Under the pieces are notes generated by a model that saw nothing but the letters and a program-made list of their open reading frames with translations, ran no database searches and was not told where the DNA came from. 64,000 bases of DNA from an uncultured Verrucomicrobiales bacterium (GTDB lineage Bacteria > Verrucomicrobiota > Verrucomicrobiia > Verrucomicrobiales > DEV007), in NCBI GenBank assembly GCA_937897075.1, contig CALCPI010000268.1, positions 2,521 through 66,520 on the forward strand. The letters are read 5' to 3'. Positions 1 through 64,000 of this stretch are shown here, one piece after another. The translations under genes and the position numbers were made by a program. Each line of letters begins with the position of its first letter. Within the stretch, counting starts at the first letter, position 1.

Positions 1-200
1 GAAATACGATAGGTCATCTGGTCGATGAGCACTCCGAAAACGGCTCCAACCAATCCACCGAGAACGAGAAAAGAATACTCCCTCCAGCGCGTTGCCTTCT
101 CCCTCTTCACAAGCCAGTCGATCAGAGCGACGACAGTCAAGAGGATCAGAACCGCCAGGATTCTTTCAGACAAAGTTGCGGGGATATACTGGCGTAACAT
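1..200 (-). CDS. Partial membrane protein (runs off the window start); absent from the ORF track
   Basis: Manual translation from ATG at 200: MLRQYIPATLSERILAVLILLTVVALIDWLVKREKATRWREYSFLVLGGLVGAVFGVLIDQMTYRIS, with no stop. It has two hydrophobic helices and starts 10 bp after the stop of the 211..4278 gene. Confidence 0.65.
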   Translation of the reverse strand, partial: MLRQYIPATLSERILAVLILLTVVALIDWLVKREKATRWREYSFLVLGGLVGAVFGVLIDQMTYRI

Positions 201-210
201 CGCGAACGTA

Positions 211-3200
211 TTACCGTCTTCCCTTTTTCTTTACCTTAAGAAAAAACGATCCTCGATCAGATTTACTGTCAGCAATTCTTGACTGGACAATGAAATAGAT
301 TCGCTTTTTGCGATCTCTACCTCGCAGTTTCTGCAGTTTCCTTTTACCCGGGCTGCTAATCGTGCAAATAATTTTTGATGCATCTCCCGGTGCTACTGCG
401 ATTTCAAATGTCCCGACACTCGCTGCAGCGGAAATGTTTTCATATCCTTCCTCACCGAGTCGTAACAGGCTGTAGCGAAATGGTCGAATCCGTGTGATGG
501 CGGATATTAGCCCTAAACTATCTTCCACGATTCCATCATTTTCGATTTGAAAATAAGCTCTATAATTTTTCTTCCGGCGCGTCGTTCCCTTCGCGTGAAC
601 TGTCTGAGGAGAGTTAAAGGGATTATCTGAATAGACGTTACCTCCAATCAATCCTATCGGTGATCGGCCGGCAAGTAAATCAGGTTGGTAGAGAAAAGGA
701 TCGTTGCTTGAGTAGTTTACGCCGGTTCGCAAGGTCCAGGGACCTCCTGGTCCCTCGGACGTAAAGTAAAATAGACCATCATCCGACTGCCCGCCGCCAA
801 TCGCATACGACCCGGGTGAGCCGGGGACGAAGTCGTCGAGAAGGACGGTCCCATCGCTGGTCCCGTCACTCATCCATAGTTCAGAGCCACTTTCACCGTC
901 ATCCGCCTGAAAAAACAGTAGTTCGTTTATGATGCGGAATTGTGAAATTGTAGAGTTTTCAGTCGAGGGGCTAAGATTCTCCAGCTTGAAAGTTCCAATG
1001 TCTGTCCCATCCGACCTCCAAATGCTTTCCCCTTCTAGCGTATCGATTACACTGAAATACAGGATGCCGTCATTGTTGAGAAGACTGCCAAAGCGACGCA
1101 GACCTCCGGAAACCGGTAGATTCACTCTTACCGTTCCTTCATTAGTCCCATCGGACAGCCAGAGCATTTGTTCGAAATTTAAAGTGAAAAACAGGAGGCC
1201 GTTGACATCCGTTAATTGATCCGGGTTTCCGGCATAGGATCCGGGGTAAGTATCCTTCAAGAGAACTGTTCCTTCGGAGGTTCCATCGCTTATCCACAGC
1301 TCCTCACCTGTAAAAGGTGAAATTGATTTGGCATTAAAAAAAAGGTTCCCGCCGGAAACAGTTAATCGCGCCGGGTCTATCGGAAGATTGTCTGCGTTCC
1401 GGTCTATTACCAAGCTTGTGCCGTCAAAGGTTCCATCGCTCTTCCAGATCTCATCTCCAGGGCCATCATGCGCAACAAAGTATAGTATCCCTCCATTTTT
1501 AACTAGTTCGCGCGGGGAACCGAGCCCACTGAAATCTTTCACCACAACGGTTCCAACCTCTGTTCCGTCTGAAATCCAAAGCTGGTTTCCTCCGGAACTT
1601 GTTTCATCAGTGGCAAAAGCAATACCATTCCCGAAAGCCGTGAGATGCATCGGGGTGGTTGAGGCATCCCCGGGAGTCAAATCAGCGACCTGATAAGTTC
1701 CGGGACCGCTGCCATCACTTTGCCAAAGTTCAACACCACTCGTTCCGTTGTTGGCCGTAAAAAACAACCGGTTGTTGGCCACCGTGAGCTCGGAAGGATA
1801 AGAGGAGCCTTCCCCTGATCTAATATCTTTTACGATCGATGTCCCGCTCACCGTGCCGTCGGTCTTCCACAATTCTCTTCCCAACTTATCTCCGGCTGCT
1901 GTAAAGTAGTAAAAACCGTTAAACTCCACAAGCTCCTGACTCTCCGTGGAGTTCAGGTCCTTTAGAATGTGCGTTCCTTCTTCGGTTCCATCACTGATCC
2001 AAAGTTCGTTTCCCGAGCTTCCATCATTGGCGGAAAAGACGAGCTTGTCTTGATACTCAAAGAAGTTTGCTGCAGATGAACTTTCTGAACCTGGATTGAT
2101 GTCCTTTACGATCGCTGTCCCATCTGCAGTTCCGTCACTTCTCCAAAGTTCGCGTCCATGGATCCCATCTTTAGCTGAAAAGAATGCAATCTCTCCTATA
2201 CCAAGAAAATCAGCGGGATTTGAACTGTCTGCTCCCGGATTAATATCCAGAACCGGACCTGATTCATTCGATAACCCGTCTGACACCCAAAGTTCAGTTC
2301 CCGTCGTGGAGTAATCATATTTCCCAAAGAATACCAGGTCATTCCAGCCATAAGCGAAAGTATCTAGAGCAAAACGTGAAAAAGAACCACCACTCGTAGT
2401 CATTCTATTTGTTCCTATAGCAGTCCCGTTGCTTGACCACAGTTGTCTTCCGTTGGATTGATTGGAGGCAGTGAAGAAAATTCGATTTGCCTGCTCAATA
2501 AATCCTATGGGCTCTGAACTGCCACTTCCCGGGACCAGGTCTATTACAAGGCTCGTTCCAACCGAGCTACCATTGGTCCTCCACAATTCGTTCCCGTTTT
2601 CGCTGGTGATGGCAGAAAAGTACAGGTGATTGCCATAGGTAATCAGTTGAAATTCTTGTGAGGATTGCCAGTTACCCGGTCTTAAACTGTCCGTAACGAG
2701 TTCCGTCCCGACGCTCGTTCCGTCACTCTTCCACAGGCTGGATATCCCCGATTTATAAACCGTGAAAAAAAGCTCGTTATTGAGAATTGCACTCGATTGA
2801 GGAGTGATGCGCTCAATCTTTCCGGGGAACTCCCGAATATTTACCGTCCCTTCAACAGTGCCGTCGGTTTTCCACAAATCGTATTGGGAACTGCTCCTCC
2901 TCGCAGTGAACAGAAGAGCATCTCCTAGGACGATGGGAATCCGTGGTCTTGAATCTTGAGTCCCGGGATAAATATCTTTCAAGAGGAATGTGCCGTCTGA
3001 GCTTCCATCACTCACCCAAAGCTCTGCTCCATTAACATCATCTACTCCCACGAAGAACAGATGCCCCCCGGCTTCAGAAAGATTGTATGGCCCTGATGTT
3101 AAATTGACTCCAGGATAGATGTCCTTCAAAAGAACAGTTCCACTTTCCGACCCATCCGTTTTCCAAATCTCTTTTCCATGCAATTCATTGGTGGCTACAA

Positions 3201-4278
3201 AAAACAGTGCATTATTGAAGACCGCAAACGAGGAGGGGGATGAGGAACCAACTCCGGGATAAATATCCTTCACCAGCACGGTGCCCTCACTGGTTCCATC
3301 ACTTTTCCACAATTCTGCCCCTTCATTTCCATACTCAGCGCTGAAATAAAACTCACCGTTGAATTCGGTGAACCCTTCAGGGAACGATCCTGATTCACCG
3401 CGAAACGCTTGCAGAGAGCTGCTGATAAACGGATCAATCGTGATCGGATAGGAAGCGCCCGAATCTTCAAAAGCGAGGGCAATTGTATGCTTCCCATCCC
3501 GACTCTCGACCAAGCGCAGCTCCGAGTCCAAAACCGATCCAGCGGAATCAAACACAACCAGACCGTGATAGTACAATTGGGCCGTTTCGTTGGCGTCAGA
3601 GAACTCAATAAAGCGTTCTCCCCTATCACCCTCGAGCAGTTCTGCTTTCAAGTCTGAGACAATTTCCAATTCCAATTGCTTCCCGCTCAAAGTGCTACCG
3701 ATCGAAGCGGGATCAGCGATTTCAAACCCTTGCTCCAATCCGTCCGCTGTATTTTGATACCACTCGATTATTCCCTTTTCCCTTCTCCGGGATACCATTG
3801 ATTCAGCAAGGTCAAAAGCATCGGGCTTCCCTTGTATTTGAGGGGTGATCGACCACGACCAGTCACCGGATCTCTCCGGGCCTTCAACGACTACTGTCCC
3901 ATCCTCTGGAAATTCAAAGAGTAGATTTTGCCGCTTATTTTCACAACTTAGCACTTCGCCACCACCGGACGGATGCTCCTTCGCATGGAAGAAATAGTCA
4001 GATCCCTCCGACCGTTTTGTGGTCGACTTAGTGATTATACGGGCAAACTGTTCAAAAGCCGCTTTTTGACTCTTCGAATACTCCTTTCCGGAAATTGAAT
4101 ATCCTTTGCCAATCTGCCGATCCGGCTCAGCACCGGAATGTTTCACTTTCGAGACATTCGACTGAAGCTTTTCCTTGTCGTTTGCGCTTGTATCAGAACC
4201 TGATGGCAGGCCTTTCCAAAAAATAAGGGCCGTGAAAAGGCAAGTTACGGCAAACAGGGAATATCGAATAGTCTTCAC
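211..4278 (-). CDS. Large secreted/surface ELWxxDGT-repeat beta-propeller protein with an N-terminal domain ending YPITIDP and a basic C-terminal domain
   Basis: 18 repeats of [EQS][LI]Wx[ST][DN]G[TS]xxGT. The GTG at 4278 gives VKTIRYSLFAVTCLFTALIFWKG, a signal/anchor; the ORF track extends to 4368. The last 159 aa are K/R-rich. Confidence 0.9.
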   Translation of the reverse strand: MKTIRYSLFAVTCLFTALIFWKGLPSGSDTSANDKEKLQSNVSKVKHSGAEPDRQIGKGYSISGKEYSKSQKAAFEQFARIITKSTTKRSEGSDYFFHAKEHPSGGGEVLSCENKRQNLLFEFPEDGTVVVEGPERSGDWSWSITPQIQGKPDAFDLAESMVSRRREKGIIEWYQNTADGLEQGFEIADPASIGSTLSGKQLELEIVSDLKAELLEGDRGERFIEFSDANETAQLYYHGLVVFDSAGSVLDSELRLVESRDGKHTIALAFEDSGASYPITIDPFISSSLQAFRGESGSFPEGFTEFNGEFYFSAEYGNEGAELWKSDGTSEGTVLVKDIYPGVGSSSPSSFAVFNNALFFVATNELHGKEIWKTDGSESGTVLLKDIYPGVNLTSGPYNLSEAGGHLFFVGVDDVNGAELWVSDGSSDGTFLLKDIYPGTQDSRPRIPIVLGDALLFTARRSSSQYDLWKTDGTVEGTVNIREFPGKIERITPQSSAILNNELFFTVYKSGISSLWKSDGTSVGTELVTDSLRPGNWQSSQEFQLITYGNHLYFSAITSENGNELWRTNGSSVGTSLVIDLVPGSGSSEPIGFIEQANRIFFTASNQSNGRQLWSSNGTAIGTNRMTTSGGSFSRFALDTFAYGWNDLVFFGKYDYSTTGTELWVSDGLSNESGPVLDINPGADSSNPADFLGIGEIAFFSAKDGIHGRELWRSDGTADGTAIVKDINPGSESSSAANFFEYQDKLVFSANDGSSGNELWISDGTEEGTHILKDLNSTESQELVEFNGFYYFTAAGDKLGRELWKTDGTVSGTSIVKDIRSGEGSSYPSELTVANNRLFFTANNGTSGVELWQSDGSGPGTYQVADLTPGDASTTPMHLTAFGNGIAFATDETSSGGNQLWISDGTEVGTVVVKDFSGLGSPRELVKNGGILYFVAHDGPGDEIWKSDGTFDGTSLVIDRNADNLPIDPARLTVSGGNLFFNAKSISPFTGEELWISDGTSEGTVLLKDTYPGSYAGNPDQLTDVNGLLFFTLNFEQMLWLSDGTNEGTVRVNLPVSGGLRRFGSLLNNDGILYFSVIDTLEGESIWRSDGTDIGTFKLENLSPSTENSTISQFRIINELLFFQADDGESGSELWMSDGTSDGTVLLDDFVPGSPGSYAIGGGQSDDGLFYFTSEGPGGPWTLRTGVNYSSNDPFLYQPDLLAGRSPIGLIGGNVYSDNPFNSPQTVHAKGTTRRKKNYRAYFQIENDGIVEDSLGLISAITRIRPFRYSLLRLGEEGYENISAAASVGTFEIAVAPGDASKIICTISSPGKRKLQKLRGRDRKKRIYFIVQSRIADSKSDRGSFFLKVKKKGRR
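847..3315 (-). repeat. Intragenic array of 18 ELWxxDGT repeats (~46-50 aa each)
   Basis: Counted in the translation from ELWKSDGTSEGT to ELWMSDGTSDGT. Confidence 0.9.
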
Positions 4279-4397
4279 GAATGGTATCCACACTAACGTA
4301 GTGACAATTCTGATCAAGCCGTTTCCACGTATCCGATGGCATGAAGTAGCAGAGAATTCGCTTGTCATACATTTTTCATCCCTGCTACCTTTCCCGC

Positions 4398-5300
4398 ATG
4401 CAAAATCGCAGAGACTTTCTATCTAAAGCCGCGCTTCTCACGACCGGACTCGGTCTCGGTGGGGCCAATGCTCTTGCCCAGATGCCGCGGGCATTAGCAG
4501 ATCCAAACTTTGTCGTGAAGAATGGACGCATCCGTCAGTCCATCATGGGGTGGTGTTTCAAGAAGCATTTCAACGCTCTTGAACTCGCCAAGCACTGCAA
4601 AGCGATTGGTCTTGTAGCGATGGAAGGAATTTCCCCGGATTCCTATCCCGAAGTTAGAAAGCTCGGGCTCGATATTTCCCTGGTCAGCTCCCACGGCTTC
4701 GCCACCGGTCCCTGCAATCCGGAGAATAAGGCCGAAGTCATCAAGAAGCTGAACGACTCGATCGATCTTGCGGTCAGTGTGAAGTGCCCAAGCGTCATCA
4801 CATTCACCGGAATGCGATTCGACGGGATGGACGATGAAAAGGCAGCCCAAAACTGCATCGACACCTGGAAGGAAGTTCTACCGAAAGCCGAAAAAGCCGG
4901 GATCACTCTGGTTTTGGAGCACTTAAATTCACGCGACGACTCCCATCCCATGAAAGGGCATCCGGGCTATTTCGGTGATGATGTCGATTTTTGCGTGGAC
5001 CTGATCAATCAGGTTGGTTCCGATAGCTTTAAACTGCTTTTCGACATCTATCACGTTTCCGTGATGAATGGTGACGTCATTCGCCGGATCCGTCAGTATA
5101 AAGACCTTATCGGACATTATCATACAGCAGGAAATCCCGGACGCGGTGAACTCGATGATACCCAGGAGATCAATTATCCACCGATTATGAAAGAGATTGT
5201 AGCCACTGGTTACAAAGGATTCGTGGCTCAGGAATTCATCCCGAACTGGGACGACCCGGTAGCTTCTCTGCGCCATTCTGCGCAGCTTTGTGATGTCTGA
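4398..5300 (+). CDS. Tat-exported xylose-isomerase-like TIM barrel protein (hydroxypyruvate isomerase / AP_endonuc_2 family)
   Basis: From ATG 4398: NRRDFLSKAA twin-arginine signal. Metal motifs LEHLN, LLFDIYH, HYHTAGNPGRGE and QEF are present. Confidence 0.85.
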   Translation: MQNRRDFLSKAALLTTGLGLGGANALAQMPRALADPNFVVKNGRIRQSIMGWCFKKHFNALELAKHCKAIGLVAMEGISPDSYPEVRKLGLDISLVSSHGFATGPCNPENKAEVIKKLNDSIDLAVSVKCPSVITFTGMRFDGMDDEKAAQNCIDTWKEVLPKAEKAGITLVLEHLNSRDDSHPMKGHPGYFGDDVDFCVDLINQVGSDSFKLLFDIYHVSVMNGDVIRRIRQYKDLIGHYHTAGNPGRGELDDTQEINYPPIMKEIVATGYKGFVAQEFIPNWDDPVASLRHSAQLCDV

Positions 5301-5398
5301 ATGACAAATAGTCGTCCCTCCTGGAAAATAGAATCGTAAGGTTTTCCGGAACTCCCTCATTATTTTACAGCCCTTTCATCAGCCAATTCTTTTCAACT

Positions 5399-6739
5399 AT
5401 GAATAAACAAACCTCACGAAGAAAATTCATCGGTCAGGCCGCTGCAGCGATTGCTGCACCGACGATCATTCCGGCATCCGTGCTGGGTAAAAATGCACCG
5501 AGCAATCGGATTACCATGGCCTTTGTTGGTCTTGGTAATCGCGGGATTGGCGTTATGGAGTCTTTCCTCAAATATGACGATGTCCAGGGGATGGCTGTCT
5601 GCGACGTCGCCAAACATCACGTTCGTGTCAGCAATGGTAAATCTTCTCGCGACTACGGTGTAGAAGCGGGAAAAGCTGCGATGGAAAAGAAACACTCCGA
5701 CCGTCTCGAAAAAGGCGAGTGGAAAGGATGTGACACCTATCATGACTTCCGTGAATTGGTAGCACGTGATGATATCGACGCCATTCAGGTGGCAACTCCC
5801 GATCATTGGCACGGAATCATCGCAATGGCGGCGATTAAGAGCGGTAAAGACGTTTATTGTGAAAAGCCGGTGACTCACCTCTACGGCGAGGGGCACGCGC
5901 TGCACCGTGCGGTTGCTGAGAAAAATGCGATCTTTCAGGTTGGATCACAGCAACGATCAACAAAGGAATTCCAGAAAGCTGTCGCTCTGGTCCGCAATGG
6001 TTTGATTGGAAAAGTTTCCAAAGTTGAAGTGGGCCTTCCTAAAGGGCACAACAGCCCGGAAGGAGATTCAACGATTAAGGATCCACCTTCAAACCTTGAC
6101 TACGACTTCTACTGCGGACCCAGCAAAATGATTCCCTACATGGATTGCCGCGTTCACTGGAGCTGGCGCTGGCACCTGAATTTTGGTGGCGGTCAGCTGA
6201 TGGACTGGATCGGTCACCACAACGATATTGCTCACTGGGGAATTGGTGAGGAAAAAGGTGGACCTATCTCGGTCGAGGCAAAAAACTGGACTTTCCCGGA
6301 AACTGAAGTCTATGACTCTCCGGTCGACTACGATGTTCACTCGAAATATGCCAATGACATTGAAGTTGTGATTTCCTCACGGAACCCGATGGGATCGAAG
6401 TGGATCGGCGAGAACGGCTGGATCCACGTTACCCGCGGAAAGCTGACAGCCTCCAATGAGGATTGGCTCAAAGACGATTTCGTTGCCGGTGACTGGAAGC
6501 CTTATAAGTCTCCGGGACATCAACGCAACTTTGTTGAATGCATCAAGTCACGTGAGGAAACCATTGCCCCGGCTGAAATTGGACACCGCTCCATTACCCC
6601 TGGACACATTGCTTATGTATCACACGGACTCGGCCGTAAGATCAAATGGGATCCCAAAGCAGAGAAAGTTGTCGGCGATGACGCTGCACAGGAAGCATTG
6701 ATGGCTTTGCCCTATCGCGGAGACTGGAAGCTCGGCTGA
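5399..6739 (+). CDS. Tat-exported Gfo/Idh/MocA family oxidoreductase
   Basis: SRRKFI signal, VGLGNRG Rossmann motif, ATPDHWH, YCEKP, QVGSQQRS and GGGQLMDWIGHHND. Confidence 0.92.
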   Translation: MNKQTSRRKFIGQAAAAIAAPTIIPASVLGKNAPSNRITMAFVGLGNRGIGVMESFLKYDDVQGMAVCDVAKHHVRVSNGKSSRDYGVEAGKAAMEKKHSDRLEKGEWKGCDTYHDFRELVARDDIDAIQVATPDHWHGIIAMAAIKSGKDVYCEKPVTHLYGEGHALHRAVAEKNAIFQVGSQQRSTKEFQKAVALVRNGLIGKVSKVEVGLPKGHNSPEGDSTIKDPPSNLDYDFYCGPSKMIPYMDCRVHWSWRWHLNFGGGQLMDWIGHHNDIAHWGIGEEKGGPISVEAKNWTFPETEVYDSPVDYDVHSKYANDIEVVISSRNPMGSKWIGENGWIHVTRGKLTASNEDWLKDDFVAGDWKPYKSPGHQRNFVECIKSREETIAPAEIGHRSITPGHIAYVSHGLGRKIKWDPKAEKVVGDDAAQEALMALPYRGDWKLG

Positions 6740-6772
6740 TTGATCCGTCGTAAAGACTTTATTTCCAGAAGC

Positions 6773-6802
6773 AAAGCGCCCGATCGAAAGATCGGGCGTT
6801 TT
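6773..6802 (+). terminator. Intrinsic terminator, possibly bidirectional, between convergent operons
   Basis: Perfect 9-bp stem CGCCCGATC-GAAA-GATCGGGCG followed by TTTT and preceded by AAAG. Confidence 0.85.
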
Positions 6803-6872
6803 CATTGAGTCCTGCAGCCATTTCCGTCTCCAAAGAATGAAGTCTTTCGTGGCTTCGCCTCAGTGGCGGTCC

Positions 6873-7115
6873 CTACGCGTTTCGACCGGAAGAGCGTTCC
6901 AGGATCCCCTCTTCTTCTTTCAACTCGTCAGTTAATCGTTCCAGGGCCCGGTCAGACAGATTGTTGTCGGCTTCCAGATCGACAACCTGCATGACATTCT
7001 TTTTCCAGATTAGATACCCCCAGCCCAGCCCGACCAGAACGAACAGGAGGGCGCAAGCGATGAAATAGAGGATTCCATTTCCCTCCGGGGAGGTCAGAAT
7101 TTCAGGAAGTGTCAT
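6873..7115 (-). CDS. Small single-pass membrane protein with a short coiled coil (ArfB-like position in the operon)
   Basis: 80 aa with TM ILYFIACALLFVLVGLGWGYLIW-KKN followed by a charged helix. Lies 34 bp downstream of the 1107-aa gene. Confidence 0.75.
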   Translation of the reverse strand: MTLPEILTSPEGNGILYFIACALLFVLVGLGWGYLIWKKNVMQVVDLEADNNLSDRALERLTDELKEEEGILERSSGRNA

Positions 7116-7149
7116 TACACAAGCGGTCTTGACCGGATTCTATACAAAT

Positions 7150-10100
7150 TCAGTTCACGGTTTCAGCAACCGCTTCCGCGATCAGGTTCACTTCCACTCG
7201 CCTAGCTCTCCATGAATCTTCGGATTGGCCGAACGATTCGTCTTCCCCTCCGCTTTGAACGCTGATGAGGGAATGAGAGACTCCATTTTCCATGAGCCGT
7301 TCCCTGACTGCCTCGGCGCGTCTCGCACTGAGAGATTCGTTCATTGCTTCACTCCCTTCGGCACCGGAATAACCCAGCACCGAGATTTTGATGCGACCAC
7401 CTGCGCTGCGAACTTCTCTTGCTGCGCGATCGATTTCGATTAGGGCTTCGCCGTTCAGGTTGACCTTGGTGTCGTCAAAGAAGACGCGGAGACTTCCATT
7501 TCCTGAATCTTCAAAGTGAGGAGCAATTGCTGATTTCACCCGGTTGATACTGTGAGGAGATTCTTCTCCTTCGACCGATGCTTCAGATTCCTGGAAGTTT
7601 TCCCGCTGCCTTTCGTAGGTCAGCTGGTCTTCCAGCTCGCGAATAGCCATTTGCTTGAACGAAAGATCATTCCGCAATGTCTCGACCAACTCCTTCAGAT
7701 GAGAAGCGGATTCTTCTTGGTGCTCATGCTGATGGTGAGCGGCACGGCCACTCTCCAATTCCTGTTGAGCTGACTGCAGTTCTTCAAGAGCTCGGTTCAG
7801 ATCTTCAATAGCAGTGTCCTTTTCACCTTGGGCAGACTGAAGCTTCGCTTCCGCGGCCTCTAACGGTTCCGCAGTAGCAGCAATCTCATCCTGCAACAAT
7901 TCGATACTTTCCGTTTGCGATAAAAGCTCTATCTGATGCGCCTGCTTGATCTCGATAATCTCCTCACGCAGGACAACCAGTTCATTCTCACAGGAGCCAA
8001 AATTCTGTTCCGCATCAACGGCCCGGGCTTCCAGTAGGGCTATTGAATCTCCAAGAGCGTTGATTTGATCGTCTTCAGAAGCGAAGAAATCTGACATACT
8101 TGGCTGAGACCCTCCATCATCACTGTCATTACCCCCGAATGATTGAAAATCGCCATGGATCAGTCGATTAATCCGATCAGAAAAATCACCAAGCTGTTGG
8201 GTTTTAACATCCAGGACTTCAGCAAGATGGGTGCTGTTGGTCTCTAGCGTCTCCTGAGAGTGCTGGGCTGCCGCAAGCTGCGACTTCAACTCATCATTCT
8301 CAGTTTCAGCGGTTTCGACTTCCATTTTCAAGGTCGCAATGGACTGTTCCTGCATGGACTGAGTCTCTTCAGAGCTTAAAGCTTCACCCCGAAGCAGATC
8401 GAGATCCCTGGCCATTGTTAGATTCATTTGCTCCAGTTCCTGGACCTTCGTGGTAAGATCCTCCGAACCCGTTTCAATCGTTTCCAATTGTTCACGGGCA
8501 GCTTCCAGCTCACTCTTGGCAAGCTCAAGTGCTTCAGATTTTTCTGTAGCCTCTGTTTTCATGAGATTGTAACGGTCTTCGAGCACCAGCATTTTCTGGC
8601 GGCGTCCTTCGACATCAGAAGACATCTCCTCCATATCTGCCGTCATCTTCTTGACCTCATCCTTCGATTCCGTGAGTTCCGTCTCCAGATCAGCGATCTG
8701 TTTGCTCATGATGCCGTTGTCCCACTTCAGATCATCCAACTCTTTGGATACTTCCTGAGAATGGCTCGAGGAGCGATTTAGAGTGCCAGTAGCGATCTCC
8801 AGTTGGGTGCTGATGCGATTCATCTCGCCGTATCGATTGGAGAGAGCGAGTTCGACTTCCGCGATGCGCCCGGTGAGCATCTCGGCAATAGAAGCTTTTT
8901 CCAAAAGCTCGCTGCTCATGCTCGAATGCCCTTCAGTCATCCCTTCGAGGTCTCCCTCTTGCTCAGCGACTTTCACCCGAAGATTGCGGATCAGTTCCCT
9001 CTGGGATTCCAGTTCCTTAACAGCGTCACTCACTTCTGCATTTCGGTCGTCCACAATAGCCTCAAGCTCTTCGATTTGATTCCCCAAATCTGTGAGTTCC
9101 GATTTCTGCTCCGCTTCTCTTCTGCGGAACTGGCTCAATTCGTTCGCGGTGCTTTCCACTTCTTCGGTGAGTCTTCCGATCTCTGAATTCGCCTCTTCTA
9201 ATTCTTCCGGGGCAATAGCATTGCTTTCCAGAGCGGATTTTGCGCCCTCTTCTTCTGCCAGTCGCGCTTCCAGAACTTCGACGCCGCCAAAGGTTTGATT
9301 ATAACCTTCACGAACATCGGTCATCTCATCGAGAGCGTCTTTGAGCTCAGCCTTAAGGCGTTCGATGACACGATCTTTTTCAGCGAGCAGTTCATCACTG
9401 TCTCCATCCCCAAAACCTTCGGATGGCGGTGACATTGCAGCCATTAGCGGAACAATGGTCGTTTCGCTTTCTTTCGGGGCGTCGTCCACGGCTCCACTCT
9501 GAGCCAGCAGGTTTCCGATGGTATCGGATTTTCCAAGCGTTGCGATCTCGTCCTCCCGATTCTGGAGCTCCAACTCCAGATCAGAAATTTGCTGATAAAG
9601 TCCCTGGAGAGCTTCGGAATGATCATCCACCTGACTATCAAGCTCATCTTGAAGTGCCGTCACTTTCTCAGTGAGCTCATCCACTTTTGGTTCCGCTTCA
9701 GTAGTTGAATGTACCGCTGGGACAATTTCCCTGCTGACTTTGGAATCGCTGGATTGAAGGTTTTTCAGTTCGCGGCCACGCTGCTTCAGAAGAGCGGCAA
9801 GCTGGACACTTTCCCTGTAGCTTCCGCCTCCGTCTGTGGCGCTTTCCAATTTCGACTTCAAGTCAGTAACTGTTGATTCCAGTTCACGAACCCGAACTGA
9901 CTCCGGCTCTGCAATAACAGAATCAGATCCCTTGCCGCTGCGAAGTTCATGAAGTTTGTCATGAGCATCGACAAGATCCTGTTCAAGATCGGTCACTCTC
10001 GAACGCAGCAAACGCACTTCATCTGTTTCTGCACGGAGATCCAGGGAGTGATTCAAGCCTGAAATCTCTTCATCACGTTTTTCGAGGAGGTCCTCCAGTT

Positions 10101-10473
10101 CTGTTACCCTATTTTCGGCAGCTTTAGAACGAAGCGACTCTGAATCGGTGTTTTTGTTTTGCCCTTCTTCGAGCGCCTTGATCTTTTTATCACGGGACGC
10201 CAGTTGGACAACGAACTTTTCCAGCTGTGAATCAAAACCATCCCGATCTTCCTGCCAACGATTCCGGAGTTTTTTAAAAAGATCCCGCTGCGACCCACCC
10301 AGAGCCTGCCATTGGCTGGCCAGATTCATGTTCTCTTCGATTGCGGTGTACAATCTCTGGTTGTATCGACCCCAGATGAGCTTGGCAAAAAGTAAGCCAA
10401 TGCCAAAGAAGATCAGAACCTCGAGACCGACCATGAGCCAGTTTTGAAGCAAAAAGTTCAGTGCCTTTTCCAT
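7150..10473 (-). CDS. Membrane-anchored very long coiled-coil protein with a C-terminal OmpA-like domain
   Basis: N-terminal TM, then ~900 aa of E/L/Q-rich heptads. C-terminal FFDD...GYSG..G...N..LS.RRAEAVR..L..NGV....I....GE......RRVEV matches the OmpA/MotB fold. No Walker A motif. Confidence 0.85.
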   Translation of the reverse strand: MEKALNFLLQNWLMVGLEVLIFFGIGLLFAKLIWGRYNQRLYTAIEENMNLASQWQALGGSQRDLFKKLRNRWQEDRDGFDSQLEKFVVQLASRDKKIKALEEGQNKNTDSESLRSKAAENRVTELEDLLEKRDEEISGLNHSLDLRAETDEVRLLRSRVTDLEQDLVDAHDKLHELRSGKGSDSVIAEPESVRVRELESTVTDLKSKLESATDGGGSYRESVQLAALLKQRGRELKNLQSSDSKVSREIVPAVHSTTEAEPKVDELTEKVTALQDELDSQVDDHSEALQGLYQQISDLELELQNREDEIATLGKSDTIGNLLAQSGAVDDAPKESETTIVPLMAAMSPPSEGFGDGDSDELLAEKDRVIERLKAELKDALDEMTDVREGYNQTFGGVEVLEARLAEEEGAKSALESNAIAPEELEEANSEIGRLTEEVESTANELSQFRRREAEQKSELTDLGNQIEELEAIVDDRNAEVSDAVKELESQRELIRNLRVKVAEQEGDLEGMTEGHSSMSSELLEKASIAEMLTGRIAEVELALSNRYGEMNRISTQLEIATGTLNRSSSHSQEVSKELDDLKWDNGIMSKQIADLETELTESKDEVKKMTADMEEMSSDVEGRRQKMLVLEDRYNLMKTEATEKSEALELAKSELEAAREQLETIETGSEDLTTKVQELEQMNLTMARDLDLLRGEALSSEETQSMQEQSIATLKMEVETAETENDELKSQLAAAQHSQETLETNSTHLAEVLDVKTQQLGDFSDRINRLIHGDFQSFGGNDSDDGGSQPSMSDFFASEDDQINALGDSIALLEARAVDAEQNFGSCENELVVLREEIIEIKQAHQIELLSQTESIELLQDEIAATAEPLEAAEAKLQSAQGEKDTAIEDLNRALEELQSAQQELESGRAAHHQHEHQEESASHLKELVETLRNDLSFKQMAIRELEDQLTYERQRENFQESEASVEGEESPHSINRVKSAIAPHFEDSGNGSLRVFFDDTKVNLNGEALIEIDRAAREVRSAGGRIKISVLGYSGAEGSEAMNESLSARRAEAVRERLMENGVSHSLISVQSGGEDESFGQSEDSWRARRVEVNLIAEAVAETVN

Positions 10474-10518
10474 AATGCTGTTTCGTTTGTGTAAATTTTT
10501 CTACCTGATGGGTAAAAA

Positions 10519-10764
10519 CTAAGTTTGTGTCTCGGAGACCTCTGCCTTTAAACGGGAGAGCTCTTCATTTATTTGTTCGTACTTCGCCCGCGCAATACGA
10601 CTCTCTTCTTCGATGGATTCCAGGGCCCGCCGATTGCTTCGCCAAATCATCCATCCTGTAATACTTCCTAAAATCACCACGACTAGACCTCCCCCAAGAT
10701 AGGTCATTGCCCAGTCTTTCAGGAATAAGCCAGAGGCATCGGTAGCGGCGAAAAGGATCTGCAT
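10519..10764 (-). CDS. Small single-pass membrane protein with a short coiled coil
   Basis: 81 aa with TM LGGGLVVVILGSITGWMIW-RSNRR followed by heptads. Lies 28 bp after the BON/OmpA gene. Confidence 0.75.
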   Translation of the reverse strand: MQILFAATDASGLFLKDWAMTYLGGGLVVVILGSITGWMIWRSNRRALESIEEESRIARAKYEQINEELSRLKAEVSETQT

Positions 10765-10792
10765 CTTGATGTTATAAATTTATAAACAATTC

Positions 10793-12643
10793 CTATTCTG
10801 CGCCATCTTCTTTTTTGGCGTTTTCACTCTTGGCGATCGTAATCTCGACACGACGAGCTTTCCATCGGGATTTGGACGAGGTATTTACCTGGTCCACTCC
10901 AAAACTGACAGCCGAAATGCGATCTTCAGCGATCCCAAGTGAAACGAGGGCGGCCCGGACAGAACTTGCGCGCTTAATACTGAGGAGGCGATTCTTTTCC
11001 GGGTTTCCCAGTGTGTCGGACAAGCCGCCAACTTCGAATGGAAACGCAACTCCCGTTTTTTTAATAAGGTCGGCAGCAGTTTTCAGCTTGTCCATCTCAT
11101 CATTCCCCACTGCATCACTGCCAGATTTAAAATACACCGGCAATTTCTCTAATTCTTTAAGGAGAGCAACTTCGGCTTCCGGTTCCAAACTGGGAACAGG
11201 GACATAAATCTCTTCAAACTTCAGGGTGTTCAGAATCGTGAATGTCGTGGGAACTGTGTTCACAGCGAGATTGTGAAGAAAGCGCGTTTGCTCAACGGTG
11301 AGGGCTTCACCGGCAAGTTCCACTTTCCCGTTTCTGATCGAGGTTTCACCAAAATTGGTTCGTTCCATCACTTCGGATAGAAATCCTCCCAACTTCTCCA
11401 ACCACTCTTCTTGAATTGTAAGAGCCACAATTTGAATCTGGTTTTCAATCTCGACATCTGGATGATTGGAACTGATCTCGGAAACGAGTGATGCCACCAC
11501 TTCTTCAGATGGCAATATCCCCTTCAGAGTCAGCTTGCCGCCTTTAAATTCCGCCGCAATTTCCGGTTGAACCTGCTCTTTCGTCATCTCAGTCGTCAGA
11601 GTGACTTCAGCAATCACGTCCACAGATGTCTCAGACTTAGCCAGTTTCCCCAAAACACCGACAATCGCCCCCTGCTGTGCCTCGGTGCTCACCTGCCCTT
11701 TAACCAAAACCCGGTCGCCAGCATAGTGAACTTCGGCCCCGCCCTCCATTTCATCGATGAAAAGAGGAATTAAAGTCAGCGCATTGTTTAACCAGTAGGG
11801 AGCTTCAAGATCTGGATCCACTTCCAGATCTCCGTTTAAACGAACCAATCCAGGTTGGCTGGTGAACGCCTCCTTGATCTTCTCTTTTACTCGATCGTCC
11901 GGAACCTTCCCTTCGATGACTACGCCGAACCTGGACTTTCTCAGATGCATTTCTGAGGGGTTTGCAAAAACGCGCGTAGCCTTCACGGACACTTCGTCCA
12001 CAACAGAAGCCCCGGCGATTGACTTCGCGATCTCCATGAGACCAAACTTGATTCCAGCATTGTCCACCTCGGCCCGTATTGTCAAAACGCCATCTTTCAA
12101 AATTAATTCCGAGGCTTGTGAAGACGAAATCAATCCGGCGGCGAGTGACGCGAACTCGGCGACAGGCTCTAGAGGTAATCGCCGGGCATCCAGTTCAATT
12201 TCGTTAGCGATCGCATTGCCACCACTCACAGAATGAAGACGGGCACCCAGAAGACGTTTTGCAGCCTCCTCTTTCGAAGAAATACTGCCTTCAAGCTTTG
12301 CCGTCAGGGAATTGTTCGGCTTTGTCATATGAACCCAGGGGGCAAGGGTCGGCCTGATTTGCACCTGAAAATTATCCTTTTCCGGGAAATAGGCACCGGG
12401 CACCGATTTCTCGAGCAAGGGCAGCACCTTGGTCCTTTCTTCCTCGCTGTCGACAAACCCGGCCAAATCAGCAACCATATGATCAAAGGAAACTGTGACG
12501 TCTTTAAAGCCAGCCTCCTGGAGAACCGCCAGCGATTTGTCTTTCAGCTCCTGCTCAACTCCTTCCTTGTGACTATACCTTGCCAGACCGGCGAACAAGC
12601 CGACGGCGCCGAAAAAAAGGATAGCTACAAAAAAGAATCTCAT
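10793..12643 (-). CDS. ArfA (Rv0899)-like multi-BON-domain protein with a C-terminal OmpA peptidoglycan-binding domain
   Basis: N-terminal hydrophobic anchor and about 7 BON-like beta-alpha-beta units (e.g. VVIEGKVPDDRVKEKI, LTLKGILPSEEVVASL). OmpA motifs YFKSGS, GLSD..GN...N..LS.KRA..V and RRVEI are present. Confidence 0.82.
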   Translation of the reverse strand: MRFFFVAILFFGAVGLFAGLARYSHKEGVEQELKDKSLAVLQEAGFKDVTVSFDHMVADLAGFVDSEEERTKVLPLLEKSVPGAYFPEKDNFQVQIRPTLAPWVHMTKPNNSLTAKLEGSISSKEEAAKRLLGARLHSVSGGNAIANEIELDARRLPLEPVAEFASLAAGLISSSQASELILKDGVLTIRAEVDNAGIKFGLMEIAKSIAGASVVDEVSVKATRVFANPSEMHLRKSRFGVVIEGKVPDDRVKEKIKEAFTSQPGLVRLNGDLEVDPDLEAPYWLNNALTLIPLFIDEMEGGAEVHYAGDRVLVKGQVSTEAQQGAIVGVLGKLAKSETSVDVIAEVTLTTEMTKEQVQPEIAAEFKGGKLTLKGILPSEEVVASLVSEISSNHPDVEIENQIQIVALTIQEEWLEKLGGFLSEVMERTNFGETSIRNGKVELAGEALTVEQTRFLHNLAVNTVPTTFTILNTLKFEEIYVPVPSLEPEAEVALLKELEKLPVYFKSGSDAVGNDEMDKLKTAADLIKKTGVAFPFEVGGLSDTLGNPEKNRLLSIKRASSVRAALVSLGIAEDRISAVSFGVDQVNTSSKSRWKARRVEITIAKSENAKKEDGAE

Positions 12644-12832
12644 TCCCAGTTACTTTTAACGATAAATAATATTCAGTATTTACAAAATTCTCAACCCTGA
12701 TTCTACTTCTCCGCTGACTATTTTGCAAATCTTTGTAAAAGTTATCGCGTAATTTTAAAAATTCATGTAATTTATCAAAATTATAAATTATAGCTTACCC
12801 TTGTCATCCCGAACCGTCCGTTTCCGCCATAC

Positions 12833-13354
12833 ATGAATATCTTAAATACAATTGTTGGTGATTTGCGCACGATTATTGAGGGCTTAAAGCGCGACGGATT
12901 GGGAAAAACGGCGCAACTCCTTCATTCCAGAGATGCCCCTGCACTCGCACAGTTTGCCAAATACGGGATATGCGGTGTCGGAGCCGTGATCGTTCATCAC
13001 ATTGTCTTTGTAGGGCTCACCATGTCTGTCATGCCAATTGCGGAAAGCTCTGGATTGTCCCCTGAATCCCGTGAGCACAACTCGATGCTGGCCAATCTGA
13101 TTTCCTGGCCTTTTAGCAATGTGTTTGCTTATCTAATGAACATTCTCTGGGTTTTCACCCCGGGCCGTCATTCGAAGTGGCGCGAATTCGCATTGTTCTC
13201 CGGCATTTCCTTCCTCAGCTTTGGCGTGGGGCTTCTGGGAGGGCCCGTTTTTATCTCCGAGGGAGTTCATGAGTGGATCGGCCAGTTCGGTTTCGTTGTC
13301 ACATCAGCTCTCGTAAACTTCGTGTGCCGAAAGTTTCTCGTGTTTCAGAAATGA
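12833..13354 (+). CDS. GtrA-family membrane protein (putative lipid-linked sugar flippase accessory)
   Basis: QFAKYGICG, AN.ISW..SN.FAY.MN..WVF and NFVCRKFLVF are typical GtrA motifs; 4 TM segments. Confidence 0.85.
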   Translation: MNILNTIVGDLRTIIEGLKRDGLGKTAQLLHSRDAPALAQFAKYGICGVGAVIVHHIVFVGLTMSVMPIAESSGLSPESREHNSMLANLISWPFSNVFAYLMNILWVFTPGRHSKWREFALFSGISFLSFGVGLLGGPVFISEGVHEWIGQFGFVVTSALVNFVCRKFLVFQK

Positions 13355-13388
13355 TTGACCCTCACAGAGTTTGCTGCGAATTTGATAT

Positions 13389-13898
13389 GTGAAAAACGCG
13401 TCTTTAACTCTTTTGGGGCTTCAGCAACAGAAAGCCGTTTTGTTCACTCTTCTCTGCATCGGCTGCTTGTTTAGCCTCAGTAGCAGCTTCCTCCTTCATG
13501 CGGATGACAAGTCCTGGATTGCCGGCGAATCGGTCGGCCAGGCTGAGGCGCTGAAAGATGGATGGTATTCTCAAAAAGTGAGGATCAGGAATGTTTCAGC
13601 AAAATCCATCTTTGTTTACGGACATTCCCTGGATTCTCCCTTTGTCCAGATCGACACGAGGAATCCTGAAACCATGGAATGGGAGAGTTTCGGCATTGGC
13701 TATTGCGGAACCGGTGCCGATCTTCACAAAGTGAAGAATGGAAAAGAGTTCGTAGCCACGATTCGCTTGCCTGGAAATCTGGCGAAGCAGGACCTTCGTG
13801 TGAGACTCCATTGCTACCGATCAAAAGCGGATAAAAAACCGAAAGAGTTTGCGACCGGTGTTTTGCGGATGGTTTCGGGGAACGTAGGTGGAAAGTGA
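13389..13898 (+). CDS. Hypothetical secreted protein (beta-rich)
   Basis: 169-aa ORF with a hydrophobic N-terminal segment and a YCGTG motif; no family recognised. Confidence 0.6.
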   Translation: MKNASLTLLGLQQQKAVLFTLLCIGCLFSLSSSFLLHADDKSWIAGESVGQAEALKDGWYSQKVRIRNVSAKSIFVYGHSLDSPFVQIDTRNPETMEWESFGIGYCGTGADLHKVKNGKEFVATIRLPGNLAKQDLRVRLHCYRSKADKKPKEFATGVLRMVSGNVGGK

Positions 13899-14064
13899 GA
13901 AGTTGCCAGAAAGGGCAGGCGCAAGGCGGGTAGACTTTGATCATCCTTCATTTCGCCACAAGTTTAGCGACTTCGACAATATCCGGGGCATGTGCGCGGA
14001 ATACCCAAGTGAGCGTCCCGCGCGCTTGCTGAATCAGCCATCCGAAGGATTCGAATACCCCTTA

Positions 14065-15600
14065 CTACTCTGCCTTATCGGGCTCACGATAGAACCAGTT
14101 CGGGAAATCGGAACCTTTGGTCCCACCCGTTTTCCGATGGAGAAACTTCGTCCCGCGATCTTCCAGAATCGGCATCTCAGTTCCGTTTGTCTCGCGCAGC
14201 AGTTCAAAGAGTCTTGTGTTCAGTTTTGTCACCGTTTCCGCATGCTTCGGATCATTGATGAGATTGAGCCTTTCCTCAGGGTCGCTTTCGAGATCAAAGA
14301 GTTGATCGACATCCCAGATCCCGTGATATCGAACATATTTGTATCGCTCGCCGAGAACGGCATGCATCGTTGGGGTCTGGGGATAATTCCTTTCCCAATA
14401 ATATTCGTAGAGCAGGTAGTCGCGCCAGTCGGCTGATTCCCCCGTGATCAAAGGCTTCATACTGCGGCCATCCATATGTTTCGGAGTCTCGAGTCCGGCA
14501 AAGTCCAACATGGTCGGTCCCACATCGATGTTCGCTACGACCTGCTTGATCTCCTGCCCCGCCTTTACCGCTTTCGGATAGCGCAGCATCATCGGGATCC
14601 TGACAGAAGCATCATAGGCACAGCGTTTATCAATGAGCCCCTGTTCCCCAAAGAGGAATCCGTTGTCACTGAGATAAAGGACGATCGTATTGTCCAGTTC
14701 TCCATTTTCCTCGAGAAGCTTCATCAATGCGCCGGTGCTGTCGTCAATCGCCCGGATCGTTTCGCAGTAGCGCTTGTAGTAAGTCTCCAGGTCCAACCCG
14801 GTATAATATGCGAACTCCACTCCATGGCGGCTGTTGCGCTGATTCTTCACCCACATTGGAACATCGCGAAAAGCATCAGGCATATCGAACCAGGTCTTTG
14901 GACGCTCAAATGTTTCCTTATCGTAGCAATAAGCATGGCGATTTGGCGGGAGAAAATCCGCATGCACCGCTTTATGGGAAAGATACATCAGCCAGGGCTT
15001 CTCTCCGTCGCGTTCTTTCATCCAGTCCCCTGCGTAGTCCGTCAGCAAATCAGTAATGTACCCCTTCTGTTCCACTCGTTTTCCGTTGTCGTTAAGGCCT
15101 TCACGGCTCACTTGCGGAACGTAACGCCCTTTAACCTTGGCCTCAGCCGGATCCGCGAAATAGACGCCCTGTCCTTTGAATGAAACCCAATAGTCAAAAC
15201 CGGGCTGTTGGTGATCGATCATCCCGCCCATGTGCCATTTCCCGACAAAGGCCGTTTCATAGCCACTCTCCTGCAGATATTTAGGGAAATAAGTCAGCCC
15301 TTCTGGAATTGGATTGTAATTGTCGACCACGCGATGGTTGTGGACATACATCCCCGTCAGAATCGAAGCACGGCTCGGAGAACACAGTGAAGTGGTGACC
15401 ACGGCATTTTTGAAATGAACGCCCTCTTTTGCGATCCGGTCCATGTGCGGTGTTTCAAGGAAAGGATGATCCATGCATCCCATCGCATCGTAGCGTTGGT
15501 CATCGGTCAGGATCACCAGCATATTCGGACGCTCGTCCGCTGATTGAGCAGGCAAGATAGTGCCGAGAATGGCAAGAACACAGAAGAGAGAATATCGCAT
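14065..15600 (-). CDS. Sulfatase (formylglycine-dependent, N-acetylglucosamine-6-sulfatase-like)
   Basis: Signal peptide, ILTDDQR, CSPSRASILTG, GKWHMG, HKAVH, SDNGF, DKRCAYD and C-terminal QLFDLESDP. Confidence 0.95.
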   Translation of the reverse strand: MRYSLFCVLAILGTILPAQSADERPNMLVILTDDQRYDAMGCMDHPFLETPHMDRIAKEGVHFKNAVVTTSLCSPSRASILTGMYVHNHRVVDNYNPIPEGLTYFPKYLQESGYETAFVGKWHMGGMIDHQQPGFDYWVSFKGQGVYFADPAEAKVKGRYVPQVSREGLNDNGKRVEQKGYITDLLTDYAGDWMKERDGEKPWLMYLSHKAVHADFLPPNRHAYCYDKETFERPKTWFDMPDAFRDVPMWVKNQRNSRHGVEFAYYTGLDLETYYKRYCETIRAIDDSTGALMKLLEENGELDNTIVLYLSDNGFLFGEQGLIDKRCAYDASVRIPMMLRYPKAVKAGQEIKQVVANIDVGPTMLDFAGLETPKHMDGRSMKPLITGESADWRDYLLYEYYWERNYPQTPTMHAVLGERYKYVRYHGIWDVDQLFDLESDPEERLNLINDPKHAETVTKLNTRLFELLRETNGTEMPILEDRGTKFLHRKTGGTKGSDFPNWFYREPDKAE

Positions 15601-15750
15601 GGCCAGACACTAGCGACTGCGACAAATCAGGTCAACTGCTCGAATTGCGTTCCCGCCTTTTGCGGAGGAGGGCCTCATGGTGCATGAGATTCACCTTGTG
15701 ACGCACCTTGATTCTGCTTCTTCTTTCCGTAATCTCCCCTATCTCTGATT

Positions 15751-17001
15751 ATGAAAGCTAATCGACGAAAATTCATAAAAGGTCTGGGTGGAACTCTGGC
15801 CCTTCCGTTTTTGGAATCCGAATGCTTTGCCGGCGAAACCGCTCCGACGCGATTCCTCGTAGCCGGGAATCCGTTCGGGATGCATCCGGACTACTTCTTC
15901 CCTAAGGAGTTGGGAAAAGACGCACCTCTCTCCCCCACTCTTCAGTCCCTCGACTGGTTGAAAGACCGGCTCACAATCCTGTCCCATACCGATCACAATA
16001 TGGTGAGTGGCCACGGACGTGAAGTTTCCTTTCTCAGCGGAGTTCTGCCGGAGGATGCTCTCGCATTTCCCGAAAAAAACATGTCAGTCGATCAGGTCAT
16101 GGCGCGTCATGTCGGTGTAAAAGTTCGCTACCCTGTGATCGGGGCCGGGCTGGACAGTGGAATTCGGATGAGTTGGACTTCGAACGGAGTGGAGGACGCT
16201 CCTTTTACCGATCCCCTGGCATTGTTTGATCACCTGTTTCTCAACCTGTCGGATCAGCAGAAGGCAAGCCGTCGCAATTTGATCGAGCAGAATGGCAGTA
16301 TTCTCGATACGGTTGGCAAACAATTCTCGAGGATGAAGACCGTCGTCAGCAATGCTGACATGGATAGGCTCGATCAGTATCAAACATCGGTTCGCGAATT
16401 GGAAAAGAACTTCTCCAATCGATTGAATTGGATCAAAACCGAAAAACCAACATTCGATATCTCAGCTCACGTGAATCACTCTGAGGTAACAATCGAAAAT
16501 CGCTATCATGCTATTTTCGACATGATCGCCTATGCCTTCGAAACTGATCTGACCCGGGTGGCCAATGTCGCCTTCCCGAGAGATCTCAGCTACACGGATG
16601 TCGGAGGTGTGACTCGCAGCTACCACGGCTGCACTCACAACGGCAAGATGGACAATGTTACTGCGGAACTCGTCGCAATCGAGACCTTCCAAATCGCTCA
16701 GCTCTCGAGGTTTCTGAAAAAGCTGGATTCGATTAAAGAACCCAATGCTGATGGAACGATGCTGGATCACACCATTGTCGTTTTCGGTAGCGGGATGGGT
16801 TATGGCGGAACCCATTCGAACCGGAATCTGCCTATCTTTGTCGCCGGGGGCGGGTTTAAACATCTCGGACACGTCGATGCAGGATTGAACGGAGCGAGTA
16901 TGCCCTTGTGTAATCTCTACCTGACATTGCTGCAGCGATTTGGCGTTGAGCGGGATTCATTCAATACCAGCACCGGAACTTTTGATCTCGCTTATGCATA
17001 A
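15751..17001 (+). CDS. DUF1552 domain protein (Tat-type signal)
   Basis: NRRKFIKGLGGTLALPFLES, SVDQVMA, LDQYQTSVRELEK, GSGMGYGGTHSNRNLP and LCNLYLTLLQRFGV. Confidence 0.9.
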   Translation: MKANRRKFIKGLGGTLALPFLESECFAGETAPTRFLVAGNPFGMHPDYFFPKELGKDAPLSPTLQSLDWLKDRLTILSHTDHNMVSGHGREVSFLSGVLPEDALAFPEKNMSVDQVMARHVGVKVRYPVIGAGLDSGIRMSWTSNGVEDAPFTDPLALFDHLFLNLSDQQKASRRNLIEQNGSILDTVGKQFSRMKTVVSNADMDRLDQYQTSVRELEKNFSNRLNWIKTEKPTFDISAHVNHSEVTIENRYHAIFDMIAYAFETDLTRVANVAFPRDLSYTDVGGVTRSYHGCTHNGKMDNVTAELVAIETFQIAQLSRFLKKLDSIKEPNADGTMLDHTIVVFGSGMGYGGTHSNRNLPIFVAGGGFKHLGHVDAGLNGASMPLCNLYLTLLQRFGVERDSFNTSTGTFDLAYA

Positions 17002-19489
17002 AATTCTCCTCTTCACTTTCGCTGTCCTGTTTGCGGGCCAGGTTCGCGGGGATGAAGCGCTGCTGAAAACGCATTGCTCTGATTGCCACAACGACAAAAA
17101 ATCGAAAGGCAAATTTGAAGTCTCTTTCCTCGGCTCCGCGCCCACCAGTGAAAATTATGATCGCTGGCTCGATTGCCTTGATCTCGTTTCCGCCGGGGAG
17201 ATGCCTCCTGAGGATGATAGTAAACTGAGTGATTCGGACCGAAAGAACTTGGTCAACTATCTCGACAAAAAGATTCGAAGCTATGCGGCGGAATCCAAAT
17301 TTTCGAAACAAGCCCCGCCCCGGCGCCTCAACAATCGTGAGTTCGCCAACAGTGTTCGCGACGCGCTTCTCCTCGAAGATATAGGGACCCATTTGCCGAC
17401 CTCAAATTTGATTGGTGATTCACTGATGCATGGGTTTGATACTCACGCTGAAACCCTGGGCTTCAGTCGATTCCACCTCGAGCAATATCTCGAAGCGGTG
17501 CGGAAAATCGTCAACGCTACGATTCTGTCAGGTGAGCAGCCTTCAGCTCGGCACTACCCAATCGAGGCGAGGGACATCATCCGAACCAGCCTGCATCAAG
17601 CGAACCAAGCCAGAAGAACCGCTCCGCGAAAGAGAGTTCCCCACTTCGATTTTCTTGATCCAAAATTACTCGCCTACTTTGCTGGTTTCGAGACGGCTCC
17701 CGCGACCGGCTACTATCGAATAAAGATAAGGGCGACCGGAATGGATCGATTTCTCTACGCCAGCCAAGACACAGGAGTCTACCACGGCGATCCCGTTCAA
17801 TTGAAGATTCGCCTCGGTGACCGTGTGCGAATTGTCGATCTTCCCGACGAAGAAGAAACGGTAATTGAACTGAACGAGTGGATCGCGGAAGGCACCCGCC
17901 TCGAACTGTATAACCCGACTGACGGCCTGCGAATGAAAGGGAATGGGAACTTCAAATTCCAATACGCAATTGGCGGTCAGTATTTGAAAGACCATGATCC
18001 GGAAAGGTATCAACTACGCATCGATCAGATTGGAAATCCAAAATACCGCCACTATAACACAGGCGCTAAGCGATGGGTTCATTGGACAGGTTCCTGGCAA
18101 GGTCCCCGGCCCCGCTTGTTTGGTGCTGAACTTGAAGGCCCCCTCTATGAAAGCTGGCCTCCGAAGCGACAGATCGCATTACTCGGTGAAGATCCGAAGG
18201 TGGCAAACGCCAAGGCCATACTGAGTCCAATTGCAGAGCGTGCCTGGCGGCGGCCTCTTCGCGACGGCGAGCTGGATGACATCATCGCTCTGGTAAATGT
18301 GAAGGCCCGGACCTCCAACGATATCGAAGCTCTCAAAGAAGGTATTGTATCGATACTCGTATCCCCGGCATTCGTTCTTCTCAACACCGAGGACGTCGCC
18401 GCGCCGGATCGTTTTGCCTCAAAGCTGAGCTATTTCCTCCAAGGCACTTTGCCAGATGAAGACCTTCATAAAATGGTTGGCCGGGGAGAATTGCAAACCT
18501 ACCCGCAAGTTCAAGGCTACGTCCAAAATCTATTCGGCACCTCAAGCGCCAACGACTTCACGCGAATGTTCCCGAAAGCCTGGCTTGAACTGGATGACAT
18601 CAACTTCATGTCTCCCGATCCCGAGCAATACCCCTTCTATCACAAGAAAAATGTCAGTGAGGATATGGTCAATGAAGTACTGGCATTCTTTCGACACGCA
18701 ATTGAAGAGAATCTCCCACTGCCCGAATTTCTTTCCGCCGACTACAGCTTCATTAATGCAGATCTCGCCAAAATCTATCAGGTGGATAATGTGCCCGAAG
18801 ATTCAAAACTTCGTAAGTATGCATTCACCGACGGTCGCCGCGGTGGACTGACCGGGATGGGAGCTTTTCTCACCTCAACAGCAGACAGTCTTTCGACGTC
18901 CCCAATTCACCGCGCGATCTACGTGATGGAGAATCTTCTGGGGATTCACCCAACTCCACCACCGCCGGATGTCGTCATCACCGAACCTGATGTCAGGCAG
19001 GCAAAAACCATCAAAGAGATCCTCGCAGCTCACACGACCGATGCGAGTTGTGCAAGTTGCCACAAAGCGATTGATCCCTGGGGATACGCCTTTGAAAACT
19101 TTGACCCCACCGGCGCATGGCGGGAATTTTATACCGCGCCAAATGCGGCTCCCCTGAGCGGGGACGCTGAAGCTCCTGCAACGAAGAAAGGGAAGCAATC
19201 TTCCCCGGAGCCTGTCACCATCCCGGTTGATGCCGGAGCAAAATTTCGAAATGGAAGTGAGTATAAGGACATTACCGAATTCCGGAAGTTGCTTGTGACC
19301 GACGCCAACCGGGATCGTTTTGTCCGCTGCTTTATTACCAAGTTATTGACCTACGCCAACGGCATCGAGCCGGATGATACCGACTTTGTGGCAATCTCTA
19401 ACATTCTTGCGAAGTCGGCTGAAAAGGAATATCGAATCGTCGACACCATAGCTGCCGTGATCGACAGCCCTCTTTTTCGGGAGGAGTAA
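16994..19489 (+). CDS. DUF1592/DUF1588/DUF1587-type PVC cytochrome c protein
   Basis: ATG 16994 overlaps the upstream stop. Heme motifs CSDCH and CASCH, plus RRLNNREFANSVRD, TSPIHRA and IDPWGYAFENFD..G.WR. Confidence 0.9.
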   Translation: MHKILLFTFAVLFAGQVRGDEALLKTHCSDCHNDKKSKGKFEVSFLGSAPTSENYDRWLDCLDLVSAGEMPPEDDSKLSDSDRKNLVNYLDKKIRSYAAESKFSKQAPPRRLNNREFANSVRDALLLEDIGTHLPTSNLIGDSLMHGFDTHAETLGFSRFHLEQYLEAVRKIVNATILSGEQPSARHYPIEARDIIRTSLHQANQARRTAPRKRVPHFDFLDPKLLAYFAGFETAPATGYYRIKIRATGMDRFLYASQDTGVYHGDPVQLKIRLGDRVRIVDLPDEEETVIELNEWIAEGTRLELYNPTDGLRMKGNGNFKFQYAIGGQYLKDHDPERYQLRIDQIGNPKYRHYNTGAKRWVHWTGSWQGPRPRLFGAELEGPLYESWPPKRQIALLGEDPKVANAKAILSPIAERAWRRPLRDGELDDIIALVNVKARTSNDIEALKEGIVSILVSPAFVLLNTEDVAAPDRFASKLSYFLQGTLPDEDLHKMVGRGELQTYPQVQGYVQNLFGTSSANDFTRMFPKAWLELDDINFMSPDPEQYPFYHKKNVSEDMVNEVLAFFRHAIEENLPLPEFLSADYSFINADLAKIYQVDNVPEDSKLRKYAFTDGRRGGLTGMGAFLTSTADSLSTSPIHRAIYVMENLLGIHPTPPPPDVVITEPDVRQAKTIKEILAAHTTDASCASCHKAIDPWGYAFENFDPTGAWREFYTAPNAAPLSGDAEAPATKKGKQSSPEPVTIPVDAGAKFRNGSEYKDITEFRKLLVTDANRDRFVRCFITKLLTYANGIEPDDTDFVAISNILAKSAEKEYRIVDTIAAVIDSPLFREE

Positions 19490-19668
19490 AGAGCTGGCTT
19501 GGACTCCCGGTTCAATATCCGGTCCACATGACGAATGCTCAGCCTTATGAGAACACGCAGAGTTCGCAGCAGGCATTATCTGGAGAACCTGCCGGCTTCA
19601 TTTTTATTTTGAGGAATATTTGAATTAAGGGGTGGGCGTTGAACCAACACTGTTCGCTCATGAGTCGT

Positions 19669-21936
19669 TTAATTGCCCGGACCTTTTGAGTCCTGGTTTT
19701 TTAATTTCTCCGTAAAAAAACGGGCTGCTGTTTCGAGCATCTCATCGAACCATGCTTGCTGAACCGTGAAGGGATGCGGCGCACCTTCGATGACCGTTAG
19801 ATGAGATTCGATTCCCAGTTTTTTCATTTTCTCCCGGAATTCATCGGCATGAGTACTGGGATCGTCCTTCTCGCCAGTAATGAACCAGCAAGGTGGATCG
19901 TTCTTGTCGAGGTGTGCCAGCGGCGAGGCAAGACGATAGGTATCCGCTTGCTCGTCTTGTGAACCGCTGAGAAACTTCTGCCAAATCTCTTTTTCCGCTG
20001 AGATCCCCCGATTTCTTTCCGACATCAAGTGCGTCTGAGCGCCCATGGGCACTGCCGCCTGAATTGAACTACTGAAACCGGCATTACCGCCTTCCCCTTC
20101 GAGCTCTTCAGCTTCTCCTGAAGTCGCTAACAATGCCACTAAATGCCCGCCGGCTGAATGACCGATTGCGCCGATATTGTCGGGATCAATACCATATTCT
20201 TTGGCCCTGGATCGCAGGAACCTAACTGCGGCTTTGCAGTCCTGAATCTGAGCCGGAAATGGCTTTTCACCACTCAAGCGGTAGGAGATTGTTGCGGTGA
20301 CAAACCCGCGCGCCGCGAGTGCCTGGGCAGGTTTAGTATGATTGATCTTACTCCCTTTCCCCCAGCCTCCGCCGTGAACACAAACGATTGCCGGCAATTC
20401 GCCCCAAGCGCCCTTGGGCCGGAAGATGTCCATCTCGAGTGTGCGATCACCGTAGCGCGCGTAGGTCACGTCATGGTGCGAATCGAGGCTGTCCAGTGTC
20501 GCCTGAGGAATCTCAGTTCGCCCATCGGGGCGAGCTGATGGCGGCGCTTCACCCGCTGGTCGCGCATCGCGCCGCATTTCTTCCTGAAACAAAACGGTCA
20601 TACCGCGCAACTTTCGAATGATGTCCTTATTCCGCACGAGCTTCGATTCGCCCGGATCGCTGTCCAGATCATACAACTGCAAAGAGGGATTCAAATACAG
20701 TTTCCAGTTTCTCCATCGAACAGCAGCCAGCGCGCCGTGACTGCCGTGATAAAAGAAGGCGTTGTTGTATTCGTTACGCTGAATGATGGACGCCCATTCC
20801 CCATCGGGCTTCCACGGACGCCGCATTTGAACTGCTGCGTTGATCGATAGTTTCATGCCGGCGTGAGGCACGACTTTGGTTTCCCCCTTCAACAAGGGGC
20901 TGATGTCGCGACCATCGATCACTCGTTCACCGGGCACTTTGACCCCTGCAAAACTAGCAAGAGTTGGATACCAATCCATTGCGTGGACCAGCATTGCTGA
21001 TTCTTCGCCAGCTTGCAAGCCGAGCCCCGGGCCCCACGCAATTGCAGGCACGCGAATGCCGCCTTCGTAGGTGGAAAGCTTGCGACCTCGAATCTTCTGC
21101 TCGGGTGTGCGCCCCGGTCCGCGACCATTGTCAGAGGCATAGACAACAATGGTGTTGTCATCGATGCCCTGCTCTGTCAGTGAATCAAAGATGCGACCGA
21201 CGTTGTGATCGAGTTCCTGAATCGCATCACCGTATTCACCCCAGTTTGAACTACCCTGAAATTCTTCACTCACGCCAAGCGGGTTGTGTAGCATCGTGTG
21301 CGGCAGATAGATAAAGAACGGTCCCTCCTTGTTTTTCTCGATGAACTGAATGGCCTCATCGGTATAGGCTTTGGTCAACTCCGCAGGATCTACAGGACGC
21401 TTCACCACCTCACCGTTTCGCATCAGAGGAACGCCTCCGTCATCTTCGAAATAGACAACTTCTACTGGATCTAAATTGTGGAGCAGTCCAAAGTAATGAT
21501 CGAAGCCCTGCTTGCGAGGCAGGAAGGGCTCATGAAACCCAAGATGCCATTTCCCAATGCAAGCCGTTGCGTAACCATTGTCTTTCAACAGCTCAGCGAT
21601 TGTCAGTTCGTCAGGATGAATCCCCGTGTTTGAATCCGCGCGGTGCACCCATACATGGTTTCCGACCCGGCGCGGATAACACCCCGTCAAAAATCCGGCG
21701 CGCGAAGGACTGCAAATTGGAGCGGCGGCATAGTAGTCTGTGAAACGCGTTCCAGCTTTGGCCATCGCATCAATTCGGGGCGTCTTAATCTCCGTCGCTC
21801 CGTAACAACCCAGGTCGTAGTATCCCTGATCATCAATCAAAATGAAGATGATGTTGGGAGCTCGCTCAGCAGAAATTGCCTGCTGGCCGAAACAGAATCC
21901 GAGGCAGAGGAGAAAAAAGAAAGATAAGGTCTTCAT
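19669..21936 (-). CDS. Sulfatase fused to a C-terminal alpha/beta-hydrolase (acetyl-esterase-like) domain
   Basis: Signal peptide from ATG 21936 (MKTLSFFFLL). Sulfatase motifs CSPSRAGFLTG and GKWHLG, then esterase motifs VHGGGW, GHSAGG, GEKDD and H.F. Confidence 0.9.
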   Translation of the reverse strand: MKTLSFFFLLCLGFCFGQQAISAERAPNIIFILIDDQGYYDLGCYGATEIKTPRIDAMAKAGTRFTDYYAAAPICSPSRAGFLTGCYPRRVGNHVWVHRADSNTGIHPDELTIAELLKDNGYATACIGKWHLGFHEPFLPRKQGFDHYFGLLHNLDPVEVVYFEDDGGVPLMRNGEVVKRPVDPAELTKAYTDEAIQFIEKNKEGPFFIYLPHTMLHNPLGVSEEFQGSSNWGEYGDAIQELDHNVGRIFDSLTEQGIDDNTIVVYASDNGRGPGRTPEQKIRGRKLSTYEGGIRVPAIAWGPGLGLQAGEESAMLVHAMDWYPTLASFAGVKVPGERVIDGRDISPLLKGETKVVPHAGMKLSINAAVQMRRPWKPDGEWASIIQRNEYNNAFFYHGSHGALAAVRWRNWKLYLNPSLQLYDLDSDPGESKLVRNKDIIRKLRGMTVLFQEEMRRDARPAGEAPPSARPDGRTEIPQATLDSLDSHHDVTYARYGDRTLEMDIFRPKGAWGELPAIVCVHGGGWGKGSKINHTKPAQALAARGFVTATISYRLSGEKPFPAQIQDCKAAVRFLRSRAKEYGIDPDNIGAIGHSAGGHLVALLATSGEAEELEGEGGNAGFSSSIQAAVPMGAQTHLMSERNRGISAEKEIWQKFLSGSQDEQADTYRLASPLAHLDKNDPPCWFITGEKDDPSTHADEFREKMKKLGIESHLTVIEGAPHPFTVQQAWFDEMLETAARFFTEKLKNQDSKGPGN

Positions 21937-22077
21937 AAAATTGACGATGTGATGAGTTCGAGTTGCTAGGCCTCCACTTCGTGAGTCACCTCTAATTTGG
22001 TTGAATCTGGTAAAATTCTCAATCTCTCGAATTATTTGCGTTGGTGCGTAGAACGGTTGAATTGGCACTTTCACTCC

Positions 22078-23919
22078 CTATTTCACCCACTCGATTTTTG
22101 AAATCAAACCATGATTCGCTTTGTTGCTGAACTGAAGGCTTTCCTTGGCGGCGCCATCGTAAATTTCGAAAGTGAAAGTGGCGATATTCGACCAGTCATC
22201 CATCTCGATTTTCTCCCGATCCATAAAATCTGAGGCTTTCAGGAGAATTTCTTGGCGCGCCATCTTCGTCATTTGCCTGGACGCAAACCAGGTGGTTTGG
22301 GGATCTTTGGAGTCAGCGATGTATTTGTTCTTCGTCACCCTGAAGCGGTAGCTCATACGCTCGCGAGGAACCTTGACAGTCACTTTCATGACCGTGTCCG
22401 GACTGGGTGTTGCAGATCGTGGATCCCGAAACTTGAAAGTGGTGATGCCGCTTCGAGAGCTGACTCCCCAATCCCGGAGACCGCTCTTTTCCAAATCGGA
22501 AAAGACGGATTGATCTACAGCTTCCTCGAAAAGGCGTTCCGGCTTGATGGTTTTAGGAGAGTGGGCCCCTATTGCTGAAGTTATGGTGAAATTCGAAGCG
22601 GTTCCCTGAAAAGCCACGACCGGTTCGTCGAGTGGATAGCTGCAGTTTGCAAAGGCATAGAGAGGAAGGTCTTCACGAATGGGCAAGGAAGCGGTCCAGA
22701 CTCCACCGTTTTCCTCAGCCTCGGCAGAAATCCAAAACCGGGATTTCGGATTGGGATCGTGGCTGTAGTAAATGGCGAGGGCGACCAACTGATCAGCCTT
22801 GTCCGGTGTGACAACAAACTTCGCTGTCTCGCTTTCGGAATGGACTATCAACTCAGAGGCAGCCGTCCGGGGAATTTCGAACTCCTCTCCCTTGAGATAC
22901 TTATCGAACCACCGGTTCATCAGTATCCATTGTGCCGGGCCGAGATTGTGACTGATGTGCATGTGCTGACTCACCCTCCAGTTATCATGAGGCAGCGCAT
23001 CCAGACACTGATAGATGAACTCGAAGCGGGAGTGGAAATCGTCGCTCGCACTCAGGAGCAATACAGGACAGGTCGTATGCGCATAATATGACTGCGATTC
23101 GTTGGTGTCGGCAAATAGCTCAACATGATCCCGAAAGGCCCGCGCCATGCTGGAATTCGGAATTCCGGCCGAGTCCTTCGTGATGTAACCCGCACCACCA
23201 ACCATGGGCACAACCGCTTTGAGACGCTTATCGATCGCTACATAAGACGTGATGTTTCCACCCATGGAAAAGCCGGTGAATCCAATTTTATTGGGATCGA
23301 CTTCAGGCTGCTGTTCGAGAAAAGTGATCGCGCGTCTCCCTGCGTAAGCAAGCAGGAACCAATTGCCGTTCCTTGGGCTGGTGACGGGATCAATGGTGAA
23401 TTCATCAGGCAGGAGATCCAGCTTGGTCCGCTCACGCTTTGCTCCTGGATAAAATTGAGGCCCCTGGCTCGGATCGACCGCGCCCCAGTCTGTGTTTTTT
23501 TTGATTCCCTCGACAAGTTCCCGACCGCCCCAATTGATGTCGACCATGGCATATCCCTGCTTCGCCACGTATTTCCCGTGCTCCAACTCGGCACGTTGCC
23601 CGCCACCATGGGCCCATACGATCGCAGGCGCATCCCTGGCTCCTTCCGGAAAAGTGTAAAAAGCAGCGATCCGTGATTCCTTTCCTTTGAATGTGCCAAC
23701 TTTAAAAGTCACGTAGCGACAGACGACCCCCTCTTCGATCCATTCTTTGACGATTTCAGTTTCGAGCGGGTCCTTTCGGGCATCCACATCTTTCCAGAGA
23801 TCGAGGACATTTGTTGCCACATTCTCTTCCGTATAGGGCTGAAGAGAGTCTTCGCCGAAAATGCTGATCACCGGAAAGAGCGAGAGTGAAATTGCGATGG
23901 CTGCGAGAGGAGTTTTCAT
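22078..23919 (-). CDS. Secreted alpha/beta-hydrolase (dienelactone hydrolase / acetylxylan-esterase-like) with a C-terminal beta-sandwich domain
   Basis: Signal peptide, AHGGGQ oxyanion loop, GFSMGG nucleophile elbow, SDDFH and SHN. Confidence 0.8.
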   Translation of the reverse strand: MKTPLAAIAISLSLFPVISIFGEDSLQPYTEENVATNVLDLWKDVDARKDPLETEIVKEWIEEGVVCRYVTFKVGTFKGKESRIAAFYTFPEGARDAPAIVWAHGGGQRAELEHGKYVAKQGYAMVDINWGGRELVEGIKKNTDWGAVDPSQGPQFYPGAKRERTKLDLLPDEFTIDPVTSPRNGNWFLLAYAGRRAITFLEQQPEVDPNKIGFTGFSMGGNITSYVAIDKRLKAVVPMVGGAGYITKDSAGIPNSSMARAFRDHVELFADTNESQSYYAHTTCPVLLLSASDDFHSRFEFIYQCLDALPHDNWRVSQHMHISHNLGPAQWILMNRWFDKYLKGEEFEIPRTAASELIVHSESETAKFVVTPDKADQLVALAIYYSHDPNPKSRFWISAEAEENGGVWTASLPIREDLPLYAFANCSYPLDEPVVAFQGTASNFTITSAIGAHSPKTIKPERLFEEAVDQSVFSDLEKSGLRDWGVSSRSGITTFKFRDPRSATPSPDTVMKVTVKVPRERMSYRFRVTKNKYIADSKDPQTTWFASRQMTKMARQEILLKASDFMDREKIEMDDWSNIATFTFEIYDGAAKESLQFSNKANHGLISKIEWVK

Positions 23920-24119
23920 ATCAATTCGATCATCTTGATTGAATTGTTGCTAGACTACTTAGTCTTTGACGGGAATCCACTCTTGAATAAAAGAAGCACT
24001 GAATCCCTGCTCCCTCTGAATCAATCGACGAATCTTCGAATCACCCGGCCTTATTCCTCGATCAGATACCGTTGATTCAGGTTGATTCATCGAACAAACT
24101 CTGTTGTTTGTTACATTTT

Positions 24120-27100
24120 ATGAAGCTCCTTCTCAAGCCCCTCCTCTGCGCATTGGTCTGTGCTCTTGCCGTTTCGGCAACATTTGCTGCCGAACCAACC
24201 AAAATCCTGTTCCTTGCCGGACCCCGCAGTCATGCTTCGGGTGATCATGAATTCAATGCCGGGTGTCTACTTCTGGCGAAGGCACTGAATGAGCAGAGCG
24301 GTCTCGAAATCGAAGCCACAGTCATCCAGGGCTGGCCGGAAGATGAATCGGCCTTCGATGGCGTTGATGCGGTAATTATCTATTCGGACAGCACCAAGGT
24401 GGTCGGGAAAGGCTGGGCGAAAACGGACGAGTTAACGAAGTCCGGCGTCGGTTTGATGTTCATGCACTACGCGGTGCATCCAAGTGCTGAACAGGGAAAA
24501 CAATATTTCCAGCCATGGATCGGTGGCGCCTTCGAAACGGGCTGGTCGGTGAATCCGCACTGGGTGGCCGATCTGAAGACTCTCCCGGATCATGCTATTT
24601 CCAATGGAGTGACCGATTTGGTTCGGGCTTACGATGAGTTCTATTACTCGATGCGATTCAGGGAGGAACGCGGCGAGGTTTTAGATCTTGTTACCGCCGT
24701 TCCAACGAAAGAGCGATTAAAGCGGATCATCAATTTGTGGAATGAGAATGGGATCAAGGGATTGGAGAAACCACAAACTTTAATGTGGGGCGTCGAGCGC
24801 GAAGATGGCGGCCGGGGTGTCGGATTTACCGGAGGACACTACCATCGGAACTGGGCCATCGATGGCTTTCGAAAAATTGCACTGAACGCTATTGTCTGGG
24901 TCGCGGGGATGGAAGTTCCTCAGGGCGGTGTGCAATCCAAGCCGCTCACGGAAGATGAGCTGAATGCCAACCTGGACGATTACGGAAAGCCGAATCCACG
25001 AATCCCTCTTCCAAAGGTCGAAGAATTTATGGCATTGCCTCCTGCGGATTTCGTCACGATGGAGGACCTCAAAAAACGGGAGGCAGAGAAAAAGGCGAAA
25101 GGCGCCAAAAAGAAAAAAGCGCCGCGACCTGCTCCTGCAAAAGCCGGTCCTCCAGCTGCCTACGAAAGCCCTGTGATGAAAAGCGGAGCAAAGGAACGCA
25201 TCGCAAGTTTGGATGTCGACCTTGGAAAATCGAAAGAGCTCTACCTGCTTGTATCAAATGAGGGCAACACCTCCCACGACTGGTCGGACTGGCTCGAACC
25301 CATGATCGAGTTTGCCGACGGAACAAAGATGTCACTCACTGAGCTGGATTGGGATTCTGCAAAATCCGTCGGCCAAACCCGGAAGAACAAGAACTATCAA
25401 AATCAGAAGCTGATCGTCGACGGAAAAGATTTCAGCAAAGGAATTGGAACGCACGCACCATCGGCGATCTATTTTAAACTGCCTAAGCCTGCCGTAAGAT
25501 TGACAGGGAAAGTTGCTCTCGACGACGGCGGAGCGATTCGCGGCGGAAAATCGACTCCGGCGAAAGTTCGTTTTCTGGTATACACATCGGCTCCTCCAGC
25601 AGGTGCGGAGAGTCCTGCTTCAGCGGCAAGTAATTTTGATCCAAAGAATCTCGATCCACAAAAAGTCGCGGCAGACCAGTTCATCGTTCCTGATGACCTC
25701 GAAGTCACAGTTTGGGCGACGACACCGATGTTGTTCAATCCGACGAACATGGACACCGATGCCCAGGGGCGAATCTGGGTAACCGAGGGAGTCAACTATC
25801 GTAGACACAAAGGCCGGCGCCCTGAAGGTGACCGTGTCGTCGTCTTACAGGATACAACAGGCGATGGAAAAGCCGACAGTGAGCACACTTTCGTCCAGGA
25901 TCCAGAACTCGAGGCCCCGCTGGGAATCGCGGTGATGGACAACAAAATAATCGTGTCTCAACCACCTAACCTGATCATTTATACGGACGTAAACCGGGAT
26001 CTTAAATTCGATACCAGCGTCGACAAGCGGGAGAATTTATTGAGCGGTTTTAACGGCCGTCAGCACGACCATAGCCTCCACGCAGTAACTGCAGGTCCCG
26101 ATGGGAAATGGTATATCAATCAGGGAAATTGCGGAGCGAAGTTCACCGACGGCGATGGGAAAACCTATTCAATCGGCGGGCCCTATCAAGGCGGTGGCGG
26201 AGTCTTTTATAACAACAATCACGAACTCGGTGGTGTCGTGAGCGATGATGGTCGAATTTGGACCGGTGGCTTTGCTGCGCGGATGAATCGAGATACGACG
26301 GGCCTGACCGTTATCGGTCACGGGTTTCGTAATTCCTACGAACACACCGTCACTTCCCTTGGAGATGTTTTTCAAAATGACAACGACGATCCTCCGGCTT
26401 GTCGGGTCAGTTGGATGATGGAAGGCGCATTTTTCGGATTCTTTTCCCGCGATGGAAAGCGCACCTGGCAAGCGGATCAGCGCCCCGGCCAATCTATTCC
26501 GGATGCTCACTGGAGGCAGGACTCCCCGGGAACGACGCCTCCCGGAGATGTTTATGGTAGCGGTTCTCCTACAGGAATCACTTTCTACGAGAATGGTGCG
26601 CTCCCTGAAAAGTACAATGGAACCCTGCTCAGCTGCGAAGCTCGTGGTCAGGTTATCTTTGGATATCAGCCAAAACGCGATGGTGCCGGTTTTGCCATGG
26701 AGCGAACCGACTTTATGAAAGCGAAACCCGGGACGCTCTTCCGTCCTTCCGATGTCATGATCGGTGCGGATGGGGCACTCTATGTCAGTGACTGGTTTGA
26801 CCTCGGCGTCGGTGGTCACGCTGATCGCGATGAAAGTCTTTCCGGCACGATCTACCGAATTGCACCGAAAGGGTTTTCACCACCTGAAAATTACAAGAAA
26901 GATCCTGCGAGTCTCTTGAGCAGCCCGTCTCCCAACATCCGTGATGCTGGTTGGGTCGCGCTGAAGGCGATGGGAGAAGATTTGCTTCCTGCCGTGAAAA
27001 TAGTTTCAGAAAACGAGAACCCATTCGTTCAGGCGCGCGCGACGTGGCTGCTTCCTTTTGCGGGTGAAAAGGGAATTGCGAAGGTGACGGAAATGCTGAC

Positions 27101-28178
27101 ATCGAAAGACGATAGCGATCGCCTGCTTGCCTACCGCGTGCTCCGCAATGCCGAATACAAATTCGACAAATCGACCATGAACCGGCTCGTTGAAGACAAC
27201 TCCCCTGCCGTCCGCCGGGAAGTCGCTGTGTCTCTTCGCTATATTGATGCTGCTGAGAAAACTGATTGGGTAGTTTCTTTACTGACCCGTTTACCCAAAG
27301 ACGATCGCACCTATCTGGAAGCATGTGGTCTTGCCGCAGAAACAGCAGAGGCGGATATCTGGGAACAACTGGAAGGCAAAATGGGAGGCGATTCTCCAAG
27401 TGAATGGAGCGACCAGTTTGCCCGGATTTCCTGGCGTTTGCAAGTGGAGGCGGCTGTGCCTGCTCTCGTTGTTCGAGCCAAGGACGAAACACTAACCGAT
27501 GCGCAACGAGCCCTCGCTGTCGAAACTCTCGCATTTACCCGAAGCCAGGCTTCTGCCGATGCGATGGCGAAACTGGCAGCTACCGAAAACCTCCCAGCAA
27601 AGCGCTGGCTCCTTGCGCGGGCATGGGGCGAATGGGAGTCCTTTGGAGTGCAGGACAAGCTGAAAGAGCTTGGTATCTACGATCCCGAAAATGTCACAAT
27701 CACTCCTATGGCGATGCCGAAGCCCAATGGTGAGTCAACACTGCCTCCAATTGCAGAAATCCTGAAATTGACCGGCGATCCCGATACCGGAAGAGCGCAG
27801 GCTGTCCGGTGCTACACCTGTCACAAAATCGAAGGCAACGGAATCGCCTACGGCCCCGATCTCCGGAAATGGATCACCGATCAGGGTCTCGAAGCCTTCT
27901 ATCGTGCCGTGATAGATCCCGCAGCCGAAATTGCTCATGGCTTCAATGGAGCCAGCGTAAAGCTGAAAGACGATAAGGGATACATCCACGGTCTTGCCAT
28001 CAGCCGGCAGGATCCGGTTATTATCCAATCCATGGGAGGTTTGACTCAAATTATTCCGAAGTCGCAAGTGGAGAAGGTTTCCAATTTCAAAGGTTCCCTG
28101 ATGCTTTCCGCTGATCAATTGGGGATGAATGCTCAAAACCTGGCCGACCTCGCCGCCTATTTGAAAATGGTGAACTGA
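24120..28178 (+). CDS. PVC-type heme-binding dehydrogenase-like fusion: ThuA - NPCBM - beta-propeller - HEAT repeats - cytochrome c
   Basis: Signal peptide from ATG 24120. ThuA motifs (GDHEFNAG, GGHYH), NPCBM (KGIGTHAP), propeller motifs (NPTNMDTDAQGRIWV, GFRNSYE, FRPSDV..G.DG.LYVSDW) and the heme motif CYTCH followed by GPDL. Confidence 0.88.
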   Translation: MKLLLKPLLCALVCALAVSATFAAEPTKILFLAGPRSHASGDHEFNAGCLLLAKALNEQSGLEIEATVIQGWPEDESAFDGVDAVIIYSDSTKVVGKGWAKTDELTKSGVGLMFMHYAVHPSAEQGKQYFQPWIGGAFETGWSVNPHWVADLKTLPDHAISNGVTDLVRAYDEFYYSMRFREERGEVLDLVTAVPTKERLKRIINLWNENGIKGLEKPQTLMWGVEREDGGRGVGFTGGHYHRNWAIDGFRKIALNAIVWVAGMEVPQGGVQSKPLTEDELNANLDDYGKPNPRIPLPKVEEFMALPPADFVTMEDLKKREAEKKAKGAKKKKAPRPAPAKAGPPAAYESPVMKSGAKERIASLDVDLGKSKELYLLVSNEGNTSHDWSDWLEPMIEFADGTKMSLTELDWDSAKSVGQTRKNKNYQNQKLIVDGKDFSKGIGTHAPSAIYFKLPKPAVRLTGKVALDDGGAIRGGKSTPAKVRFLVYTSAPPAGAESPASAASNFDPKNLDPQKVAADQFIVPDDLEVTVWATTPMLFNPTNMDTDAQGRIWVTEGVNYRRHKGRRPEGDRVVVLQDTTGDGKADSEHTFVQDPELEAPLGIAVMDNKIIVSQPPNLIIYTDVNRDLKFDTSVDKRENLLSGFNGRQHDHSLHAVTAGPDGKWYINQGNCGAKFTDGDGKTYSIGGPYQGGGGVFYNNNHELGGVVSDDGRIWTGGFAARMNRDTTGLTVIGHGFRNSYEHTVTSLGDVFQNDNDDPPACRVSWMMEGAFFGFFSRDGKRTWQADQRPGQSIPDAHWRQDSPGTTPPGDVYGSGSPTGITFYENGALPEKYNGTLLSCEARGQVIFGYQPKRDGAGFAMERTDFMKAKPGTLFRPSDVMIGADGALYVSDWFDLGVGGHADRDESLSGTIYRIAPKGFSPPENYKKDPASLLSSPSPNIRDAGWVALKAMGEDLLPAVKIVSENENPFVQARATWLLPFAGEKGIAKVTEMLTSKDDSDRLLAYRVLRNAEYKFDKSTMNRLVEDNSPAVRREVAVSLRYIDAAEKTDWVVSLLTRLPKDDRTYLEACGLAAETAEADIWEQLEGKMGGDSPSEWSDQFARISWRLQVEAAVPALVVRAKDETLTDAQRALAVETLAFTRSQASADAMAKLAATENLPAKRWLLARAWGEWESFGVQDKLKELGIYDPENVTITPMAMPKPNGESTLPPIAEILKLTGDPDTGRAQAVRCYTCHKIEGNGIAYGPDLRKWITDQGLEAFYRAVIDPAAEIAHGFNGASVKLKDDKGYIHGLAISRQDPVIIQSMGGLTQIIPKSQVEKVSNFKGSLMLSADQLGMNAQNLADLAAYLKMVN

Positions 28179-28340
28179 TAGAGATTAAGCATCCTTCAAG
28201 ATCGTGGATTACCAGTCGAAGCCTACGCATAATTCTTGACCCACCACATCTGATTCGTCCCATTTAGTTTTACCAATAGGTGCGCTTTTTAAAGCAACAG
28301 CTGGAGAGCTGGAATGGAATAGCAGCCCGATTTTTCGGGG

Positions 28341-30155
28341 ATGAAAACACCCTCATTCCTTCGAAACTCGCGAACCGGCATTCTTACGGCAAGCCTCCTC
28401 CTTGCTGGATGGAGTCTGTCCGCCCAGGCCATTGAGAGAATCAACCTCGACACCATGGGCAACCAGGCTTCCGGGCCTTTCCCCGGCGGGGCTCGAATTT
28501 CGGCCGATGGCAACTTCGCAGTGTGGTCGACCGACTCTGCTCTGGATCCATCAGACAACAACGGTCTTCATGATGTCTACCTGCGCGATCTGAATACGAA
28601 CGTCGTTTCCCGGGTCTCGGTGGATGCAACTGGCGGAGATCCTGATGAAAATTCGACCAGTCCGGCGATATCTGCAGACGGGCGGTTCGTCGCGTTTGAA
28701 TCCCGGGCAAGCGATCTGCTTGGGGCCGGTATTGATACCAACTCTTTGTCCGACATTTTCGTTCGAGATGTGGTCAACGGTGTCACGACCCGCGTGTCGG
28801 TCGCGACTGGTGGGGCTCAATCCACCAGTGGGTTTGCCGGCTCAACCAGCCCCTCGATCACCGGTAACGGGCGCTATGTCGCTTTCAGCTCCGGTTCCGA
28901 CGATCTCATCGTGGGAGACAACAACGGCAATGAAGACATATTCCTACATGATCGAATTGCAAATAGCACCGTTCGTTTGAACCTCGGACCATTGTCTGCG
29001 GAGGCCTCCGGTGGAGAGTCCTCCTCTCCTGCGATTGCCGAAAACGGCAGCGTGGTTTTCTTTCTCTCTTCCGCCACCAATCTCGTTCCCGGAGTCACCA
29101 GTGGAAACCCGAATATCTTCGGCAGGGATCTCATGAGCAATAGCACCTTCCTGGCATCCAAAACCGCTGCGGGTGCCGAGCCGAACGGGGACTGCTTATT
29201 TCCCAGTGTCAGCGCAGACGGCAATCTGGTCGTCTACGCAAGTTCGGCATCCAACCTCGTTCCTATCGAAACCAGTATGGGCTACGACATCTATCTCTTC
29301 GACCGCAGTGGAGACACGACTACTCTCGTATCGGCGAACGTTGCAGGAACCCCGGCAAACGGTTTCACTTCTAATAATGCCCGAATTTCTGGAAACGGAG
29401 CTGTCGTCGGTTTCACCACCGACGCGAACAATCTCCTCTGGGAGCCGAGTGATAGCGGTGTCTATGACCTCTACGTCAAAGACTTGGCAAGCGGGAAAAT
29501 TGCTTTGGTATCCGTCGGACTCAATGGAGCGAATCCCAACGGAAACAGCGACGGTTTCCCGGATTTCACCGATGATGGAAGTGCAGTCATCTTTTCATCT
29601 CTGGCCGGGAACCTCGTCCCCAACGATACCAACATGAGTCGTGATATTTTCATCGGAAGAATGATCAAATTTCAACCGGACGATCAACCAGACAATTTAA
29701 TCGGCAAGAACACGAACATCTTTGCTGCCAGCGGGGATAATATCTACAACGCAACGGGCGGAGGACAGAAACTCACCCGCATATCCCGAAAGGCGAGACC
29801 CGTCACTGCCTTCTGGTTTATTCAAAATGATGGGGTTCACGACGACACCTTCACCCTCAAGGGCCCAATCGGGAACGCCTACTTCAAGATAAGCTACTTC
29901 CTCGGCGCCAACAATGAAACTGCGGCCATCAAACAGGGAGTGTTCACTACGGATTCCATCGCACCACCGGAGCACCAGGTCTTTCGAGTGATCTGCAAAC
30001 CATCACGTAGCAGGCTGAAGAAAGTGAAGAAGGTGCGGGGAAGAAAAAGAAGAACGGTCTGGTTGAAGAGAAACTACACCGCAAAATTGACTTCCACCTC
30101 AACCAGCGATCAGGCAGCAAAAGATACGGCGGCACTCCTGATCAAGCACAAGTAA
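28341..30155 (+). CDS. Secreted TolB-like/PD40 7-bladed beta-propeller protein with a basic C-terminal domain
   Basis: Signal peptide and seven P.IS.[DN]G..V.F.S...NL...D.N...DIF repeats; the last 157 aa are K/R-rich. Confidence 0.88.
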   Translation: MKTPSFLRNSRTGILTASLLLAGWSLSAQAIERINLDTMGNQASGPFPGGARISADGNFAVWSTDSALDPSDNNGLHDVYLRDLNTNVVSRVSVDATGGDPDENSTSPAISADGRFVAFESRASDLLGAGIDTNSLSDIFVRDVVNGVTTRVSVATGGAQSTSGFAGSTSPSITGNGRYVAFSSGSDDLIVGDNNGNEDIFLHDRIANSTVRLNLGPLSAEASGGESSSPAIAENGSVVFFLSSATNLVPGVTSGNPNIFGRDLMSNSTFLASKTAAGAEPNGDCLFPSVSADGNLVVYASSASNLVPIETSMGYDIYLFDRSGDTTTLVSANVAGTPANGFTSNNARISGNGAVVGFTTDANNLLWEPSDSGVYDLYVKDLASGKIALVSVGLNGANPNGNSDGFPDFTDDGSAVIFSSLAGNLVPNDTNMSRDIFIGRMIKFQPDDQPDNLIGKNTNIFAASGDNIYNATGGGQKLTRISRKARPVTAFWFIQNDGVHDDTFTLKGPIGNAYFKISYFLGANNETAAIKQGVFTTDSIAPPEHQVFRVICKPSRSRLKKVKKVRGRKRRTVWLKRNYTAKLTSTSTSDQAAKDTAALLIKHK

Positions 30156-30504
30156 CAAGTTGATTGAACGCGCCACACCTCCCCTTCTTTCCTGCGCTCG
30201 ACAATCGGGTGGGCAAGCCCGGTTTGCTGAATCGCTGAAGCGCGATAATCGTGGGCCCTTACAAAGGGTATCGGGTATCTCCGATGCTCTTTATTTGCTG
30301 TTAAACTTCATCAAATCTCTCAACCAATCCTATATGTATCGTCATCGATAGAAAATCCATTGTGCCCCTGATCGGAAAGCATTGTCATGGCCGCTGGCAT
30401 ACGAAACAAATTGAAGCAATCGTATTTCCTGCCATTCGAGAAAGGAGCGAGACCATTGCCTGATCAAGGAGTTTAATCCGATATAAGACCATCCAAATTA
30501 TTGC

Positions 30505-31578
30505 ATGAAGCTAAGTCAGTTTATTCTTCTCATTCTTTTCGTATGTGATCTCGGATTCAGCCAGGAGCCCGAGACCAAAAAACAACTTAGCCCCAATGAG
30601 CGCCTGGCGGGAATCCTCAAGAAATTCCCGCAGAGTGACGCCAACAAGGATGGGTCTCTTAGCAGAGAGGAAGCCGTCGCCTTTTTTCGCAAGCGTAGAG
30701 AAGGCATGGAGAAACCGAACAACAAACGGCGCGGTGGCGCCGAGCCGAGCCACGCCGACATTGCCTACGGCGATCATGAGAAGCAAGCTTTCGATATCTG
30801 GCTCGTTCCGGACGCAACGGAGCCAACGCCTCTGGTAATCTTCATCCATGGCGGAGGCTTCCGCAGCGGTGACAAGTCTGCAGCGCCGCCCTCAGTCGTC
30901 GACAAATACCTGAAATCCGGCGTCGCCTTCGCGGCGATGAACTATCGGCTTTCCGATGTCGGCCCGTATCCAATCATGATGAACGACGCTGCTCGCGGGC
31001 TTCAGACGATCCGCCACCGCGCTGCGGGATGGAATATCGACCCGGAAAGAATCGCCTGCTACGGGGGCTCCGCCGGGGCAGGTATTTCGCTCTGGTTGGG
31101 CTTTCACGAAGATCTCGCCGATCCTGACAGCGACGATCCCATCTCGCGCCAATCCACTCGCATCGTTGCTGCTGGAACGATGAATGGTCAATCCACCTAC
31201 GACATCAATGTCTTTCGCGAATGGTTCGGCGTTCCTGATATGGAGCCGGGGCCTGCCCTCCCGGCATTTTACGGAATTGAGTCGGAATCCGATTGGGAAA
31301 GTGACAGCGTAAAAAGTCTCATGGTAGACGCATCAAGCATTAATCATCTCACGAAAGACGATGTGCCCGTCTACATGATCTACAGCCGCCCTAACACAAT
31401 CGTCACCGTCGAGACGGGTTCGAGCGAATGGGTCCATCACGTGAAGCTCGGCCTCAGGCTCCAGGAGGCAATGAACAAGTTCGATCTTGAGTGTATTGTC
31501 ACTGGTCCCGATGTGATTCCGGAAGACGATCCTTACGGTTCACTTGAGGAATTTCTGATCGAAAAAGTGAAGAGCTGA
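30505..31578 (+). CDS. Secreted EF-hand plus alpha/beta-hydrolase (esterase)
   Basis: Signal peptide, EF-hand DANKDGSLSREE, IHGGGF, GGSAGA and C-terminal HH..LG. Confidence 0.85.
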   Translation: MKLSQFILLILFVCDLGFSQEPETKKQLSPNERLAGILKKFPQSDANKDGSLSREEAVAFFRKRREGMEKPNNKRRGGAEPSHADIAYGDHEKQAFDIWLVPDATEPTPLVIFIHGGGFRSGDKSAAPPSVVDKYLKSGVAFAAMNYRLSDVGPYPIMMNDAARGLQTIRHRAAGWNIDPERIACYGGSAGAGISLWLGFHEDLADPDSDDPISRQSTRIVAAGTMNGQSTYDINVFREWFGVPDMEPGPALPAFYGIESESDWESDSVKSLMVDASSINHLTKDDVPVYMIYSRPNTIVTVETGSSEWVHHVKLGLRLQEAMNKFDLECIVTGPDVIPEDDPYGSLEEFLIEKVKS

Positions 31579-31812
31579 GGAGCTTGAGGAATTTCCCGAA
31601 AACACGGCCAGTTCCTCCATGGCTGAACAGGAGCGATGAGACGTCCAGGCACATTCCCCCGAAGCATCGACAAAGGCTTGTGTCATTGTTCTACTACGAC
31701 CTCGCTCAATGGCTTAAGGACCACCGATTCTTTGAACTCTCAAAAGGTCACCCGTCAGTTCTTTTAAAAAAAACCAGTCACAAAACGGTGTCGATGTTTA
31801 AGTGGTAAGTGA

Positions 31813-32355
31813 ATGGCTCAAAATATCGACGAATCTACCCGGCAAGTCACCCGCCTCTGGACCCTGGCACAGCCACGAGTCTCTGCGTTCGTGACTTCGG
31901 TCGTGCGCGATTTTCGAGATCGTGACGATCTGATGCAGGAAATCGCAGTCGCGATATTCGAGTCCTTTGACTCTTACGATCCAAATCGACCGTTTCCACA
32001 ATGGGCGCTTGGCGTAGCGCGGAATCAATTCAAGACCTACCTCCGCAAACGGAAACGTGATCGAGAGCGGCTCGTGTTCGATAACGAGACGGTAGCGTGC
32101 GTGGAATCGGCCTTTGCAAGCGCGTCTTCCGGGGAACTGCAACAAATGGAGTTCCTCCAGGAATGCGTTCAGGAACTCGACGGACGAGGACGGCAACTGT
32201 GCGAAATGCGCTACCAGGACGAACTGAAGCCGGCGACGATTAGCGAGGCAATCGGATTGCCGGGGACGGCGGTTCGCAAGGCACTCCAGAGGATTCGAGA
32301 ACAACTTCGCAAGTGTGTCGAGCGCAAGGCGGCAACGGAGGGGCTTGGCCAATGA
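31813..32355 (+). CDS. ECF sigma-70 factor (Rhodopirellula/Verrucomicrobium type)
   Basis: Region 2: DDLMQE...W..GVARN. Region 4: LC.MRY......I...IG.....VRKALQRIR..LRKC. Confidence 0.93.
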   Translation: MAQNIDESTRQVTRLWTLAQPRVSAFVTSVVRDFRDRDDLMQEIAVAIFESFDSYDPNRPFPQWALGVARNQFKTYLRKRKRDRERLVFDNETVACVESAFASASSGELQQMEFLQECVQELDGRGRQLCEMRYQDELKPATISEAIGLPGTAVRKALQRIREQLRKCVERKAATEGLGQ

Positions 32356-33653
32356 GTGACGAAATGGAAGATGAAATCAACGCCTACCTGGATGAGTCCC
32401 TCTCCAGTGATGAGATGGCGGCACTGGCGGATTGGATCAAGGCGGATCCTGCGAATGCCCGAAGGTTCGCAATGGCTTCGATGCTGCACGACCGACTGCA
32501 AAGCGAAATGAGCGCGATGAAGTCGGAAGAAGCGGAAAAGATCATCCCCTTCCCCGCTTCATGGTGGGCGATCGCTGCAACGGCTGCCGCGGTAGTACTG
32601 TTTTTCGGAATCTGGCAGTTCTCGAACTCGAATCAAAACACCGACACTTTTGTGAGGATCGTCCGAGTGGAGGGAACCAGCTTGAAAGCCGGAGAGCGAA
32701 GAGGAGCCGGAGCAGTTCAATTGGATTCCGGCATGCTGCGGATCTTGTTCGACAGCGGTGTGGAGGTCACGCTCCAGGGACCAGCAGATTTCGAACTGAT
32801 CAAGGGCGATCTCATGCTCCTCAGCTCGGGTTTACTCACTGCCAATGTTCCGCCGGGAGCGGAAGGTTTTCGGGTCGATACCCCAAGCGCGCAGATTACG
32901 GACCTGGGTACCGCGTTCGGAGTTCATCTCGACTCAGACGGAGCCTCACATGTGTCCGTGTTTGATGGCGAAGTGGAAGTCGAGGAACCGGCGTCCGGCA
33001 CCATTAAGAGGTTAATCGAAGGTGAGGAGGTGGTCGTCACACCGGAACGTTCTGTTGAATCCGTTCCTCTTGATCTCACGCCCTACGAAAAACTCTGGCC
33101 GATTTCATCTGGAATCGAAGGTTCCACTGGAACGTTCAAACTAGCTCCGCCATGGCCACGCCGTCTGGGGCTGCAAATGAGCAACGATCATATCTCTATT
33201 GTTGCAGACGGCTACCGCCAAAAGCTCAGCGAACCGCTGAAGGTGAATATCTCAAGGGCCGGAAATGTGAGCGAGCTGGATCAACTCTCCCCGGCCGAGA
33301 TTCCGGCGGGAAGTCCACTCAGAAGCTACATTCTCCAATACCGGCCCGAGGAAGTGTTTTCACGCCGCTCTCCGGGCCGCTTGAAAGGAACAATCAGGTT
33401 CGATCATCCTGTCGCGGGTCTCATCGTTCTCCATGAGGAGTTTAAGGCCAGTGCCGGTCTGTTCTCGAGTAGGAAGACTGGCGAAGCGCATCCAAACCGA
33501 GAGCTGGAATTGACAGGTAGACCGAATGGTGACCGGATTGAGCTAAGCAAAGACATGCACACGCTCAGCGTCGATCTGGCGGGCTCGCGAAAGTCGTTCG
33601 ATATCATTCGGGTAGTTGTGGATGCCTCTGATTCCGGTCCCGGGAAAAATTAA
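32352..33653 (+). CDS. FecR-like transmembrane anti-sigma factor
   Basis: ATGA overlap with the sigma factor stop. Acidic N-terminal anti-sigma segment, one TM, and FecR motifs SGVEVTLQGP, F.V.TP.A.I.DLGT.FGV and V.VFDGEVEV. Confidence 0.88.
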   Translation: MSDEMEDEINAYLDESLSSDEMAALADWIKADPANARRFAMASMLHDRLQSEMSAMKSEEAEKIIPFPASWWAIAATAAAVVLFFGIWQFSNSNQNTDTFVRIVRVEGTSLKAGERRGAGAVQLDSGMLRILFDSGVEVTLQGPADFELIKGDLMLLSSGLLTANVPPGAEGFRVDTPSAQITDLGTAFGVHLDSDGASHVSVFDGEVEVEEPASGTIKRLIEGEEVVVTPERSVESVPLDLTPYEKLWPISSGIEGSTGTFKLAPPWPRRLGLQMSNDHISIVADGYRQKLSEPLKVNISRAGNVSELDQLSPAEIPAGSPLRSYILQYRPEEVFSRRSPGRLKGTIRFDHPVAGLIVLHEEFKASAGLFSSRKTGEAHPNRELELTGRPNGDRIELSKDMHTLSVDLAGSRKSFDIIRVVVDASDSGPGKN

Positions 33654-33710
33654 TTCAAAAACTTGGTCACAAAACTCCGGGGAAATCTAAGTGATGAACA
33701 AAGAGATCTT

Positions 33711-36206
33711 ATGGAAACCAAGGCACCTTACCCTCCCAACAAAACACTCCTGGCCATCGCGCTTGGACTTACCGTATTAACAGGCCGGGGTTTCGGACAA
33801 TCGGCGATTTCACCGGAGCAGGCCGCGTTTTTTGAGACGAAGATCCGGCCCGTCCTCGTAGATTCCTGCTACGAATGTCACTCTAAAGAAGCGGGACAGA
33901 AAAAGGGAGGGCTCTCCCTGGATACCCGTTTTGCGCTTCGTGATGGCGGCAATTCAGGGCCGGGCGTAGTTCCCGGTAAACTGGAGGAAAGCTGGGTCTG
34001 GCTCGCAGTTTCGCATACTGAGTCGGACTATGAAATGCCGCCGAAAAATAAGCTTCCGGACTACGTGATCGAAGATTTCAAAACGTGGATTGAGATGGGT
34101 GCGCCCGACCCACGCGAGGGTGAAAAGGCGGTCGATTCCAAAATCGATATCGAAGCCGGCAAGCAGTTCTGGTCGTTTCAGCCCCCAAGACGCGAGGCGC
34201 CTCCCGTAGTGAAGGCTCAAGAATGGGCAAAAACGGGCATAGACCGATTCATCTACGCCGGACTGGAATCAGAAGGTCTCGAGCCAGCGAGACCGGCGGA
34301 TGCCCACGCAATTCTGCGACGCCTCTGTTTCGATCTGATTGGGATGCCTCCGACCTTGGAGTTTACAAAGCAGTTTCATCGTGCCTGGAAAGACGATCCT
34401 GACAAGGCCATTCAAACCACAGTTGATCGACTTTTGCTCAGCAGTCAATTTGGAGAGCGTTGGGGCAGGCACTGGCTTGATGTCGCTCGTTATGCGGAAT
34501 CCAACGGCAAAGGGGCGAACCAGTCCTTCCCGAATGCGTGGCGCTATCGCGATTACGTCATCGATTCGTTCAACGAAGACAAACCCTTCGATCGACTCAT
34601 TCTCGAACAACTCGCTGGCGATCTGATCCCGATCAATTCGGACAAGGATAGACAGGAAAACCTCATCGCTACCGGTTTCCTGGCCATCGGACCCAAGGAC
34701 CTTCGAGAGAAGAGCAGTCGCCAATTTACCATGGAAATGATCGATGAGCAGATCAACACCACTTCAACTGCCTTCCTCGGGCTTACCGTTTCCTGCGCTC
34801 GTTGTCACGACCACAAAACTGATCCGATTCCGACTCTCGACTACTACGCTCTTGCTGGAGTCTTCCTCAGTTCGAATACCCACTACGGAACCGATGGTAT
34901 TGGCGGTCGGTTCAACCAGGGTGAGCTGATTCAGCTCCCATTGGCCAGCGAAATGGTCGAAACTTTCACCGCAGCCGAGATCGCCAAAATGCAGACGGAA
35001 CTGGTAGGTGTGAAGGAAGCGTTAAGCGTTCTCCATAACGAAAAACGGGCACGGATGCAGATGGCAGCCGAAGACAATGTGGAGAATGGAGGCAAGCGCG
35101 GAAGCGCCAAGAAACTTCGGGCCAAGGCAAGCGAATTGGAGGAAAGGCTCGGTTCGCTCAACGGCGCGGGAACGGTGAAGGCCTATGCTATGGGCATGGC
35201 CGACAAGGAGCAGCCCGTGAATAGCCACGTCCTCGTACGCGGAGAGATCGACAGCCCTGCACAAGTCGTTCCACGCGGGTTTCTTCAGGTCCTGGACCAT
35301 TCGCCGGCTACTATTCGTGAAGACTCGAGCGGCCGTCTCGAGATGGCTCAATGGATCGCGTCAAATCGGAATCCTCTGACGGCGCGTGTCTTCGTAAATC
35401 GCGTCTGGGAAAAACTCTTTGGTCTGGGGCTCGTCGCTTCGGTGGATAATTTCGGGACAACAGGGCAGGCGCCGACTCATCCCGAGTTGCTCGACTACCT
35501 GGCTATCCAGTTCATGGATAGCGGTTGGTCCTTGAAGAAGCTCGTTCGCGAAATCGTCCTAACCCGAACCTATCAGCAGAGTTCGGAGTTTCATTCTCCC
35601 AACTACAGCAAAGACCCGGAGAACAATTTCCTCTGGCGGGCTGCGCCGAAAAGGCTCGATGCGGAGTCGTTTCGCGATACGATTCTCGCCGCCACCGGGC
35701 AACTAAAGCTGGAACGCCCCTTTCGCTCTCCGGTCGCTGAACATGGGCTCGAAGAGTTTGGGCGTCGTGGCAGCCCGGATGCCGTCTCCGATTTCCCACC
35801 CTATCGGTCGGTTTACCTGCCGCCGATTCGAGACGCCATGCCCGAATTTATCGAAGTCTTCGATGGTGCCGATCCTAACATTGCCACGGGCAGTCGCGAG
35901 GTTTCCAACGGCGCTGAGCAATCCCTCTTTCTCATGAATAGCCCCTTCATCAGGGAACAGGCTAATCATTTCGCCGACCTGCTCCAACAAGACGCCAATC
36001 AGATGGGCGACCAGGTGCGCCTGGCTTTCAAGCGGGTCTATGGAAGGCCTCCCTCCAAAGGTGAATATGAGAGCGCGATTCGTTTCTACAAGGAGTTCAT
36101 GCCATCGATCAAAGGGGAACTCGATGAGCCCGAGGCCGGGCAGGAGTTTCTCAAACTGTTTTGCCAGGGCCTGCTCTGCAGCGCCGAAATCCGGTACCTC
36201 CGCTAA
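33711..36206 (+). CDS. PSD1 / planctomycete cytochrome c protein (DUF1549 + DUF1553)
   Basis: FFETKIRPVLVDSCYECH, GERWGRHWLDVARYAES, AWRYRD, CARCHDHK, NPLTARVFVNRVW, PTHPELLD.LA and RLDAE..RD. Confidence 0.93.
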   Translation: METKAPYPPNKTLLAIALGLTVLTGRGFGQSAISPEQAAFFETKIRPVLVDSCYECHSKEAGQKKGGLSLDTRFALRDGGNSGPGVVPGKLEESWVWLAVSHTESDYEMPPKNKLPDYVIEDFKTWIEMGAPDPREGEKAVDSKIDIEAGKQFWSFQPPRREAPPVVKAQEWAKTGIDRFIYAGLESEGLEPARPADAHAILRRLCFDLIGMPPTLEFTKQFHRAWKDDPDKAIQTTVDRLLLSSQFGERWGRHWLDVARYAESNGKGANQSFPNAWRYRDYVIDSFNEDKPFDRLILEQLAGDLIPINSDKDRQENLIATGFLAIGPKDLREKSSRQFTMEMIDEQINTTSTAFLGLTVSCARCHDHKTDPIPTLDYYALAGVFLSSNTHYGTDGIGGRFNQGELIQLPLASEMVETFTAAEIAKMQTELVGVKEALSVLHNEKRARMQMAAEDNVENGGKRGSAKKLRAKASELEERLGSLNGAGTVKAYAMGMADKEQPVNSHVLVRGEIDSPAQVVPRGFLQVLDHSPATIREDSSGRLEMAQWIASNRNPLTARVFVNRVWEKLFGLGLVASVDNFGTTGQAPTHPELLDYLAIQFMDSGWSLKKLVREIVLTRTYQQSSEFHSPNYSKDPENNFLWRAAPKRLDAESFRDTILAATGQLKLERPFRSPVAEHGLEEFGRRGSPDAVSDFPPYRSVYLPPIRDAMPEFIEVFDGADPNIATGSREVSNGAEQSLFLMNSPFIREQANHFADLLQQDANQMGDQVRLAFKRVYGRPPSKGEYESAIRFYKEFMPSIKGELDEPEAGQEFLKLFCQGLLCSAEIRYLR

Positions 36207-36220
36207 ACCAAAAACCAGGC

Positions 36221-36236
36221 AACCAACCAACCAACC
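36221..36236 (+). repeat. Short tandem repeat (AACC)x4 in the DUF1553-DUF1501 spacer
   Basis: Read directly as aaccaaccaaccaacc, ending 11 bp before ATG 36248. Confidence 0.8.
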
Positions 36237-36247
36237 ATCCATCAGTT

Positions 36248-37660
36248 ATGAATCATACCCTCTCACGTCGTCAGGCACTCAAATCGACAGCCTCTGGATT
36301 CTCCTGGCTTGCCTTCGCCGCCCTGGCCCAAAAGGAAGCTCAGGCGGCAAAGGGGCTCGCCCAAAAGCAACCGCACTTTGCTCCGCGAGCCAAGCGCGTC
36401 ATCATGTTGACTATGCCGGGAGGGCCATCTCACCTCGATACCTTTGACTACAAGCCGGAGCTGATTAAGAACGATGGAAAGGCAGGCAAGTCTGGAAAGT
36501 TCGCAGGGGCAAAGCTGATGGGCCCCGCCTTCAATTTCTCTCAACATGGACAAAGCGGACTCTGGATATCTGAGTTGTTTCCACATCTTGCCTCCATGGC
36601 CGATGATCTGTGCCTGCTACGCTCGATGCACACGGACGTTCCGGACCACACGCGGGCACAGTTGCAGATGCATACCGGAAAATTCCAGTTTCCGCGACCG
36701 TCGCTGGGGGTATGGTCTCTGTATGGGTTGGGATCCGTCAGCCAGAATCTTCCCGGCTATGTCTGGATTGATCCCGGCAAAGGAAACAATCAGATCCTGG
36801 GCAACAGCTTTCTTCCTCCGGAATACCGCGGCACTGGAATCAATGTTGCCAAGGGTGCTTCAGGAGGAAGAAGTAAAGGAAAGGGAAAAGGAAGAGGCGC
36901 ATCCTCGTCTTCAGGCGGGGTGGCGAACATTGCGAATCCGCAACTCAGCCGCGAGCGCCAGCGAATGCAGCTCGACTTTGTCCAATCCCTGAACCGCGAG
37001 AAACTGGCGCGTGAAGTTCATCAACCGGGCGTCGATGGCGTGATCGAATCCTTTGAACTGGCATTCCGCATGCAGGACACGGTGCCCGAAGTTATAGACA
37101 TCGGTAGTGAATCTCAGGAGACCTTGGATCTCTACGGCATCGGCCAAAGTGCGACGGATGATTTCGGGCGAAAATGCCTGATGGCCCGACGATTCGCTGA
37201 TGAGGGAGTTCGGTTCATCGAACTGAGTCACGGCCCCGGTTGGGACACGCATGGTGACCTCCGGGCAAAGCTGACGGAGAATTGCGGTGCGACGGACAAA
37301 CCCATCGCAGGTTTACTCAAGGACCTGAAACGCCGCGACATGTTGAAAGACACTCTCGTGATCTGGGCCGGGGAATTTGGGCGGACTCCACACGCTCAAG
37401 GCGGCGACGGCCGCGATCACAATGCCAAAGGCTACACTACATGGATGGCTGGCGGTGGAGTGAAAGGCGGCTTCAGTTATGGCGCAACGGACGAACTTGG
37501 CTACGAAGCCGTGGAGAACAAAATGCACATCCACGATTGGCACGCGACGATTCTTCATCTCTTAGGTCTGAATCATGAGGAACTGACTTATCGATATGCC
37601 GGGCGGGATTTTCGTCTCACAGATGTGCATGGGCATGTCGCGAAAGAGATTCTGGCCTGA
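36248..37660 (+). CDS. DUF1501 domain protein (Tat-type signal)
   Basis: SRRQAL, KRVI.L.M.GGPSH.DTFDYKP, GWDTHG, EFGRTP, GRDHN and D.HATILHLLG......RLTDV.G. Confidence 0.93.
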   Translation: MNHTLSRRQALKSTASGFSWLAFAALAQKEAQAAKGLAQKQPHFAPRAKRVIMLTMPGGPSHLDTFDYKPELIKNDGKAGKSGKFAGAKLMGPAFNFSQHGQSGLWISELFPHLASMADDLCLLRSMHTDVPDHTRAQLQMHTGKFQFPRPSLGVWSLYGLGSVSQNLPGYVWIDPGKGNNQILGNSFLPPEYRGTGINVAKGASGGRSKGKGKGRGASSSSGGVANIANPQLSRERQRMQLDFVQSLNREKLAREVHQPGVDGVIESFELAFRMQDTVPEVIDIGSESQETLDLYGIGQSATDDFGRKCLMARRFADEGVRFIELSHGPGWDTHGDLRAKLTENCGATDKPIAGLLKDLKRRDMLKDTLVIWAGEFGRTPHAQGGDGRDHNAKGYTTWMAGGGVKGGFSYGATDELGYEAVENKMHIHDWHATILHLLGLNHEELTYRYAGRDFRLTDVHGHVAKEILA

Positions 37661-37799
37661 GGAAGGTCGTCAGTTGGTTTTCAGGACTCATTTTGACATT
37701 TAGTATCGGCCGTCAATCTGTCTCTACTTGTCGTGGATGAAGGGAATATTTTTTGATAGTTTCTTCTCGTTCAGCGAGATCGTTGACCGTCCTGTGATC

Positions 37800-40454
37800 A
37801 TGTATAGAATTCCCTTTCTGACAGAATGCCTTGTCTGGTCGGCTGCCGCCAGCCTGGCGGTTGCCGCTCCGGAGCGCATCGAAATTACAAAGGATAATTC
37901 GATCATCCTGGTAAAAAGCGAAGAGCACCTTAATCACGGACCGAAGCCGCGCATCCGGATCAAAGGCAACCAGCACATCGTCGCGATTGGCATCGACCCA
38001 CAAGCGCTTCACGGCAGGAAGGTGGTTCGAGCGACACTCGTTTGCCGAAAGGGAGATGAAAGGATCGAGGGATTGACGATTTCAACGATTCAGTCGCCCT
38101 GGGATGAGGCCGAGTCGAATGCACTCACATCCGGAAACCGAGAGGCGCAGGACTGGGGGTGGCCCGGAGCGCGCTTTCCCGCGGTCAGCGGTGGGAACAG
38201 TCACTCACTCGTCTGTCAGTCCCCCGGCGAAGTGATCGATGGCTGGTATCATTGGGAAGTGGCGCCGGATCTACTGCATGCCATCGGCACAGGCATGGCT
38301 CACGGTCTGGCACTTCATGAATGGAGTGCGGACTACGGTCGCAATCCGACAATCTACGCGCGCGAAGACAAAAAGAACGCTCCCTATCTGCTTGTTGAAT
38401 TTGGGGGTGAGGAATCCGAGCCAATCCCCCCTCTTGATCTGGAGATCATTGACATGGGCGTCCGCGATGGCTTGCGACTTTCGCTGACAGGACCCGCTGA
38501 AGGTTTTGGCTATCGAGTTCGTGTCAATGGATCCGAACTCCCGCGATGGAATATACCTTTTGTAAACAAGGGAGAGCCCCAGCGAATCGCCTTGCGTGAT
38601 ATCGAACTCGCACCGGGACCTTTGAAGGTGGAGGTGCGAACGGTAGATCGGCTGGGTCGGGAAAGCTTGCCTGTGGAAGTGACAGGAACCGTGCCCGCTC
38701 CGCGCAGCATCCCTCTTCCAGTGATTGAACGAGATGACACAGGGATTCGACCACCGAGTGGGATTGCAGTTCGGCCAACGCTCGATCGGGTCACGCAGTC
38801 GGGAACTGGCGTTGGTGACTTTGATCCTGCCCCTGACTTGCCAAATTCGGTCTGGAATGGAAAAACGATCGAGCTGTCTGCAGCACGGGGAGAAGTGGTG
38901 GGATTTCAGGTCGGGATACGCGGCAGCGGGAATCAGACAGTTCAGTGTCGATTGGGTGCGTTCCGGACGGATCTGTTTCGCGGGGTGAATGTCCAGGCAG
39001 GCAATCAGCAACTGCCGGATCCCCTCCTGCCGGTGGAAGCCGATTTGGAATTGCATCCTGATCGGGAAACTGCGGTCTGGGTGGACGTCTATGTCCCCTT
39101 CGATGCGGCCCCCGGAGAAGTGAGCGGAGTCTTCGAGATCGGGAATGGTCGGAGCATTCCTATTCATCTGAAAGTTCGTCCCTTCGCATTGCCACGTCGC
39201 GCGTCATTCCTATGCGAAATGAATACTTACGGGGTTCCGGACAAGGTTGCTGAGTACTATCGCCTTCAGCAGGTCGCCTACGATCATCGCGTCCATGTGA
39301 ACGTGATGCACTACAGCCACAGCTCGGCCCAACCCGGGTCCCGGAAGTGCAACATGGATATGGTGATGGCCAACGGTCGTCGGATGAACGAAAAGGCTTA
39401 CAACGGCATTGAGCCCGGTGCGACCACGACCTTTTGGGATGATTTTGTCGATGTGTTCGGTCCTCACTTGAGCGGATCGTATTACGCGGACGGTCATCGC
39501 GGGGCAATCCCGGCGCCGGGATTTTACCTGACCTTTCACGAGAGTTGGCCGCTGAACATGCGCGGATTCTGGAATGGTGACATGGATGCCTATGAAGGAT
39601 TTCGTGATCAGCCCGAATACGAATCGACCTATGAAGCGCTGGTCCGGGATTTCGTCCGGATCGCCGGAAACGAAGGATGGAACCAAACCGGGTTCCAGAT
39701 TTATTTCAACAATAAGCCCGGAAAGAACGATCCAGCAAAGAGCCCCTGGACCCTCGATGAGCCGAGTTCTTACTGGGACTATCGAGCCCTTAATTATTAC
39801 CGGGATCTTACTGAGCGGGGTCGAGGGGCCAAGCCCTCTATCCCTTTGAAATACCGCATCGATATTTCGCGCCCGCAGTATAGCCGGGGAGAAATGAAAG
39901 GGCACCATGATCTCTGGGTGGTTTCGCACAATGCCTTTCGCGAAAACCGCCGAATCGTAACTGATCGTGCCGAACGAACAGGAGAAGAACTCTGGTTGTA
40001 CGGTTCCACTAGCAAACCTGAAAACAGCGCCCGGGAAACTCAGGCATGGGCACTGCAGGCCTATCGTGACGGGGCGGGCGGCGTAGTCCCTTGGCAAACA
40101 GTCAACAAGTCGGGTGAGGCGCTGAAAACGGCCGACCAGCTTGGCCTTTTCATTTTTGATCATGAAGCCGGGGACGCTGATGGTGCCCTCATTCGGCATT
40201 CCGTTCGCCTCAAGGCTTATCGACGGGCGGAACAGGATATCGAGTATTTGGAACTACTCCGTAAAGCCTACGAGCTGACCCAAGCCGAACTGCAAGCCTT
40301 CATGGATCACTACCTTGTCCTCGATGAGCGGGTGGAGAAAAGTAGTGAACGAGATGCCGGCACGACTCGATACGGCCATCTCGATCCGCAGGCATTCTTC
40401 TCACTCCGGGAAGCCGCCGCTACTTTGATCGAAAAGAGTATTGCGAAGCCCTGA
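37800..40454 (+). CDS. Secreted multi-domain DUF4091 / GH123-like glycoside hydrolase
   Basis: Signal peptide from ATG 37800, AARGEVVGFQV, a putative catalytic LDEP motif and C-terminal SVRLKAYRRAEQDIEY (DUF4091). Confidence 0.7.
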   Translation: MYRIPFLTECLVWSAAASLAVAAPERIEITKDNSIILVKSEEHLNHGPKPRIRIKGNQHIVAIGIDPQALHGRKVVRATLVCRKGDERIEGLTISTIQSPWDEAESNALTSGNREAQDWGWPGARFPAVSGGNSHSLVCQSPGEVIDGWYHWEVAPDLLHAIGTGMAHGLALHEWSADYGRNPTIYAREDKKNAPYLLVEFGGEESEPIPPLDLEIIDMGVRDGLRLSLTGPAEGFGYRVRVNGSELPRWNIPFVNKGEPQRIALRDIELAPGPLKVEVRTVDRLGRESLPVEVTGTVPAPRSIPLPVIERDDTGIRPPSGIAVRPTLDRVTQSGTGVGDFDPAPDLPNSVWNGKTIELSAARGEVVGFQVGIRGSGNQTVQCRLGAFRTDLFRGVNVQAGNQQLPDPLLPVEADLELHPDRETAVWVDVYVPFDAAPGEVSGVFEIGNGRSIPIHLKVRPFALPRRASFLCEMNTYGVPDKVAEYYRLQQVAYDHRVHVNVMHYSHSSAQPGSRKCNMDMVMANGRRMNEKAYNGIEPGATTTFWDDFVDVFGPHLSGSYYADGHRGAIPAPGFYLTFHESWPLNMRGFWNGDMDAYEGFRDQPEYESTYEALVRDFVRIAGNEGWNQTGFQIYFNNKPGKNDPAKSPWTLDEPSSYWDYRALNYYRDLTERGRGAKPSIPLKYRIDISRPQYSRGEMKGHHDLWVVSHNAFRENRRIVTDRAERTGEELWLYGSTSKPENSARETQAWALQAYRDGAGGVVPWQTVNKSGEALKTADQLGLFIFDHEAGDADGALIRHSVRLKAYRRAEQDIEYLELLRKAYELTQAELQAFMDHYLVLDERVEKSSERDAGTTRYGHLDPQAFFSLREAAATLIEKSIAKP

Positions 40455-40509
40455 ACTTCTCACCTCTGATGAAGCCCTTCGATGTGCTGATGTCAGAAGC
40501 ACCTGCCCT

Positions 40510-41463
40510 CTACTCTTTCCTACCGGCCCGCTCGAAAAGATCCCGCGCACAGACGAAATCCTGAACAGCACTGCCCACGGATTTGAATACCGTCACCTCG
40601 TCTGAGCTGCGGGGAACATCGACTTTCACGTCCACAAGATCACCCAACTCGCCGGCGATGTGATCCTCCGTGATCAGCCCCGAACTCAAGGGTTGGATGA
40701 TATCGCCAGCCTCTTCCAGAGCAGCCTCAAGTTCATCGACGATCAGGCGGCACCCGCCAATTAGCTCAGCTGAAATTTCGCACATCTCCGGTCGATAAGC
40801 GCCGATCGCGTTGATGTGGGCACCGGGCTTCACGTCTCCAATTTGGAACAATGCTTCCGTGGAATTCGTTGCCGTGCAGATGACATCGGCGCGGCGAAGA
40901 TCTTCCAGGGTGACATCACCCCGAACAAGTTGCCCAACCGAGCCGGATATCCTTTTTGCAAATTCCTCGCTCGCGGAGGGGCTTCGACCGAACACTAAGA
41001 CCTCCTCAATCGGGCGGACACAGCAGACTGCTTCGATCTGGGATTCTGCCTGAACGCCAGTGCCGAACACCGCAAGGATCGATGCGTTTTTATCAGCGAG
41101 AAGCTCGGTGGCCAAACCACTGGCGGCACCAGTTCGCAGCTTGGTCAGCAGCGCCCCATCCATTGTCGCTAGAAGCAATCCGGTTTCCGCGGAATAGAGA
41201 TGATACTGAGAATTAATGACGGGCAGCCCCCGACTCCTGTTACCCGGGAAGACATTGGCTGTCTTGATCCCGAAGTAGTCACCTCCGGGAATGTAACAAG
41301 GCATGAGCAAGCTGTTGGCATTCTCCTTTTCGATTGGCAGATTGAGACGAACCGGACTGACCGCTTCCCCACTTGAGATGAGCCTGAATGCATCTCGCAT
41401 CAGGTCGACCGCCCGGCGCATGGGCAACAGTTCCGTGATTTCTTGTGCGTCGAGATGAATCAT
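40510..41463 (-). CDS. Ornithine cyclodeaminase / mu-crystallin family protein
   Basis: MPCY....FGIK..NVFPGN, LTKLRTGAASG, GTGVQA, GAHINAIGA and FKSVG.AVQD. Confidence 0.92.
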   Translation of the reverse strand: MIHLDAQEITELLPMRRAVDLMRDAFRLISSGEAVSPVRLNLPIEKENANSLLMPCYIPGGDYFGIKTANVFPGNRSRGLPVINSQYHLYSAETGLLLATMDGALLTKLRTGAASGLATELLADKNASILAVFGTGVQAESQIEAVCCVRPIEEVLVFGRSPSASEEFAKRISGSVGQLVRGDVTLEDLRRADVICTATNSTEALFQIGDVKPGAHINAIGAYRPEMCEISAELIGGCRLIVDELEAALEEAGDIIQPLSSGLITEDHIAGELGDLVDVKVDVPRSSDEVTVFKSVGSAVQDFVCARDLFERAGRKE

Positions 41464-41484
41464 TGCCGGTAGTAAAATGGAAAA

Positions 41485-42801
41485 CTAATCCTCATGCAAC
41501 ATCTCCAGAAGGCGCGCAACGATACGGGCACCATCGGCACGAATCCCATCGTGCTCCCATTCGTTGGTGACCCAGAGATTGAATTTGGGAATATGCCGTG
41601 CCGTTTCAACGGACAGCGCAATCGGAACATACATATCCCCATAGTAGGAAATCGCGGCGACGGGAACTTCGTTCTTTGCCAAACGATCGAGATCATAGAG
41701 CGGACCCCAGTCTGACTTCTCCGCCAGAATCCCGGCGCATTCTTTGAGTGGTGTGAGCTCTGCATATTCATCGAACATTGATGGAGCTATCATTTCGCCC
41801 GTAAAAACGAATCGATCATTCCCTTCGATCTCGATCTGAGGAAACTCCTCGCGCAGTCTTTCCGCAGCCCACTGAGTGGCATAGCCTTCCGCATAGATGG
41901 CCTCATGGAGAAGGCAGAAAATTGGATTCGTCTCATAGCTCGTTTGATTCTCCACCATCTTGAGGAAATCGAAGCTAAGTTCGGGCCCATTGCTTCCATC
42001 GATGAAGGCGGCTTCGAGCAAGTAGTGCAGGGTTTCCCGTCCATCACTCATGCCGAGAGGTAATCCCAGTTGCTGAAAACGACGGGGAGTCAGCCGTGCA
42101 CCTCCGGGTAGGAATATCTCGTTCCCGGCGAGGTGGGTGACAATGCGCTTCGCGAGTTCCTCGTCTTCGGGGTAGCGACGATAGTATCCTTCATTCTTTT
42201 CGATTACGCTCTGGTAGGTCAGGCGATAGATATCATCGATCCTACTTTTTATACCGGCGACTCCTCCGGTGATGAGGACACCGGAAAGGCTTTCCGGATG
42301 CAGGGAAAGATAGGTGAGCAGACAAAATCCGCCGAAGGACTGGCCTAAGCCCTTCCATTGAGTATCCGGTCCCAGAAGCACTTCGCGAATCGCCTCCGCG
42401 TCGCGCACGATGTTGTCAGCTCGAAAGTGAACGAGGTAATCAGCCTGCTCATCGGCGGTGGAAAACCCGGCTAGTGACTGCTGAAGAATTCGGGTGCTCA
42501 GTCCTGTTCCCCGATCATCGAGCAGAAGCAAACGATGGGATGTAAGCACTTCCCCAATCCAGCCCGAATTCAGGTTAGGGCGTGGAGACCCGAATCCCGG
42601 CCCTCCCTGGAAAAAGATCATCCAGGGGAGATCCTTGTCATCGTCCTTTTCCCTGAGACAAACTTCCCGCGCAAAAACTTCGATCGTTTCCCCTTGCGGC
42701 CGGCTGTAGTCCAGAGGGAGTTGAAAACGATGATCCCGCAGGATCATCCCATTGAGTTTCCGGGGGACAGTTGCGGTGTGGGTTGAAGTGTTAGAGGCCA
42801 T
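41485..42801 (-). CDS. pip: Proline iminopeptidase (Aeromonas-type alpha/beta hydrolase)
   Basis: FQGGPGFGSPRP, DRGTGLS, FRADNIVRDAE, GQSFGG nucleophile, YYGDMYV and EHDG. Probable start ATG 42801 (ORF track 42885). Confidence 0.88.
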   Translation of the reverse strand: MASNTSTHTATVPRKLNGMILRDHRFQLPLDYSRPQGETIEVFAREVCLREKDDDKDLPWMIFFQGGPGFGSPRPNLNSGWIGEVLTSHRLLLLDDRGTGLSTRILQQSLAGFSTADEQADYLVHFRADNIVRDAEAIREVLLGPDTQWKGLGQSFGGFCLLTYLSLHPESLSGVLITGGVAGIKSRIDDIYRLTYQSVIEKNEGYYRRYPEDEELAKRIVTHLAGNEIFLPGGARLTPRRFQQLGLPLGMSDGRETLHYLLEAAFIDGSNGPELSFDFLKMVENQTSYETNPIFCLLHEAIYAEGYATQWAAERLREEFPQIEIEGNDRFVFTGEMIAPSMFDEYAELTPLKECAGILAEKSDWGPLYDLDRLAKNEVPVAAISYYGDMYVPIALSVETARHIPKFNLWVTNEWEHDGIRADGARIVARLLEMLHED

Positions 42802-42984
42802 GCAATCGAAGAGATTTAAAAGCATCACACTCGATCTGAAACCGGGGGATTGAAAACTCCATTTTAAAGGATTTTCACCGGGCACCGATCCTGCCGGAGT
42901 TTGAGGGGGTGGCTTAATACCGCGGCTCCGCGCCTTGACTCCGAATCGCTTTCATGGCCAATTCTTCCCAATGTTAGTAAGCAA

Positions 42985-45900
42985 ATGAACCTGAACCTAA
43001 ATCAGAGGCGGAACAATTTCTGCACGGCGGTGTGGGCAAGCCTCGCGGTGCTTTGTTATTTGGCGGTGTCCCCTCTTCAGGCTGACTTTCAAAAAGGCTA
43101 CGACGAGATCAAACCGATTCTCAAAAAATACTGCCACGACTGCCATGGCGATGAGAAGCACAAAGGCGACCTCAATTTCGAAGCCTTCAAGGCTGAGAAG
43201 GATATTCTAGTTCACCTTCAAAAATGGTTCAGTGTTATTGATCAGGTCGAGACCGGCACCATGCCTCCGGAGGACAAGAAGCTCCGGCCTACTGAGGCTG
43301 AAGTAATCCAATTGGTCTCTTGGGTTCGAAAAACGATCGACGAATTCGATTATGATTCAGTCAAAGATCCCGGGAGATACACGCTGCGCAGACTGAACAA
43401 AGCCGAGTATAACAATACCATCAGGGACCTCACCGGAGTCGACCTTAAACCGGCCCGATATTTCTCCGGTGACGGCGGAGGCGGAGAAGGCTTTGATAAC
43501 AATGCTGAGGGGATGACGATGCTGCCTCTCATGGTCGAAAAGTATTTCAAAGCGGCCCGGGATATATCCCGCCATGCCAATGTGAGCTATGCCGATGGCA
43601 TCCGTTTCAGTCCGGACCTGTCGCCCACATACTCTCCCCGCTCCTACCTCGTACTCGCCGAGCGAAAGTTGACCGATTTTTACAACGATATTTTCGACAC
43701 GCTTCCCAAGTACAATCCAAGGAAGGAATTCAAACCCTACCTGATGCCGGCGATGAAGCTCGCTCTGGCAAAACCCGATGCCACCGATCGTGAAATTTAC
43801 GATATCGCCATGAGGGAGAAATTGATGCCCGGTGTTTTTCACAAATGGGCAAGGAGTTTCCTCGATGCCGAAGAGATCAGTAAAACCAGCCGGTGGGACA
43901 GCCATTATGGGAAATGGGTCATTGATCCCTGGCTGGAATTGCAGTCCAGAAGAGACAGCGTCACCGAAGAGGAACTCCAGCTGTTCCATGACGACTTTGC
44001 AGCGAAAACCCTTCTCTCCGCTCCGGCTACCGGCATGATGACCAAGCCGGGCATGGAGGTGAAAACGGAGATCAAAGAGAAAGCGGAAGTCTTGTATCTC
44101 AGTGTGGGAGATATGGATGATGGCCATGAGTTTGATCGCATCGTTTTACATAAACCCCGGGTGACACTGAAAGACGGTAAAGAGGTTTTCCTGGGAGACC
44201 TTGAGTTGATCGAAAAACAGGGTGAAGGCGCCATTCACAAAGAGAATTTTCCTGACGGAAAACCATTTGTCAGCACTGCCTCAGGCAAAGAGAAAATTGA
44301 GCGCGGTTTTTACATCGAAGCTCCCGCCCTGCTTTCGTTCAAGTTACCCCCCGGGGTGAAGGCTTTTAATGCGACCCTGGGGATTGAAAAATCCGCTGAT
44401 GGAAAGGGTTCTGTTCAGGTTTACGCCTCGGATGAATCGATTCCATTTCCGAAAGGTAAACATACCCACTCTTACTTTTTCAGCGGTCCCGGAAACACTT
44501 CCGTGGAAGCTGCCAAAAAATGGTGGGTCATCTACTCGGCCCTTGTCGGCTATGGGAAGAGCCCCGGCTCAAAAGAGATGGTCGATGTATCACTGGATGA
44601 ACAGGGCCGGGCGAGACTGGACTCGATCAAGCGGGAAGTTGAGTATGCAAAACGGGAGCCGATCGAGAATTTCTTCAAGTTCGTTAAGGCAAAGAAATTC
44701 GCTCACCTGATCAAAGCGAAAGAAGGAGAACTGCCGGCACTCTCTGATCTTCCGGAAAAAGATCGAGCGCCTCCTGAAACGCTTTCGGAGGCGGATCAGA
44801 AAAAATGGAATGAACTGCAAGGGCTTGCTGAAAACTTTCAGGAGGAAATGGATCAGGGTATCCGGGATTCCCTATTGGAATTTGCATCACGAGCCTTCCG
44901 GCGACCTCTCAAGGAAGAAGAGGCTGAGGTCATCACCAGCGTTTACGAAACGGCCATTGAAGAGGATGATAATTTCCAAAAAGCGGTTCAGCTGGTGATT
45001 CAGAGTTTGTTAACCCGCCCTCAGTTTTTGTTTCGTTTTGAGAATGAAGGCACGGAAAAGGGAGCTCAACCCGTTGATGGTTTCGCTCTGGCCAATCGCC
45101 TCTCCTATTTCCTGTGGAGTTCCATGCCGGATCAGACTCTTATCGATTTAGCAAAAGAGGGAAGATTGACTGACGAAAAAGTTCTGGAGCAGCAGGTTCG
45201 CCGAATGCTCAAGGATCCAAGGTCGCTATCGCTGGCTCAGGAATTCGCCAGTCAATGGCTTGGCTTTCGAAAGATCCTTAACGAGAAAGAGCCTGATTTA
45301 AAACTCTTCCCTACCTACACCAAGGAATTGAAAGAGAGCATGTATCAGGAATCGATGATGGCCTTTGATGAAATGATCAAGGAGGATGAAAGCGTCCTGG
45401 AGATTCTCGATTCAAAGTCCACCTTTCTCAATGAAGCTCTCGCCAAACACTATGGCATCCCCGGGGTGGAAGGTTCGGAGATGCGCAAAGTGGAATTGAA
45501 GGATGCTCAGCGCGGCGGATTCCTGACGATGGGCAGCCTGCTGGTGGCGACCTCTTTCCCTGAGCGAACCAGTCCCGTAGTTCGAGGCCAGTGGATTCTC
45601 GATGCCCTGATCGGAGGCAAAGTGCCGCCGGCGCCGGATGGTCTGGTCATCGATCAGGCAAAGATGGAAAATGAGGCCGTCAGTATTAAGGCGCGGCTCG
45701 CTGCGCATCGCGACAATCCCAATTGCTCCGTCTGTCACGACCGGATGGATCCTTTTGGATTTGCTCTGGAAAATTTTGATGCGGTAGGTCGCTTTCGGAA
45801 AACCGGGCCAAATGGTGCGCCCATGGATGCGACCGGAGACTTGAAGGGCGGCCCGCAATTGGAGGGAGCGGCAGGATTGAAACACTATCTCGTCACTGAA

Positions 45901-46116
45901 AAACGCGATGCCTTTTTACATCAGATGGCGCAAAAACAACTGGGCTTCGCCCTGGGGCGTAGTTTAGAATATTTCGACGAAAGCGTCATCCGGACAGCCG
46001 TTGCCGAACTCAAAGAAAATGACTATCGCTACTCTGCGATGGTGTTGGCGATTGTAAAAAGCTTCCCGTTTAGAAACAGAAGAGAGAAAGGATTTCAAAC
46101 CGATGCAATACAATAA
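42985..46116 (+). CDS. DUF1592/DUF1588-type PVC cytochrome c protein with an internal NPCBM-like insert
   Basis: Signal peptide from ATG 42985. CHDCH, RRLNKAEYNNTIRDL, LANRLSYFLWSSMPD, TSPVVRGQW, CSVCH and GFALENFD.VG.FR. Confidence 0.92.
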   Translation: MNLNLNQRRNNFCTAVWASLAVLCYLAVSPLQADFQKGYDEIKPILKKYCHDCHGDEKHKGDLNFEAFKAEKDILVHLQKWFSVIDQVETGTMPPEDKKLRPTEAEVIQLVSWVRKTIDEFDYDSVKDPGRYTLRRLNKAEYNNTIRDLTGVDLKPARYFSGDGGGGEGFDNNAEGMTMLPLMVEKYFKAARDISRHANVSYADGIRFSPDLSPTYSPRSYLVLAERKLTDFYNDIFDTLPKYNPRKEFKPYLMPAMKLALAKPDATDREIYDIAMREKLMPGVFHKWARSFLDAEEISKTSRWDSHYGKWVIDPWLELQSRRDSVTEEELQLFHDDFAAKTLLSAPATGMMTKPGMEVKTEIKEKAEVLYLSVGDMDDGHEFDRIVLHKPRVTLKDGKEVFLGDLELIEKQGEGAIHKENFPDGKPFVSTASGKEKIERGFYIEAPALLSFKLPPGVKAFNATLGIEKSADGKGSVQVYASDESIPFPKGKHTHSYFFSGPGNTSVEAAKKWWVIYSALVGYGKSPGSKEMVDVSLDEQGRARLDSIKREVEYAKREPIENFFKFVKAKKFAHLIKAKEGELPALSDLPEKDRAPPETLSEADQKKWNELQGLAENFQEEMDQGIRDSLLEFASRAFRRPLKEEEAEVITSVYETAIEEDDNFQKAVQLVIQSLLTRPQFLFRFENEGTEKGAQPVDGFALANRLSYFLWSSMPDQTLIDLAKEGRLTDEKVLEQQVRRMLKDPRSLSLAQEFASQWLGFRKILNEKEPDLKLFPTYTKELKESMYQESMMAFDEMIKEDESVLEILDSKSTFLNEALAKHYGIPGVEGSEMRKVELKDAQRGGFLTMGSLLVATSFPERTSPVVRGQWILDALIGGKVPPAPDGLVIDQAKMENEAVSIKARLAAHRDNPNCSVCHDRMDPFGFALENFDAVGRFRKTGPNGAPMDATGDLKGGPQLEGAAGLKHYLVTEKRDAFLHQMAQKQLGFALGRSLEYFDESVIRTAVAELKENDYRYSAMVLAIVKSFPFRNRREKGFQTDAIQ

Positions 46117-55249: not shown

Positions 55250-56325
55250 ACTCACTCCCAAAAATACTCGTTCTCGGAGCCGGAGGTTTTATCGGAGTGA
55301 ACCTGACCGAACGCCTTCTCGCAGATGGGAAGTATGCTGTCACGGCCCTGGACCTGGACGGAGAGAAACTCCGCGATCAAATAGGCCACGACAGGCTCGA
55401 TTTCCGGCAGGAGGACATCCGCCACCGTGACGAGTCACTTGAGACTCTTGTGAGCGACCACGACATCATTGTTGATCTTGTGGCGATGGCGAACCCGAGT
55501 CTTTATCTTTCACACCCGCTGGAGGTCTTTCATCTCAATTTTCAGGAGAATCTCCGCATCGTTGAATACTGCGTAAAACATCGGCGCCGTCTCGTCCAGT
55601 TTTCCACCTGTGAAGTTTATGGGAGAACGGTCGCCGGAGTTCTCGGAAAAGATCCCGCCGAGATGCCGTTTCCTTTTCAGGAAGATACTTCGCCTCTTAT
55701 CATGGGCCCGGTCAAAAACCACCGCTGGATTTATGCGTGTGCGAAGCAACTTCTCGAACGTGTCCTCCATGCCTATGGCCTTGAGGATGCGCTTGATTAC
55801 ACGATCATTCGCCCCTTCAATTTCATTGGCCCTCGTATCGATTACCTTCCCAGCGAGAAGGCGGGCAACCCGAGAGTCTTCTCTCACTTCATGAACGCGC
55901 TCCTGTATGGCACTCCGATGCAACTGGTCGACGGCGGACGAAGCTACCGCGCCTACACTCACATCGATGACGCTGTCGACTGCATCGTTCGTATCCTTGA
56001 CAATCCGGGCGGCGTCTGCCAACGCGAAATTTTCAATATCGGCACACCGGAGAACGAGACTACGATCCAGCAATTCGCCGAGATGATGAGGGAGATCTTC
56101 GACGAGGAGTTCCGCCAAGCCGGAGACCCAAATCCCGAGGTTGTCAGTGTGAGTTCCGAGGAGTTCTATGGAAAAGGATACGAAGATTGCGATCGACGTA
56201 TTCCCGACGTCACCAAGGCCCGTGAACTTCTCGGGTGGGAGTCGAAGCACGATCTCCGTTCGGTCATTTTCCAGACGATGAAATACTTCGTGGATCGTCA
56301 CCGCGCCGGCCAGGAAGCGGAGTAG
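55246..56325 (+). CDS. NAD-dependent UDP-glucuronate decarboxylase, UDP-apiose/UDP-xylose synthase (AXS/UAS)-like
   Basis: GAGGFIG, FSTCEVYG, RWIYACAKQLLER, RPFNFIGPRID and VSSEEFYGKGYEDCDRRIPD. No ArnA formyltransferase domain. ATGA overlap with the GT2 gene. Confidence 0.7.
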   Translation: MNSLPKILVLGAGGFIGVNLTERLLADGKYAVTALDLDGEKLRDQIGHDRLDFRQEDIRHRDESLETLVSDHDIIVDLVAMANPSLYLSHPLEVFHLNFQENLRIVEYCVKHRRRLVQFSTCEVYGRTVAGVLGKDPAEMPFPFQEDTSPLIMGPVKNHRWIYACAKQLLERVLHAYGLEDALDYTIIRPFNFIGPRIDYLPSEKAGNPRVFSHFMNALLYGTPMQLVDGGRSYRAYTHIDDAVDCIVRILDNPGGVCQREIFNIGTPENETTIQQFAEMMREIFDEEFRQAGDPNPEVVSVSSEEFYGKGYEDCDRRIPDVTKARELLGWESKHDLRSVIFQTMKYFVDRHRAGQEAE

Positions 56326-56368
56326 CGCATCTCATTGCAAAACTGAAACCTTCCCCACCCAGGCGCAT

Positions 56369-57613
56369 CTACTGACGGATGTGAACAAAGGCTCCGCGCT
56401 TGTTCCCAACAGCTACATCCGGCTTCCCGTCGCCGTTCAGATCGCCCACGGTGAACTGGGTTCCGACTCCGGAGTCGTTGTCGATAAGGTGTGGCACGTA
56501 GTTGGCGGAGTCACCTTCGCGCTTCAACTCAAACCACCACAGTACGGCGGGTGCATTGGGTTCGGGATCGCCAGCGTTCCCGTGGGCCCAAAAGCGTTTG
56601 CCGGTGATGATATCCAGCACTCCGTCGTCGTTCATGTCCGCCATTTCAATTGCATGCGGCTGGGAGAAAATGATACCTGTCTGTCCCTTGGCTTCGGGCG
56701 TGCCGGTGATGAGGTGTTGCTTCCACCCATCGGCAGTTTGCTCCATCCAGGCCAGGCCATAGCCGTGGCCTGCGAGACTCGTGATCACGTCAGGACTTCC
56801 ATCAGCGTTGACGTCGTAGACGTACATCTGGGCGCCACCTTTGCCGAAGGGCGCAGCATGTTTTTCCCAAGGTCCCTTGCCATCGAGCACTGCGGGTTGC
56901 TCCCACCAGCCGGATGCCTCGAGAATGTCGGTCTTTCCGTCCCCGTTCACGTCGCCGAATCCGATTCCATGAGTGAAGCGCTGGAACGCAAGTTTCGGAG
57001 AGATCTTGTGCCAGGCCCACTTTTCGGCCGGTTTTTTTGAATCATAAGTAGCATAGCCGAGATGCCCACCACTCATACAAAGCAGGTCGGGATTTCCGTC
57101 ACCGTCAATGTCGGCAAACATGGGCGACTCGCTATCCGTCACGTCGAAGGCGATGTGCTTTGGCCAGGGTCCCTCTTTGCCCTGAGGGTTTTCATACCAG
57201 AGAGTCTCTTTGCCGGGAAAGCCCATCACGATATAATCCGTCCAGCCGTCTCCGTTGATATCGTGGGCGGCATTGAGGAAATTATCGCTGTATCCGTTCT
57301 TCACGCTCTTGGCACCGTGGAATCCTTCGATCTCAAGCTCGCTGCCGTCCTTCAGCTTCGCCATGGTGCGGGTCGTGTCAGGATAGATGTTTTGGCTCTT
57401 GGTGAAATCCGGTCCGGCGAACCAATAAGGGCCGTAAATCACGTCCATGTGGCCATCCTTATTCGCGTCAAGTATGGCAGCACCCTCGGCCCAGAAATTC
57501 TCATGGAGGTGCTGCTTTTTCCAGGAGCCGTCCAGAGGCGGCGGCGGTGTGGATTGCGCAAGGATGAGACTTGGTGCGAAGGCGAGGAAAAGTAGAGTAG
57601 CAAGAATCTTCAT
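56369..57613 (-). CDS. Secreted FG-GAP/VCBS-repeat 7-bladed beta-propeller protein
   Basis: Signal peptide from ATG 57613 (MKILATLLFL). Seven D.[ND].DG..D.. calcium-blade motifs. The ORF-track extension to 57982 overlaps the opposite-strand gene. Confidence 0.88.
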   Translation of the reverse strand: MKILATLLFLAFAPSLILAQSTPPPPLDGSWKKQHLHENFWAEGAAILDANKDGHMDVIYGPYWFAGPDFTKSQNIYPDTTRTMAKLKDGSELEIEGFHGAKSVKNGYSDNFLNAAHDINGDGWTDYIVMGFPGKETLWYENPQGKEGPWPKHIAFDVTDSESPMFADIDGDGNPDLLCMSGGHLGYATYDSKKPAEKWAWHKISPKLAFQRFTHGIGFGDVNGDGKTDILEASGWWEQPAVLDGKGPWEKHAAPFGKGGAQMYVYDVNADGSPDVITSLAGHGYGLAWMEQTADGWKQHLITGTPEAKGQTGIIFSQPHAIEMADMNDDGVLDIITGKRFWAHGNAGDPEPNAPAVLWWFELKREGDSANYVPHLIDNDSGVGTQFTVGDLNGDGKPDVAVGNKRGAFVHIRQ

Positions 57614-57841
57614 GTAGTTGACTGAAATTCTACAGCATCGGTGGGCCTGGCGGAGTAATTTCTCCGGCCCATTCAAGCCAGATGAGCGGAAGAAATCGAG
57701 GGAGAGTTGGATGCTCCCGAAAGCTCCGCAAATGCGAGTATTGAAAACATGCGACTCGAGAGGACCATTGGTGTTAAAAATAGCAATCCACTCATCTGCG
57801 AGTTCGCTTGCCAGAGTATCGAAGCAAAAATAAACTACCGC

Positions 57842-59098
57842 ATGACATTTTCCATTCCTCCTAAGAGCCTCCCCATTCTCATCACCTCGATCGCTCTCGC
57901 AATATCCTGCACTTCCGCCCGGGCGGACAACTGGGGCCATTGGCGAGGTGACAATGGCAATGGAGTTTCTCTCACGGCCCAACCACCCACCGAATGGAGT
58001 GCGACGAAGAATGTAAAGTGGAAGGTGGAAGTTCCCGGACGCAGTTCCGGCTCCCCTGTGATCTGGGGGGATCAGGTCTTCGTGGTTTCTGCAGTGGGAA
58101 GTGGCAATCGTGAATTCAAGCTATTCTGTTTTGAACGAAAGACGGGCGCTTTGCGATGGGAGAAAGCTGCCGTGACGGCGACTCCTCATGAAGGAACGCA
58201 TAGCACGAACGGGTTTGCCTCGGCCTCGCCCTGCACGGACGGAGAGCACGTTTATGTTCACTTTGGATCCCGAGGCCTCCATTGCTTCACGCTGGATGGA
58301 GAACTAAAATGGAGTCGGGACTTTGGAAAGATGGAGACGAGAAATTCCTTCGGAGAAGGCAGCTCACCGACTCTAGTCGACGACAAGATCCTCGTGCCGT
58401 GGGATCACGAAGGGCAGTCTTCGCTTCATGCACTCAACAAGAGCACAGGTGAGACAATTTGGAAAACCGATCGCGACGAGCCGTCCTGCTGGGCGACTCC
58501 TTTGATCGTCGAATCAGGCGGGAAAAAACAGGTCATTATGAACGGTGAAAACCGGGCCCGGTCTTACAGTCTCGAAACCGGCGAAGAGATCTGGAGCTGC
58601 GGAGGGCAAACGCAACGCCCCGTTGCCTCCCCCGTTTTTGCAAATGATATAGTCTACATCGGAAGCGGCTTTCGAGGGTCTTTCCTCGGCGCGTTTCGAC
58701 TGGATGGAAAAGGCGACATCGCGGGGACCGACAAGATTGTCTGGTCCGTGGATCGTGATACACCGGATATCGCTTCGCCTCTCCTCTCCAATAATCGAAT
58801 TTACTTCCACAAAGCAAAGACCGGGATCCTGAGCTGCCTTGACGCCACTACCGGGAAGCTGCTATTCGGTCCCGAGCGAATTTCGGAAATCTCAAACACC
58901 TACGCCTCACCCGTCGCGGCCGGAGGTCACGTTTACATCACAGGGCGAAGCGGAAACACGACGGTGATCAAAGACGCAGCGACACTTGAAGTGGTGTCCA
59001 CCAACTCCCTTGGAGAAACTATCGACGCCACGCCTGCCCCGGTTGATAAGGAGCTGTTCATTCGGGGAGAGAAACATCTGTTCTGTATTTCCGAGTAG
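57842..59098 (+). CDS. PQQ-like repeat (BamB-like) beta-propeller protein
   Basis: Signal peptide from ATG 57842, WGHWRG..G.G, SSPVIWG..VF, ASPC.DG..VY and repeated G...W motifs. Confidence 0.88.
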   Translation: MTFSIPPKSLPILITSIALAISCTSARADNWGHWRGDNGNGVSLTAQPPTEWSATKNVKWKVEVPGRSSGSPVIWGDQVFVVSAVGSGNREFKLFCFERKTGALRWEKAAVTATPHEGTHSTNGFASASPCTDGEHVYVHFGSRGLHCFTLDGELKWSRDFGKMETRNSFGEGSSPTLVDDKILVPWDHEGQSSLHALNKSTGETIWKTDRDEPSCWATPLIVESGGKKQVIMNGENRARSYSLETGEEIWSCGGQTQRPVASPVFANDIVYIGSGFRGSFLGAFRLDGKGDIAGTDKIVWSVDRDTPDIASPLLSNNRIYFHKAKTGILSCLDATTGKLLFGPERISEISNTYASPVAAGGHVYITGRSGNTTVIKDAATLEVVSTNSLGETIDATPAPVDKELFIRGEKHLFCISE

Positions 59099-59192
59099 GC
59101 CTTTCCCTCTCCAGTGAATGGATCTGTTGGAAGATCGCTAGTTCGTCATGCCCTGCCCACCTGATTTCTTTAACAGGATTTAGCTTCCCTGA

Positions 59193-60713
59193 TCACTTCT
59201 CGTAGTCCGCTCCCGTGAGACTCTTGAGCACGGACAGTTGCCAGGCGCGGAGATCTGTCTGCATCGATTTGACGATGGCAGGTTCCTTCTCAGCAAGGTC
59301 GGTCTCTTCGGCGGGATCGGCTTGAAGATCGAAAAGCTCCACTTTCGTAGCATCCTCCCCTTTTCCGTCGTGAAGAACGAGTTTGTAGCGATTGCCCAAC
59401 ATCACCCGGGGACCGTGGTAGTCGGTCTCCAGGATTTCCGGATGATGAACATTCCGGAAGTTTCGTGTCGCTATTCCTTTGCTCAATTTCACCAGGGGAG
59501 TCGTGCCCTCCTGCCATTTTTCCTCTATCCAGGGAATCGACTTCACACCGGGTTTCTTCTTCGATAGAAAGTTCCAGAAGAAGATGGGTTCGGGACGCTG
59601 GTCGAGATTTCCATCGATCAGCGGGACGAGGTTGATCCCGTCAAGCGGGCGACTATCAGGAACGGGTGTTTTGGCCAGGGCGCAAAGCGTCGGGAGCATG
59701 TCGCTGGTGACAGCATTGGTTTCACTCACACGCGGCTCGAAAATGCGAGCGGGCCATTCGATCACGGCGGGAACACGGGTTCCGCCTTCGTAGACCTGTC
59801 CCTTCAAGCCTCGCAAAGGCGAGGCCAGTGCACCGCTGGGTGGTGTGCCGTTGTCACCGCAATACCAAACGAGAGTGTTGTCATGCAGTCCATTGGTTTT
59901 GAGAAATTTCCGCAAGGTTCCTATGGATCTATCCATTGCCGTGATTTCAGCATAACGCTCGCGCAGGACTTCTCCGAGCGGACGCTTGACTCGAAGCCCT
60001 GTTTCGTTGGAAGTCAGGCTGACGGGAGCGCGGTCGGCATACTTTTTTGGGAGACCGTCGTAGAGTGCGAGGTCTTCGGGCAAACCACTGTAGGGTTCGT
60101 GAGGTGAGCCAAACCAAACCACGGCGAAGAACGGCTGCTCCCGGGTTCCCGCCTTTTCGATGAAGTCGATAGTCTCTTCGATAACGACAGCCGAGCTCTC
60201 ACCCTTATGGATCACGGGTGGACCACCATTGGTCGAAAGCGGTGGGTCGAGCTCAAAGAAGTTGTCATGCGACACCCATTCATCGAATCCCATGGCGCCG
60301 GGGTTGGTCGGTGATCCGGCTTTGACCGTGCCGACATGCCATTTCCCGAAATGTCCGCGCCGGTAGCCGGCCTTTCCCAGTAGATGAGCGACGCTGACTT
60401 CCTCGGGACGCAAGGAGTAACCGGGTGCGAAGGTTCCGTAGCGATTCGGGTGACGCCCCGTGAGAACGCTACCACGAGTGGGCGAACAGGAAGGGTGCGC
60501 CGCATAGAAACGATCGAGACGCAGTCCATTCGCTGCCATCTCATCGAGCACGGGAGTCTTCAGATCCGGGTGACCGTTGTAACCGGTCTCCTCCCATCCA
60601 TGGTCATCCCCCATCAGCAGGATGATATTTGGATGCTTGCTATCAGCATCAGCCTGGAGTGGTGACAGAGCTGCTGCTATCAAGACGAACCATAGTACTG
60701 CGTTTTTCATCAT
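59193..60713 (-). CDS. Sulfatase (arylsulfatase-like)
   Basis: Signal peptide, LMGDDHG, CSPTRGSVLTG, GKWHVG, GDNG, RGLKG.VYEGG.RVP and ELFDL..DP.E. Confidence 0.95.
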   Translation of the reverse strand: MMKNAVLWFVLIAAALSPLQADADSKHPNIILLMGDDHGWEETGYNGHPDLKTPVLDEMAANGLRLDRFYAAHPSCSPTRGSVLTGRHPNRYGTFAPGYSLRPEEVSVAHLLGKAGYRRGHFGKWHVGTVKAGSPTNPGAMGFDEWVSHDNFFELDPPLSTNGGPPVIHKGESSAVVIEETIDFIEKAGTREQPFFAVVWFGSPHEPYSGLPEDLALYDGLPKKYADRAPVSLTSNETGLRVKRPLGEVLRERYAEITAMDRSIGTLRKFLKTNGLHDNTLVWYCGDNGTPPSGALASPLRGLKGQVYEGGTRVPAVIEWPARIFEPRVSETNAVTSDMLPTLCALAKTPVPDSRPLDGINLVPLIDGNLDQRPEPIFFWNFLSKKKPGVKSIPWIEEKWQEGTTPLVKLSKGIATRNFRNVHHPEILETDYHGPRVMLGNRYKLVLHDGKGEDATKVELFDLQADPAEETDLAEKEPAIVKSMQTDLRAWQLSVLKSLTGADYEK

Positions 60714-60769
60714 AAGACTTTCGGATATAGAAGCTTTTGCCTGTAGAACACTGAATCAAAGTCATTACC

Positions 60770-62185
60770 TCAAGACAAAATGTCGTGAACCACATGTCCG
60801 TGCACATCTGTCAGCCGGCGATCGATTCCGTTCTGGCGAAAAGTCAGTCGAGTGTGGTCGATTCCTAAAAGGTGCAGAACAGTGGCGTGGAAATCGTAGC
60901 AGTAGGTTTCCCCTTCGGCAGTTTTGTAACCCCATTCATCGCTCTGACCATAGGCGACGCCCGCTTTTACGCCAGCTCCGGCCATCCACGTGACGAAGGT
61001 TCCGCCGTTGTGATCTCTCCCATCGCCTCCTTGAGCAAACGGAGTGCGGCCGAATTCAGTGGTCCAGATTAGAAGTGTGTCTTCGAGCAAGCCTCGTGAT
61101 TTCAGATCGCCAATGAGCGCTCCAATTGGCTGGTCCACACTCGCAGCAATGGGCGGGAGCTCTTTCGAAATGCTGCCGTGGTTATCCCAATTTTCCTTGG
61201 CTCCCTGCGGGCCACTCCAAACTTGAACGAAACGAGTGCCGCGTTCAATAAGCCGTCTAGCAAGCAGACAACGGCGTCCAAAATCATCCGTGACTTTTTG
61301 ATCCAGACCGTAGGCATCCCGGGTAATCTTGCTTTCCTTATTGAGATCAAAAGCTTCCGGCGCGGACAACTGCATTTTCGCGGCCAGCTCGTAGGAACGA
61401 ATCCGTGCATCCAGCCGGGTGTCATCCGGTCTTTCGGCCGCGTGGGACTGATTGATCTGCTTCAAGAGATCGAGTCCCTGGCGATCCGCTTCTTTCGTGG
61501 CGAAGCCAAACCGGTCGCCGGCAAACAGGTCCGGCACCGGATTGGGCGAACCCGCATCAATGACCGTTCCCTGATGAATCGCGGGGAGAAATCCGGACGA
61601 GAACGGACCACGCTGATTGTAGGGAAGCCCTTTGCCATCCGGCAAGACCACAAAGGTCGGCAAATTGTCGGAGAGATTCCCCAGCCCATAGGAAATCCAG
61701 GCGCCCATGCAGGGAAAGCCGGGAAGAATGAATCCGGAATTCATCATGTAGGTCCCCGGCCCGTGGACGTTCGTCTTCGAAGTCATCGCCATGAGAAAGG
61801 CCATCTCGTCGACCCATTTCGCCTGATGGGGAAACACGCTACTGACCCAGCGCCCGCTTTCTCCGTGTTGTTTGAATTCGAACGGGCTCTTCAACATGGC
61901 CCCCGGCATGGCAGTAAAACCTTCGGGCTTTTCTTTTGGCCCCAGTTTCTGCCCGTGCACTTTTTCCAGCTCCGGCTTGTAGTCGAAAGTGTCCATGGGG
62001 CTGGCCCCACCCGTCATGAACAATTGAATGACGCGCTTTGCTTTCGGAGCATGATGAAGCCCGCCATTGATCGCTGCACCGGAAGCTTCGCCTGCCAGTA
62101 AATGGCTCATCGCGATTCCCCCGAGTCCTCCTCCGGATTTCCAGAGAAAATCTCGACGACTTCCGGTTGAAATCAGAGAACTCAT
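60770..62185 (-). CDS. DUF1501 domain protein (Tat-type signal)
   Basis: SRRDFL, AKRVIQLFM.GGAS..DTFDYKP, WDNH, EFGRTP, GRDHN and RLTDVHG. Confidence 0.93.
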   Translation of the reverse strand: MSSLISTGSRRDFLWKSGGGLGGIAMSHLLAGEASGAAINGGLHHAPKAKRVIQLFMTGGASPMDTFDYKPELEKVHGQKLGPKEKPEGFTAMPGAMLKSPFEFKQHGESGRWVSSVFPHQAKWVDEMAFLMAMTSKTNVHGPGTYMMNSGFILPGFPCMGAWISYGLGNLSDNLPTFVVLPDGKGLPYNQRGPFSSGFLPAIHQGTVIDAGSPNPVPDLFAGDRFGFATKEADRQGLDLLKQINQSHAAERPDDTRLDARIRSYELAAKMQLSAPEAFDLNKESKITRDAYGLDQKVTDDFGRRCLLARRLIERGTRFVQVWSGPQGAKENWDNHGSISKELPPIAASVDQPIGALIGDLKSRGLLEDTLLIWTTEFGRTPFAQGGDGRDHNGGTFVTWMAGAGVKAGVAYGQSDEWGYKTAEGETYCYDFHATVLHLLGIDHTRLTFRQNGIDRRLTDVHGHVVHDILS

Positions 62186-62186
62186 C

Positions 62187-62984
62187 TCACCGGTTCTTCA
62201 GTTCCTTATCGAGCAGGCCATTGTAAATTTTTTGGCGCTCCTTCATTCCTAATCCACGGTTCCGGTATTCATACATTTTCACGTTTACCTTTTCCCGTTG
62301 CTTGCCCGACAGCTTTGAAGCCTTGGAAACTACCTCCGGCGGGATGGTTTCATTATCCCCGTATCCGTCTGCACCAAAACCCGCTTTGATATTGCCAACC
62401 GCGTTGCGGGCATCCTTCAATTGATCGGGCGTCAGAACCCTTGGATCCGGTCCTCCGTGTGGCCCTTTACCACCTCCTGCGGTTCCATTTCCGATCCTGG
62501 AGGAAACGACAACGCCCCTGGTTCCCCCTTTTACGATCGGCGCCTTTTCGTATCGAATCGAAACCACTTCTGCCCCATCCACTTTGATCTTTGCAGTCAG
62601 CGTTTCCACATCAGACGGGTTGCCCTTGATCTCAACCAATTGCCAGCCTTCCTCACTGACCTCGCCCTGAAACAGGGTATAGGATCGACGGGTTTCCAGA
62701 TCGAACATCGTGGCGACTGTTTCTTTTTCTATCCGGGCCATCCCGGTCAGAATGAGAGATTTGTTGATTCTAACGGTGCGCAAAAAAGGTGAACGTTCTT
62801 TGAGTTCGGCGAAACTGTCAGCGGTTATCGGGGCGGGAGAGAAAGTAGCGCGATTATCAGCCGTCGAATTGGAGGCGACATTGGGGCTTAGGTCTGCGTT
62901 TTGTGCTTCCGAAATCACAGGGAAACTCAAAAGACCAATTGCCAGAGTGGAAACCAAAAACAGATACTGAGAAAATACGTTCAC
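62187..62984 (-). CDS. Hypothetical exported protein, weakly GspC/PilP-like
   Basis: 265 aa with a signal peptide; its stop is 1 nt from the DUF1501 ATG. The SPF...L.LTG......VA......S......EGWQLVEI pattern is suggestive only. Confidence 0.7.
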   Translation of the reverse strand: MNVFSQYLFLVSTLAIGLLSFPVISEAQNADLSPNVASNSTADNRATFSPAPITADSFAELKERSPFLRTVRINKSLILTGMARIEKETVATMFDLETRRSYTLFQGEVSEEGWQLVEIKGNPSDVETLTAKIKVDGAEVVSIRYEKAPIVKGGTRGVVVSSRIGNGTAGGGKGPHGGPDPRVLTPDQLKDARNAVGNIKAGFGADGYGDNETIPPEVVSKASKLSGKQREKVNVKMYEYRNRGLGMKERQKIYNGLLDKELKNR

Positions 62985-63057
62985 GACGGTTCAAGTTCCG
63001 TGCGGAAACCTGTTCGGCGAGTGACGGGTTTGCGCGAAGTTATTGGATTTGAAAGTT

Positions 63058-64000
63058 CTAATCAACAAACAAAAATTCGTTACTGTTGAGCAGCAAGCGA
63101 CAAAGAGCAGTCAGCCCATGTGCCTTCGCATACTCGTCAAAGGCAGCCATTTCTGCGTCGGTAGCTCCACGCTGCCAACAGAGCTGAACAGCTCGCTGAA
63201 CCGATCGCTCTTCAGGGACTTCTTTCTCAATACTCTCTGCAAGCCACTCGGAAGCATGAAGCACAAAGTCATTGTTGAAGAGCGATAGCGATTGCAGCGC
63301 CGATACCGAGAAGCTGCGCTTCGGCGGCAGTAAGCCCATGTCAGGGAAATCCAGGGTATCCATGAAGGGATCAGGAATGCCCCGCCAAACGACACGGTAG
63401 ATGCTGCGTCGCCCGGCTGACTCGGTATTCCAATCGAAGGCAGAATAGTTCAGCGCGGGTGTCGACTGCTGCCCTTTGGATTTCGTAAAGTGCTCGATCC
63501 CCGGGCCGCCCATCGTGAGATCCATCCGACCGGACATGCGAAGCGCGGTGTCACGAAATGCCTCGGCGTCCAGGCGTCGCCGGTTCATGCGCCATAGAAA
63601 CCGGTTATCCGCATCAATGGGATTCGACGCCACCTGGCTCGACTGCTGCCAGGTCTTGCTCGTTAGAATCAATTTGTGCAGTTCTTTCAAGGATCCATTT
63701 GCTTCATCGCGAAACCAAACGGCGAGCCAATCCATCAATTCCGGATGAGACGGTTCGCCGCCCATTCGACCGAAATCATTCGGCGTATCGCAGAGGCCAC
63801 TTCCAAAATGAAAGTACCAAACGCGATTCACAATACTTCGCCAGGTGAGCGGATTATTCGGGTGAGCTATCCAATCTGCCAGAGCAGCCCGTCGTGCCGA
63901 TTCCTGTTTCGGATCAGAAAGCTCAAACCGGCCGGGTAATCCCGGGAATACCGAAAGCGCTCCGGGCCCCACTTCGTGAGTTGGCTTATCAATCGAGCCT
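63058..64000 (-). CDS. DUF1553 (PSD1) domain protein, 5'-partial (continues beyond the window)
   Basis: R..LA.WI....NPLT.R.IVNRVW..HFG.G, PSHPEL.DWLA and RRLDAE..RD. The frame stays open to base 64000 (GSIDKPTHEVGPG). Confidence 0.92.
   Translation of the reverse strand, partial: GSIDKPTHEVGPGALSVFPGLPGRFELSDPKQESARRAALADWIAHPNNPLTWRSIVNRVWYFHFGSGLCDTPNDFGRMGGEPSHPELMDWLAVWFRDEANGSLKELHKLILTSKTWQQSSQVASNPIDADNRFLWRMNRRRLDAEAFRDTALRMSGRMDLTMGGPGIEHFTKSKGQQSTPALNYSAFDWNTESAGRRSIYRVVWRGIPDPFMDTLDFPDMGLLPPKRSFSVSALQSLSLFNNDFVLHASEWLAESIEKEVPEERSVQRAVQLCWQRGATDAEMAAFDEYAKAHGLTALCRLLLNSNEFLFVD

Follow-up and report, generated by a model that had tools for sequence, protein, structure and literature searches.

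A conserved four-gene BON/OmpA operon of an uncultured Verrucomicrobiales genus encodes a membrane protein whose long coil is probably cytoplasmic

Introduction

The arfABC (ompATb) operon of Mycobacterium tuberculosis, Rv0899-Rv0901, begins with a gene for a protein that combines an N-terminal anchor, a BON domain and an OmpA-like domain, and continues with two small membrane-protein genes, Rv0900 and Rv0901, whose roles are unknown (PMC12183614). A different pairing has been described in the Group 1 Rup neighbourhoods, where a cytoplasmic coiled-coil protein accompanies a protein of the inner membrane whose C-terminus is a peptidoglycan-binding OmpA domain (Wuichet and Sogaard-Andersen 2014, PMC4316618).

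The locus analyzed here lies in a 64,000-nucleotide stretch of DNA, the whole of which we call the window. Like arfABC, it opens with a gene whose product has an N-terminal anchor followed by BON and OmpA-like domains, and small membrane-protein genes follow in the same operon. However, gene 1 has seven BON-like units where the mycobacterial protein has one, a giant coiled-coil protein contributes another OmpA-like domain, and the organism is a diderm of the Verrucomicrobiales. With the Group 1 Rup neighbourhoods the locus shares the association of a coiled-coil protein with an OmpA-domain membrane protein. Here, by contrast, the coil protein is itself membrane-anchored, gene 1 has no cytoplasmic domain before its membrane helix (its N-terminus consists of 'MR' followed by 19 hydrophobic residues), and no signalling output gene is present at the window operon or in its relatives. 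Neither the operon and its flanks nor the genes conserved next to it in relatives were found to contain a Rup (Ras-like) GTPase domain.

Results

Layout and conservation of the operon

The minus strand of the window holds four co-oriented genes encoding proteins of 616, 81, 1107 and 80 aa, separated in gene order by spacers of 28, 45 and 34 bp. The open reading frames and their 28-45 bp gaps lie exactly where a preliminary description of this DNA had placed them.

12780..12807, minus strand: promoter candidate, sigma-70-like (ATGACA-16-TATAAT), an 11/12 match and a consensus match only
10793..12643, minus strand: gene 1, 616 aa, Sec-type N-terminal anchor/signal, seven BON-like units and OmpA-like domain
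10519..10764, minus strand: gene 2, 81-aa single-pass protein
7150..10473, minus strand: gene 3, 1107 aa, N-terminal membrane module, segmented acidic helical rod and C-terminal OmpA-like domain
6873..7115, minus strand: gene 4, 80-aa single-pass protein, paralogue of gene 2
6777..6798, minus strand: terminator-like hairpin 3' of gene 4, 9-bp stem with 7 G-C pairs

The promoter candidate is located 137-164 nt 5' of gene 1. About 75 nt past the gene 4 stop, at 6798-6777, the terminator-like hairpin lies where a shared terminator had been proposed, albeit with a weak T-tract. All four proteins carry a single hydrophobic segment, at the N-terminus. The adjoining genes are metabolic and unrelated to the operon, and point neither towards nor away from the part in polar growth, division or prostheca formation suggested for it at the outset.

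Gene order and orientation are retained in about 24 related loci at an identity of only 26-50%, which bears out the earlier expectation that the four genes are conserved together. The N-module of gene 3 is present in 53 of the 57 genomes of the genus; outside it, a marginal match occurs in 1 of the 29 other genera of the family, and a search of 1.84 billion protein clusters (representatives) gave 49 matches. The four-gene operon is thus kept by nearly all species of a single uncultured genus of Verrucomicrobiales and is near-universal and mostly single-copy there. Literature searches returned no description of this four-gene system, in agreement with the original claim of novelty, and a literature search for the strain Verrucomicrobiales bacterium BCK34, whose record carries no MAG label, gave nothing. 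Judged from sequence and arrangement, the four genes are a real, undescribed operon.

The flanking genes differ between the window operon and its relatives, as might be expected if the four genes did not function together and were chance neighbours or part of an island of mobile or defence genes. We regard this explanation as extremely improbable. It is already contradicted by the synteny at such low identity, and the near-universal, mostly single-copy occurrence in the genus, the even GC content and a PADLOC search that yielded only OmpA and coiled-coil noise also argue against it.

In many relatives the genes for PNPase and for a 200-aa secreted protein lie upstream of the operon. Both were considered as extra members; the 200-aa protein was rejected because its homologue in this genome sits on a different contig.

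Gene 1 is an ArfA-like protein with seven BON-like units

11219..12499, minus strand: seven BON-like repeats of gene 1, residues 49-475 (AlphaFold2 secondary structure, fold matches, Pfam BON)
10862..11134, minus strand: canonical OmpA-like domain of gene 1, residues 504-594 (Pfam, orthologue alignment)

In the AlphaFold2 model of gene 1 (pLDDT 84), a helix at the N-terminus precedes seven BON-like units, and an OmpA-like domain completes the protein. The units, at residues 49-475, have the order beta-beta-alpha-beta or alpha-beta-beta-alpha-beta, and it is this fold that supports the approximately seven BON domains counted in the preliminary description; Pfam BON (PF04972) gives one bare pass, at residues 36-83 (28.2 bits against a cut-off of 27). 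Among solved structures the best Foldseek match of the model is Rv0899/ArfA (2l26, E 9.7e-11), and 2kgs, the N-domain of Rv0899, is matched as well. Gene 1 thus has the architecture of ArfA: a membrane helix at the N-terminus, then BON and, at the C-terminus, an OmpA-like domain. The latter scores 46.8 bits with Pfam OmpA (PF00691; gathering score 27.2) and carries the diaminopimelate-binding Asp/Arg pair (G-x-T-D ... L-S-x-x-R-A), Asp543 and Arg558 being invariant in 20/20 orthologues.

The comparison with ArfABC made at the outset therefore remains the best available, with Rv0899 as the top fold match and the NCBIfam ArfA model (NF051434) reaching E 2.6e-19 over residues 367-474, although its 69.6 bits fall below the cut-off of 81. 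Could the operon chiefly be a device against acid or osmotic stress of the envelope, as in Rv0899-0901, with the coil as an accessory that has no scaffold role? The fold and profile matches of gene 1 and the shared layout, in which small membrane-protein genes come after a BON/OmpA gene, are consistent with this idea, as is an ammonium-transporter gene found about 4 kb upstream of the operon in 7 related loci. However, no such gene was found near the window operon, gene 1 scores under the ArfA cut-off, and genes 2-4 gave no match at E < 0.1 to NCBIfam and Pfam models, those of ArfB and ArfC included. What is more, the roles of Rv0900 and Rv0901 offer no guide, and a stress device leaves unexplained why a helical rod of some 800 residues is conserved. 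We consider this interpretation improbable.

Genes 2, 3 and 4 carry homologous membrane modules

10174..10473, minus strand: conserved N-module of gene 3, residues 1-100, the family signature (mean column identity 73%)

The gene 2 protein starts with an N-tail that is acidic; its membrane helix closes with GWMIW and is followed by RSNRR and a 40-aa amphipathic helix. Profile comparison with hhalign relates it to gene 4 (97%, E 2.4e-11) and to the N-module of gene 3 (85%, E 6e-6), the latter in register on the IW motif. By this measure genes 2, 3 and 4 carry homologous membrane modules. Pfam, NCBIfam and PADLOC gave no significant match for the two small proteins. Their profile recovered only close orthologues, all named 'hypothetical', in a word-index search, and when broadened and scanned across the phylum it gave only weak matches within unrelated large ORFs; neither search added a domain context.

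Gene 3 combines a segmented rod with a non-canonical OmpA-like domain

7177..7494, minus strand: non-canonical OmpA-like domain of gene 3, residues 994-1099 (Pfam, orthologue alignment)

A coil of about 900 aa, exceeding 100 nm, had been proposed for gene 3. The long heptad-periodic helix is real (heptad score 0.647 vs 0.399 +/- 0.02 in shuffles), but it amounts to about 800 residues of helix split into 12 segments, and stretches of disorder at 315-363, 781-799 and 948-993 interrupt it. Since the rod is segmented in this way, the length of more than 100 nm is an upper bound only. The rod is acidic (pI 4.45), and coil length in this type ranges widely, from 927 to 1343 aa. Matches of gene 3 to SMC, Rad50, JetC, LmuB, crescentin and similar proteins were rejected as coiled-coil noise.

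The C-terminal domain scores 42.9 bits with Pfam OmpA, above the same gathering score as that of gene 1, so that both large proteins do have the OmpA domains first assigned to them. Its closest paralogue in the genome is the gene 1 domain (E 1.5e-8; next, 3e-4). The diaminopimelate-binding Asp/Arg pair is incomplete: at least 90% of 22 long orthologues have Gly at the canonical Asp position (Gly1037), while Arg1052 and Glu1039 are invariant and the tail AVAETVN is conserved. The invariant Glu, two residues past the Asp position, could replace the lost Asp. An acidic residue occupies the Asp position in some short family members, as in GYAEKEG (L075) and GFADHEG (L036); such retention would suit ordinary periplasmic peptidoglycan binding.

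A wider three-gene core

Outside the genus, in further genera and in one more family, we found the order BON/OmpA protein, small membrane-coil protein and membrane long-coil protein. The four-gene operon is an elaboration of this wider Verrucomicrobiales core. The N-module profile ties the sibling long-coil proteins to gene 3 with E values of 3.9e-7 to 1.8e-5 in the 1.84-billion library. At their C-termini these third-gene proteins have a helix-hairpin-helix module, which matches the C-terminal extension of NuoE (E 1.5e-22), the extensions of L21 and S2, the phasin PhaH and PDB 9wqv_a (E 1e-19), all of which are cytoplasmic proteins. Helix-hairpin-helix domains can function in the periplasm, as in ComEA; the type found in the siblings is the one that matches cytoplasmic proteins.

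Charge asymmetry and the location of the coil

The K+R count is higher on the C-terminal than on the N-terminal flank of the membrane helix in all 120 members of the gene 2 family (3.75 vs 0.42) and in 46 of 47 representatives of the gene 3 family (3.49 vs 0.85), and the N-tails of both families are acidic. Gene 1 shows the ordinary N-in pattern, as does one other OmpA-domain protein of this genome. Because positive charges follow the membrane helix and the sibling C-terminal domain is of a cytoplasmic type, the long coil is probably in the cytoplasm and not in the periplasm, a topology based on charge rules and domain analogy. The geometry of the 'trans-envelope scaffold' put forward in the preliminary description is thus probably wrong. 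A cytoplasmic coil would place the OmpA-like domain of gene 3, which lacks the canonical Asp, in the cytoplasm too, for which we know of no precedent.

The arrangement pictured in the preliminary description would have both OmpA-domain proteins N-in, anchored in the inner membrane and binding peptidoglycan from the periplasmic side, with the coil in or across an enlarged periplasm as a ruler or tie that connects membrane and wall. OmpA-like domains, as far as is known, bind peptidoglycan in the periplasm, and both proteins pass Pfam; that the gene 1 domain is the closest paralogue of the gene 3 domain, that D or E occurs at the canonical position in some family members and that the coil varies in length like a spacer all fit such a tether. 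Against it, throughout the family 3-5 K/R directly follow the membrane helix and the N-tails have none, and positive charges in that position block Sec export, as classical work established. Furthermore, homologous N-modules bear a C-terminal domain of cytoplasmic-protein type, the canonical Asp is Gly in most long orthologues, and a 100-nm rod is too long for a periplasm of ordinary width. An all-periplasmic tether is therefore unlikely, although less so than a stress device.

Discussion

The analysis establishes the gene set and its conservation, the domain folds, the homology of the three membrane modules, the charge asymmetry and the cytoplasmic character of the sibling C-terminal domain; the physical assembly, its topology and a tethered target are what we infer. 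Somewhat better than even, in our estimate, is the case for a wall-anchored complex that spans the inner membrane and extends a long cytoplasmic rod, with an OmpA-like end domain inside the cell. Gene 1 would be periplasmic and bind peptidoglycan, perhaps the membrane surface as well. Genes 2, 3 and 4 would insert as homologous single-pass proteins, their short acidic N-tails on the outer side of the membrane and their C-termini on the inner side. The membrane helices of these three, rich in glycine and ending in I-W-(R/K), may pack together, possibly joined by the gene 1 anchor, and the 40-aa helices of the small proteins may clamp the highly conserved first 100 residues of gene 3. The segmented, acidic rod of about 800 residues would then reach at most about 100 nm into the cytoplasm and end in the OmpA-like domain that lacks the diaminopimelate-binding Asp. 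The outcome would be a cytoskeleton-like tether held at one spot on the sacculus. On this reading the complex derives from the broader three-gene core of the Verrucomicrobiales, in which the third protein usually has a helix-hairpin-helix module of cytoplasmic type at its end. A further step, to which we give slightly less than even weight, is that the OmpA-like domain of gene 3 works in the cytoplasm as a copy of the gene 1 domain that replaced the ancestral helix-hairpin-helix, lost the diaminopimelate-binding Asp and came to bind something else, such as a precursor of peptidoglycan or another protein. The operon would then be a new kind of bacterial cytoskeletal tether, fastened to the sacculus through the membrane by the multi-BON/OmpA protein.

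Parts of this arrangement have parallels. In EzrA and YhcB/ZapG the N-tail is short, basic residues come directly after the one membrane helix, and a coiled coil in the cytoplasm follows, the same order as in the window coil protein; unlike the operon described here, they have neither an OmpA-like domain nor a periplasmic BON/OmpA partner, and no sequence match to them was found for the window proteins with Pfam and NCBIfam. The polar hubs HubP/FimV likewise join a wall-binding to an acidic cytoplasmic part: they bind peptidoglycan through a domain in the periplasm, cross the membrane with one helix and continue into a long and very acidic region in the cytoplasm. However, these are single polypeptides with LysM and have no sequence similarity to the window proteins, whereas the window operon divides the two parts between proteins. 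In Zorya ZorAB, a wall-anchored MotB-like stator has a long cytoplasmic coiled-coil tail, so that in concept a peptidoglycan-bound unit again holds a long intracellular coiled coil. PADLOC ZorB matches only the OmpA region of gene 1 (E 1.3e-6). The window operon differs in having no multi-pass protein of MotA/ZorA type, every protein having a single membrane helix, and no defence genes; it belongs to the core gene set of the genus. One report describes YhcB as connecting division to wall synthesis (PMC8163987). The FtsZ-like/OmpA 'membrane remodelling' operons (PMC2875224) were rejected as a comparison, there being no FtsZ-like or VWA gene here.

The operon is a near-universal, genus-specific marker for an uncultured lineage of marine and engineered-system Verrucomicrobiales. 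BON/OmpA operons such as arfABC are, to our knowledge, widespread, and we know of no role for their small membrane partners. The family described here provides a readable version of that layout, in which a periplasmic wall anchor is predicted to be coupled to homologous N-out single-pass proteins with cytoplasmic parts of 40 to more than 1800 residues. If the topology is true, the operon would represent one way to fix a long cytoplasmic filament at a defined point of the cell wall, and its second OmpA-like domain would be, as far as we know, the first to work inside the cell.

A conserved four-gene operon

The operon comprises four minus-strand open reading frames, lying exactly where the preliminary description had placed them, with intergenic gaps of 28, 45 and 34 bp and, on either side, a candidate signal recognized by consensus match only:

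12807-12780, minus strand: sigma-70-like candidate site, 11/12 matches, consensus match only
10793-12643, minus strand: gene 1, ORF of 616 aa
10519-10764, minus strand: gene 2, ORF of 81 aa
7150-10473, minus strand: gene 3, ORF of 1107 aa
6873-7115, minus strand: gene 4, ORF of 80 aa
6798-6777, minus strand: G+C-rich hairpin, ~75 nt past the last stop, consensus match only

The GC content of the region is even. One flank holds a convergent Gfo/Idh/MocA oxidoreductase gene and a gene for a xylose-isomerase-like protein, the other a divergent GtrA-like gene and a sulfatase gene; none of the four is obviously related to the operon. Elsewhere the window contains a 1385-aa ORF (211-4368, minus strand) without a Pfam match at E < 0.001 and, at 15751-19489, a DUF1552 gene with a PSD/PSCyt multi-domain cytochrome gene, a pairing typical of the Planctomycetes-Verrucomicrobia group. 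This pair supports assigning the window to an uncultured Verrucomicrobiales bacterium.

The four genes form a conserved unit: BLAST and profile searches recovered the order gene 1-2-3-4 at about 24 loci in related genomes; the organisms compared are almost all metagenome-assembled. Across these loci the large proteins are only 26-35% identical, the small ones 35-50%. The longest ORF for gene 4 adjoins or overlaps the gene 3 stop in at least nine loci, the start codons being uncertain. A profile of the conserved first 100 residues of gene 3 (the N-module) matched 53 of the 57 other genomes of the genus, whereas its one match in 29 further genera of the same family was marginal; of the 1.84 billion protein representatives in a sequence library it retrieved only 49. 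A search of 5.8 billion clusters gave the gene-2 family 131 members. Their sources, where named, are nearly all Verrucomicrobiales MAGs, some are from Tara Oceans samples, and the named members are all "hypothetical" or carry an evidently automatic, unrelated label. The operon is real and conserved; literature searches found no published description of it.

The BON/OmpA protein and known systems

Gene 1 begins with "MR" followed by 19 hydrophobic residues. Pfam places OmpA at residues 504-594, with 46.8 bits, and gives a single marginal BON match. The AlphaFold2 model, computed with 20 orthologues in the input (pLDDT 84), opens with a helix (2-43), continues with seven BON-like units within 49-475 and closes with an OmpA-like domain at 488-603. 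Its top match among solved structures is Rv0899 (2l26, E 9.7e-11), followed by the C-domains of Pal, OmpA, MotB and YfiB. Asp543 and Arg558, of the diaminopimelate-binding type, are unchanged in 20/20 orthologues.

The nearest system is arfABC, which resembles the operon in layout and in the fold of gene 1. However, the curated NCBIfam ArfA/OmpATb model scores below its cut-off on gene 1 (residues 367-474, E 2.6e-19), and NCBIfam and Pfam scans matched genes 2-4 to no ArfB or ArfC model at E < 0.1. An ArfABC-like stress role, which would be compatible with a scaffold, seems quite improbable. The roles of rv0900 and rv0901 are themselves still elusive (review, PMC12183614). In seven relatives an ammonium-transporter gene lies ~4 kb upstream of the operon (e.g., L034:2179-3495); it is absent beside the operon of the window, and a link to the arfABC "ammonia release" phenotype may be coincidence. 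In Group 1 Rup neighbourhoods, too, a coiled-coil protein occurs together with a membrane/OmpA protein (PMC4316618), but these neighbourhoods are defined by a GTPase, which the operon lacks. Zorya, EzrA/YhcB and HubP/FimV are alike in design only.

Three membrane-coil proteins

Genes 2 and 4 each encode one membrane helix and an amphipathic helix of ~40 residues. In genes 2, 3 and 4 the membrane helix ends glycine-rich, followed by I-W and then basic residues. Profile-profile comparison aligned gene 2 with gene 4 at 97% probability (E 2.4e-11), and the gene-3 N-module with gene 2 at 85% (E 6e-6) and with gene 4 at 64% (E 6.5e-5), all three in register on the IW motif. Since membrane segments inflate such scores, the two N-module comparisons are suggestive of kinship, short of proof.

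The single membrane helix of gene 3 (about residues 12-34) lies within its best-conserved stretch, the first 100 residues (mean column identity 73%). AlphaFold2 (pLDDT 63) predicts a rod of 12 helices, the longest at 631-780, 800-914 and 514-623, Gly/Pro-rich disordered linkers at 315-363, 781-799 and 948-993, and a C-terminal OmpA-like domain at 994-1099 (42.9 bits in Pfam). The protein is strongly acidic (pI 4.45, Asp plus Glu 22%) and its heptad periodicity is far higher than in shuffled controls (0.647 versus 0.399 +/- 0.02). The rod is more than a plain spacer: orthologues range from 927 to 1343 aa, and despite this variation several of its internal blocks are nearly invariant.

In the OmpA-like domain of gene 3, at least 90% of 22 orthologues have Gly at the canonical Asp position, while the Arg and an AVAE(T/S)VN tail are invariant. 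Its closest paralogue in the genome is the gene 1 domain (E 1.5e-8 versus 3e-4 for the next), with which it shares an unusual W-K/R-A-R-R-V-E ending. Together with the changed Asp position, this fits a copy of the gene 1 domain that would have been fused to the third gene and then altered.

A wider three-gene core

Other genera of the family, and a second family of the order, repeat this layout at divergent BON/OmpA genes: the BON/OmpA protein itself (370-617 aa), a small membrane-coil protein matching the gene-2 profile, and a membrane-anchored coil protein of 205 up to 1816 aa. The longest (L085:86-5536, from G269, a genome of the second family) is a coiled-coil protein in the third position, followed by a 1217-aa ORF without a Pfam match. 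One genome carries two complete tandem modules (L064/L080; 4851-12613 in L064), and in one genus (L077/L078) the multi-BON/OmpA gene stands alone.

Only the window's type and a short variant (L075/L081) possess gene 4 and an OmpA-like domain at the C-terminus; the third protein of the variant is a 552-aa membrane-coil-OmpA protein that retains the acidic residue (GYAEKEG). The cluster of this variant (6403-10996 in L075) encodes a small membrane protein, the 552-aa protein, a second small membrane protein, an acidic repeat protein of 384 aa and a membrane protein of 375 aa whose OmpA match is weak.

Sibling third proteins without the OmpA-like domain carry instead a conserved C-terminal helix-hairpin-helix module of ~70 residues (consensus DDLKxIxGxGxxLExxLxxxGIYxxxQIAxW). 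In one, from another genus of the family (L083:3274-5076 in G141), five tandem copies follow a predicted N-out membrane helix. Matches to the module include the C-terminal extension of NADH-quinone oxidoreductase subunit E (NuoE; E 1.5e-22), extensions of alphaproteobacterial ribosomal proteins L21 and S2 and of phasin PhaH, and, in the PDB, a complex I subunit (9wqv_a, E 1.1e-19) and 8yy9_O (E 9.4e-18). To our knowledge no role has been described for the module. Their place in the operon and the N-module profile (E 3.9e-7, 6.3e-6 and 1.8e-5 over the whole 1.84-billion library) link the siblings that end in this module to gene 3.

Orientation of the coil

Positive-inside and charge-difference rules relate flanking charge to membrane orientation. 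Lys plus Arg are more numerous in the 15 residues after the membrane helix than before it in 46 of 47 gene-3 family representatives (means 3.49 versus 0.85); the same asymmetry holds in 120/120 gene-2 family members (3.75 versus 0.42). The N-tails of the membrane-coil proteins, up to ~30 residues, are acidic. By these rules the proteins are predicted to be N-out, C-in. Gene 1 has an ordinary export pattern ("MR", hydrophobic segment, net-acidic flank), and so does a further OmpA-domain protein encoded in the genome, in which a hydrophobic segment follows "MNKTK".

NuoE, L21, S2 and phasins are cytoplasmic proteins. The flanking charges, this cytoplasmic type of sibling module and the altered OmpA-like domain of gene 3 all point to a coil that is probably cytoplasmic, so the trans-envelope geometry first proposed is probably inverted. 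A tether with its coil on the periplasmic side would agree with our knowing of no OmpA-like domain in the cytoplasm, with the Asp of a basal long orthologue and the Glu of the short variant at the canonical position, and with an invariant Glu two residues downstream that might offset the lost Asp; against the three lines above, we judge it unlikely.

We consider the following mechanism somewhat probable as a whole. On the periplasmic side, gene 1 would bind peptidoglycan. Genes 2, 3 and 4 would bring their N-out helices together in the inner membrane, possibly joined by the anchor of gene 1. The helices of the small proteins would support the conserved base of the gene-3 protein, whose rod would extend into the cytoplasm. 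For the siblings, the helix-hairpin-helix end suggests that the rod holds nucleic acid or a protein partner; in the window's type the rod would hold the putative ligand of the altered OmpA-like domain with its AVAE(T/S)VN tail.

The operon represents an elaboration, specific to its lineage, of a BON/OmpA module found more widely in the Verrucomicrobiales. We give a little under an even chance to a genuinely new feature, an OmpA-like domain located in the cytoplasm on a cytoskeletal tether that is anchored to the wall.
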